Shown piece by piece: positions 1 through 31,764 of a stretch of DNA of 31,764 nt. The position numbers and the translations under genes were made by a program. Source of the stretch: a virus (lineage: Duplodnaviria > Heunggongvirae > Uroviricota > Caudoviricetes); the IMG/VR virus record IMGVR_UViG_3300011008_000007, one strand, 5' to 3'. The notes below the pieces were generated by a model that saw nothing but the letters and a program-made list of their open reading frames with translations, was not told the origin of the DNA and made no database searches. The number at the start of each line of letters is the position of its first letter. Within the stretch, counting starts at the first letter, position 1.

Positions 1-2
1 AA

Positions 3-605
3 AAGCTCAACAATGTAATGACCGAACTTTATAAAAAAGTTGAAGATGTTGAGTTTATGATTATGGGTATTGGCGACCTGTCATATGATAACGCGCCCAT
101 TCAAATTTCGCAGTTCGAGTCTGATATTCGTATTGCCGAACAGCTCGATAAGGTTTATTTCGAGTATGGCGGTGGCGGTAACAGTTATGAATCATATACG
201 GCAGCTTGGTATATGGGATTACGTCACGCAAAACTTGATTGTTGGAATAGAGGAAAGAAAGGCATTATTATCACTATGGGTGATGAGTATATTAATCCAT
301 TCCTCCCTTGTGATAAACTTTCAAAAGTTACTGGAGATAAATTACAGGGCGACATTGAAACCGACGAACTCTACAAAGAGGTTATTAAGAAATATGATGT
401 ATATCATATTGCAGTTGACGATAAACTGACTTCTTATAGATGGTATAAAGAAGACGCCAAAGAACATTGGGGTAAATATTTTGATGACGACCACTTCTTA
501 GAAGTTAGTATTGATAGCATTGCTCCAGCAATTATAGACATTGTTTCTAAAGCAGCGGGGCAGGATATTGAAGATAACAATGAAAATGGAGAAATTTCTT
601 GGTGA
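3..605 (+). CDS. VWA-domain protein, 5'-truncated by the window edge
   Basis: Frame is open to position 3 (KLNNVM...). Motifs MGIGD, QFESD, GGGGN.YESY and ITMGDE match a VWA (MIDAS) family often found beside PurA-like genes. Confidence 0.7.
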   Translation, partial: KLNNVMTELYKKVEDVEFMIMGIGDLSYDNAPIQISQFESDIRIAEQLDKVYFEYGGGGNSYESYTAAWYMGLRHAKLDCWNRGKKGIIITMGDEYINPFLPCDKLSKVTGDKLQGDIETDELYKEVIKKYDVYHIAVDDKLTSYRWYKEDAKEHWGKYFDDDHFLEVSIDSIAPAIIDIVSKAAGQDIEDNNENGEISW

Positions 606-611
606 TTTAAA

Positions 612-1802
612 ATGAGTACAGAAGTTAAAGTTATTATCGGCGCTAATTATGGAGATGAGGGCAAGGGACTTGCTACACATTATTTCTCACAACAAGCAAA
701 ACAAAATAATAAGAAATGTCTAAATATTCTTTTTAATGGTGGTTGCCAAAGAGGTCACACCGTCGATTATAAAAATGGCACAAGACACGTTTTTCACCAT
801 TTTGGTTCGGGTTTGTTAGACGGCGCCGATACATACTTTGACTCGGACTATATGGTAAATCCATTGGTATTTTCGGATGAGTTGTTGGAACTATTTCCTG
901 CGATTAGAGATAGAAATATTTATGCTAATATGGGTTGTCGTGTAATTACACCTTATGATGCGTTTATTAATCAGTTGGTAGAGAAAAATCGCGGCGAAAA
1001 TAGACATGGCTCTTGCGGTCACGGTATTTGGGAAACACAAGAAAGATATGCCAATTCTGTGTATAATTGGTCTTTGGGTAAGTTTATTCGAGAGTCAAAC
1101 GACGCAAAAGTAGAATACTTAACTAAAATTAGAGACATATATCTTCCGACAAGACTATACAAGTATGGCATATCAATGAACGATATTCCTAAAAGATATT
1201 TAGAAGCAATCAATTCTGATGAGATAATGCGCGCTTATTTAAGTACATTAGATACTTTTAGCCACATTGTTAGACTCGTTTCTTCTTTTACAGACATTAA
1301 AAAGAATTATGATGTTTTAATTTTTGAAGGAGCACAGGGATTAGCATTAGACGAAAGAAACAAATCCGAATATCCTAATGTCACAGCAAGCCGAACCGGT
1401 TCGGTAGTTCCACTACAAAGAATCAATGGTATGGATTGTGAAGTTGAGGTTTGTTATATCACAAGAAGTTATTTTACGCGCCACGGAGCTGGATATTTAC
1501 CCAATGAGTGTGCAAAAGACGAAATCAATCCAAATATAGTTGATGATACCAATGTGTTTAATGAATTTCAGCAAGATATAAGATATGCTCCATTTGATTT
1601 TAAAGCATTCTTTACAAGAGCGATGTGCGATTTTATTTCGACAAAGAAGCCTGAGTTCCCATTGAAGTACAGCTTCTTCATAACCCATCTAAACTACTGC
1701 GATTGCAACATTCCCGACAAATATGTATCAACTATCTATAAATCTGCCACCAAATATGCAGAGGATGTTGAGGTAATTTCATATGAAGATAGACGAGATT
1801 GA
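612..1802 (+). CDS. Divergent adenylosuccinate synthetase (PurA)-like protein
   Basis: GANYGDEGKG P-loop, GGCQRGHT, FEGAQG..LD....YPNVT and TRHGAG are recognisable PurA motifs. The TTGR loop and TKLD motif are replaced. Confidence 0.85.
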   Translation: MSTEVKVIIGANYGDEGKGLATHYFSQQAKQNNKKCLNILFNGGCQRGHTVDYKNGTRHVFHHFGSGLLDGADTYFDSDYMVNPLVFSDELLELFPAIRDRNIYANMGCRVITPYDAFINQLVEKNRGENRHGSCGHGIWETQERYANSVYNWSLGKFIRESNDAKVEYLTKIRDIYLPTRLYKYGISMNDIPKRYLEAINSDEIMRAYLSTLDTFSHIVRLVSSFTDIKKNYDVLIFEGAQGLALDERNKSEYPNVTASRTGSVVPLQRINGMDCEVEVCYITRSYFTRHGAGYLPNECAKDEINPNIVDDTNVFNEFQQDIRYAPFDFKAFFTRAMCDFISTKKPEFPLKYSFFITHLNYCDCNIPDKYVSTIYKSATKYAEDVEVISYEDRRD

Positions 1803-2262
1803 TACTGGATTTGCCGCAATTATTAGGAAACACTTAAAATGTTGTCAATCAAATAAAGGTTTTATCAGCACTTTATGCCTCTCAAATCGCTCAAAATTGG
1901 ACTATGCGTTATCTTCTGTTAAAGAAGTCATAAATGATGACTTTTGGCTAAAACACCGCATAGCAGTCATTACAAATAATAAGTATAGTGCCGAAATATC
2001 ATTCAAGGGTAGCGCAAGTAAATTTATTATTCGTTCTTTCCCCGAATGTGCAATGAGGCAGAAAACAAACGGAATGATAATTGATAGAGGTATTGATAAA
2101 GTTGCAGCCAAACGAAAGATAAAACCTTTCATTAAACCTTATTTGAGGTTTAAACCAAAGAGCAGATTCTTTATTTGGCTTTGGTATTTGTTGAAAATAA
2201 AAATCAAATCTATTGAAGACGATTTGATAATTAGAGAATATTTTGATTATATAGATATATAA
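1783..2262 (+). CDS. Hypothetical protein (resembles C-terminal half of the 2972..3763 product)
   Basis: 159-aa ORF overlapping the upstream stop codon, co-oriented in the operon. Confidence 0.7.
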   Translation: MKIDEIDTGFAAIIRKHLKCCQSNKGFISTLCLSNRSKLDYALSSVKEVINDDFWLKHRIAVITNNKYSAEISFKGSASKFIIRSFPECAMRQKTNGMIIDRGIDKVAAKRKIKPFIKPYLRFKPKSRFFIWLWYLLKIKIKSIEDDLIIREYFDYIDI

Positions 2263-2275
2263 AGGGGAATAGTTT

Positions 2276-2970
2276 TTGATTAATATAAATTCAACTCCCC
2301 CGAAGAAAATATTTTATATTGTGCGAATTTTTTAGATATTGCAAAAAATATACCCAATGAGTGTATTGATTTAATAGTAACAGACCCGCCTTATAAATGT
2401 ATTTCGGGTGGGAAACCACATTTAAAGAATCAGCCGTCAGGCATATTAGCAAAGAATGACGGTAAGATTTTTGATTATAATGAAATAGCTCCAGAACAAT
2501 ATTTGCCTGAGCTTTATAGGATTCTAAAACCAAATACTCATTTTTATATAATGACTAATACCCTAAATATAAAACACTTTCTTAATTTTTCAGAACAAAT
2601 TGGTTTTAAATTACATAATATATTGATTTGGAAAAAGAATAATGTAACTCCAAATCGTTGGTATATGAAAAATTGTGAATATATTTTGTTCTTTAGAAAA
2701 GGTAAGGCAAAGCAAATTAACAATCCTGGCACTAAACAGGTTTTAGAAGTCAATAATATAAAAGGAAAGAAACTGCACGAAACTGAAAAGCCGGTTGAAC
2801 TTATGCAGATTATGATAGAAAATAGTTCTCAAATAGGAGATTTGGTTCTTGACCCGTTTATGGGCAGCGGTTCCACGGGAGTTGCTTGCAAAAATTGCAA
2901 TAGGCGATTTTTGGGAGTAGAAATTGATAACAAATATTATGAAATAGCCAAAAGTAGAATAGAGGGTTAA
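2276..2970 (+). CDS. DNA methyltransferase (N6/N4 beta class), 5' end frameshifted
   Basis: IDLIVTDPPY (2341-2400) and VLDPFMGSGSTG are in one frame that is open from 2284. The RBS (GGGGA 2264-2268) and TTG 2276 are in another frame that stops at 2333-2335. The ORF track start at 2503 omits the catalytic DPPY. Confidence 0.85.
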
Positions 2971-2971
2971 T

Positions 2972-3763
2972 ATGGAAGCAAGGAAAAGAATATATACGAC
3001 GTATTTTGATAATGTAAGAAACTTACCAAACTATATTATTCCAATTTCTATTGCTGGTCGTCCGCCCGCAGATTGGGATGGATTAGAGTATAAAAAATTA
3101 GCTCCAAAGCTGAGCTTCTTTAAAGAATGGGAACATAATAACGATAACAATTTTTATATACAGCACTTTTACAAGGAAGTTCTTGATAAATTAAATCCAG
3201 ATAAAATCGTAGAAGAATTGTTTGAGAAGATAGGCAAAAATAAAGATGCTTCTATCGCATTAATTTGTTACGAAAACCCAAAGGAGTTTTGTCATCGTCA
3301 TTTAGTTGGAAGTTGGCTTATACAGCACGGGTATTTCGTAAAAGAATATGAGGATTTAACAGAACCGATAAAAAGTTTAGAGCAATCAATTCGAGAATCT
3401 TTATTGGAGTGTTTTGAAATTGATGGAAATCAATGTGTCCTTTTTCTTTCTAATATAACTAATTATAAAAAGGTTATTGAATATTTTTTTGATGGATACT
3501 TAGACAGTTATGGTGTCAAAAATTATACTATACATCATAATCAATACAGTTTAGATATTCGATTTGAAAATAAAAGTAGATTTTTTGTTAGTATATTAAA
3601 TGAGAACAGTAAAGGTGCGAGATGGAACAAAATAATTTGTGATAGTTCCATAGACAATTATTTAATAGACACCATAGCGCGCCCATTATTTACTTGGTGT
3701 AGATTGGGTAAACGTAGTGTATATAAAATTAGAAATAATATAATAAAAGTAAAAATCCCATAG
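2972..3763 (+). CDS. DUF488-like N-terminal domain fused to an unknown C-terminal domain
   Basis: IYTTYF...ISIAGRPP...YKKLAP...LICYE.P..FCHRHLV pattern is typical of phage DUF488-family proteins. Confidence 0.7.
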   Translation: MEARKRIYTTYFDNVRNLPNYIIPISIAGRPPADWDGLEYKKLAPKLSFFKEWEHNNDNNFYIQHFYKEVLDKLNPDKIVEELFEKIGKNKDASIALICYENPKEFCHRHLVGSWLIQHGYFVKEYEDLTEPIKSLEQSIRESLLECFEIDGNQCVLFLSNITNYKKVIEYFFDGYLDSYGVKNYTIHHNQYSLDIRFENKSRFFVSILNENSKGARWNKIICDSSIDNYLIDTIARPLFTWCRLGKRSVYKIRNNIIKVKIP

Positions 3764-3776
3764 CCGAAACTATGGG
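3745..3776 (-). terminator. Intrinsic terminator for the immR-immA operon at the convergence point
   Basis: Hairpin CCCATAG(3757-3763)-CCGAAA-CTATGGG(3770-3776), followed on the minus strand by ATTTTTACTTTT. Confidence 0.7.
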
Positions 3777-3782
3777 GTTAAT

Positions 3783-4391
3783 CTATCTTATTCTTTTATA
3801 GTTGAAAATTGCGCGCATATCGTTTTCCCACGCGGTTTTTATATGCCCTTGTTTCCACTTTATATACTGTTTATATCGAATTTTTGAAGCTTCAACAGAC
3901 AAACCAAAACAAAATTGAATATCGCTTGCAGAATGAATATCAAGAATTTCAAATAAAGGGAACGGTGCTAAAAGCTGCGCCGTAAACAAATCAGCTTCGG
4001 ATTCAAAGCCAGATGTATCTAATTTCCAATCTCTGCCCTCTGGAATATGATTAATAGCTTTGCTTTTTAGGTGATTGCATACGATATGCCCCAATTCATG
4101 AGATAGAGTCCAACGTTGCCTGCCCTCATTATACTGAGTATATGAATCGTTATAGAGAATTAAATATCTATCGTTTTCAAGTTCATAATGGGTGCATCCG
4201 GTAAGACTTTCGCAAAGAGCTTCTACATCAGAAATTGAGCAATTATTGAGCTTGGCAAACTCTTGATATGTTATTAGGCGGCAATTTGGAATCAATTTGA
4301 TAATCTTCTTTGGTTCTATTGGGAATTTAATATATGGTAATAGGGAATATGTTTCCAATATTTTTCTTTGAATAAATTGATGTCTTATCAT
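3783..4391 (-). CDS. ImmA/IrrE-family metallopeptidase (DUF955), anti-repressor
   Basis: R.RWTLSHELGH (HExxH) plus ESEADLFTAQLLAP; directly downstream of an XRE gene. Confidence 0.92.
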   Translation of the reverse strand: MIRHQFIQRKILETYSLLPYIKFPIEPKKIIKLIPNCRLITYQEFAKLNNCSISDVEALCESLTGCTHYELENDRYLILYNDSYTQYNEGRQRWTLSHELGHIVCNHLKSKAINHIPEGRDWKLDTSGFESEADLFTAQLLAPFPLFEILDIHSASDIQFCFGLSVEASKIRYKQYIKWKQGHIKTAWENDMRAIFNYKRIR

Positions 4392-4792
4392 TCTTGTTCG
4401 CTAATATCTCCATTCTTAAATGCTTCTTCAAATGCTATATGAAGCATTTCCATCATTCTTTTTCTATCTTTTTCAGGCATATTTCGGCGCGCACGTTGTA
4501 TTGATATAATATCGCTATCCAATTCAATATCGCCCTCAACTTTGCCGGAGTATAAATAGTCAAGTGAAACTCCAAAATAATCGGCAACCAATGCCAATTT
4601 GTCCGCTGAAGGACACGATGTTTTCCACTTGAAAAGATATGAGCGAGAAAATCCGAGTGCCTTTTCAAGCATAACAATACTCATATCGTGTGCGTCGCAC
4701 AGTTCTTTTATGCGGTCATAAACTGTTTTGACACCTTTGTTATTGTTTTCATCATTAAAAACGTCCAGTTCGGAGTTGTGCTTTGTAGTCAT
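4388..4792 (-). CDS. XRE-family HTH repressor (ImmR/CI-like)
   Basis: RIKELC...MSIVMLEKALGFSRSYLFKWKTSCPSADKLALVADYFGVSLDYL is an HTH_3 pattern; GAGG RBS upstream on the minus strand. Confidence 0.92.
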   Translation of the reverse strand: MTTKHNSELDVFNDENNNKGVKTVYDRIKELCDAHDMSIVMLEKALGFSRSYLFKWKTSCPSADKLALVADYFGVSLDYLYSGKVEGDIELDSDIISIQRARRNMPEKDRKRMMEMLHIAFEEAFKNGDISEQE

Positions 4793-4836
4793 ATTAACCT
4801 CACTTTCGCAAAAAAATATGCAACAAAAATATAATA

Positions 4837-4915
4837 TCGCAAAATTTTACGATAAAAGTCTTGACTTTCGCAAAATTTTCTGATACAATACATCTATCGA
4901 CAGAAAATCTTGCGA
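4837..4915. promoter_or_regulatory. Three 16-bp quasi-palindromic operators (probable repressor sites)
   Basis: TCGCAAAATTTTACGA (4837-4852), TCGCAAAATTTTCTGA (4868-4883) and TCGCAAGATTTTCTGT (reverse complement of 4900-4915). There is also a half-site in the direct repeat ACTTTCGCAAAA (4802-4813 = 4864-4875). Confidence 0.75.
4861..4889 (+). promoter_or_regulatory. Sigma-A/70 promoter for the RlaP-palm-CCA operon
   Basis: TTGACT-N17-TACAAT with an extended -10 TG at 4881-4882. Confidence 0.8.
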
Positions 4916-4926
4916 TTTTCAAGAAT

Positions 4927-4955
4927 ATTTTACTATATTTAATAGCAAAAGTCAA
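4927..4955 (-). promoter_or_regulatory. Sigma-A/70 promoter for immR-immA
   Basis: Minus strand TTGACT (4955-4950)-N17-TAAAAT (4932-4927). Confidence 0.7.
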
Positions 4956-4973
4956 CAGATTGGAGGTAAAATT

Positions 4974-5990
4974 TTGGAAATTAAAGAGATAAAAGCTGAG
5001 ATTTTGAAAGAAAAGTATGATTTTTTAAGAAATAATGAATTTTTGAGAGGTAATATTATACTTTTAGGTTTGGGCGGAAGTTATGCTTATGGCACAAATA
5101 ATGAAAATTCCGACATTGATATTAGAGGAATCGCAGTTAATTCACTTAGATATTTGTTTACAGGTAAAGATTTTGAACAAGTAGTAGAAACCAATACAGA
5201 TACTACGATATATTCTCTCGAAAAAATGTTTACACTACTATCTTCGTGCAATCCCAATACAATAGAAATACTCGGTTTAAAGCCTGAGCACTATTTATTC
5301 CGTGACATCCCAGGCATACTTCTTCTCGAAAATAAAGAACTATTTTTATCTCGCAGAGCTGCTTTTACCTTTGGTGGTTATGCCAATAGCCAACTTAGAA
5401 GATTAGAAAACAAGGCTGCAAGGGAACAATCTCAGTCGGCACAGGAGCGAAATATTCTTAAAAGTATCGAACACGCACAAGTTGATTTCCATAACAAATA
5501 TCTATATATGCCGGACGATAGTATTAAACTATATGTTGATAAAGCTATCAATGAAGATATGGAAACAGAGATTTTTATGGATGCCAACATTAAACATTAT
5601 CCTTTAAGAGATTATCGCGCAATGTGGAACGAAATGCACGCTATAGTTAAAGGCTATGCCAAATTTGGCAGTAGAAATACAAAGGCGATTGAACACGACA
5701 AACTCGGCAAGCATATGATGCATTTAATTAGGCTATATTATATGTGTTTCGACATTTTAGAGAAGCGTGAAATCAACACATATAGAGAAAAAGAACACGA
5801 TTTTCTTATGGATATTCGTAACGGCAAATATCTCGATAGTAAGAAACAGCCAATACCAGAATTTTATGAGATTGTTGACGGATTAGAAAAAAGGCTCGAT
5901 TATGCGAGCAAAAATACCGATTTACCCGATAGGGTAGATAAAGACAAAATTGATGATTTGTTATATGAAATAAATTGTAGTATTTTATAA
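4974..5990 (+). CDS. Pol-beta-superfamily nucleotidyltransferase, RlaP/Nuc-transf type
   Basis: GGSYAYGTNNENSDIDIRG (GS...DxD), NPNTIEIL and KHMMHLIRL; GGAGG RBS before TTG. Confidence 0.85.
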   Translation: MEIKEIKAEILKEKYDFLRNNEFLRGNIILLGLGGSYAYGTNNENSDIDIRGIAVNSLRYLFTGKDFEQVVETNTDTTIYSLEKMFTLLSSCNPNTIEILGLKPEHYLFRDIPGILLLENKELFLSRRAAFTFGGYANSQLRRLENKAAREQSQSAQERNILKSIEHAQVDFHNKYLYMPDDSIKLYVDKAINEDMETEIFMDANIKHYPLRDYRAMWNEMHAIVKGYAKFGSRNTKAIEHDKLGKHMMHLIRLYYMCFDILEKREINTYREKEHDFLMDIRNGKYLDSKKQPIPEFYEIVDGLEKRLDYASKNTDLPDRVDKDKIDDLLYEINCSIL

Positions 5991-6001
5991 GGAGAGTAAT
6001 A

Positions 6002-6952
6002 ATGAATAGACAGGACGTATTGAAATCATATCATCTTAAAAAAAGATTTTGCAAGGATAATAATTTACCCATTAAGGTGTATGATAATCCGTATTTTGAG
6101 CAGAGGGTAGAGATACTTAATCCTCTGTTTGGTTCTTTAGATAAATTTGATGATTTTGTGCTTAATATGCGCGATTTTGATTCCGAACAGAATTATTTTG
6201 ATTATTATAACTCTATTAAGGATGCCATTATTGACGATATAAAGGCAAATGAAATGTATCAAAAATTTATAAATGAAGATAAAAAACCTTGGGCAGACCA
6301 AATTGTTGAAGCTATCAGCAAAATTGAAAATCGTAATTTATATTCAGACGACAACAATGGTAAGGTTTTCGTATCTGTTGATATGAAAAAAGCCAATTTT
6401 TCGGCGTTGAAGCACTATTCTCCAAGTATTTTTAATGGAGCTGAAACTTGGGAAGATTACCTTAAAAAATACACTTCTTACGACCATATAATAAAGAGCA
6501 AATATATTCGCCAGGTGGTAATGGGAGCTTGTAACCCAAGGGCACAGATTACATATGAAAAATATTTAATAAGCAAACTTTGCGAACATTTAGTGAATGT
6601 ATTGGGCGAAAAAATCAAGGTTCTTTGTTTGGCTGCGGATGAAATTGTGCTTTCCGAAGTTGGATGTAGTTTAAATGAGATAAAGGAAGCCGTTTCTTCG
6701 TGTGCCGACAGTCTTGGAGATTTGGTTCGGATAGAGATATTTGAGTTAAATAAACTCGGTAATTATGGCTGGGAAAAGGTTTTTGATACACCCAATGAGT
6801 GTAATTTTATTTTTAAGGGCGTAGATAGCGAAATTTATCATCAGCTTTTCAAACATCGAATGGGCGAAAAAATCACAGATGACGACCTTGTTTTCGTTCA
6901 TAACGGCAAATTGGCAATGTATTTAGATGAGGTGGATGACCCGTGGATGTAA
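6002..6952 (+). CDS. Hypothetical protein with polymerase palm-like motifs
   Basis: 316-aa ORF with GGAG RBS. Motifs VSVDMKKANF, KYIRQVVMG and LAADEIV occur in PolB motif A/B/C order. The function is inferred. Confidence 0.6.
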   Translation: MNRQDVLKSYHLKKRFCKDNNLPIKVYDNPYFEQRVEILNPLFGSLDKFDDFVLNMRDFDSEQNYFDYYNSIKDAIIDDIKANEMYQKFINEDKKPWADQIVEAISKIENRNLYSDDNNGKVFVSVDMKKANFSALKHYSPSIFNGAETWEDYLKKYTSYDHIIKSKYIRQVVMGACNPRAQITYEKYLISKLCEHLVNVLGEKIKVLCLAADEIVLSEVGCSLNEIKEAVSSCADSLGDLVRIEIFELNKLGNYGWEKVFDTPNECNFIFKGVDSEIYHQLFKHRMGEKITDDDLVFVHNGKLAMYLDEVDDPWM

Positions 6953-8316
6953 AAATTATTTTACCTATGCAAGTTCAGTATATTTTAAATACACTCAATA
7001 ATAACGGTTATGAGGCATACGTGGTTGGTGGATGTGTGCGCGATTCTCTCTTGGGCGTGAACCCAAAGGACTGGGATATTTGCACCTCCGCCAAACCCGA
7101 AGAGATTATTAAAGTATTCAAAGGAAATAAAATTATTCCAACCGGACTCAAACATGGAACGGTCACTTTGGTGATAGGAATTAACCAATATGAGATAACA
7201 ACATATAGAGTTGACGGTTTATATTCGGATGGTAGACATCCCGATAATGTGGAATTTGTATCTAATCTTAAAGAGGATTTATCAAGAAGAGATTTTACAG
7301 TTAATGCTATGGCATATAGCCATACCGAAGGATTAATTGATTTGTTTGGCGGAGAGAATGACCTTAAAAATCGTGCTGTGAGATGCGTAGGCAATGCAAA
7401 AGATAGGTTTTCTGAGGACGCGTTGAGAATGTTAAGGGCTTACCGATTTGCCGCGAAATATAGATTCAATATAGACAATGAAATTACAAATGCGATTGAT
7501 GATTGTCGTGAGTTAATCAAAAACATATCAATTGAAAGAATACAATCCGAAGCCTCACAAATTATTGGAAGATTACATTTAGAAAGAAATGTGTATGTTT
7601 CATCGGATTTTTATGGTGTAAACATTACTCTATTTGATGAGATTATGCTTGGAGTATTGCAATTATTGAGCACTCGCTTAGACATTGATATAGACGGATG
7701 TATATTGGTCGATTTGGTTATGCAGATGGTATATTGTCCTGAATTTATACACGAAAGAGTCGCATATATTCTGCATTATTTGCAACGAAAATCTCAAATT
7801 AAACCAGAAGATATTATAGATAGGTTGAAGGTAAGTAACTATTTTTCGGACTGTGTTCATAAGGTTCTATATGTTGGAGATACAATTATTTCAGAATTTC
7901 CAAATTGGCGAGTTTTAAAAACCGACCGACCCGAAGAATTTGAAAGAAAATCTGTTTCTAAGAATCCAGAACTAAGATACAAAATGCGAAAGTATTTAAG
8001 ATTGATAGGGAATGATAAAGAGCTTTTGCGTAGTGTGTTCAATTATATTCTTGCCATAAATTTTACGGAGTCGGAATTTGCAAAAGATGATATTTTCTTA
8101 GCCAATATATCATTAATGCAGGATAAAATATTTGACTTGTTTGATAATGAGGGAGTGTATGATGTTAAATATTTGGCAGTAAATGGTAATGATATTGCTG
8201 AACTCGGTTATAAAGGCAAGGAAATTGGATGGGCTCTCAACTATCTGTTAGATATGGTTATGAGAGAAAATGTTGTCAATACAAAATCAGAATTACTTGA
8301 ATTTTTGCAGCATTAA
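6943..8316 (+). CDS. cca: CCA-adding enzyme (class II tRNA nucleotidyltransferase)
   Basis: VGGCVRDSLLG..PKDWDI, YEITTYR.DG.YSDGRHP, EDLSRRDFTVNAMA and RFSEDALRMLRAYRF. The HD motif is degenerate (LHYL). Confidence 0.9.
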   Translation: MDVKIILPMQVQYILNTLNNNGYEAYVVGGCVRDSLLGVNPKDWDICTSAKPEEIIKVFKGNKIIPTGLKHGTVTLVIGINQYEITTYRVDGLYSDGRHPDNVEFVSNLKEDLSRRDFTVNAMAYSHTEGLIDLFGGENDLKNRAVRCVGNAKDRFSEDALRMLRAYRFAAKYRFNIDNEITNAIDDCRELIKNISIERIQSEASQIIGRLHLERNVYVSSDFYGVNITLFDEIMLGVLQLLSTRLDIDIDGCILVDLVMQMVYCPEFIHERVAYILHYLQRKSQIKPEDIIDRLKVSNYFSDCVHKVLYVGDTIISEFPNWRVLKTDRPEEFERKSVSKNPELRYKMRKYLRLIGNDKELLRSVFNYILAINFTESEFAKDDIFLANISLMQDKIFDLFDNEGVYDVKYLAVNGNDIAELGYKGKEIGWALNYLLDMVMRENVVNTKSELLEFLQH

Positions 8317-8344
8317 AAAAATAATAAATTTATCTAAAAAACTA

Positions 8345-8373
8345 TTGACAAGCTTATAAATCGCGTCTATAAT
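8345..8373 (+). promoter_or_regulatory. Perfect-consensus sigma-A/70 promoter for the RNA ligase operon
   Basis: TTGACA (8345-8350)-N17-TATAAT (8368-8373). Confidence 0.9.
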
Positions 8374-8374
8374 A

Positions 8375-8411
8375 GTAGTGTTGAGAGGGGGAAGCCTCTC
8401 ACACTACTTTT
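8375..8411 (+). terminator. Hairpin with T-tract; probable terminator of the upstream operon
   Basis: GTAGTG-T-TGAGAGG / GGGAAG loop / CCTCTCA-CACTAC, then TTTT. Confidence 0.65.
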
Positions 8412-8453
8412 AATTTATAAACCTAACAAAAAAATTATTGGAGAGATGAATAA

Positions 8454-9773
8454 ATGTATTGTGCTTATGTAACAACTCTAAAAGAGTTAAGAAAACACAA
8501 TAATGCAGATAGATTGCAATGTGCAACCGTATTCTCTAATAATGTAATTTTAGATTTGAGCTACGCTTCGGGGGATAGAGTAATTTATTTTCCTGTGGAT
8601 GGTCAGCTCGGACAGGAATTTGCAGAAGAGAATAATTTACTCAGAAAGAAAGACGAAAACGGAAATAATATCGGTGGTTATTTAGACCCAAACAAAAGAA
8701 ATATAACGGCTCTCAAATTGAGAGGCGAACAGTCTGATGGTTTGGTTTTGCCGCTATCTGTATTGAGCAAATATGTTGATATTGACACACTTAAAGATGG
8801 CGACCAAATTACTGTATTAAATGGAAATGAGATATGCAGAAAATACATTCCTCGGAGTTCAAACCCACGAAGAAATAATGGTGGTATCTCTAACAAAAAG
8901 AACCACAAAGAAGTAAAAGAAAAGATTTCATATCCATATTTCTTTGAACACGCCGACACCCAACAGTTAGCCTATAACCAAGACAAATTCCGCGAGGGAG
9001 ATATTTGTTACATAACCTTGAAGTGCCACGGAACGAGTGCAAGGACTATGAATGCAGTCGAGGTTACAAAGAAGCATCCAGCCAAAGTGTTAAAGCTATT
9101 TGGCGCCAAAGACAAGGTTTCAAAAACATATAAGATGATTACCGGAACTCGCCGCTGCACTCTTAGAAGTTATGATGGTGGTTTTTATGGCAGCAATGCT
9201 TTTAGAGAGAAATATCATAACCAACTAAAAGACAATCTTCCCAAAGGAATGGAAATCTTTTATGAAATTGTCGGTTGGATAGATAACGACAAGACAATAA
9301 TGGGTAGATGTTCAAACAAGTTGATTAAAGATAAAGAGTTCTCTAAAAAATATGGCGATGAAACAATTTTCTCTTATGGCTGTGAACAGGGCGAAAACGA
9401 TTGCTACGTTTATAGAATGACTATGACAAACGAGGATGGCTATACCGTAGAGATTCCTTGGGAGCAAGTTCAAGTTGAAGCTGACAAGTTGGGTCTGAAA
9501 TGTGTTCCGACTTTTGAAAGGTTTATTTATACAACTTGGGATGACCTTATGGAGAGGGTCGAAAAATACTATGACGGAGAAGACCCAATCGGTAAAACCC
9601 ATATTCGAGAGGGTGTTGTTGTACGAATAGACAACAGACCGAAATTCACGGCTTTTAAACATAAAAACTTTTCTTTCAAATGTCTTGAAGGAATAATCAA
9701 AGACAGTTCGGATTCTCCCGATATTGAAGAAGCAGAGGAATTAATTACAGAAGAGTATAAGGAAGGTGCTTAA
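8454..9773 (+). CDS. ATP-dependent RNA ligase (DRB0094/Rnl2-like, with N-terminal OB-like domain)
   Basis: N-terminal KHNNADRLQ...GDRVIYFP.DGQL; ligase motifs I (TLKCHGTS), III (IFYEIVG), IV (REGVVVR) and V (FKHK). Confidence 0.85.
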   Translation: MYCAYVTTLKELRKHNNADRLQCATVFSNNVILDLSYASGDRVIYFPVDGQLGQEFAEENNLLRKKDENGNNIGGYLDPNKRNITALKLRGEQSDGLVLPLSVLSKYVDIDTLKDGDQITVLNGNEICRKYIPRSSNPRRNNGGISNKKNHKEVKEKISYPYFFEHADTQQLAYNQDKFREGDICYITLKCHGTSARTMNAVEVTKKHPAKVLKLFGAKDKVSKTYKMITGTRRCTLRSYDGGFYGSNAFREKYHNQLKDNLPKGMEIFYEIVGWIDNDKTIMGRCSNKLIKDKEFSKKYGDETIFSYGCEQGENDCYVYRMTMTNEDGYTVEIPWEQVQVEADKLGLKCVPTFERFIYTTWDDLMERVEKYYDGEDPIGKTHIREGVVVRIDNRPKFTAFKHKNFSFKCLEGIIKDSSDSPDIEEAEELITEEYKEGA

Positions 9774-10155
9774 TATGGGATTCCCAAACGAAACACTTAA
9801 AGATAACAGCGCAGAAGAATTTACAGAAAGCGCTAAAAACTTAGACATTGCTGAAAATAAACAGCAGGGTAACAAAGAGAATTTATCTAAAGAACAAGTA
9901 AAAGCAGTAATCGAGAGTTATAAAGAAGTACAGGACGAAATGAGAGAGAAATATAAGGCAAGTATTCCCGAACTTCAAGAAGAATACCGCAGAGGTATTT
10001 CTGTTGGTGCTCAGGCTGCTTGTGAGGTTGTTTTAAAGAAATTAAATAATCGCTCTACTCCGCTAATGACAAAGATTGCAGATATTAAGGCATTTTGTAG
10101 AAGACCTTTCGGACAGGAGCCGGAACAAATTTTGGAGAGTACAGATGATAATTAA
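9766..10155 (+). CDS. Hypothetical protein (paralog of 23675..23917)
   Basis: Co-oriented ORF with overlapping start and stop codons. Confidence 0.7.
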   Translation: MLNMGFPNETLKDNSAEEFTESAKNLDIAENKQQGNKENLSKEQVKAVIESYKEVQDEMREKYKASIPELQEEYRRGISVGAQAACEVVLKKLNNRSTPLMTKIADIKAFCRRPFGQEPEQILESTDDN

Positions 10156-10702
10156 TGACCTGCAAACTGTTAGCGGTCAATATGATTTGATTTATGCAGA
10201 CCCGCCGTGGCGTCAGTCAAAAGGTGGTAAAAAAGCTGTTCGCAAAAATAGTAGTGGCACAAAACTTGATTATCCAACGTGTAGCCTTGAAGAAATCAAA
10301 AATCATATTGCTACTGCCGTAGGTTCGGGGGATAAAAACAAAATCCTCTTCCTATGGACAATAGACAAGTATTTATTTGAAGCACAAGAAATTGCTGAAA
10401 ACCTTGGCTTTAAACTTCACGCAAGAATGATTTGGGATAAAGTTACGGGAATACCAGCGGCATTTACGGTAAGGTATGGGCACGAATATCTGCTTTATAT
10501 GTATAAGGGTAAACTTACTCCTGTGGCGAAAGAAGAGCGTGGCAAGATTCATACGGTTTTCCGCGAAAAAGTTACTAAGCATAGCAAAAAACCCGAAATT
10601 GCTTATGAGATTATCGAAAGGCTATATCCTGACCTCAAAAAGATTGAAATGTACGCTCGAAACGAGAGAAATGGTTGGGATTCTTGGGGAAATGAAATTT
10701 AG
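10145..10702 (+). CDS. MT-A70-family adenine methyltransferase
   Basis: YDLIYADPPW, LFLWT, WDK, HSKKPE and IEMYAR....GWDSWGNE. Start moved to ATG 10145 (GGAG RBS). Confidence 0.9.
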   Translation: MIINDLQTVSGQYDLIYADPPWRQSKGGKKAVRKNSSGTKLDYPTCSLEEIKNHIATAVGSGDKNKILFLWTIDKYLFEAQEIAENLGFKLHARMIWDKVTGIPAAFTVRYGHEYLLYMYKGKLTPVAKEERGKIHTVFREKVTKHSKKPEIAYEIIERLYPDLKKIEMYARNERNGWDSWGNEI

Positions 10703-10794
10703 CTTAAAAAGTGTCATCTGAGTACCAAAAATAGCCTAAAAATGGGGTCTGAGTGTCATTTTTTTATCAAGCGGCAAAAATGGAGGTAATTTTT

Positions 10795-11823
10795 ATGACT
10801 TACGAAAAACACACCTTTATAAAACCCCAAGAATTGAGGGTTTTTGAGAGGCAAAATGACGATAAAACTCCGATTTTATTTACACTAATAGGATTGCCTG
10901 GAAGTGGCAAATCTTATCTTGCTTCAAGGATTGCAATAGGTGACGGCAAGGGCGGGTTCTATTATCCGACTATTCACTCCTCAGACGAACTCAGAAAAGA
11001 ATTATATGGTGACGTTGATGACCAAACGCATAATGCTGAAATCTTTAACGAATTACATAAACGTATTCGCAATGATTTAGTGCGGGGGATGGACACAATT
11101 TACGATGCTACAAATGTCAGCAAAAAGCGTCGTATTGGTTATTTTAGAGAAATCAGTAAAATCAAATGTCGCAAAATTGCAATTGTTACCCTTGCTCCGT
11201 ATGAGGTGTGTCTTAGTCAAAATTTGCAAAGAGAAAAGACCGTGCCGGAATATGTAATTAAAAATATGTATATGCACTGGTGCCCACCTGCACTAAATGA
11301 GGGTTTTGACGAAATCCATTTGTTTTACAACTATGGGGATTTGGATAAGGATTATTATTCTCCGAACAACTTCTTTGAGGGTAGAATCGGTGCTAATTAT
11401 ATAAGCCAAGATAATTCTCATCATACCTTGACAATTGGACAGCATTGTAGCGAAGCAGGTAGATACGCTATCAAGAAATATTCCGATTTGATTTTAGGCT
11501 TGGCGGCACATTTTCACGATATTGGAAAGCCTTTTACGAAAACAAAGCTAAATAAAAAAGGTGAGTTTGACGGTAATTATCATTACTATCAGCACCATTG
11601 TGTTGGAGCTTATGACGTGTTCTTCTATCTTGACCATTTTAGCGAAGAAATGCTTTCACCAAGAGATTTAGTTTACATATCAAATTTGATTTATTATCAT
11701 ATGATGCCTTTTACGAAATGGCGGCAGAGTGAGAAAGCCAAACTAAAAGACAAAAAGCTAATTGGAAACAAAATGTTTACAGATATTATGAGGCTGCACG
11801 AAGCAGACACTTTTGCGCATTAG
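10795..11823 (+). CDS. Polynucleotide kinase-like AAA_33 domain fused to an HD phosphoesterase
   Basis: LIGLPGSGKS, SSDELR and DATN..KKRR; C-terminal FHDIGKP...HH..GAY...YHM...HEAD. Start set at ATG 10795 (GGAGG RBS). Confidence 0.85.
   Translation: MTYEKHTFIKPQELRVFERQNDDKTPILFTLIGLPGSGKSYLASRIAIGDGKGGFYYPTIHSSDELRKELYGDVDDQTHNAEIFNELHKRIRNDLVRGMDTIYDATNVSKKRRIGYFREISKIKCRKIAIVTLAPYEVCLSQNLQREKTVPEYVIKNMYMHWCPPALNEGFDEIHLFYNYGDLDKDYYSPNNFFEGRIGANYISQDNSHHTLTIGQHCSEAGRYAIKKYSDLILGLAAHFHDIGKPFTKTKLNKKGEFDGNYHYYQHHCVGAYDVFFYLDHFSEEMLSPRDLVYISNLIYYHMMPFTKWRQSEKAKLKDKKLIGNKMFTDIMRLHEADTFAH
10862..10879. repeat. ATAAAA-N6-TTTTAT palindrome, copy 1 (intragenic)
   Basis: ATAAAACTCCGATTTTAT. Confidence 0.4.
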
Positions 11824-11831
11824 GAGGAAAT

Positions 11832-12071
11832 ATGATAAAGCGGGAAATTAAACCAAGAGACCGATTGATTTTTCATAGTGAAAACGGACGGGATTATATA
11901 GTTGAAGTTTGTAATGTTAATGATTTTAGAGAGCCTTCTATGAAATATGCTATCGACTTAATTAACCCAAATGGCGTTAGTTATTATGAATTATATGGCG
12001 ATTGGTTCTTTTGCGGAGACGACTTTATAAATAAATGTGAATATGTAGAGGGAAAGAAAGATGACAATTAG
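11832..12071 (+). CDS. Hypothetical protein
   Basis: 79 aa with AGGAGG RBS. Confidence 0.75.
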   Translation: MIKREIKPRDRLIFHSENGRDYIVEVCNVNDFREPSMKYAIDLINPNGVSYYELYGDWFFCGDDFINKCEYVEGKKDDN

Positions 12072-12279
12072 ACCAACTGGATTTTGGATATGTGTTTTTA
12101 GTTTAATTTTGCTTGTAACTTTTAAATTAACGGGATTGATTAATATATCTTGGCTTTGGGTATTGACTCCTGTGTGGTTCTTTCCGGCATTGATATTAGT
12201 GTGGTTCGGCTTATTGTTGGCAATATCACTAACTTCATTTTTATTTCTTATTATCCTCAAAGATGAAGATAAGCAATGA
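12061..12279 (+). CDS. Small membrane protein (phage xKLTGxIxxSWxWVL family)
   Basis: Hydrophobic segments with FKLTGLINISWLWVLTPVW. Confidence 0.7.
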   Translation: MTIRPTGFWICVFSLILLVTFKLTGLINISWLWVLTPVWFFPALILVWFGLLLAISLTSFLFLIILKDEDKQ

Positions 12280-12288
12280 GGTGTTGAA

Positions 12289-12621
12289 GTGGATTTTTGG
12301 AACACAATTATGACCGAAATGACAAAAGGTAATTTTTCTTTTGATATTTTGCTCGTTGGTGCAGCACAGTTGCTCGTAATGAATGTGAGCCTGACTATAA
12401 GTATCATTCTATTATCAATTCAACTCAAAATGATGAAACAATCAAAAAGGATAAAAGCAATGGAAAATAGTATTTATGAGATTTATATATGTGGAGATAG
12501 ATTTGCGGTTGCATATGACGAAGAGACTGTCCACACGATTATCAAAGGAATCTTTGAACAGTATTATGCCGAGCCTAATTTATTTATTGAAATAAAAAGT
12601 AAGAGAGCATATGAAAAATAA
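12289..12621 (+). CDS. Hypothetical protein with one predicted transmembrane segment
   Basis: GAGGTG RBS and GTG start; hydrophobic stretch at about residues 18-45. Confidence 0.65.
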   Translation: MDFWNTIMTEMTKGNFSFDILLVGAAQLLVMNVSLTISIILLSIQLKMMKQSKRIKAMENSIYEIYICGDRFAVAYDEETVHTIIKGIFEQYYAEPNLFIEIKSKRAYEK

Positions 12622-12985
12622 TTTTTATATACAACACTTTAAATATCCAGACGATATGGATAAAGAATGTATAGCGATTTGCGATGTTTTTAATTCTTGT
12701 GGGCTTACAACCCAATATTCTTGTTGCGGACACAATAAATCTGATTTTTATGTAATATTTTCGGACGACGTTTCTACATCGAAAATGGAAGAATTTATTT
12801 CTTTATTTGAAAATCAGCACACTCATTCTCCGTTTGTTGGGAAGTTTGTAATGTGGATAAGAAAGATGAGTGGCGAAATAGTTAAAAATTGGATGTACAC
12901 AGTTCCGAATAAGGAACGGGCAGAAATTGATAGAAAAACTATCATTAAAGAATTGGGCAATGTTGGTTATCCAGGTACGAATTAA
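12611..12985 (+). CDS. Hypothetical protein with N..G..T..SCCGH motif
   Basis: 124-aa ORF coupled to the upstream gene. Confidence 0.7.
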   Translation: MKNNFYIQHFKYPDDMDKECIAICDVFNSCGLTTQYSCCGHNKSDFYVIFSDDVSTSKMEEFISLFENQHTHSPFVGKFVMWIRKMSGEIVKNWMYTVPNKERAEIDRKTIIKELGNVGYPGTN

Positions 12986-13121
12986 ACCACGCGAACGTAA
13001 TAAAATTCATTATCGTTAAGAAAGGTTACACGAAAAATGGAGCAAAAGAAATTGACGAAATATTTGATAGGGTTTTGAATCCGAGTAATAGTGAAATGGA
13101 TGATAAATAAACTAACAATGT

Positions 13122-13280
13122 TTGGTGGTGCGAATAATAAAAAAACCAATACAATATAAAATTTTAAGATGGCTTCGGAGATTTATTGAATGGGCAAACG
13201 GAAAAACATATGATTGCTGTGATAAATTATTTGTAAATTGTCAACGATGTCTTAATGAAAAAATAGAACGTTGGAGATAG
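13122..13280 (+). CDS. Possible small Cys-containing hypothetical protein (not in the ORF track)
   Basis: TTG/GTG-started 52-aa ORF (MVVRIIKKPIQYK...CCDKLFVNCQRC...) filling the gap in the operon direction; no clear RBS. Confidence 0.35.
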   Translation: MVVRIIKKPIQYKILRWLRRFIEWANGKTYDCCDKLFVNCQRCLNEKIERWR

Positions 13281-13288
13281 CTTTTAAT

Positions 13289-13456
13289 ATGGGAAAAGCA
13301 CATAGAAAGCCAAGTCCATCAATGCCACATTGGTTTTGGCTGGATATGGATAATTGTTGGTTATGTAAAAACAGAAGAAACTGCAACAAATGCGGATATA
13401 TTCGCAAGTACGCAAAAGATAGATTACCCAAGAAAGAAAAAGGTAAGCATAAATAA
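13289..13456 (+). CDS. Small Cys-rich hypothetical protein
   Basis: CWLC..RRNCNKC; ATG 13289 is preferred to TTG 13271. Confidence 0.6.
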   Translation: MGKAHRKPSPSMPHWFWLDMDNCWLCKNRRNCNKCGYIRKYAKDRLPKKEKGKHK

Positions 13457-13470
13457 AACAGGTTTTTTAT
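13453..13470. repeat. ATAAAA-N6-TTTTAT palindrome, copy 2
   Basis: ATAAAACAGGTTTTTTAT at a gene end/intergenic start. Confidence 0.5.
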
Positions 13471-13532
13471 TTTTAAAATATAAACCTATCAAAAAAATTA
13501 TAGATAGAACAATAAATAGAGGAGGTTTATTT

Positions 13533-14390
13533 GTGTATTTAAAGAATCCATTTAATTACATTGGCGCAAAATACAAGTTGCTGCCACAAATACTTCCTCT
13601 GTTTCCTTCGGATTGCGAAATTTTTATCGACCTCTTCGGGGGAAGTGGAGAAGTAGCCTTTAATACGCAGGCTAAACAGATAATTTACAATGAAAAATCT
13701 TCTGCTTTGGTTAATATTTTCAATCACTTAGATGACAACTTTTTAAACGAAGTTGAGGACGTTATCTCTAAATGGAAATTAACAAAAACAAGCAAGCAGG
13801 AATTTCTTGGTTTGAGGTCGTATTACAACGAAAACCACAAAAATATGTCAGAACGAGAACAGGCAATTATTTTGTATTGCCTATTAACGCACGCATTTAA
13901 TTATCAAATCGCCTTTAATTCTAAGGGTGAATACAATATGCCTTCGGGTGCCGGCAGAAGTTATTTCAGTCCGCAGCTTAAAAAGAAATTGCAAGATTAC
14001 ATACGTCGAAAACAGGATATTAATATTGAATTTCAATCAAATGATTTTGTAGATTTTTCGATTGATAAATATCCGCCAGATAAAACTTTTATTTATGTTG
14101 ACCCACCTTATTTAATTACAGTTGGAGCATACGAAAGAGATTATTTCTGCAAATGGTCTGAGGATTATGAACATAAGCTATTGGCATATCTCGACGAACT
14201 TAATGAAAGAGGATATAAATTTGCTCTTTCCAATGTCTTAGAGCACAAAGGCAAAACCAATGAAATCTTAAAAGAATGGGCTCAAAAATATAAAGTCCAC
14301 TATATGAACATTGATTATAAAAACTGTAATTATCACACCAAAGATAAGTCTGCAAATAGCAGCACAGAAGTGTTGATAACAAATTATTAA
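13533..14390 (+). CDS. D12-class N6-adenine DNA methyltransferase (Dam-like)
   Basis: NYIGAKYKLLPQI, FIDLFGGSG, IYNE and FIYVDPPY; GGAGG RBS. Confidence 0.92.
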   Translation: MYLKNPFNYIGAKYKLLPQILPLFPSDCEIFIDLFGGSGEVAFNTQAKQIIYNEKSSALVNIFNHLDDNFLNEVEDVISKWKLTKTSKQEFLGLRSYYNENHKNMSEREQAIILYCLLTHAFNYQIAFNSKGEYNMPSGAGRSYFSPQLKKKLQDYIRRKQDINIEFQSNDFVDFSIDKYPPDKTFIYVDPPYLITVGAYERDYFCKWSEDYEHKLLAYLDELNERGYKFALSNVLEHKGKTNEILKEWAQKYKVHYMNIDYKNCNYHTKDKSANSSTEVLITNY

Positions 14391-14515
14391 AGCAATCACC
14401 ACCATTGGTGTTTTATATAGATATAAGCATTTTGAAGCCAAATTATATGGTCAGACGTGATTTGAACTTCAAACAACCACATTGTTTTTAAAATTCAAAG
14501 AAAGGACAGATTATT

Positions 14516-15163
14516 TTGGCAAATTCAAACGACGTTAAAAAAAGTGCTTTTAATGTACTTAGAGATGTAGACGTTAGCGACAGAATCAAAACAAAAGGTA
14601 AGTTGTCATATCTATCTTGGGCTTCGGCTTGGGATGAAGTTAAGCAGAAATATCCAAATGCAACCTATGAGATTGTTCCTCAGCAAATGGACGAGCTTGG
14701 AAATACAAGATTTTGGCACACAGACGGCAAAACCGGTTGGGTAGAAATTTCTCTTACTATTGATGGTCAAATGGTCAATGAGATTTTGGCAATTATGGAC
14801 TATACAAACAAGAGTATTCCCGCAGATAAAATCACCTCTGTAGATGCTAATAAATCGTTAAAGAGATGTCTTGTTAAAGCCTGTGCTCTATTTGGATTGG
14901 GCTTACATATTTATGACGGCGAAGATTTACCTGAAAACATTATTCGTGCCGAAGAATTGAAAGAGGAAATCTCAGGCATTATTGAGAAAAAGGTTAAGCT
15001 ATCAGAAACCGCCAAAAAGAAAGTTGCAGAAATCTGTAAGGCGGCAGAACAAGAAGCATTCCCCGAATTTCCAGAAGATGCAATTATCGGACAATACAAG
15101 AATATCGTAGACGTTGACATACTCGAAAAATTAAAAAGACAGCTTATTGCTGTCAGAAAGTGA
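14516..15163 (+). CDS. Sak/DUF1071-family single-strand annealing recombinase
   Basis: LSYLSWASAW..VK..YP.ATYE, IMDY.NK, RCLVKACALFGLGLHIYDGEDLP. Confidence 0.85.
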   Translation: MANSNDVKKSAFNVLRDVDVSDRIKTKGKLSYLSWASAWDEVKQKYPNATYEIVPQQMDELGNTRFWHTDGKTGWVEISLTIDGQMVNEILAIMDYTNKSIPADKITSVDANKSLKRCLVKACALFGLGLHIYDGEDLPENIIRAEELKEEISGIIEKKVKLSETAKKKVAEICKAAEQEAFPEFPEDAIIGQYKNIVDVDILEKLKRQLIAVRK

Positions 15164-15170
15164 GAAAATT

Positions 15171-15596
15171 ATGGGATTTAGACAAGGTGCTTATGCACGC
15201 ATTTGGAGCGTTGAAGAGGGAAATGGTAATTACGCCGTAGCAAATATGAGTGTAAGTCGCAAGAACCCTGAAACGGAAAAGTATGAAACAGAATGGCAAG
15301 ATGGTTTTGTAAGGCTTGTTGGTAGAGCTTATGAAGCTATCGAGGGTATTGAGGTTCCCGAAGGCGGCATATCCGTAAAGATTTCTTCTTGTGACGTAAC
15401 AAATAATTACAGCACAGAGAAACGCAAGTTATATACAAACTATGTCATTTTTGGTTTTGAATATCCTATTGAAAGTGGTAATGAGGGCGGTAAAAGTTCT
15501 TCTGCCAAAAAGACCACGACAAAAAAGACAACGAAATCAAAAACAACCAAGGCAAAAGTAGAAGCTGCTGACGATAGTGAGGAACTTCCATTTTAA
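15171..15596 (+). CDS. Single-stranded DNA-binding protein (phage type)
   Basis: Follows the SSAP; OB-like beta-rich body, Lys/Thr linker and acidic DDSEELPF tail. Start set at ATG 15171. Confidence 0.75.
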   Translation: MGFRQGAYARIWSVEEGNGNYAVANMSVSRKNPETEKYETEWQDGFVRLVGRAYEAIEGIEVPEGGISVKISSCDVTNNYSTEKRKLYTNYVIFGFEYPIESGNEGGKSSSAKKTTTKKTTKSKTTKAKVEAADDSEELPF

Positions 15597-15608
15597 AGGA
15601 CGGTAAAT

Positions 15609-16226
15609 ATGGTAAATAACGAAAACGTAGAAAGATTTGAAAATCTGCTTAGAGAGTGTAAAAGAGATGGAATTGAAGAGTTGATTGGATTTCTCAGAAA
15701 ATCCGACTTTTATACTGCTCCGGCAAGTACAAGATACCACTCTTGTCACGAGGGCGGTTTATTGGAACACAGTCTGAATGTTGCCGATTGTTTACTGAAA
15801 AAACTTGATAATCCAACTTGGAAAGAGATTCTTGGTGAGGTTGGGCGTGAAAGCATTATTTTATGCGCCCTACTTCACGATGTTTGCAAAACATTTTTCT
15901 ATGTTGTTGAAATGAAAAATAAAAAGGTTTATAAAGACACGGGCAAAAAGATAGATAGTAACGGTAGATACGATTGGGAAACGGTTCCTGGATATACGGT
16001 TGAAGATAAATATCCATATGGTCACGGCGAAAAATCAGTAATGATGATTGAACAATATGTTAAGTTATCGCCCGCCGAAAGGTATGCTATTCGTTGGCAT
16101 ATGGGGTTTACCGAGCCAAAGGAAAGTTGGAATATGCTAAGTGCGGCAATAACAAAATATCCATTGGTTTTAGCTATCCACGAAGCCGACCTTGAATCTA
16201 CTTATCTATTAGAAGAGGAAGAATAA
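15609..16226 (+). CDS. HD-domain phosphohydrolase (YhaM-like HD)
   Basis: APAST.YH...GGLLEHS, LLHDVCK, GHGEKS, IRWHMG and HEAD. Confidence 0.85.
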   Translation: MVNNENVERFENLLRECKRDGIEELIGFLRKSDFYTAPASTRYHSCHEGGLLEHSLNVADCLLKKLDNPTWKEILGEVGRESIILCALLHDVCKTFFYVVEMKNKKVYKDTGKKIDSNGRYDWETVPGYTVEDKYPYGHGEKSVMMIEQYVKLSPAERYAIRWHMGFTEPKESWNMLSAAITKYPLVLAIHEADLESTYLLEEEE

Positions 16227-16736
16227 ATGGCAAAATCCGATATTCGTATTTGTCGCTTTGGTCTTTGTAAACATCCAAACAAGCAGATTGATATTTCCAA
16301 AGAAAAATATGTTGTAGTAAAGAAAAGATATTATCACGAGGATTGTTTTAATCAAAGAGAACAAAATCTTAAAAAAGATGAGAAAACCTCAGCCGATATT
16401 CAACTTATGAAAAATTTGTGGTTTACAAACATTAATCGAACCACAAGCTACGGCGCACTTTTGGCGGCATTTAATGACATCTTAGAACGTGGAGTAAGCT
16501 CAGATTATTTGTTGTTTACTTTGCAGTATTGTATCAATCACAATCTTAATCTTCGTTATCCGCAGGGTTTGAAGTTCTTTGTAGATAAATGGTACATAAA
16601 ACAAGAGTATTATTCTGCTCAAAGAAAACAAACATATGAGAACAAAACATTTGTTGTGTCAGAAAAGGATAGCCAAACTCCGCAATGCGCGCCAAAAACA
16701 AATAAGAAGAACTACAAAAATATATTCAACAAGTAA
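16227..16736 (+). CDS. Hypothetical replication-associated protein, possibly Zn-binding
   Basis: C..GLCKH...YH.DC at the N-terminus; immediately upstream of the helicase. Confidence 0.7.
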   Translation: MAKSDIRICRFGLCKHPNKQIDISKEKYVVVKKRYYHEDCFNQREQNLKKDEKTSADIQLMKNLWFTNINRTTSYGALLAAFNDILERGVSSDYLLFTLQYCINHNLNLRYPQGLKFFVDKWYIKQEYYSAQRKQTYENKTFVVSEKDSQTPQCAPKTNKKNYKNIFNK

Positions 16737-16751
16737 AATCGGAGGTAAACA

Positions 16752-18098
16752 ATGAATGTTGCTGAAATTTCCGATATTCAAAGTGAAAGCGGATTAATCG
16801 GCACAGCATTTAGTCATCCCGAATATATTTCACACGTTGATTATTTAAAACCTAATCATTTTTATAGTACAGAAAATGCCTGTATTTATTGGGCGATTCA
16901 AGAATTGTATAAGGACGGAATCTCAAATTTCGACGCTTACAACATCTCGAATAAGCTACAAAGTCATCCAGGAGTTCAGAAAACTATTGAGAAATATAAC
17001 CTTCCCTCGGTTCAAGAGTTTATTGAATTATATAGGGAAACCGCAAGGGACACTCTGGAAGAGTTTAAAATGCTGGCTGAAAACGTTACAACTCTTGCGT
17101 ATAAAAGAGATTTATATAAATTATCAAAAAACATCGAAAAATATTGCTTTAAGAAAGATATTAATCTCGACAAACTAAACACAACCATTTATCAAGAAAT
17201 GGATGGGTTGGTTCAGCAATATTTGATGTCAGAAGAAATCCATACATTGGGCGAAGATATTGATGATATTTGGGAAGATATTGTTAGCCGAAGAACCGAA
17301 AACGGAATGTATGGAATCCCATCTAAATTTCCAAGTTTCATTGATTACTTCACATATGAACCAGGCGAGTTAGTAATTATCCAAGCCAAATACAAACAAG
17401 GCAAATCTGTGTTTTTAATGAATGAAGTAGTACACAAACTAAAAAATGGTATTGCCACTTTGGTTGTTGATAGTGAAATGCCGACGAGATTGTATGTTGA
17501 AAGGCTATTATCTCATTTGACCGGCATTGAGTTAAAGAGAATTAAAAATGGCAAATACTCAGAAGAGGAATCCCAAGAAATAAAACAATGGCTTGAATGG
17601 GTTAAAAAACAACCATTCGTACATATTTATAATCCCAACCTCACTATGGAAAAACTTTATTCAATATGTAAGGTTTTGCAAAACAAAATGGATTTGGGAT
17701 TTGTTGTTTACGACTATTTGAAAAGTAACGAAACTTCTTCGAGCGATAACTATAATCTGCTTGGAGCCAAGTGTGACTTTCTTAAAAACAATATAGCTGG
17801 TGAGCTTGATATTCCAGTTTTAGCAGCTTGTCAGTTGAATAGAAATGGTGAAGTTGCCGACTCAATGAAGATTAATCGTTATCTTTCAGTGGGAATTAAA
17901 TGGGAATATAAAACCCAAGAAATGATTGCAAAAGACGGACTGCAATGTGGTAACGCATACGCAAAAATCTATGTCAATCGCTTGGGGAGACAAATGCAAG
18001 AAGATGATGCTTCGGATTACATTGATTTCGTATTTTCCGGCGAAACAATGACGATTGTTGAAGCAGAACAACACAATATTGAGGACGCAGAATTTTAA
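16752..18098 (+). CDS. DnaB-like replicative helicase
   Basis: N-terminal ESGLIGT..SHP; Walker A variant AKYKQGKS; DSEM, VYDYLK and ACQLNR. Confidence 0.88.
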   Translation: MNVAEISDIQSESGLIGTAFSHPEYISHVDYLKPNHFYSTENACIYWAIQELYKDGISNFDAYNISNKLQSHPGVQKTIEKYNLPSVQEFIELYRETARDTLEEFKMLAENVTTLAYKRDLYKLSKNIEKYCFKKDINLDKLNTTIYQEMDGLVQQYLMSEEIHTLGEDIDDIWEDIVSRRTENGMYGIPSKFPSFIDYFTYEPGELVIIQAKYKQGKSVFLMNEVVHKLKNGIATLVVDSEMPTRLYVERLLSHLTGIELKRIKNGKYSEEESQEIKQWLEWVKKQPFVHIYNPNLTMEKLYSICKVLQNKMDLGFVVYDYLKSNETSSSDNYNLLGAKCDFLKNNIAGELDIPVLAACQLNRNGEVADSMKINRYLSVGIKWEYKTQEMIAKDGLQCGNAYAKIYVNRLGRQMQEDDASDYIDFVFSGETMTIVEAEQHNIEDAEF

Positions 18099-18114
18099 GG
18101 GCAGGTGATATTCG

Positions 18115-19131
18115 TTGGTAGAAGTATATGATGATGAAACATTAACACAAATCAACGAAAATGTTAGCCTATTAGATTATGCCAGTCAATCATTAGATTT
18201 TGTTCAACAAGGAAATGATGAGTTTTTTGCTCATTGTCCGAAGCACGTTGACGAAACACCCTCTCTTTCAATTACTCCATCTACAAATTCATTTTACTGT
18301 TTTTCTTGCCATAGGTCTGGCGGTGTAATCGGCTTCCTAATGCAATATGAGAACTTAACTTTTGAGGAAGCTGTTGATAAGGCGGCAAGATTAGCCAATA
18401 TAGACCTTTCAAAAATGTGCCACTCAGCAACTATAGCTTGGTTGCGAAAAATAAAACAGTTTATTCTTAAAAAGAAACCTATATACGAACATAGAATTTT
18501 AGAACCAAAAGAGTACGAAAGATATAAACGCGAACCAATACAAGAGTGGCTAAATGAGGGTATCAAACAAGAAACTATGGACTTGTTTGGGGTTCGCGCT
18601 GACACTTATCAGAATAGAATAATCTATCCTGTTTACGATATAGATGGAAACTTAATCAATATCAAAGGAAGAACGCGCTATAAGAATTATAAGCAATTAA
18701 AAATTCCGAAATATATGAATTATTTTGAGATTGGGGTTATGGATTATTTTCAAGGCTTGAATATTGCGCTGCCTTACATAATCAAAACTAATGAGGTAAT
18801 TATATTTGAATCAATCAAATCCGTGATGAAGGCATATAGTTGGGGATATAAAAATTGTATCTCCGCTGAAAAACATACATTAACTAAAGAACAGATTAAA
18901 TTATTAGTTAAATTAAAAGTTGATGTTGTTTTTGCCTATGATTCTGATATTGATTACAACGACCATAGCGTGAAATGCGATATTGATAAATTAAAACGAT
19001 TAACGAATGTGTATATAATTCAAGACAAATCTCAACTCCTTGGCGGCAAAGAGGCAAAAAATTCTCCTGCCGACCTTGGAGAAGAGGTTTGGCAAGAGTT
19101 GTATAAGAATAAAAAGAAGGTAGTCAGATGA
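18115..19131 (+). CDS. DnaG-like primase (CHC2 zinc finger + TOPRIM)
   Basis: CPKH.D.TPS....FYCFSC; RIIYP; FESIKSV; AYDSD. Confidence 0.9.
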   Translation: MVEVYDDETLTQINENVSLLDYASQSLDFVQQGNDEFFAHCPKHVDETPSLSITPSTNSFYCFSCHRSGGVIGFLMQYENLTFEEAVDKAARLANIDLSKMCHSATIAWLRKIKQFILKKKPIYEHRILEPKEYERYKREPIQEWLNEGIKQETMDLFGVRADTYQNRIIYPVYDIDGNLINIKGRTRYKNYKQLKIPKYMNYFEIGVMDYFQGLNIALPYIIKTNEVIIFESIKSVMKAYSWGYKNCISAEKHTLTKEQIKLLVKLKVDVVFAYDSDIDYNDHSVKCDIDKLKRLTNVYIIQDKSQLLGGKEAKNSPADLGEEVWQELYKNKKKVVR

Positions 19132-19931
19132 GTAATTATACGAACGAAATTAACAATATGAAATGGTCATATTCGAGATTAACTTCTTTTGAACATTGCA
19201 AATATGAATTTTATCTTAATTACATTGTCCACGATAATGAACAATATTTATCGGAAAGCAATTTTTATGCAGAGGTAGGTATTTATGTTCACGAAATATT
19301 AGCGAAGATTTTTTCTGGCGAACTCACGCCGGAAGAAGCGTCTGAATATTACATTGAGCATTTTGATGAAAATATTTTCTATAAAACTAAGCCATCTACA
19401 ATGAAGAAAACATATGAAACCTGTGCTGATTATTTTGCGAATGTGGATTTTGATTGGCTTAACAACTATGACATTCTCGGAGTTGAAATGGAAATAGCCT
19501 TTGAGCTAAAGGGGTATAAATTTGTTGGTTACATAGATTTGCTTGTAAGAGATAAACGAGATGGGAAAATTGTCATCATCGACAATAAATCAAGTGCTTA
19601 TCCGTTTAGATTGGACGGCAAAATCAAAGCAAGGTCACAGAGAGATTTTGAAAAATATAAAAAGCAAATGTACTTGTATTCATATGGCGTTCAGAAAATG
19701 TATGGCGAAACTCCAAAAGAGATAACTTGGAATCATTTCAAAGATGGCGGCAAATTTGCAACCATTAAGTTCGACCCAGAGGAATACAAACAATCAGTTG
19801 ATTGGTTATTAGACACAATTCACGAAATTGAAAAAGAAGAAGAATTTCCTCCCAATCAAGATTTTTTCTACTGCAATAATATCTGTAATTTCCGTAATTC
19901 GTGTGAATATCAAAATGTGGGAAAGGATTAG
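19128..19931 (+). CDS. PD-(D/E)XK nuclease (AddB/Cas4-like)
   Basis: WSYSRL..F..C, G..VHE, GYIDL, IIDNKS, QMYLY and C-terminal C...C.F...C. Confidence 0.85.
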   Translation: MSNYTNEINNMKWSYSRLTSFEHCKYEFYLNYIVHDNEQYLSESNFYAEVGIYVHEILAKIFSGELTPEEASEYYIEHFDENIFYKTKPSTMKKTYETCADYFANVDFDWLNNYDILGVEMEIAFELKGYKFVGYIDLLVRDKRDGKIVIIDNKSSAYPFRLDGKIKARSQRDFEKYKKQMYLYSYGVQKMYGETPKEITWNHFKDGGKFATIKFDPEEYKQSVDWLLDTIHEIEKEEEFPPNQDFFYCNNICNFRNSCEYQNVGKD

Positions 19932-19934
19932 CCT

Positions 19935-22900
19935 ATGTACCACAATTATCATAAACACGACCATTATGGTAATCCTTGGGTAATGGATGTTGCCGTTAAA
20001 CCGAGAGATTATTGCCAAAGAGCAGTAGAGCTGGGACATAAAACTGTATTCACAACCAATCACGGAGTAACGGGAAATATTTTTGAGTGGTTAGAATTAT
20101 CCAAAGAATATGGGCTCAAAATGGTTTATGGTACTGAGGCATATTATGTCGATAATTTTGAAGAAAAAGAAAGAGGCAGACACCTAATTGTTATTGCAAA
20201 AAACAACGATGGAGTTATGCAGCTAAATGACATAATGAGCTCGGCGCATATGGAAGGATTTTATTATGTGCCGCGAATAAACAGAGAACTCTTATTTTCC
20301 TTAGAACCCAAAAATTTCGTGGTTACTTCGGCTTGCGTTGCAGGTATTTGGCAAGATAGAGAACTACTATTAGCCCTAAACCAAAAATTCAAAGGCAACT
20401 TTTTCTTAGAGTTGCAAAATCATAACTTTGCTTTACAAAAGGAATTAAATAAAGAACTACTTGCTTTATGTCAAGTAGCCCACATACCGATTATTCACGC
20501 AAACGATAGTCATTATATATCTCCAAGCGATACAAAGTATCGAGATATTCTTCTTACTGCTAAGGGTCATAAATATGACAATGAGGATGAGATGATTCTT
20601 GATTATCCGAGTGAAGATGAAATATATCGTAGATATGAAAAACAAGGGATTTTGACAAGGGCGCAAGTTGCCGAAGCATTAGAAAATACTAATATTTTTG
20701 ATGAATGTGAATCAATAACCCTTATTAACGATGATATTAAGTTGCCATCGGTAGCCGATAATCCAACCAAAGCATTATTAGATTTAATAAGAGGGCAATG
20801 GGAGATAGAAAAACACAATATCCCTAAATCCAAATGGAAAGAATATGAGGATGCAATTAATTATGAGTTCAAAATAATAAGAGATACTCATATGGAAAAC
20901 TATTTTTTAATTGACTATATCGTTGCTAAAAATGGTCAAGAAAAATATGGCGGCAAATTGACAAATACCGGTCGCGGCAGCGCCCCCTCTTTTTATACAA
21001 CAAAATTACTTGGACTAACTGATATTGACCGCATTAGCGCGCCGATTACGTTATTCCCAACGAGATTTATGTCTGTTGAAAGAATTTTGGGTTCGCGCAG
21101 CCTCCCCGACATCGACCTAAATATGGCAGATAGAGAACCGTTCATAAAAGCAACAGAAGATTTGCTCGGAAAAGAAAATTGTGCTTGGATGCTAACTTGG
21201 AAACCCCTACAGGATTCTTCTGCATTTAGAGTTTATTGTAAGGGTATAGGAAAAGATATTAGCGAATATGATGAAGTTGCAAAAAATCTAAGTGCATATG
21301 AAGACGATAAAAAATGGGCACCGATTATAGAAGAAAGCAAGATTTTGCGTGGTGTTATCGAAAGTGTGTCGGAGTCGCCTTGTTCTATGTTGTTATACTA
21401 CAAGCCTGTACGCCAAGAACTTGGCTTGGTTAGAACTAATGCGGGAGTATATTGCTGTCTTTTAGATGGTATCAATTGCGATAAATACAAATATCTAAAA
21501 AATGATTATCTCTCGGTTACTGTTTGGTCGATTATCCGCTCTGTCTGTGAATTAGCCGAAATACCAATTCCTACTATTCGAGAATTAGATAAATTGCTTG
21601 ATGACAAGGCTTTTGAAATATACGAAAAAGGTTTGACGTGTACCATAAATCAAGCTGATAGTGACTTCGCAACAGAATTAGTTAAACGATATAAACCCAA
21701 AAGTGTGTCTGAAATGTCGGCTTTTGTGGCAATTATAAGACCTGGATGTGCAAAGTTATTACAAGATTTTGTTGATAGAAAGCCTTATACAACAGGAGTT
21801 GCTGCCTTGGATGAACTTCTTATCGAGGGCAACCACAGAATGATTTATCAAGAATTGATAATGAAATATTTGATTTGGCTTGGAATACCAGAAACAGGTT
21901 CATACGACATCATCAAAAAGATTTCTAAAAAGAAGTTTAAAGAGGCAGAACTTACGGATTTGCGAAAAAAGTTGGCTAAAGGCTGGCTAAGGCAGGTTCA
22001 AACAAGTGAAGGATTTGAGGGTACTTGGGCGATAGTTCAAGACGCGGCAAGATATTCTTTTAACTCGTCGCATTCCCTATCTTATGCTTACGATAGCCTA
22101 TATGGTGCCTATTTGAAATCGCATTATCCTCTTGAATACTATACGGTTGCTTTAAACTATTATAGTGACGATTCCGAACGCACATTAAAACTTACTAATG
22201 AGCTAAGTTATTTTGGTATTTCATTAAAACCAATCAAATTTAGATATTCAAAAGGCGATTATACATTATTCAGAGAAGAAAACAGCATATATAAAGGTAT
22301 TCAAAGTATTAAAGATATGAATGCCAAAGTAGCAGATGATATATATGGGTTTAGAAACAATACATACAATAACTTTACTAAGTTATTAACAGATATTAAT
22401 GAAAAAACCACAGCAAATTCAAAGCAAATAAAAATCTTAATTGAATTAGATTTTTTTGAAGAGTTCGGAGAATCCAATAAATTGTTATCAATTTTCGAGT
22501 TCTACCACAAATACAAAAAGCGTACCACATTAAAAAAAGAAGAATTAACAAATTCATTCATAACCCTTGATGATGTGAGAGAGTGTTCCGGCAAAGAAAC
22601 GGACAAGCAATTTTCACAGGTTGATTTTACAAAATTACTTTCTTTGGTGGAAAACAAAATTCCTTATAAACCCAAAAACAACATAGATAAAATCAAAGCG
22701 CAAATTCAGTATTTAGGATATGTAGATTTTGAACCAAACCCAAACTATAAGGGTTTATTGGCTACACTTGAAGTTGATACTAAATATTCTCCTAAACTCA
22801 AAATGTACTCTTTAAAGACGGGCAAAACTTTGGATTTCAAAATCAATAAGAGAACATTTAAAAAGAATCCAATTGAAAAGGGAGACGTTATCTTAGTTCA

Positions 22901-23009
22901 AGGACACAAAGTTGAACCGAGAAAGAAAATGATAGATGGCAAATTTGTGTCAATACCAGGAACTTCCGAGAGATGGATTACTCAATATAAAAAGGTTGAT
23001 TCAATATGA
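19935..23009 (+). CDS. dnaE: DNA polymerase III alpha subunit (C-family, DnaE type)
   Basis: PHP domain (HKH, TNHG, GTEAY, NDSHY), GRGSA, PDID, FN.SH...Y and C-terminal OB. Confidence 0.92.
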   Translation: MYHNYHKHDHYGNPWVMDVAVKPRDYCQRAVELGHKTVFTTNHGVTGNIFEWLELSKEYGLKMVYGTEAYYVDNFEEKERGRHLIVIAKNNDGVMQLNDIMSSAHMEGFYYVPRINRELLFSLEPKNFVVTSACVAGIWQDRELLLALNQKFKGNFFLELQNHNFALQKELNKELLALCQVAHIPIIHANDSHYISPSDTKYRDILLTAKGHKYDNEDEMILDYPSEDEIYRRYEKQGILTRAQVAEALENTNIFDECESITLINDDIKLPSVADNPTKALLDLIRGQWEIEKHNIPKSKWKEYEDAINYEFKIIRDTHMENYFLIDYIVAKNGQEKYGGKLTNTGRGSAPSFYTTKLLGLTDIDRISAPITLFPTRFMSVERILGSRSLPDIDLNMADREPFIKATEDLLGKENCAWMLTWKPLQDSSAFRVYCKGIGKDISEYDEVAKNLSAYEDDKKWAPIIEESKILRGVIESVSESPCSMLLYYKPVRQELGLVRTNAGVYCCLLDGINCDKYKYLKNDYLSVTVWSIIRSVCELAEIPIPTIRELDKLLDDKAFEIYEKGLTCTINQADSDFATELVKRYKPKSVSEMSAFVAIIRPGCAKLLQDFVDRKPYTTGVAALDELLIEGNHRMIYQELIMKYLIWLGIPETGSYDIIKKISKKKFKEAELTDLRKKLAKGWLRQVQTSEGFEGTWAIVQDAARYSFNSSHSLSYAYDSLYGAYLKSHYPLEYYTVALNYYSDDSERTLKLTNELSYFGISLKPIKFRYSKGDYTLFREENSIYKGIQSIKDMNAKVADDIYGFRNNTYNNFTKLLTDINEKTTANSKQIKILIELDFFEEFGESNKLLSIFEFYHKYKKRTTLKKEELTNSFITLDDVRECSGKETDKQFSQVDFTKLLSLVENKIPYKPKNNIDKIKAQIQYLGYVDFEPNPNYKGLLATLEVDTKYSPKLKMYSLKTGKTLDFKINKRTFKKNPIEKGDVILVQGHKVEPRKKMIDGKFVSIPGTSERWITQYKKVDSI

Positions 23010-23248
23010 CAAATGATTATTTAGTAATTAAATTCGTCGAACAACAAATTGATTTATTTCAAATTGCAGCAAAATCCGCAAAAGAAGCAATAGAAAAATC
23101 GAATGAATACAATAAACCGAATAAGAGGTATTCACTTAAATTTATTTATGGTGAGGGCAAGATAGCATTGCCCAATCACATAGCAAATCTTTTTCTGAAA
23201 TACTTTGGTTTATTGTTCGGAAAGAACGAAATTAAGGTAGATGGATAA
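23006..23248 (+). CDS. Hypothetical protein
   Basis: 80 aa; ATGA overlap with dnaE. Confidence 0.65.
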   Translation: MTNDYLVIKFVEQQIDLFQIAAKSAKEAIEKSNEYNKPNKRYSLKFIYGEGKIALPNHIANLFLKYFGLLFGKNEIKVDG

Positions 23249-23251
23249 CAA

Positions 23252-23593
23252 ATGAATAATGAAAAATTTACATTTGAGGTTTTTGAAGAATGTATTAAAG
23301 CAATATGCGACAATTTAGATTTACAAGATTCCGTAAATGATGCAACGTATCACTACAATGATACTACTAAAGATTTGGCTCAAATAATATTTCCGACCAA
23401 CTGGATTGATTCATTGGTTCACTTATTAGAGATATTAACAAATGATAAAAATGAATGGATTTCATATTGGCTATTTGAGCTTGAAAGAGGTATGGATTAT
23501 CACGATGGTTGTGTGACAGAGGCGGATGGAACGATTATTCCTCTAAAAACCCCAAAAGACCTATGGAACTTGTTAAAAAGTGAACAAAATTGA
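23252..23593 (+). CDS. Hypothetical protein
   Basis: 113 aa; WISYWLFELERG segment. Confidence 0.75.
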   Translation: MNNEKFTFEVFEECIKAICDNLDLQDSVNDATYHYNDTTKDLAQIIFPTNWIDSLVHLLEILTNDKNEWISYWLFELERGMDYHDGCVTEADGTIIPLKTPKDLWNLLKSEQN

Positions 23594-23600
23594 CGAGTAA

Positions 23601-23618
23601 ATAAAATCATAGTTTTAT
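23601..23618. repeat. ATAAAA-N6-TTTTAT palindrome, copy 3
   Basis: ATAAAATCATAGTTTTAT, intergenic. Confidence 0.5.
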
Positions 23619-23674
23619 CGACAAAAACGCAAAAAATAACCCCCTATAATAGAGGGTTTATGAGAGGTAATGTT

Positions 23675-23917
23675 ATGAATTTGAAGCAAACACAAAAATT
23701 CCGCGAACAAGAGGCATTGTTTAAGGAATTAACCAAAAAAGAAATGGAAAGGGTACAACTTGCCGGAATGATGGCTGGAGCAACAGGAATTTGCGGAGCT
23801 GTACTTGAAAGAGCCAAAAAAGAAGGTAAAACCGATAGTGAGAAGTTGGCAAGTATAATCGAATTTTGCGAAACCTCATTATCAAATTTGCAGAAGACGG
23901 AGAAAACAAAACAATGA
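23675..23917 (+). CDS. Hypothetical protein (paralog of 9766..10155)
   Basis: GAGG RBS 7 nt before ATG 23675. Confidence 0.7.
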   Translation: MNLKQTQKFREQEALFKELTKKEMERVQLAGMMAGATGICGAVLERAKKEGKTDSEKLASIIEFCETSLSNLQKTEKTKQ

Positions 23918-24594
23918 AGATAATTAAACCAAGTTTTGAAATTCTTAATGTGATTTCTCCAAATGGACTTAATGAGCTGCAACTGATTGAAAAAGCAGCT
24001 CGAACCTGTTATCAATCTGGAGATAAAATCACAGAAGACGGAGAGAGTGCCAAAAAAATTATCTCTAACACTATTTTGAAATATGGTCACGAATCTGTTA
24101 TTGAACACGGTTCTATTACGGTTTCTCTTACTTGCGATAGGGGAATAACACACGAAATAGTTAGACATAGGCTTGCAAGCTATTCTCAGGAATCAACAAG
24201 ATATTGCAATTATTCCAATAATAAATTCGGCAACGAAATAACCTTTATTGATATTGAGAAAGGTATGGAGCTTGACCCCAAATATGATAGTTTGGATGCC
24301 GATTCTATTGGTGCTATTTATACTGAGTGGCTTAAAGCAAATGAGGACGCAGAAAAGCATTATTTCAATATGTTGGAATATGGCGCAAGTCCGCAAATTG
24401 CGCGCTCAGTATTAAACAACTCAACCAAGACAACAATTGTTATTACAATGAACCATCGTAGTTGGCGGCACTTTTTCAAACTAAGAACGTCTAAAAAAGC
24501 TCATCCGCAAATGCGAGAAATAACAATTGAAATGCTGAAGGAATTTAAGCGCTTATTCCCGACTATCTACGGAGACATAGAGGTAGAAGAATGA
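23914..24594 (+). CDS. thyX: Flavin-dependent thymidylate synthase
   Basis: GHESVIEH, DRGITHEIVRHRLASYSQESTRY (RHRx7S), ARSVL and AHPQMR. Start set at ATG 23914. Confidence 0.95.
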   Translation: MKIIKPSFEILNVISPNGLNELQLIEKAARTCYQSGDKITEDGESAKKIISNTILKYGHESVIEHGSITVSLTCDRGITHEIVRHRLASYSQESTRYCNYSNNKFGNEITFIDIEKGMELDPKYDSLDADSIGAIYTEWLKANEDAEKHYFNMLEYGASPQIARSVLNNSTKTTIVITMNHRSWRHFFKLRTSKKAHPQMREITIEMLKEFKRLFPTIYGDIEVEE

Positions 24595-24848
24595 GGCAAT
24601 ATGAAGACGAGTGTGTAAGCTGCGGTTTGCCGTGTTTGGGTAATAATTGTCCAAATCGCAAGGTGTTGAGAATATATTGCGATAAGTGTAAAGACTATGC
24701 CGATTATAGTTTTGATGACGAGGATTTGTGTGCAGACTGCCTTGAAAAAGAATTAAATAATGAATTGGTTAATATGCCATTAACCGATAAAATTGCGGCA
24801 TATAAAGTGGTTTACGACTGTGAAATAGAAGATTTAATTAAGTGGTGA
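24591..24848 (+). CDS. Cys-rich putative zinc-binding hypothetical protein
   Basis: CVSCGLPC...CP...CDKC...C.DC. Confidence 0.7.
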   Translation: MRQYEDECVSCGLPCLGNNCPNRKVLRIYCDKCKDYADYSFDDEDLCADCLEKELNNELVNMPLTDKIAAYKVVYDCEIEDLIKW

Positions 24849-24852
24849 TTTT

Positions 24853-25434
24853 TTGATAATTATTTTAGGAAAATCAGCTTCGGGAAAATCTACATTACAA
24901 GACAATCTAATCAAAGAACATCCTGAGTATCATAAAGTGGTTACATATACAACGCGTCCAATGCGTGAGGGGGAAGTAGATGGTGTTAATTATCATTTTA
25001 TTTCTCAAAAAATGTTTGATAGCTTTATCGAACAAGGTTTCTTCGTGGAATATGCGCAATATAGAGATTGGTCTTATGGCACGGCAAAAACCGATTGTGA
25101 GGATGACAATGCTGTTGCAGTATTGACTCCTGCCGGACTAAGAGCGTTAAAAAGATTAGGTTATGACGTTACTTCTATTTATATCCACATAGATAGAAGA
25201 ACCCAACTGATTAGTATTCTTAACCGTGGAGATGACATTGACGAGGCTTATCGTCGTTGTTTATCTGATGTTGGTCAGTTCGATGCAGTAGATAAAGAAG
25301 TTGATTATGTAATTGACAACACAAAATTTAAGTTAAGTAAACAAGAAGTATTAAATCTGTTGGAAGAATATTTGAATATAAAAAGTTCCCCCGAATGGGA
25401 GCAATTAACGTTGTTTAATAAGGAGCAGAAATGA
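24853..25434 (+). CDS. gmk: Guanylate kinase-like nucleotide kinase
   Basis: GKSASGKS, TYTTRPMREGEVDGVNYHF and YGT. Confidence 0.88.
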   Translation: MIIILGKSASGKSTLQDNLIKEHPEYHKVVTYTTRPMREGEVDGVNYHFISQKMFDSFIEQGFFVEYAQYRDWSYGTAKTDCEDDNAVAVLTPAGLRALKRLGYDVTSIYIHIDRRTQLISILNRGDDIDEAYRRCLSDVGQFDAVDKEVDYVIDNTKFKLSKQEVLNLLEEYLNIKSSPEWEQLTLFNKEQK

Positions 25435-27644
25435 AAGTAAAAAAGAGAGACGGACGTATTGTTGAATTTAATAAAGACAAAATTGTTTCTGCTGTTTCCA
25501 AGGCTTATAAAGAGGTTGATGACGAACTAACACAAAACGCCATTATATCTATCGAATCATTGGCTGATGAAATCGCAAAACAAAACAAAGAAATTATGAC
25601 GGTTGAAGAAATACAAGACACCGTTGAAAAGAAACTTATGAAAAGTTCCCGAAAAGACGTTGCCAAAGTGTATATCATTTATCGGAATGATAGAACAAGA
25701 ATTAGGGAAGCCAATAGCGTTTTATCAAAAGCTATTGGAGAAAAACTATTTGCAACCAACATTGAAAACCAAAATGCAAACGTTGATGAAGGTTCTTTTG
25801 GCGGCAGAATGGGTGCAGTAACAAGCGTAGTAACAAAGGATTATGCTCTAAAACATTGTATGTCCGAAATGGCACGAAATAATCATCTAAATAATGAGAT
25901 ATATATCCACGATTTAGACCATTATGCAGTCGGCGACCACAACTGTTTATCCATACCTTTTGACAAACTGCTTGCCACGGGATTTAACACAAGACAAACG
26001 GATGTAAGACCCGCACAATCTATTAATACTGCGTTTCAACTTGTAGCTGTTATATTCCAACTGCAAAGTTTGCAGCAATTCGGCGGAGTATCAGCAACAC
26101 ATCTTGATTGGACTATGATTCCATATGTTAGAAAGTCATTTTACAAACACTATGTAGATGGTTGTAAATATCTTGGTCATTTAGATGAAGAGAGTTTGGA
26201 AAAGATTATTGAATATGCCAAAACAAATAATCTTTCTATTGACGATGTATATTTCAAAGAAGATGCCGAAATTTATCAGTATGCTTATGATATGACGGTC
26301 AAAGAAATATATCAAGCCGTTGAGGGTATGTATCATAACTTGAACACCTTACAGTCAAGAAGCGGAAATCAGCTCCCGTTTACGTCAATTAATTATGGCA
26401 CCTGTACTGCAATTGAGGGAAGAATAATTACAAAAGCTCTCTTGGAAGTTTCTATTAAGGGTATTGGAAAGTTACATAAAACTCCAATTTTCCCTTGCGG
26501 TATTTTCCAATTAATGAATGGTGTAAATCGCAAAGAGGGCGACCCAAATTATGACTTATTCAAGCTGGCTCTTAAATCTACTTCATTAAGACTATATCCG
26601 AATTATGCAAATGTAGATTGGTCAGGCAACAATGGTTATGACCGTAATGACCCACAGACGTATTTTAGCACAATGGGCTGTAGAACTGCCAATGGTTTTG
26701 ATATTAATGGATTCGGTCAGTTAAAAGATGGACGAGGTAATATTTGCCCTGTTACTATTATTATGCCTACTTTGGCTATGCAAGCAAAAGAAATGTTTAA
26801 CAACGAATATGATGAACGTATTTCCGATGTATTTTTAGAGTTATTAGATACAAAAATTCACGAAGCCAAAGATATGTTAATTGAAAGATTTCAGTATATT
26901 GCTTCTCAATCTCCAGATTCCGCAAAGTTTATGTATGAAAACGGAACAATGGAAGGCTATGATGGCAAAGATATTATTTCTGCACTAAAGCACGGAACCT
27001 TGGCTATAGGACAGCTTGGACTTGCGGAAACACTACAAATACTTATCGGCTATGACCATACTACAGAAAAGGGTATGGAATTAGCAAAGAAAATCGAACA
27101 GCTCTTTAAAGATAGATGTTCAGAATTTAAACAAGAGTATAAGTTGAATTTCGGCGTCTATTATACACCAGCAGAAAATCTTTGTTTTACGGCAATGACA
27201 AGGTTTAAAGAAAAGTATGGTGAAATACCGAATGTTTCGGATAAAAAATTCTTCACCAATTCAATTCACGTTCCTGTGCAGAAAGAAATTGACCCGTTTG
27301 AGAAGATTGATATAGAATCTCAGCTTACAGGATATTCGAGTGCTGGCTGCATTACATATGTTGAAATAAATGCTGGCATTAAAAACAACATAGAGGCACT
27401 TGAAAGTATAGTCAATTATGCGATGGATAAGGATATTCCTTATTTTGCGGTCAATGTTCCAAATGATATGTGTGTAGACTGCGGATTTACAGATGAGATT
27501 AAAGAAGTCTGTCCTATGTGTGGTTGTGACGAAATTCGCAGACTACGCAGAGTAACAGGCTATCTCACAGGAGATTATAAGACAGCATTTAATGAGGGTA
27601 AACAGGAGGAAGTTGAAATGCGCGTAAAGCATTTTAACGGATAA
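25431..27644 (+). CDS. nrdD: Anaerobic (class III) ribonucleotide reductase with ATP cone
   Basis: KKRDGR ATP cone, HNC, MGCRT, C..C/C..C Zn site and glycyl-radical RRVTGYL. Confidence 0.96.
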   Translation: MKVKKRDGRIVEFNKDKIVSAVSKAYKEVDDELTQNAIISIESLADEIAKQNKEIMTVEEIQDTVEKKLMKSSRKDVAKVYIIYRNDRTRIREANSVLSKAIGEKLFATNIENQNANVDEGSFGGRMGAVTSVVTKDYALKHCMSEMARNNHLNNEIYIHDLDHYAVGDHNCLSIPFDKLLATGFNTRQTDVRPAQSINTAFQLVAVIFQLQSLQQFGGVSATHLDWTMIPYVRKSFYKHYVDGCKYLGHLDEESLEKIIEYAKTNNLSIDDVYFKEDAEIYQYAYDMTVKEIYQAVEGMYHNLNTLQSRSGNQLPFTSINYGTCTAIEGRIITKALLEVSIKGIGKLHKTPIFPCGIFQLMNGVNRKEGDPNYDLFKLALKSTSLRLYPNYANVDWSGNNGYDRNDPQTYFSTMGCRTANGFDINGFGQLKDGRGNICPVTIIMPTLAMQAKEMFNNEYDERISDVFLELLDTKIHEAKDMLIERFQYIASQSPDSAKFMYENGTMEGYDGKDIISALKHGTLAIGQLGLAETLQILIGYDHTTEKGMELAKKIEQLFKDRCSEFKQEYKLNFGVYYTPAENLCFTAMTRFKEKYGEIPNVSDKKFFTNSIHVPVQKEIDPFEKIDIESQLTGYSSAGCITYVEINAGIKNNIEALESIVNYAMDKDIPYFAVNVPNDMCVDCGFTDEIKEVCPMCGCDEIRRLRRVTGYLTGDYKTAFNEGKQEEVEMRVKHFNG

Positions 27645-27646
27645 TA

Positions 27647-28177
27647 ATGAATTATTTACAAATTGAAAAGGCTTCTGTTGCTAATGGCATAGGTGTAAGA
27701 ACCGTATTATGGGTTTCTGGTTGCTCCTTACATTGTAAGGGATGCCAGAACCCTGAAACGTGGGATTTCAATGCAGGAAAACCATTTGATGATAAGGCGA
27801 AGCAAGAATTATTTAGTTATTTATCGTTACCATATATTCGTGGCTTAACTATATCCGGAGGACATCCGCTCGAAGAAAAAAACGTAAGGGCGATTGTAAA
27901 ATTAATATCTGATGTTATAGATATTTTCCCGCAAAAAGATATATGGCTTTATACCGGTCTAAAATTATCTAAAGATATTTTCTTATCTCCTTTTGCGGGC
28001 GAAAGAATTGATGTTTATAGACACGCAGCATTAATATATAGCAATGTAGTTGTAGATGGTGAATATCGAGAAGAACTGAGAGATACAACCCTGCCTTTTC
28101 GCGGTAGTAGTAACCAAAGATTGATAGATGTTAAAAAAACTCTCAATGCAGGGGAAATTGTTTTATATGGAGAATAA
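27647..28177 (+). CDS. nrdG: Anaerobic RNR activase (radical SAM)
   Basis: GCSLHCKGCQNPETW (CxxxCxxC), SGGHP and FRGSSNQR. Confidence 0.95.
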   Translation: MNYLQIEKASVANGIGVRTVLWVSGCSLHCKGCQNPETWDFNAGKPFDDKAKQELFSYLSLPYIRGLTISGGHPLEEKNVRAIVKLISDVIDIFPQKDIWLYTGLKLSKDIFLSPFAGERIDVYRHAALIYSNVVVDGEYREELRDTTLPFRGSSNQRLIDVKKTLNAGEIVLYGE

Positions 28178-28181
28178 TGAA

Positions 28182-28907
28182 ATGAGAAGCACTAAATATT
28201 ACTTAAATTTACTTGGATATAAAGACGAAAAGGATATAGACAATTATTGGAGCAAAGACGATGAAAAAGCGTGGAATGAACACGTCGATTCTCTTTATAA
28301 AGATACAGGTATAAATATTTTTGATATTGCTCCTGACCAAAAAGAAAATGAAGATACTAAGTGTATAGTTGTAAATCTTTTTGGAGCTCCAGGCGCCGGT
28401 AAATCCACAGGTGCGGCTTATATCTTTTCAAAACTCAAAATGAACGGTGTTAATGCCGAACTTGTTACTGAGTTTGCCAAAGATAAGGTGTGGGAAGAAA
28501 ACTCCGAAGTCTTTAAACCCAATAATCAAATCTATCTTTTAGGCAAACAGTTTTACAGAATGAGCCGCTGCAAAGACAAGGTGAATGTAATAGTAACAGA
28601 TAGTCCACTCCCGCTTTCTATACTTTACAATAAAAGCACCGTTTTATCGCAATCTTTTAATGATGTAGTTATGGATTGCTATAACATATTTGATAATATG
28701 AATTATTTTGTTAAAAGGAACAAGCCATATAATCAAGTTGGCAGATTACAGACAGAAGCAGAAAGCGACGTATTGGCGGCAAATTTGATAGGGTTTTTAA
28801 TTGATTCTAATATTGAACACGATGTAGTATATGGCGAAATAACAGAGTATGACAAAATCGTTCGAGAAGTTTTAGAAAGAATAAAAATAAGGAATTTAGG
28901 AGGATAA
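28182..28907 (+). CDS. NadR/AAA_28-like P-loop kinase/ATPase with N-terminal extension
   Basis: NLFGAPGAGKS, ELVTEFAKD.VWE and IVTDSPL. Start set at ATG 28182 (GGAG RBS). Confidence 0.75.
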   Translation: MRSTKYYLNLLGYKDEKDIDNYWSKDDEKAWNEHVDSLYKDTGINIFDIAPDQKENEDTKCIVVNLFGAPGAGKSTGAAYIFSKLKMNGVNAELVTEFAKDKVWEENSEVFKPNNQIYLLGKQFYRMSRCKDKVNVIVTDSPLPLSILYNKSTVLSQSFNDVVMDCYNIFDNMNYFVKRNKPYNQVGRLQTEAESDVLAANLIGFLIDSNIEHDVVYGEITEYDKIVREVLERIKIRNLGG

Positions 28908-28911
28908 ACCA

Positions 28912-29460
28912 ATGGAGAGAGTAGCAAAGTTTGAGAAAGTTAGTTTTAAGCAATTTACAGAAGATTGGATTAAGGCGGTAATTGCTCCACAGAATAGAGA
29001 AGTTACCCAAAAGGATATGGACGAGATACAAGCAATATACGATAATATCAAATTACCAACACGAGCAACTGCGGGTAGCGCTGGCTATGATATTTTTGCT
29101 CCTGTTGATATACATATTCCCGAAAAATCATATGTAAATATGCCAACGGGAATTAGATGTAAAATCGAAGATGGATGGGTGCTGACTGCATATCCGAGAA
29201 GCGGACACGGATTCAAGTGTGGTATAAGATTGGCTAATACTGTCGGAGTGATTGATAGCGACTATTATAATGCAACAAACGAAGGACATATCTTTGTAAA
29301 ACTCGGAAATGAAAGTGTGTTAGGACACGGAAGTACCGTTTGTATTAATCAAGGTGACGCTTTCTGCCAAGGTATTTTCTTACCTTATGGTACGACAGAA
29401 GATGACGAAGCAACGGCTGTCCGAGTTGGCGGATTTGGTAGCACAAGTGCAAAACAATAA
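28912..29460 (+). CDS. dut: Trimeric dUTPase
   Basis: GSAGYD, PRSG, GVIDSDY, GD...QG and RVGGFGST. Confidence 0.93.
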   Translation: MERVAKFEKVSFKQFTEDWIKAVIAPQNREVTQKDMDEIQAIYDNIKLPTRATAGSAGYDIFAPVDIHIPEKSYVNMPTGIRCKIEDGWVLTAYPRSGHGFKCGIRLANTVGVIDSDYYNATNEGHIFVKLGNESVLGHGSTVCINQGDAFCQGIFLPYGTTEDDEATAVRVGGFGSTSAKQ

Positions 29461-29869
29461 TATAAATCCCGCCATTAAAGAATTACAAGATAAAATAACT
29501 CTCGAAATGGCGGGCATTATGAATGAAAACCAAGAACATTATGTTGCAGGATTGTCGGATGCATTGGGTATTATTACACAACATTTAAACGAGCAATTGA
29601 CCGTTGGCACTGAATACTATGTAATTATGCCGGAAGATTCTACAACCAATAAAATTGTTAAAATGCGCCTATATAAGATTACGCAAAAACGCAAATTCTA
29701 TTATAGCTTTACTGCGGACGAAAGATTAAATTGTCCCACTAACGACTTAACACTTTCAAATTTACAAAGTATAAAAATGAGAGTGCATAAAACAGAAAAG
29801 GAAGCAGAAAAGAATAAGGGTATAATGATTTGGCGCAAGGAATTTCGCTCACCATTCAATCTATCGTGA
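29447..29869 (+). CDS. Hypothetical protein (start uncertain)
   Basis: The ORF-track start at 29354 overlaps dut by more than 100 nt; GTG 29447 or ATG 29508 is more plausible. Confidence 0.6.
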   Translation: MQNNNINPAIKELQDKITLEMAGIMNENQEHYVAGLSDALGIITQHLNEQLTVGTEYYVIMPEDSTTNKIVKMRLYKITQKRKFYYSFTADERLNCPTNDLTLSNLQSIKMRVHKTEKEAEKNKGIMIWRKEFRSPFNLS

Positions 29870-29878
29870 GGAATGATT

Positions 29879-29986
29879 ATGGAGAAAAAAGTAAAAATTA
29901 AATGTACGGTTGCTTATGGTAACAAAAACATAAAAGATTTATACATACAATACATTAAATCAAAATTGAAAGAAGAAAATAAATGA
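29879..29986 (+). CDS. 35-aa basic protein upstream of the recombinase (not in the ORF track)
   Basis: GAGG RBS 7 nt before ATG; MEKKVKIKCTVAYGNKNIKDLYIQYIKSKLKEENK. Confidence 0.6.
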   Translation: MEKKVKIKCTVAYGNKNIKDLYIQYIKSKLKEENK

Positions 29987-29994
29987 GATAAATT

Positions 29995-30045
29995 ATGGTT
30001 GACTCTACGATATTATTATAATATAATTATGGTAGTGTCAACCAT
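29995..30045. repeat. 51-bp att-like imperfect palindrome
   Basis: ATGGTTGACTCTAC...GTAGTGTCAACCAT: outer arms match 13/14, whole arms 20/25. Confidence 0.75.
29999..30027 (+). promoter_or_regulatory. Sigma-A/70 promoter of the recombinase gene
   Basis: TTGACT (29999-30004)-N17-TATAAT (30022-30027). Confidence 0.75.
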
Positions 30046-30064
30046 TTTGCTCAGAAAGGAACGT

Positions 30065-31657
30065 ATGAATTATTTAGGGCAAAAGACATATATAGCAGCT
30101 CTTTATGCGCGTTTAAGTTCTGAGGACTTGCAAGAAGGTACAAGCGTATCTATCGAAACCCAAAAGAAAATTCTTGAAGATTATTGCAAGAGTAATGGTA
30201 TTATAATATACAATGTATATGTTGATGATGGATATACGGGTACAAACTTTAACCGTCCGGCATTTAAACGACTTTTAAGAGATTGCGAAAACAAACATTT
30301 TAATATGGTTATTGTTAAAGACCTATCAAGACTTGGCAGAGAACACATTGAAACCGATAACTACATTGAAAAGTATTTTCCCGAACGAAACATCCGCTTT
30401 GTAGCCATTGGTGACGATTACGATAGCGAATCCAAAATGCAAGATTTGGATTTTATTGTCCCTATGCGTAATCTATTCAACCAGTTCTATCCTGCCGATA
30501 CCTCTAAAAAGGTTAGACAGGCGTTTAGGGCAAAGGCTTCAAGGGGCGAGTTCATTGGCGCACAAGCTCCATTTGGATATAAAAAGAGCCAAAAGGATAA
30601 ACACGTTCTAATCATTGATGAAGAAGTTGCGCCGATTGTTCAAAGAATGTTTACCTTAATAGCTTATCACGGGTATGGTTTTACCAAAATTGCTAAATTA
30701 TTTAGTTCTGAGAAAATCTTAACTCCTTCAGCATACCAAGCGCGAAACTCTAATCGCGAGTATAGCAAAAATCCATATGATTGGAATTTGGGTTCTATAA
30801 GGGCTATTATTAATAACGAAACATATCTCGGCAAATTGGTTAGCGGCAAACGTTCTGTTATGTCCTTTAAGAACAAACGGGTAATTAAAAAGGATAGGGA
30901 AGATTGGATAGTAGTTGATAATATGTTTCCGCCGATAATCACACAAGAATTATGGGATGATGCCCACGCGAGAATAGGGGAAAGGAAAAGGGACACCACT
31001 TCTTCTTTCGACAATATTTTTGCGGGATTGATAAGGTGTGATAAATGCGGCAAAGTCTTAGGATTATCTTCTAACAAAAGAGAAAAACCATATTATGTAT
31101 GTGAAACCTATAAAAAGAAAGGTAAACACATATGTACACCGCACTATACATTATATAATGATATATATGATACGGTGCTGCAAAAAATTCAAGAGGTAGT
31201 CGGAGTTATTCAATCCGATGAGTTTGAAATCCAAATTGCAGAAGAAATATTTTCTGAAATGGGGCAAGAAAATAATATCGGAGAGCAGATAAAACAAACC
31301 CAAAGCCAAATCGCTAAAATCAATAACAGATATGAACAAATGTATCAAGATAGACTTGACGGTATTATCTCTGTTGAAAGATTTAAGCAAATGGTTAAAG
31401 GTGATGAAGAAAAATTATCTGAGCTTAAACAAAAACTTGACATCTTGCTTGAAAAAGAAAAAAATCAAAATTCCGCAGAGTCCGCCAAATTAGCCTTTAT
31501 TCAAAAAGTTAAAGATTTAGGCAAAATTACTTCTCTTGACAGAGTTATTCTTAACACGCTGATTGATAAAATAGTAATCAGCAACAGAGAAATGGTGGAC
31601 GGCGAATATACGCAGAATATTATTATTCATTTCAAATTCAGTAACTTCTCTAACTGA
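30065..31657 (+). CDS. Large serine recombinase (integrase)
   Basis: ALYARLSSED (catalytic Ser), DDGYTGTNFNRP, VKDLSRLGR, recombinase domain, Zn ribbon CDKCG...YYVC...CT.H and coiled coil. Start set at ATG 30065 (AAGGA RBS). Confidence 0.95.
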   Translation: MNYLGQKTYIAALYARLSSEDLQEGTSVSIETQKKILEDYCKSNGIIIYNVYVDDGYTGTNFNRPAFKRLLRDCENKHFNMVIVKDLSRLGREHIETDNYIEKYFPERNIRFVAIGDDYDSESKMQDLDFIVPMRNLFNQFYPADTSKKVRQAFRAKASRGEFIGAQAPFGYKKSQKDKHVLIIDEEVAPIVQRMFTLIAYHGYGFTKIAKLFSSEKILTPSAYQARNSNREYSKNPYDWNLGSIRAIINNETYLGKLVSGKRSVMSFKNKRVIKKDREDWIVVDNMFPPIITQELWDDAHARIGERKRDTTSSFDNIFAGLIRCDKCGKVLGLSSNKREKPYYVCETYKKKGKHICTPHYTLYNDIYDTVLQKIQEVVGVIQSDEFEIQIAEEIFSEMGQENNIGEQIKQTQSQIAKINNRYEQMYQDRLDGIISVERFKQMVKGDEEKLSELKQKLDILLEKEKNQNSAESAKLAFIQKVKDLGKITSLDRVILNTLIDKIVISNREMVDGEYTQNIIIHFKFSNFSN

Positions 31658-31701
31658 AACATCGGGTCTGTTGATTAATTTAGAGAAGTAAAAAAATAGA
31701 C

Positions 31702-31717
31702 CAAAATGGTTGACACT
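31702..31717. repeat. 16-bp perfect inverted repeat of 30034-30049 (att half-site candidate)
   Basis: CAAAATGGTTGACACT is the reverse complement of AGTGTCAACCATTTTG. Confidence 0.85.
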
Positions 31718-31730
31718 TAAAATTACATAT

Positions 31731-31764
31731 TCCTCCATAGCTCAGTTGGTAGAGCGCGTGACTG
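31731..31764 (+). tRNA. tRNA 5' half, probably tRNA-Asn(GTT), truncated by the window edge
   Basis: TCCTCCA-TA-GCTC-AGTTGGTA-GAGC-G-CGTGA-CTG: acceptor strand, D-arm and anticodon stem. Only the first anticodon base (G) is visible; Asn is inferred from the TCC acceptor start. Confidence 0.85.

Follow-up and report, generated by a model that had tools for sequence, protein, structure and literature searches.

We found that a phage RNA-repair operon encodes, between the genes of RlaP and of a CCA-adding tRNA nucleotidyltransferase, a 316-aa protein (hereafter X) with the predicted architecture of a minimal right-hand polymerase. Its residues at the canonical active-site positions are conserved in nearly all of 70 divergent members of a large family, and its gene is linked to RlaP and the CCA-adding enzyme on either side of the deep split in the family tree. 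We consider that X is probably an active nucleotidyltransferase, while the case that it acts on RNA ends in repair appears evenly balanced. As a whole, the best explanation of the data, which we think has about as good a chance of being right as of being wrong, is that X is an active minimal polymerase which, alongside RlaP and the CCA-adding enzyme, extends the 3' ends of damaged tRNA.

The whole stretch of DNA analysed, 31,764 nt in length, is called the window here, and its relevant features are collected in Table 1. A strong Shine-Dalgarno sequence, AGGAGA, lies 8 nt ahead of the ORF of X, which is on the plus strand, begins with ATG and follows the RlaP stop codon at a distance of 11 nt. 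Its own stop codon, at 6950-6952, gives a 10-bp overlap with the CCA gene if the latter starts at the GTG at 6943; an alternative ATG start at 6967 would leave instead a 14-nt gap after X. A preliminary description of this DNA, made from its letters, had already reported an ORF of this position and length overlapping the cca start and wedged between RlaP and CCA, and this was borne out by the ORF and start-codon positions and, for the identity of the two neighbours, by PF10127 and PolyA_pol matches. The three motif strings that it quoted were all found in the translation of X, VSVDMKKANF at residues 124-133, KYIRQVVMG at 167-175 and LAADEIV at 210-216.

Table 1. Coordinates of X, of its conserved motifs and of other features of the window (nucleotide positions in the window, residue numbers in X).
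Feature	Position	Strand	Evidence and remarks
ImmA-like metalloprotease (divergent)	3783-4391	-	phrog_87/phrog_1914 and phrog_8 matches for the pair 3783..4792
XRE-type repressor (divergent)	4388-4792	-	same phrog_87/phrog_1914 and phrog_8 matches for 3783..4792
Promoter-like site TTGACT-17-TACAAT with TG	4861..4889	+	consensus scan alone, region before RlaP
RlaP	4974..5990	+	PF10127 E 1.2e-17; phrog_388 E 5.9e-52
X, minimal right-hand-polymerase-like protein	6002..6952	+	ORF; homologue family; AF2 model; polymerase fold matches
Motif A region, residues 121-134 KVFVSVDMKKANFS	6362..6403	+	strand 121-128 and helix 131-139 (predicted); D127 68/70, N132 69/70, F133 65/70
Motif B-like fingers helix, residues 166-179 SKYIRQVVMGACNP	6497..6538	+	helix 167-176 (predicted); S166, K167, R170 each 68/70; G175 66/70
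Motif C beta-hairpin, residues 206-218 KVLCLAADEIVLS	6617..6655	+	strands 206-210 and 214-218 (predicted); D213 69/70, E214 70/70
C-terminal conserved K272 (strand 269-272, predicted) and D295 (DDLVF)	6815..6886	+	K272 68/70, D295 70/70
CCA-adding tRNA nucleotidyltransferase, overlaps X end	6943..8316	+	PolyA_pol E 9.8e-38, PolyA_pol_RNAbd, tRNA_NucTran2_2; phrog_2244 E 2e-61
ATP-dependent RNA ligase, N-terminal PHA02142 OB domain	8454..9773	+	PF09414, PF21189; phrog_968 E 9e-70
Polynucleotide-kinase-like P-loop kinase (AAA_33)	10753..11823	+	PF13671 E 1.9e-15; phrog_505 polynucleotide kinase E 2e-10
DnaE-type replicase (Pol III alpha)	19935-23009		phrog_405 E 3e-225; PDB E 8e-48

The RlaP-X-CCA operon starts directly beyond the divergent pair of genes encoding an XRE repressor and an ImmA-like protease, and an M78+HTH pair also precedes RlaP-X in two other loci (L005/L006) and X in a third (L091). 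Promoter-like sites before RlaP are as many as expected from shuffled sequence, and the site of Table 1 is therefore weak evidence. No tRNA genes were found in the 31,764 nt. The window encodes DnaB and a primase, and the complete DnaE replicase already ascribed to the phage was confirmed by its PHROG and PDB Pol III alpha matches; since the phage carries its own DnaE replicase, DnaB and primase, X should be dispensable for replication.

X belongs to a large, widespread and nameless family, in which the motifs are present beyond chance. A word-indexed search returned 231 homologues, and an exhaustive HMMER search over clusters at 50% identity 1,407 representatives, of which 992 had E <= 1e-10; nearly all members are 300-330 aa long, and none has a Pfam domain or a name beyond "hypothetical protein". 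With both the single protein and profiles, no significant match to X was obtained in Pfam, PHROGs, NCBIfam, PADLOC or PDB sequences, in agreement with its being called unannotated, and every match listed in a profile search with the family alignment was likewise unnamed and domain-less. Scanning 70 divergent members one by one gave no significant family-library match either; IMS was matched weakly in 3 of them (best E 0.021) and RVT_1 in 1, in both cases short of significance, and no other weak Pfam match recurred. In X and these 70 members, DNA_pol_B and DNA_pol_B_2 (PF00136/PF03175) gave no match at E <= 1 and PF04446 (Thg1) no match, and neither phmmer nor a profile search with X found a polymerase in the PDB. 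Extensions of the longer members that were scanned gave no Pfam domain match, R3H included, and the N-terminal 200 aa of a 499-aa variant (L114) had no informative neighbour in Atlas.

A palm fold had been proposed for X beforehand, and structure prediction and fold search indeed gave a palm, with a polymerase-like model and polymerase-like structural matches. The model, computed with AlphaFold2 (AF2) from an alignment of 46 sequences, has a pLDDT of 96 and a pTM of 0.89. In this model residues 1-120 are all-helical (helical part, 1-105), the first strand ends in D127 and is followed by a helix, and a helical insertion of 75 residues, reaching residue 204 and containing S166-K167-Y-I-R170, separates that strand from a hairpin with D213-E214 at its turn. 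Two helices and three strands follow, the last strand ending at K272, and then a short tail with D295. The model also agrees with the earlier remark that X lacks an exonuclease domain, and only ~40 of the 316 residues lie beyond the palm. An RRM palm carries its metal ligands where strand 1 ends and on the beta2-beta3 hairpin, and the fingers come after strand 1 (PMC7824862). The predicted topology of X matches this arrangement, its fingers module likewise following strand 1, and its family-conserved carboxylates, D127 at the strand end and D213-E214 on the hairpin, fall by secondary structure at the general two-metal positions of right-hand polymerases.

Among the structural matches listed, the best ones were DNA polymerases. 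The longest alignments were with family B polymerases, PolA scores tied with those of PolB, and with PolA structures the aligned part was limited to residues 91-263. GGDEF matches covered ~115 residues of bare palm and ranked below all polymerases, and no Thg1 chain was present among the 50 structural matches listed. Our conclusion is that X, as modelled, is a right-hand polymerase core with an overall architecture that is more B-like; the scores being modest and tied, we leave the superfamily unassigned. The label "PolB" used in the preliminary description was too strong, considering that X has no match to a sequence model of this family, that its motif C carries DE and not DTD, and that PolA scores tie. 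Full-length structural homologues were also found in giant viruses (TM by query 0.57-0.80, E 3e-16 to 8e-8, 13-26% identity), namely in Klosneuvirus (A0A1V0SKG9, "R3H domain protein"), Barrevirus, Tupanvirus, Pandoravirus and Medusavirus (A0A3T1CWG1), the latter being a protein of 695 aa with the entry name DEDDy 3'-5' exonuclease; the R3H and DEDDy fusions are putative, being read from entry names and lengths. The R3H domain is a binder of single-stranded nucleic acids, and the full-length homologues with TM 0.7-0.8, some of them named after it, count in favour of the best explanation given above.

We also looked at conservation, counting residues in 70 representatives with 28-48% identity to X and using a further alignment of 46 sequences. 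The three motifs were invariant or nearly so in both alignments (Table 1). The preliminary reading depended on conservation of the Asp residues, and D127 and D213-E214 are kept in 68-70 of the 70 divergent homologues. Two deviants (P0147 and P0224, 2/70) have lost several candidate active-site residues jointly, a pattern to be expected if these form a single site. Compared with the PolB motif A, DxxSLYPS, the corresponding DMKKANFS of X keeps the Asp, has no Tyr and carries at D+5 an Asn that is found in 69/70 members. KYIRQVVMG reproduces the spacing of K and G in KxxxNSxYG (here K167...G175), as had been noticed, with N replaced by Q and Y by F, L or M across the family, and motif C reads AADEI (family consensus SNDEI), without the DTD of the PolB YGDTDS. 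From their positions in the model, D127 and D213-E214 are proposed to form a two-metal site, and K167 and R170 are candidate triphosphate ligands.

The position D+5 after the motif A Asp is that of the steric gate in family A polymerases, family B polymerases and reverse transcriptases. Steric-gate residues are E710 in Klenow, Y416 in RB69, Y409 in KOD and Y115 in HIV, and a bulky gate keeps ribonucleotides out of DNA polymerases and reverse transcriptases. Considering motif spacing and predicted secondary structure, we infer that N132 is the equivalent residue of X; an invariant Asn at this position would not be expected to exclude a 2'-OH, which would fit the use of rNTPs.

The gene context was analysed in 116 X loci from viral contigs, prokaryote genomes and assemblies, by ORF calling and iterated profile search; these loci had been retrieved by motif patterns and are mostly from phages of gut Clostridia. 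Of the 111 loci whose flank is intact, 90 have RlaP directly upstream in the same orientation (25/34 clusters at 70% identity and 5/10 at 50%), and CCA lies directly downstream in 76/110 (21/35 clusters at 70% identity and 4/9 at 50%). The figure of only 5/10 clusters at 50% identity is an observation that speaks against the best explanation given above. RlaP is adjacent to X in 92/116 loci, and in 88 of these 92 it overlaps X or is at most 20 nt away, overlaps that may be overestimated, as ORF calling took the first start codon in frame. In a maximum-likelihood tree of 96 distinct X proteins, adjacency to both RlaP and CCA is found in both deep halves (split 100/97), with several losses. At 32% identity to X, the order of genes is RlaP-X-SmpB in one member (P0177) and RlaP-X-CCA(HD)-Macro...HAD_SAK_2 in another (P0233); SmpB is not a recurrent downstream neighbour in the sampled loci, where the downstream genes other than CCA vary. 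An RNA ligase follows X in two loci devoid of RlaP and CCA (L091 and L094), and in three others (L081, L087 and L100) no RlaP adjoins X, yet one lies ~40 kb off on the same contig. No fusions of X with RlaP or CCA were seen in the sampled loci. A gene of 377-379 aa upstream of X in L081-L089 and L100 belongs to phrog_6077; its reading as a diverged RlaP was rejected (hhalign probability 0.1%).

The co-occurrence with RlaP, CCA and Rnl that had been suggested as a check thus turned out to be broad, in both deep clades, and by its conserved operonic association X is part of an RlaP-type RNA-repair module. The linkage is not universal, as standalone copies occur beside unrelated genes in bacterial chromosomes and jumbo phages. 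In Lachnospiraceae chromosomes the neighbours of such copies are rlmH (L109), a DUF1256 gene and, once, a candidate HEC-01 defence pair (L108); the jumbo-phage copies are those of Salicola SCTP-2 and of a 413-kb contig. On this contig and in L008, NAD-salvage and deoxyribonucleotidase genes adjoin X. 

From fold, conservation and gene linkage we infer the following mechanism. The palm, the short fingers insertion, the helical N-terminal region and the vestigial thumb of X would make up a minimal right hand, in which D127 and D213-E214 would perform two-metal catalysis while K167 and R170 hold the triphosphate of the incoming nucleotide. As a product of an early phage RNA-repair operon, X would lengthen the 3' end of a damaged tRNA or tRNA-like RNA. 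A host nuclease would have trimmed the tRNA 3' end into the acceptor stem, and X would refill the paired positions of the 3' strand by copying the 5' strand; the unpaired discriminator base would then come from RlaP and the CCA from the CCA enzyme, internal breaks being sealed by Rnl and PNK. Such a fill-in would mirror, at the 3' end, the repair of 5' ends by Thg1-like enzymes. RlaP adds 1-2 NMPs to RNA 3'-OH ends, untemplated and not on DNA, and according to its authors most of its products would bear a wrong base (preprint 10.64898/2025.12.29.696909). These properties leave a gap for a templated partner, and X could fill it, considering that faithful restoration needs a templated enzyme. 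Templated acceptor-stem fill-in by X is nevertheless a tentative idea, and we are more inclined to doubt it than to accept it. The same holds for its widest form, which we regard as rather doubtful: X would be an RNA-templated RNA polymerase that descends from a right hand of the PolA/PolB type, and together with RlaP and CCA it would form a complete three-enzyme tRNA 3'-end pathway common to large phages and giant viruses.

Alternatively, X could be a small DNA-dependent DNA polymerase for repair, gap filling or recombination-dependent synthesis, its adjacency to RlaP and CCA reflecting the layout of early operons. The best structural matches listed are all DNA polymerases, and that the closest structural relatives are of this kind counts against the best explanation as well. 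The 695-aa Medusavirus homologue is named after a DEDDy 3'-5' exonuclease, the classic proofreading partner, and taking these relatives and this name together a DNA enzyme would fit equally. Standalone copies in bacterial chromosomes point in the same direction, as do the nucleoside deoxyribosyltransferase and 5'-3' deoxyribonucleotidase genes that adjoin X in a jumbo phage and the precedent of divPolA1 and divPolA2, extra, non-replicative divergent polymerases of phage families (PMC11348598). On the other hand, the order RlaP-X-CCA is tight, probably translationally coupled, and extends across both deep halves of the tree down to 32% identity; the partners SmpB, Macro, HAD_SAK_2 and Rnl are RNA-specific, and RlaP is inactive on DNA (preprint 10.64898/2025.12.29.696909). 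Moreover, the putative steric gate is an Asn instead of Tyr, Phe or Glu, and a vestigial thumb would suit short fill-in rather than the synthesis of duplex DNA. Altogether, we consider a DNA polymerase unlikely. It is quite improbable, in turn, that X is a non-catalytic protein of polymerase fold like herpesvirus UL8, binding RNA and positioning or regulating RlaP and/or the CCA enzyme: every candidate catalytic residue is kept in 68-70 of 70 members and the two exceptions lose them jointly, and a scaffold would not be expected to keep D, DE, K, R and N so strictly.

The preliminary description had compared X with Thg1, which adds nucleotides in the 3'-5' direction at tRNA 5' ends, and the palm fold, the D...DE acidic pattern and the tRNA-repair context do recall such enzymes. 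This likeness was not supported, however. Between strand 1 and the hairpin, the model of X has a fingers insertion with a K/R helix, as do right-hand polymerases working 5'-3'; it has no PF04446 match, and Thg1 is absent from the structural matches listed. In addition, 3/5 records of X-bearing phages contain, at other positions, genuine Thg1-like genes (PF04446, E 1e-28 to 1e-32). In these phages the role is already filled and X is no substitute for Thg1, making a Thg1-like activity very improbable. We give the least credit of all to the synthesis of a small nucleotide, i.e., a cyclic or linear oligonucleotide acting as signal or decoy, as made by palm enzymes of the GGDEF or Cas10 type. GGDEF proteins do match X, but over the ~115 residues of the palm and below all polymerases; the GG[DE]EF motif is missing (AADEI in X, SNDEI in the consensus), the architecture is polymerase-like over the whole length, and PADLOC gave no match. 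In conclusion, palm fold, conserved acidic residues and RNA-repair linkage remain from the preliminary interpretation, while the Thg1 likeness and the "PolB" label do not.

The type of fold is known; as far as searched, there is no earlier description of the X family, of its minimal size or of its constant position in RNA-repair operons. If X is active, its family would be a new one among right-hand polymerases and, at ~310 aa, a very small one, spread over ~1,400 clusters (50% identity) from large phages, prophages and some bacteria and related by structure to proteins of giant viruses. RNA repair would thereby gain a fourth nucleotide-adding enzyme, beside RlaP, the CCA-adding enzyme and Thg1. 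A polymerase of this size could be a model for the smallest functional core and perhaps a tool for extending RNA 3' ends. If the proposed pathway is true, attacks by hosts on the 3' ends or acceptor stems of tRNA would be frequent enough to explain why phages keep a dedicated rebuilding kit behind their lysis-lysogeny switch, and the long-sought type of enzyme responsible for templated editing of tRNA 3' ends would have a candidate in X.

Compared with known systems, X is much smaller than family B polymerases (KOD/Tgo, RB69 gp43, the Pol alpha core, E. coli Pol II), which have 750-1200 aa against its 316. It lacks their exonuclease and N-terminal domains, its thumb is reduced to ~40 residues and its fingers are far shorter; moreover, it has no profile match to them, DE in place of DTD in motif C and Asn in place of the Tyr steric gate. 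Relative to family A (Klenow, T7 DNAP, Pol nu) and the T7-like RNA polymerases, the N-terminal region of X is unlike the PolA thumb, PF00476 gives no match, and both DYSQIELR and RxxxKxxxFxxxYG are missing. GGDEF diguanylate cyclases differ from X by the GG[DE]EF motif, which is not found on its hairpin. divPolA2, for which a palm plus a novel N-terminal globular domain is predicted, resembles X in being an extra, non-replicative polymerase-like protein without exonuclease and thumb, in phages that have a replicase, and both have been proposed as repair or RNA polymerases (PMC11348598). No sequence relation between the two was found, the comparison with the divPolA2 representative AUR84708 giving an hhalign probability of 0.2% (E 0.25) and a best BLASTP E of 0.66. 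Outside phages, the nearest relatives of X are the giant-virus proteins, of a larger size range (268-695 aa) and themselves uncharacterised.

In the role proposed here, the functional analogues of X would be the Thg1-like proteins (TLPs), palm-domain enzymes that, like X, belong to phage tRNA-repair gene sets. TLPs perform template-dependent repair of one end of the tRNA acceptor stem, and Thg1 polymerises 3'-5' on the 5' end. Thg1 has no fingers insertion, whereas X has one in the model and does not match PF04446. A survey of jumbo phages names RlaP, the CCA-adding enzyme and Thg1 as the nucleotidyltransferases acting on RNA ends (PMC7824862), and a palm polymerase of the X type is not mentioned in the published descriptions of RNA repair that were searched, this survey included. 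The module of X is of just the kind represented by the RlaP repair systems (PF10127) of Pseudomonas (RtcB-RlaP-RtcA), T4 (NrdC.11) and jumbo phages, and comprises RlaP, CCA, Rnl and a PNK-like kinase.

Remote homologues of X, the 316-aa minimal right-hand-polymerase-like protein encoded between RlaP and the CCA-adding enzyme, were also found in RNA-repair cassettes of other loci (see table). In locus L120, the slot where the CCA enzyme usually sits is occupied by a phage-borne SmpB, the tmRNA partner. In locus L122, a HAD_SAK_2 "Swiss-army-knife" phosphatase is encoded farther downstream of the genes listed in the table, and this gene set is a fuller RNA end-healing cassette surrounding the X homologue.

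X was moreover found away from these partners. The standalone X of L108 directly follows a HEC-01 candidate defence pair, composed of an AAA_21 ATPase (PADLOC E 1e-168) and a DUF4276 protein (E 8e-61). In L008, neither RlaP nor CCA lies near X, and the NAD-salvage cluster found there comprises NUDIX/NrtR, isochorismatase, NMNAT-like and NAPRTase genes. Other members of the family vary in the protein itself. P0147 (D127A, K167D, R170Q and D213N) and P0224 (D127R and N132D; numbering of the window X), substituted at putative active-site residues, are apparently two inactivated paralogues. The N-terminal extension of the 499-aa form matches no recognisable family, and the roughly 190 additional residues at the C-terminus of P0150 (496 aa) likewise have no family assignment.

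Features of the window and of loci carrying X or its homologues
Feature	Location	Strand	Match or remark
PurZ-like adenylosuccinate-synthetase homologue	window 612-1802	+	phrog_1211 "2-aminooxy adenylosuccinate synthetase", E 3e-51; PF00709, E 9e-30
Three DNA methyltransferase genes	window 2503-2970, 10076-10702, 13533-14390	+	phrog_67; MT-A70; phrog_56
263-aa protein, N-terminal DUF488-N3a	window 2972-3763	+	DUF488-N3a, E 7e-12; phrog_2450
Perfect sigma-70 consensus, TTGACA-17-TATAAT, with GC-rich hairpin	window 8345-8401	+	12/12; CCA gene/RNA ligase gap
RlaP-X-SmpB	L120 4971-7413		X homologue, 32% identity
RlaP-X-CCA(HD)-Macro	L122 1279-7365		X homologue, 32% identity
HEC-01 candidate defence pair, then X	L108 8144-10933		uncultured Lachnospiraceae MAG contig, 172 kb
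X, 5'-3' deoxyribonucleotidase-like gene, NAD-salvage cluster	L008 7001-12472		413-kb jumbo-phage-sized contig
499-aa X, 200-aa N-terminal extension	L114 and L116 9395-10894		Lachnospiraceae genomes

Within a 12-kb stretch of the window, the three methyltransferase genes are interspersed with the RNA-repair genes, an interleaving also present in the relatives L001, L003 and L005. A GC-rich hairpin begins no more than 9 nt after the sigma-70 consensus, and this site could be a separate promoter or regulatory leader for the RNA ligase. The C-terminal half of the DUF488-N3a protein has no family assignment; L003 also has a DUF488-N3a gene, located upstream of RlaP-X-CCA at a distance of a few kb.

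Beside the PurZ-like gene, MazZ and DatZ were not identified, because the adjoining 159-aa and 200-aa ORFs gave zero family matches. Possibly this phage synthesises DNA containing 2-aminoadenine (Z), using a DnaE-type replicase instead of DpoZ or PrimPol.

Follow-up and report, generated by a model that had tools for sequence, protein, structure and literature searches.

Integration module of a rumen Ruminococcus phage: a large serine integrase that targets the interior of a host tRNA-Asn gene, with putative regulatory repeats around its gene

The window (the whole stretch of viral DNA analysed here, 31,764 nucleotides) contains the integration module of a temperate rumen Ruminococcus phage of about 160 kb, in its unintegrated (attP) form. 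The module is arranged in the order orf35, the promoter Pint flanked by two repeated arms (L and R), the integrase gene int, attP, a third arm (T), a tRNA-Asn gene and, past the window end, a 5S rRNA gene. The integrase (Int) recombines the central GT of attP (31666-31667) with a GT in the variable loop of the host tRNA-Asn gene, as shown by the natural junctions described below. The three arms appear to be regulatory elements and not crossover sites.

The int gene (30065-31657, plus strand) is preceded by the ribosome-binding site AAAGGA (30055-30060), ends with the stop codon TGA (31655-31657) and encodes a protein of 530 amino acids with the Pfam domains Resolvase, Recombinase, Zn_ribbon_recom and DUF4368 (PF00239, 1.9e-25; PF07508, 6.9e-23; PF13408, 6e-13). 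The motifs Y-x-R-x-S (S18) and S-R-L-G-R are present in the translation and invariant across 14 homologues. A comparison with PHROG returned integrase (1e-105), and the PDB matches were TnpX, the closest solved N-terminal domain, and SprA of SPbeta. Judged by its domain set, the int product is a large serine recombinase (LSR) of the phage integrase type. The promoter Pint (29999-30027, plus strand) agreed with the consensus in 11 of 12 positions (-35 box TTGACT at 29999-30004, 17-nt spacer, -10 box TATAAT at 30022-30027) in a scan of contig L016, which reads the window contig further and in which 9971-9999 correspond to window 29999-30027. Based on this spacing, transcription is predicted to start near 30034.

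The attP site is a 46-bp imperfect palindrome (31644-31689) lying over the int stop codon and composed of the P arm (31644-31665), the GT and the P' arm (31668-31689). In eight lineages with integrases 60-100% identical, attP was always 46 bp long, its central GT was invariant and its outer arms were conserved. Four chromosomal contigs from four samples (L017, L275, L276 and L277), whose integrases are 95-96% identical, have attR junctions exactly at the attP centre. These contigs read from the P arm through the GT into nucleotides 48-76 of the host tRNA-Asn (46-76 after the P arm); therefore, integration cuts the host tRNA-Asn within the variable loop. This leaves the host tRNA split, with no reconstruction at the junction, and attB overlaps the host tRNA gene. 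The P' arm of attP contains no T-arm sequence of the tRNA. L017 had also been considered as a deletion, an interpretation dropped because this contig is an attR. Two different host flanks occur among the four contigs, and the three with a common flank may all stem from the same lysogen. In Logan contigs, runs X1 and X3 end or diverge at 31668, while runs X2 and X4 are continuous. A reading of the window made from its sequence alone (hereafter the sequence-only reading) had proposed a tRNA-targeting serine integrase that crosses over at the first base of the tRNA (31730/31731). The enzyme class and the kind of target proved right, whereas Int targets tRNA-Asn at the variable loop/T arm instead of the 5' end, and the real crossover is the GT of another palindrome, the 46-bp attP.

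Searches with the attL pattern yielded no match in viral contigs or in 222 genomes of the host genus, and the attR pattern had no match in viral contigs. When Int was used as a query for lysogens in GTDB genomes (222 of the genus and 400 of the family), just one 2-kb MAG contig was returned. Tandem partial 5' fragments of tRNA-Asn in the host genome G103 are broken at tRNA nucleotides 22-26 and are thus scars of elements other than this phage's Int.

The phage tRNA-Asn(GTT) occupies 31731-31764 (plus strand), the window ending at tRNA position 34 and thus holding its first 34 nt. The complete gene was found at 11703-11778 of L016 by ARAGORN, confirming 31731 as the first base of the tRNA, as proposed earlier. 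It is followed by a 5S rRNA gene at 11798-11914 of L016 (Rfam, 79 bits), beyond the window. In all free-form lineages a complete tRNA-Asn(GTT) adjoins attP, and in several of them a 5S rRNA gene is also present on the P' side. The phage-type tRNA and 5S rRNA have common substitutions that distinguish both from the host copies. All free-form contigs (integrases 60-100% identical) carry homologous phage lysis and DGR genes on the far side of the tRNA. The gene order thus runs unbroken across 31731 into these genes, indicating that the window is unintegrated phage DNA. No near match to the window was found in the phage collection searched, and a look-up of the neighbouring endolysin returned the window's own contig only.

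Since the replacement tRNA lies directly beside attP, it would land in place of the broken gene. The phage tRNA-Asn, with the 5S rRNA where present, would come to lie at attL, immediately downstream of the broken gene, and could replace it; as the attL junction was not found, this fate of the P' side is deduced. Host genomes have several tRNA-Asn copies, so that replacement may not be essential and the requirement may be relaxed. A comparable strategy, tRNA-dependent lysogeny, has been described for mycobacteriophage Fionnbharth and Cluster K4/L phages, and suggested for the Lactobacillus prophage Lj965 as well (Guerrero-Bustamante and Hatfull 2024, PMC10865867). As in those phages, integration takes place at an attB overlapping a host tRNA gene, whose sequence the junction does not restore. 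However, their integrases belong to the tyrosine class and rely on arm-type sites and a common core of about 10 bp, whereas here an LSR acts and just the GT is shared. In addition, unlike in those phages, the replacement tRNA is directly beside attP, with the 5S rRNA gene alongside in several lineages. Because Int is a serine recombinase, the system is a variant of tRNA-dependent lysogeny. The tyrosine version exists in the sister phages L263 and L264, in which the same slot is filled by Xis, tRNA-Cys and a tyrosine integrase.

Int resembles SPbeta SprA/SprB, Bxb1, phiC31, A118 and TP901-1 in its domain set and in having beside int a 46-bp attP that is an imperfect palindrome with a non-palindromic central dinucleotide. 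SPbeta is also similar in phage size and content, and a small partner protein is predicted here, comparable to SprB in SPbeta. However, phage LSRs such as SPbeta SprA and Bxb1 target a protein-coding gene, in contrast to the tRNA interior here, and attP overlaps the int stop codon, unlike in SPbeta SprA and other phage LSRs. A further difference from SprA/SprB is that Int carries DUF4368 and that its candidate partner is just 35 amino acids long and predicted to dock on this domain. DUF4368 occurs in 63% of one multi-targeting clade versus 0.73% of site-specific LSRs (Durrant et al. 2022, PMC10083194).

The candidate partner is encoded by orf35 (29879-29986, plus strand), the last gene of the early operon, whose product is a conserved basic peptide of 35 amino acids. 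Every LSR lineage has a homologue of orf35 immediately before the int promoter, and in the tyrosine-integrase sister phages its place is taken by an HTH_17 Xis. In structure prediction, the complex of orf35 with residues 300-530 of Int scored 0.78, versus 0.02 for the best of three controls, and 51 of 78 solved complexes but 2 of 108 mismatched pairs attained this mark; contact agreement between the runs was at least 96% and the partner pLDDT at least 81. Therefore, as far as structure modelling can tell, orf35 is predicted to bind the DUF4368 domain of Int, and it is a candidate recombination directionality (excision) factor.

The arms share the motif ATGGTTGACWCT, which occurs three times in the window with at most one mismatch, as L at 29995 on the plus strand, R at 30034 on the minus strand and T at 31706 on the plus strand, with no further copy. 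Shuffled windows contained 0.25 copies on average, and none of 100 shuffles reached three. The relative G152 has a fourth copy, which falls within a coding sequence and seems fortuitous. L (29995-30006) and R (30034-30045) bound an imperfect palindrome of 51 bp (29995-30045) that encloses the int promoter. Its 25-nt arms are 80% complementary, it has a folding energy of -30.2 kcal/mol as RNA (z = -3.6), and its length in relatives is 48-55 bp. The perfect inverted arms of 16 nt at 30034-30049 and 31702-31717, for which the sequence-only reading gave exact positions, can be lengthened to 19 nt if one mismatch is allowed (30034-30052 and 31699-31717). Arm R in this extent (30034-30052, plus strand) is complementary to L and T and is predicted to be the 5' end of the int mRNA. 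Arm T (31699-31717, plus strand) is a lone copy, complementary to R, on the P' side of attP. In eight lineages T was always located beyond attP, 5-17 nt from attP and 19-31 nt from the tRNA, and it was missing from the attR contigs. Where bases vary among these lineages, they change in concert in L, R and T, and the arms co-vary with the integrase. The arm sequence differs from the attP arms, so that the att-binding domains of Int are unlikely to read the arms.

Two distant LSR modules (L198 and L176, about 31% identity) have the same layout of L, -10 box and R followed by a palindrome and T. Their arm sequences are unrelated to those of the window and show compensatory changes between these two modules. 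Such arms were absent from sixty other distant LSR loci. Arm T was also considered as a promoter of the tRNA gene, but, judged by eye, a usable -10 box at a suitable distance is lacking in most lineages. Finally, T was examined as a P-type half-site located 25 nt from a crossover at the first base of the tRNA. The offset of 25 nt from 31706 to 31731 holds in the window lineage but becomes 19, 22 or 31 nt in relatives, and the tRNA has no partner motif. The spacings of the arms, both within the L/R palindrome and between T and the tRNA, are thus too variable for crossover sites.

How the arms act is best explained, in our opinion, by an RNA mechanism similar to lambda sib. We favour it over a protein operator, although from the sequence patterns we would give it a little under an even chance. 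The three arms would form a control element sensing whether the phage is integrated. Since T is always just beyond attP, integration separates R from T. In the free phage, the int mRNA would hold R at its 5' end as well as T, and these could form a duplex of 13-21 bp beside the ribosome-binding site. In the prophage, T would have moved to the far end (attL), making the R:T duplex impossible. When transcription reads through from the early operon, the RNA, which then includes orf35, would have R paired locally with L instead. The duplex could either stabilise or destabilise the int message. Across the lineages R and T are complementary over 13-21 nt, and the duplex energies range from -23 to -31 kcal/mol. 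The R:T match exceeds R:L in length in four lineages (the window lineage, L251, L271 and L274), and the two are equally long in L167, where R:T is interrupted by two mismatches. The differences between R and T are G.U-compatible in L251 and L271 and are A.C mismatches in L167 and L274; they do not statistically favour RNA pairing.

In phage lambda, sib is a cis element past attP relative to int, and its local hairpin is cut by RNase III. The lambda promoter PI lies after the excision-factor gene and gives Int alone, while read-through from PL gives both proteins. The present module is like sib in that T lies beyond attP in all eight lineages and is parted from int by integration, and like PI/PL in that Pint follows orf35, so that read-through would give Int and orf35. 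Unlike sib, the predicted duplex is a long-range one between the mRNA 5' end and a site 1.65 kb downstream.

A possible but less probable explanation is that the arms work as DNA, namely as operator half-sites for a phage protein, which would leave the module, attP and the tRNA replacement unchanged. The protein could be Int through its DUF4368 domain, an Int-orf35 complex or some repressor; its binding to the L/R pair would silence Pint, and T would serve as an auxiliary site for DNA looping, restricted to the free phage. The -35 box of this near-consensus promoter lies under L and its positions +1 to +17 under R, the classical placement of an operator. The co-varying bases include those of L, which is outside the Pint transcript, and protein-bound inverted repeats would co-vary alike. 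Furthermore, the arm element belongs to the serine-integrase module only, the tyrosine-integrase sister phages having none, which makes a module-encoded binder plausible. Small serine recombinases such as Tn3/gamma-delta resolvase are known to repress their own promoter. Indeed, Tn3/gamma-delta resolvase at res and TnpX of Tn4451 are similar to the present case in that the promoter of a serine recombinase is embedded in repeats; however, the repressing sites of those systems are recombination sites bound by the recombinase, whereas the arms here differ from attP and have no fixed spacing. The arms are also unlike the attP arms that Int must recognise, and the palindrome varies in length among relatives though the integrases align nearly without indels. 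If L and R formed a symmetric operator and T an auxiliary site, L should match R better than T does, the reverse of what was found in the window lineage, L251, L271 and L274. Moreover, the arm sequences of L198 and L176 are completely different, with L at different promoter positions.

It is very improbable that the arms are secondary recombination sites at which Int or another recombinase inverts or excises a 1.7-kb int segment (30020-31730), as the sequence-only reading had suggested. In favour of such a cassette, int does lie between inverted arms, and the palindrome upstream of it has roughly the length of an att site. However, orientation and content were identical in every contig examined (more than 20, 22 of them in one lineage alone), and none of the contigs lacked the gene between the arms. 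A joint of 30020 with 31730 was absent from the Logan contigs of the four runs, which are too fragmentary for rare inversion or excision products, so that rare forms could escape them. The unconserved spacings, the dissimilarity to the proven attP arms and the lack of a partner half-site for T in the tRNA also argue against such a cassette. Scarcely any credence is due to the proposal that T and the tRNA 5' end form an attR, produced when a serine integrase crossed over at the first base of the tRNA: T does resemble the lone half-site adjoining a tRNA in a P-B' hybrid, and the integrase does target tRNA-Asn, but the proposal is refuted by the attR contigs, whose real junctions lie at 31666-31668 without T, and by synteny that continues in relatives across 31730 into phage DNA right of the tRNA, the very finding that the sequence-only reading had named as speaking against it, while the tRNA and 5S rRNA bear phage-specific substitutions, the T-to-tRNA distance is variable, and the ATAT taken as a shared half-site end precedes tRNA-Asn in uninfected host genomes too.

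Taken together, the int mRNA might sense integration by the separation of R and T, the 35-aa peptide docked on DUF4368 might provide directionality, and the tRNA-Asn and 5S cassette beside attP might repair the host operon broken by the phage, a combination that we put forward tentatively, as it is rather unlikely to hold in every part. Insertion of large DNA into genomes relies mainly on large serine integrases, so that their natural targets, regulation and directionality factors are actively sought. Int is a serine integrase with the interior of a tRNA gene as attB, and replacement of the tRNA had until now been linked to tyrosine integrases. The module also suggests a reason for a phage to carry a 5S rRNA gene. 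DUF4368, so far functionless, obtains a testable role in docking a micro-protein partner, and the arms provide a compact cis element through which expression of the integrase could be tied to the integration state. Tools that define prophage borders should take into account that the tRNA beside this integrase is phage DNA and not a host junction. A metagenome scan with the phage-type 5S signature detected two contigs, one in the free form and the other starting inside the tRNA.

The gene for the window integrase lies on a 161,988-bp ENA contig (locus L016), whose positions convert to window positions by adding 20028. The tRNA gene begins at 31731, where a reading made from the sequence alone had placed it, and the window ends at tRNA position 34. 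Past this end, L016 carries the complete tRNA-Asn(GTT), a full-length 5S rRNA gene (Rfam, 79 bits; gathering score 38), a bidirectional terminator and, on the minus strand, lysis and DGR genes, namely a CHAP endolysin, a GH25 lysozyme, a holin-like gene and a DGR reverse transcriptase. The order of early operon, recombinase gene (int), tRNA-Asn (with or without 5S) and minus-strand lysis/DGR genes is kept in phages with integrases 90, 88, 87, 75, 67, 62 and 60% identical, and the right flanks of these relatives are homologous by tblastx and have a terminator hairpin in common. The tRNA and 5S genes of the 87-100% group also carry common substitutions absent from Ruminococcus chromosomal copies. 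The tRNA at 31731 therefore belongs to the phage, and the arrangement in the window is the unintegrated one. Synteny runs unbroken across the tRNA into phage genes, which by the terms of the sequence-only reading itself refutes it: the attR proposed at the tRNA 5′ end has phage sequence beyond it, and the crossover placed at the first tRNA base (31731) gives way to a GT-centred attP, with phage DNA to the right of the tRNA.

The int gene (ATG at 30065, stop codon at 31655-31657, plus strand) encodes a 530-aa large serine recombinase with Resolvase, Recombinase, Zn_ribbon_recom and DUF4368 domains, matching the PHROG integrase family at 1e-105; its nearest solved structures are TnpX and SprA of SPbeta. 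The attP (31644-31689) is an imperfect palindrome with outer arms ACTTCTCTAA and TTAGAGAAGT, which covers the int stop codon and reaches towards T, the third of three copies of an arm motif. It is exactly 46 bp long, with GT at positions 23-24, in all eight free-form lineages. Four attR-type contigs, with integrases 95-96% identical to that of the window and the same phage genes and promoter palindrome upstream, run from the P arm through GT into CACTGGTTCGAGCC (tRNA-Asn nucleotides 48-76) and on into host DNA. In the 145-kb scaffold L017 the junction is followed by a host-type 5S and chromosomal genes; in L275, L276 and L277, from three other samples, the host flank is a different one that includes a terminator as well as unrelated genes. 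The sequence of host tRNA-Asn genes here is AATCATGAT-GT-CACTGG, which together with the junctions identifies the variable-loop GT of tRNA-Asn as attB. Identity between attP and attB at the crossover is confined to GT(C), and by manual comparison 8 of the 12 innermost positions of the P′ arm agree with the B arm read as its reverse complement. Partial arm matches of this kind are usual in serine-integrase sites. Logan contigs over int end at 31668 or turn into unrelated letters in runs X1 and X3, a weak hint of independent support for the attP crossover; those of runs X2 and X4 are continuous through attP. A search of viral contigs and 222 genomes of the genus with an attL pattern found no attL junction. 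The attP and attB assignment is firmly supported, and the earlier suggestion that a serine integrase targets a tRNA was right in general terms. DUF4368 occurs mainly in a clade of multi-targeting large serine recombinases (Durrant et al., PMC10083194). The window Int looks site-specific for a multi-copy tRNA, a target that a gene-based pipeline could count as multi-targeting.

Integration breaks the host tRNA-Asn between nucleotides 46 and 47, with no rebuilding at either junction. A complete phage tRNA-Asn is found on the P′ side, 41 nt past attP. Some 63 nt would separate it at attL from the truncated host gene upstream of it, and it would then be under the host's upstream promoter, with the phage 5S rRNA following next in 5S-bearing lineages. 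This 5S (L016 11798-11914, about 67-183 nt past the window end; L260 7736-7852; also L259, L270 and L271) sits directly 3′ of the phage tRNA-Asn, with phage-specific substitutions and compensatory changes among lineages; the L167, L251 and L274 lineages are without it. In many Ruminococcus genomes tRNA-Asn directly precedes a 5S gene, so that an insertion in the tRNA would part the host 5S from its promoter. Compensation for a promoter-less host 5S is therefore a plausible reason for the phage-borne copy. The phage-borne replacement tRNA and 5S are firmly supported. The module matches tRNA-dependent lysogeny, although that was described with tyrosine integrases, serine integrases being mentioned in passing only (PMC10865867), and the integrase here is a serine integrase. 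In L001 (11647-13302) an IS element whose inverted ends read GACTGTGTCAAAAG splits the phage 5S; this 5S is uninterrupted in the near-identical phage L270.

The anticodon stem of the phage tRNA-Asn (window 31757-31764, L016 11729-11748) has a G-C pair where host copies have A-T, a compensated change located within the B arm of attB, and the phage tRNA of L274 has GC in place of the crossover GT. Either change could keep the integrase off the phage's own tRNA. In the Ruminococcus host genome G103 (L018 720-1130), an rRNA/tRNA locus contains three tandem partial tRNA-Asn copies (the first 22-26 nt), each with ATAT before it and about 100 nt of foreign DNA after it, with an intact tRNA-Asn-5S downstream of all. 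Similar copies occur in L041, and those of G103 look like scars of other elements using the tRNA 5′ half. Repeated tRNA-Asn 3′-end fragments (AGTTGGGGGAGCCAAAAC) in the attR host flanks of L275 (5000-5600) and L277 (5300-5900) are probably scars of elements targeting the tRNA 3′ end.

The 16-nt inverted arms reported at 30034-30049 and 31702-31717 are present and stretch to 19 nt with one mismatch, and the 51-bp palindrome upstream (29995-30045) is likewise real. The 12-mer ATGGTTGACWCT has three copies in the window and none elsewhere in it: L (29995, plus), R (30034, minus) and T (31706, plus). Shuffled sequences averaged 0.25 copies, and none of 100 reached three. L and R flank the int promoter Pint, which matches the consensus at 11 of 12 positions; L includes its −35 box, and R is predicted to form the 5′ end of int mRNA, since it starts about 7 nt past the −10 box. 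T lies directly past attP in every lineage. Across lineages the two variable bases preceding GGTTGAC co-vary among the three arms, reading AT in the window group, AC in L167 and GC in L251, L271 and L274. Two distant modules (about 31% identity), L198 (4200-6000) and L176 (5850-7700), have a matching layout, with L inside the promoter, R directly past the −10 box, int, an att-like palindrome after the stop codon, and T. Their arms are unrelated to those of the window and differ between the two in a compensatory way. No tRNA was found near either module, and the three-arm layout was missing at 60 other distant loci. Judged by sequence comparison, the arms are functional, and their regulatory nature is firmly supported.

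R and T are complementary over 13-21 nt (predicted duplex energy −23 to −31 kcal/mol). The R:T pairing is longer than R:L in the window lineage, L251, L271 and L274 because it takes in a conserved UUUGCUC just ahead of the ribosome-binding site; R:T and R:L reach about equally far in L167, as an A run upstream of L pairs with the U tract too. As RNA, L and R form a predicted hairpin (z = −3.6). The attR contigs are without T because T lies on the far side of attP, and prophage int transcripts would therefore be unable to form the R:T duplex. We infer a mechanism acting on RNA: by analogy with lambda sib, int may be controlled at the RNA level according to integration state, to which we give a little under an even chance. 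A serious rival, less likely in our estimate, is binding of the arms by a protein, as an operator in which T would serve for looping: L and R occupy classical operator positions, the co-variation of the arms cannot separate operator from RNA, and the arm mismatches are mixed, of G.U-compatible and A.C types. As crossover sites the arms are rejected, because their spacings vary (48, 49, 51 or 55 bp for the L/R palindrome; 19, 22, 25 or 31 nt from T to tRNA +1; 5-17 nt from T to attP) while the integrases align with almost no indels, and because they are dissimilar to the attP arms; the excisable or invertible 1.7-kb cassette proposed earlier fails with them.

The UUUGCUC stretch (30045-30052) is also complementary to int codons 5-7 (30077-30084), where the pairing segment is GGGCAAAA in the window and GAGCAAAG in L251, L271 and L274, a U-to-C change in the UTR being paired with an A-to-G change in the codons. 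Such local pairing, predicted from sequence, would compete with the R:T duplex. In the 67% lineage (L251 7612-7660; same in L168-L172), a second, arm-free int-promoter core lies between the int stop and attP; it faces outward and in a lysogen would transcribe whatever follows attR.

A gene for a basic 35-aa peptide, orf35 (29879-29986), ends 8 nt upstream of L. It is kept in all serine-integrase lineages, had no match in a PHROG family search, and has Xis at its place in tyrosine-integrase sister phages. Structure prediction of orf35 with Int residues 300-530 gave a score of 0.78 (best of three controls, 0.02). Of 78 solved complexes 51 attain this mark, as do 2 of 108 mismatched pairs. Contact agreement between runs was at least 96% and partner pLDDT at least 81, with predicted contacts on DUF4368 (481-528) and residues 363-395. 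These models support, at the level of prediction, binding of orf35 to Int; the structure search with Int showed that a solved complex exists for SprA-SprB. The role that we infer for orf35 depends on this prediction being correct: transcripts reading through from upstream would then yield orf35 and Int, and Pint transcripts Int alone, the same logic as the lambda PL/PI promoters.

In the sister phages L263 and L264 the int slot is occupied by another integration module (L264 4488-6396), consisting of an HTH_17 Xis, a complete tRNA-Cys with repeated AGTGCTACAA arm-type motifs on either side, and a tyrosine integrase. This makes the slot an exchangeable integration module, and phages of this group habitually carry a whole tRNA at attP.

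The likely lysogeny switch, a pair made up of an ImmA-like metalloprotease and an XRE/CI-like repressor (3783-4792, minus strand), lies some 25 kb upstream of int. An ORF at 612-1802 matches phrog_1211 (2.7e-51), the PurZ-type adenylosuccinate synthetase family linked to 2-aminoadenine DNA. In the relative L251, the DGR reverse transcriptase has an RT-2 RNA next to it (10247-10467, minus strand; Rfam RF03077, 144 bits).
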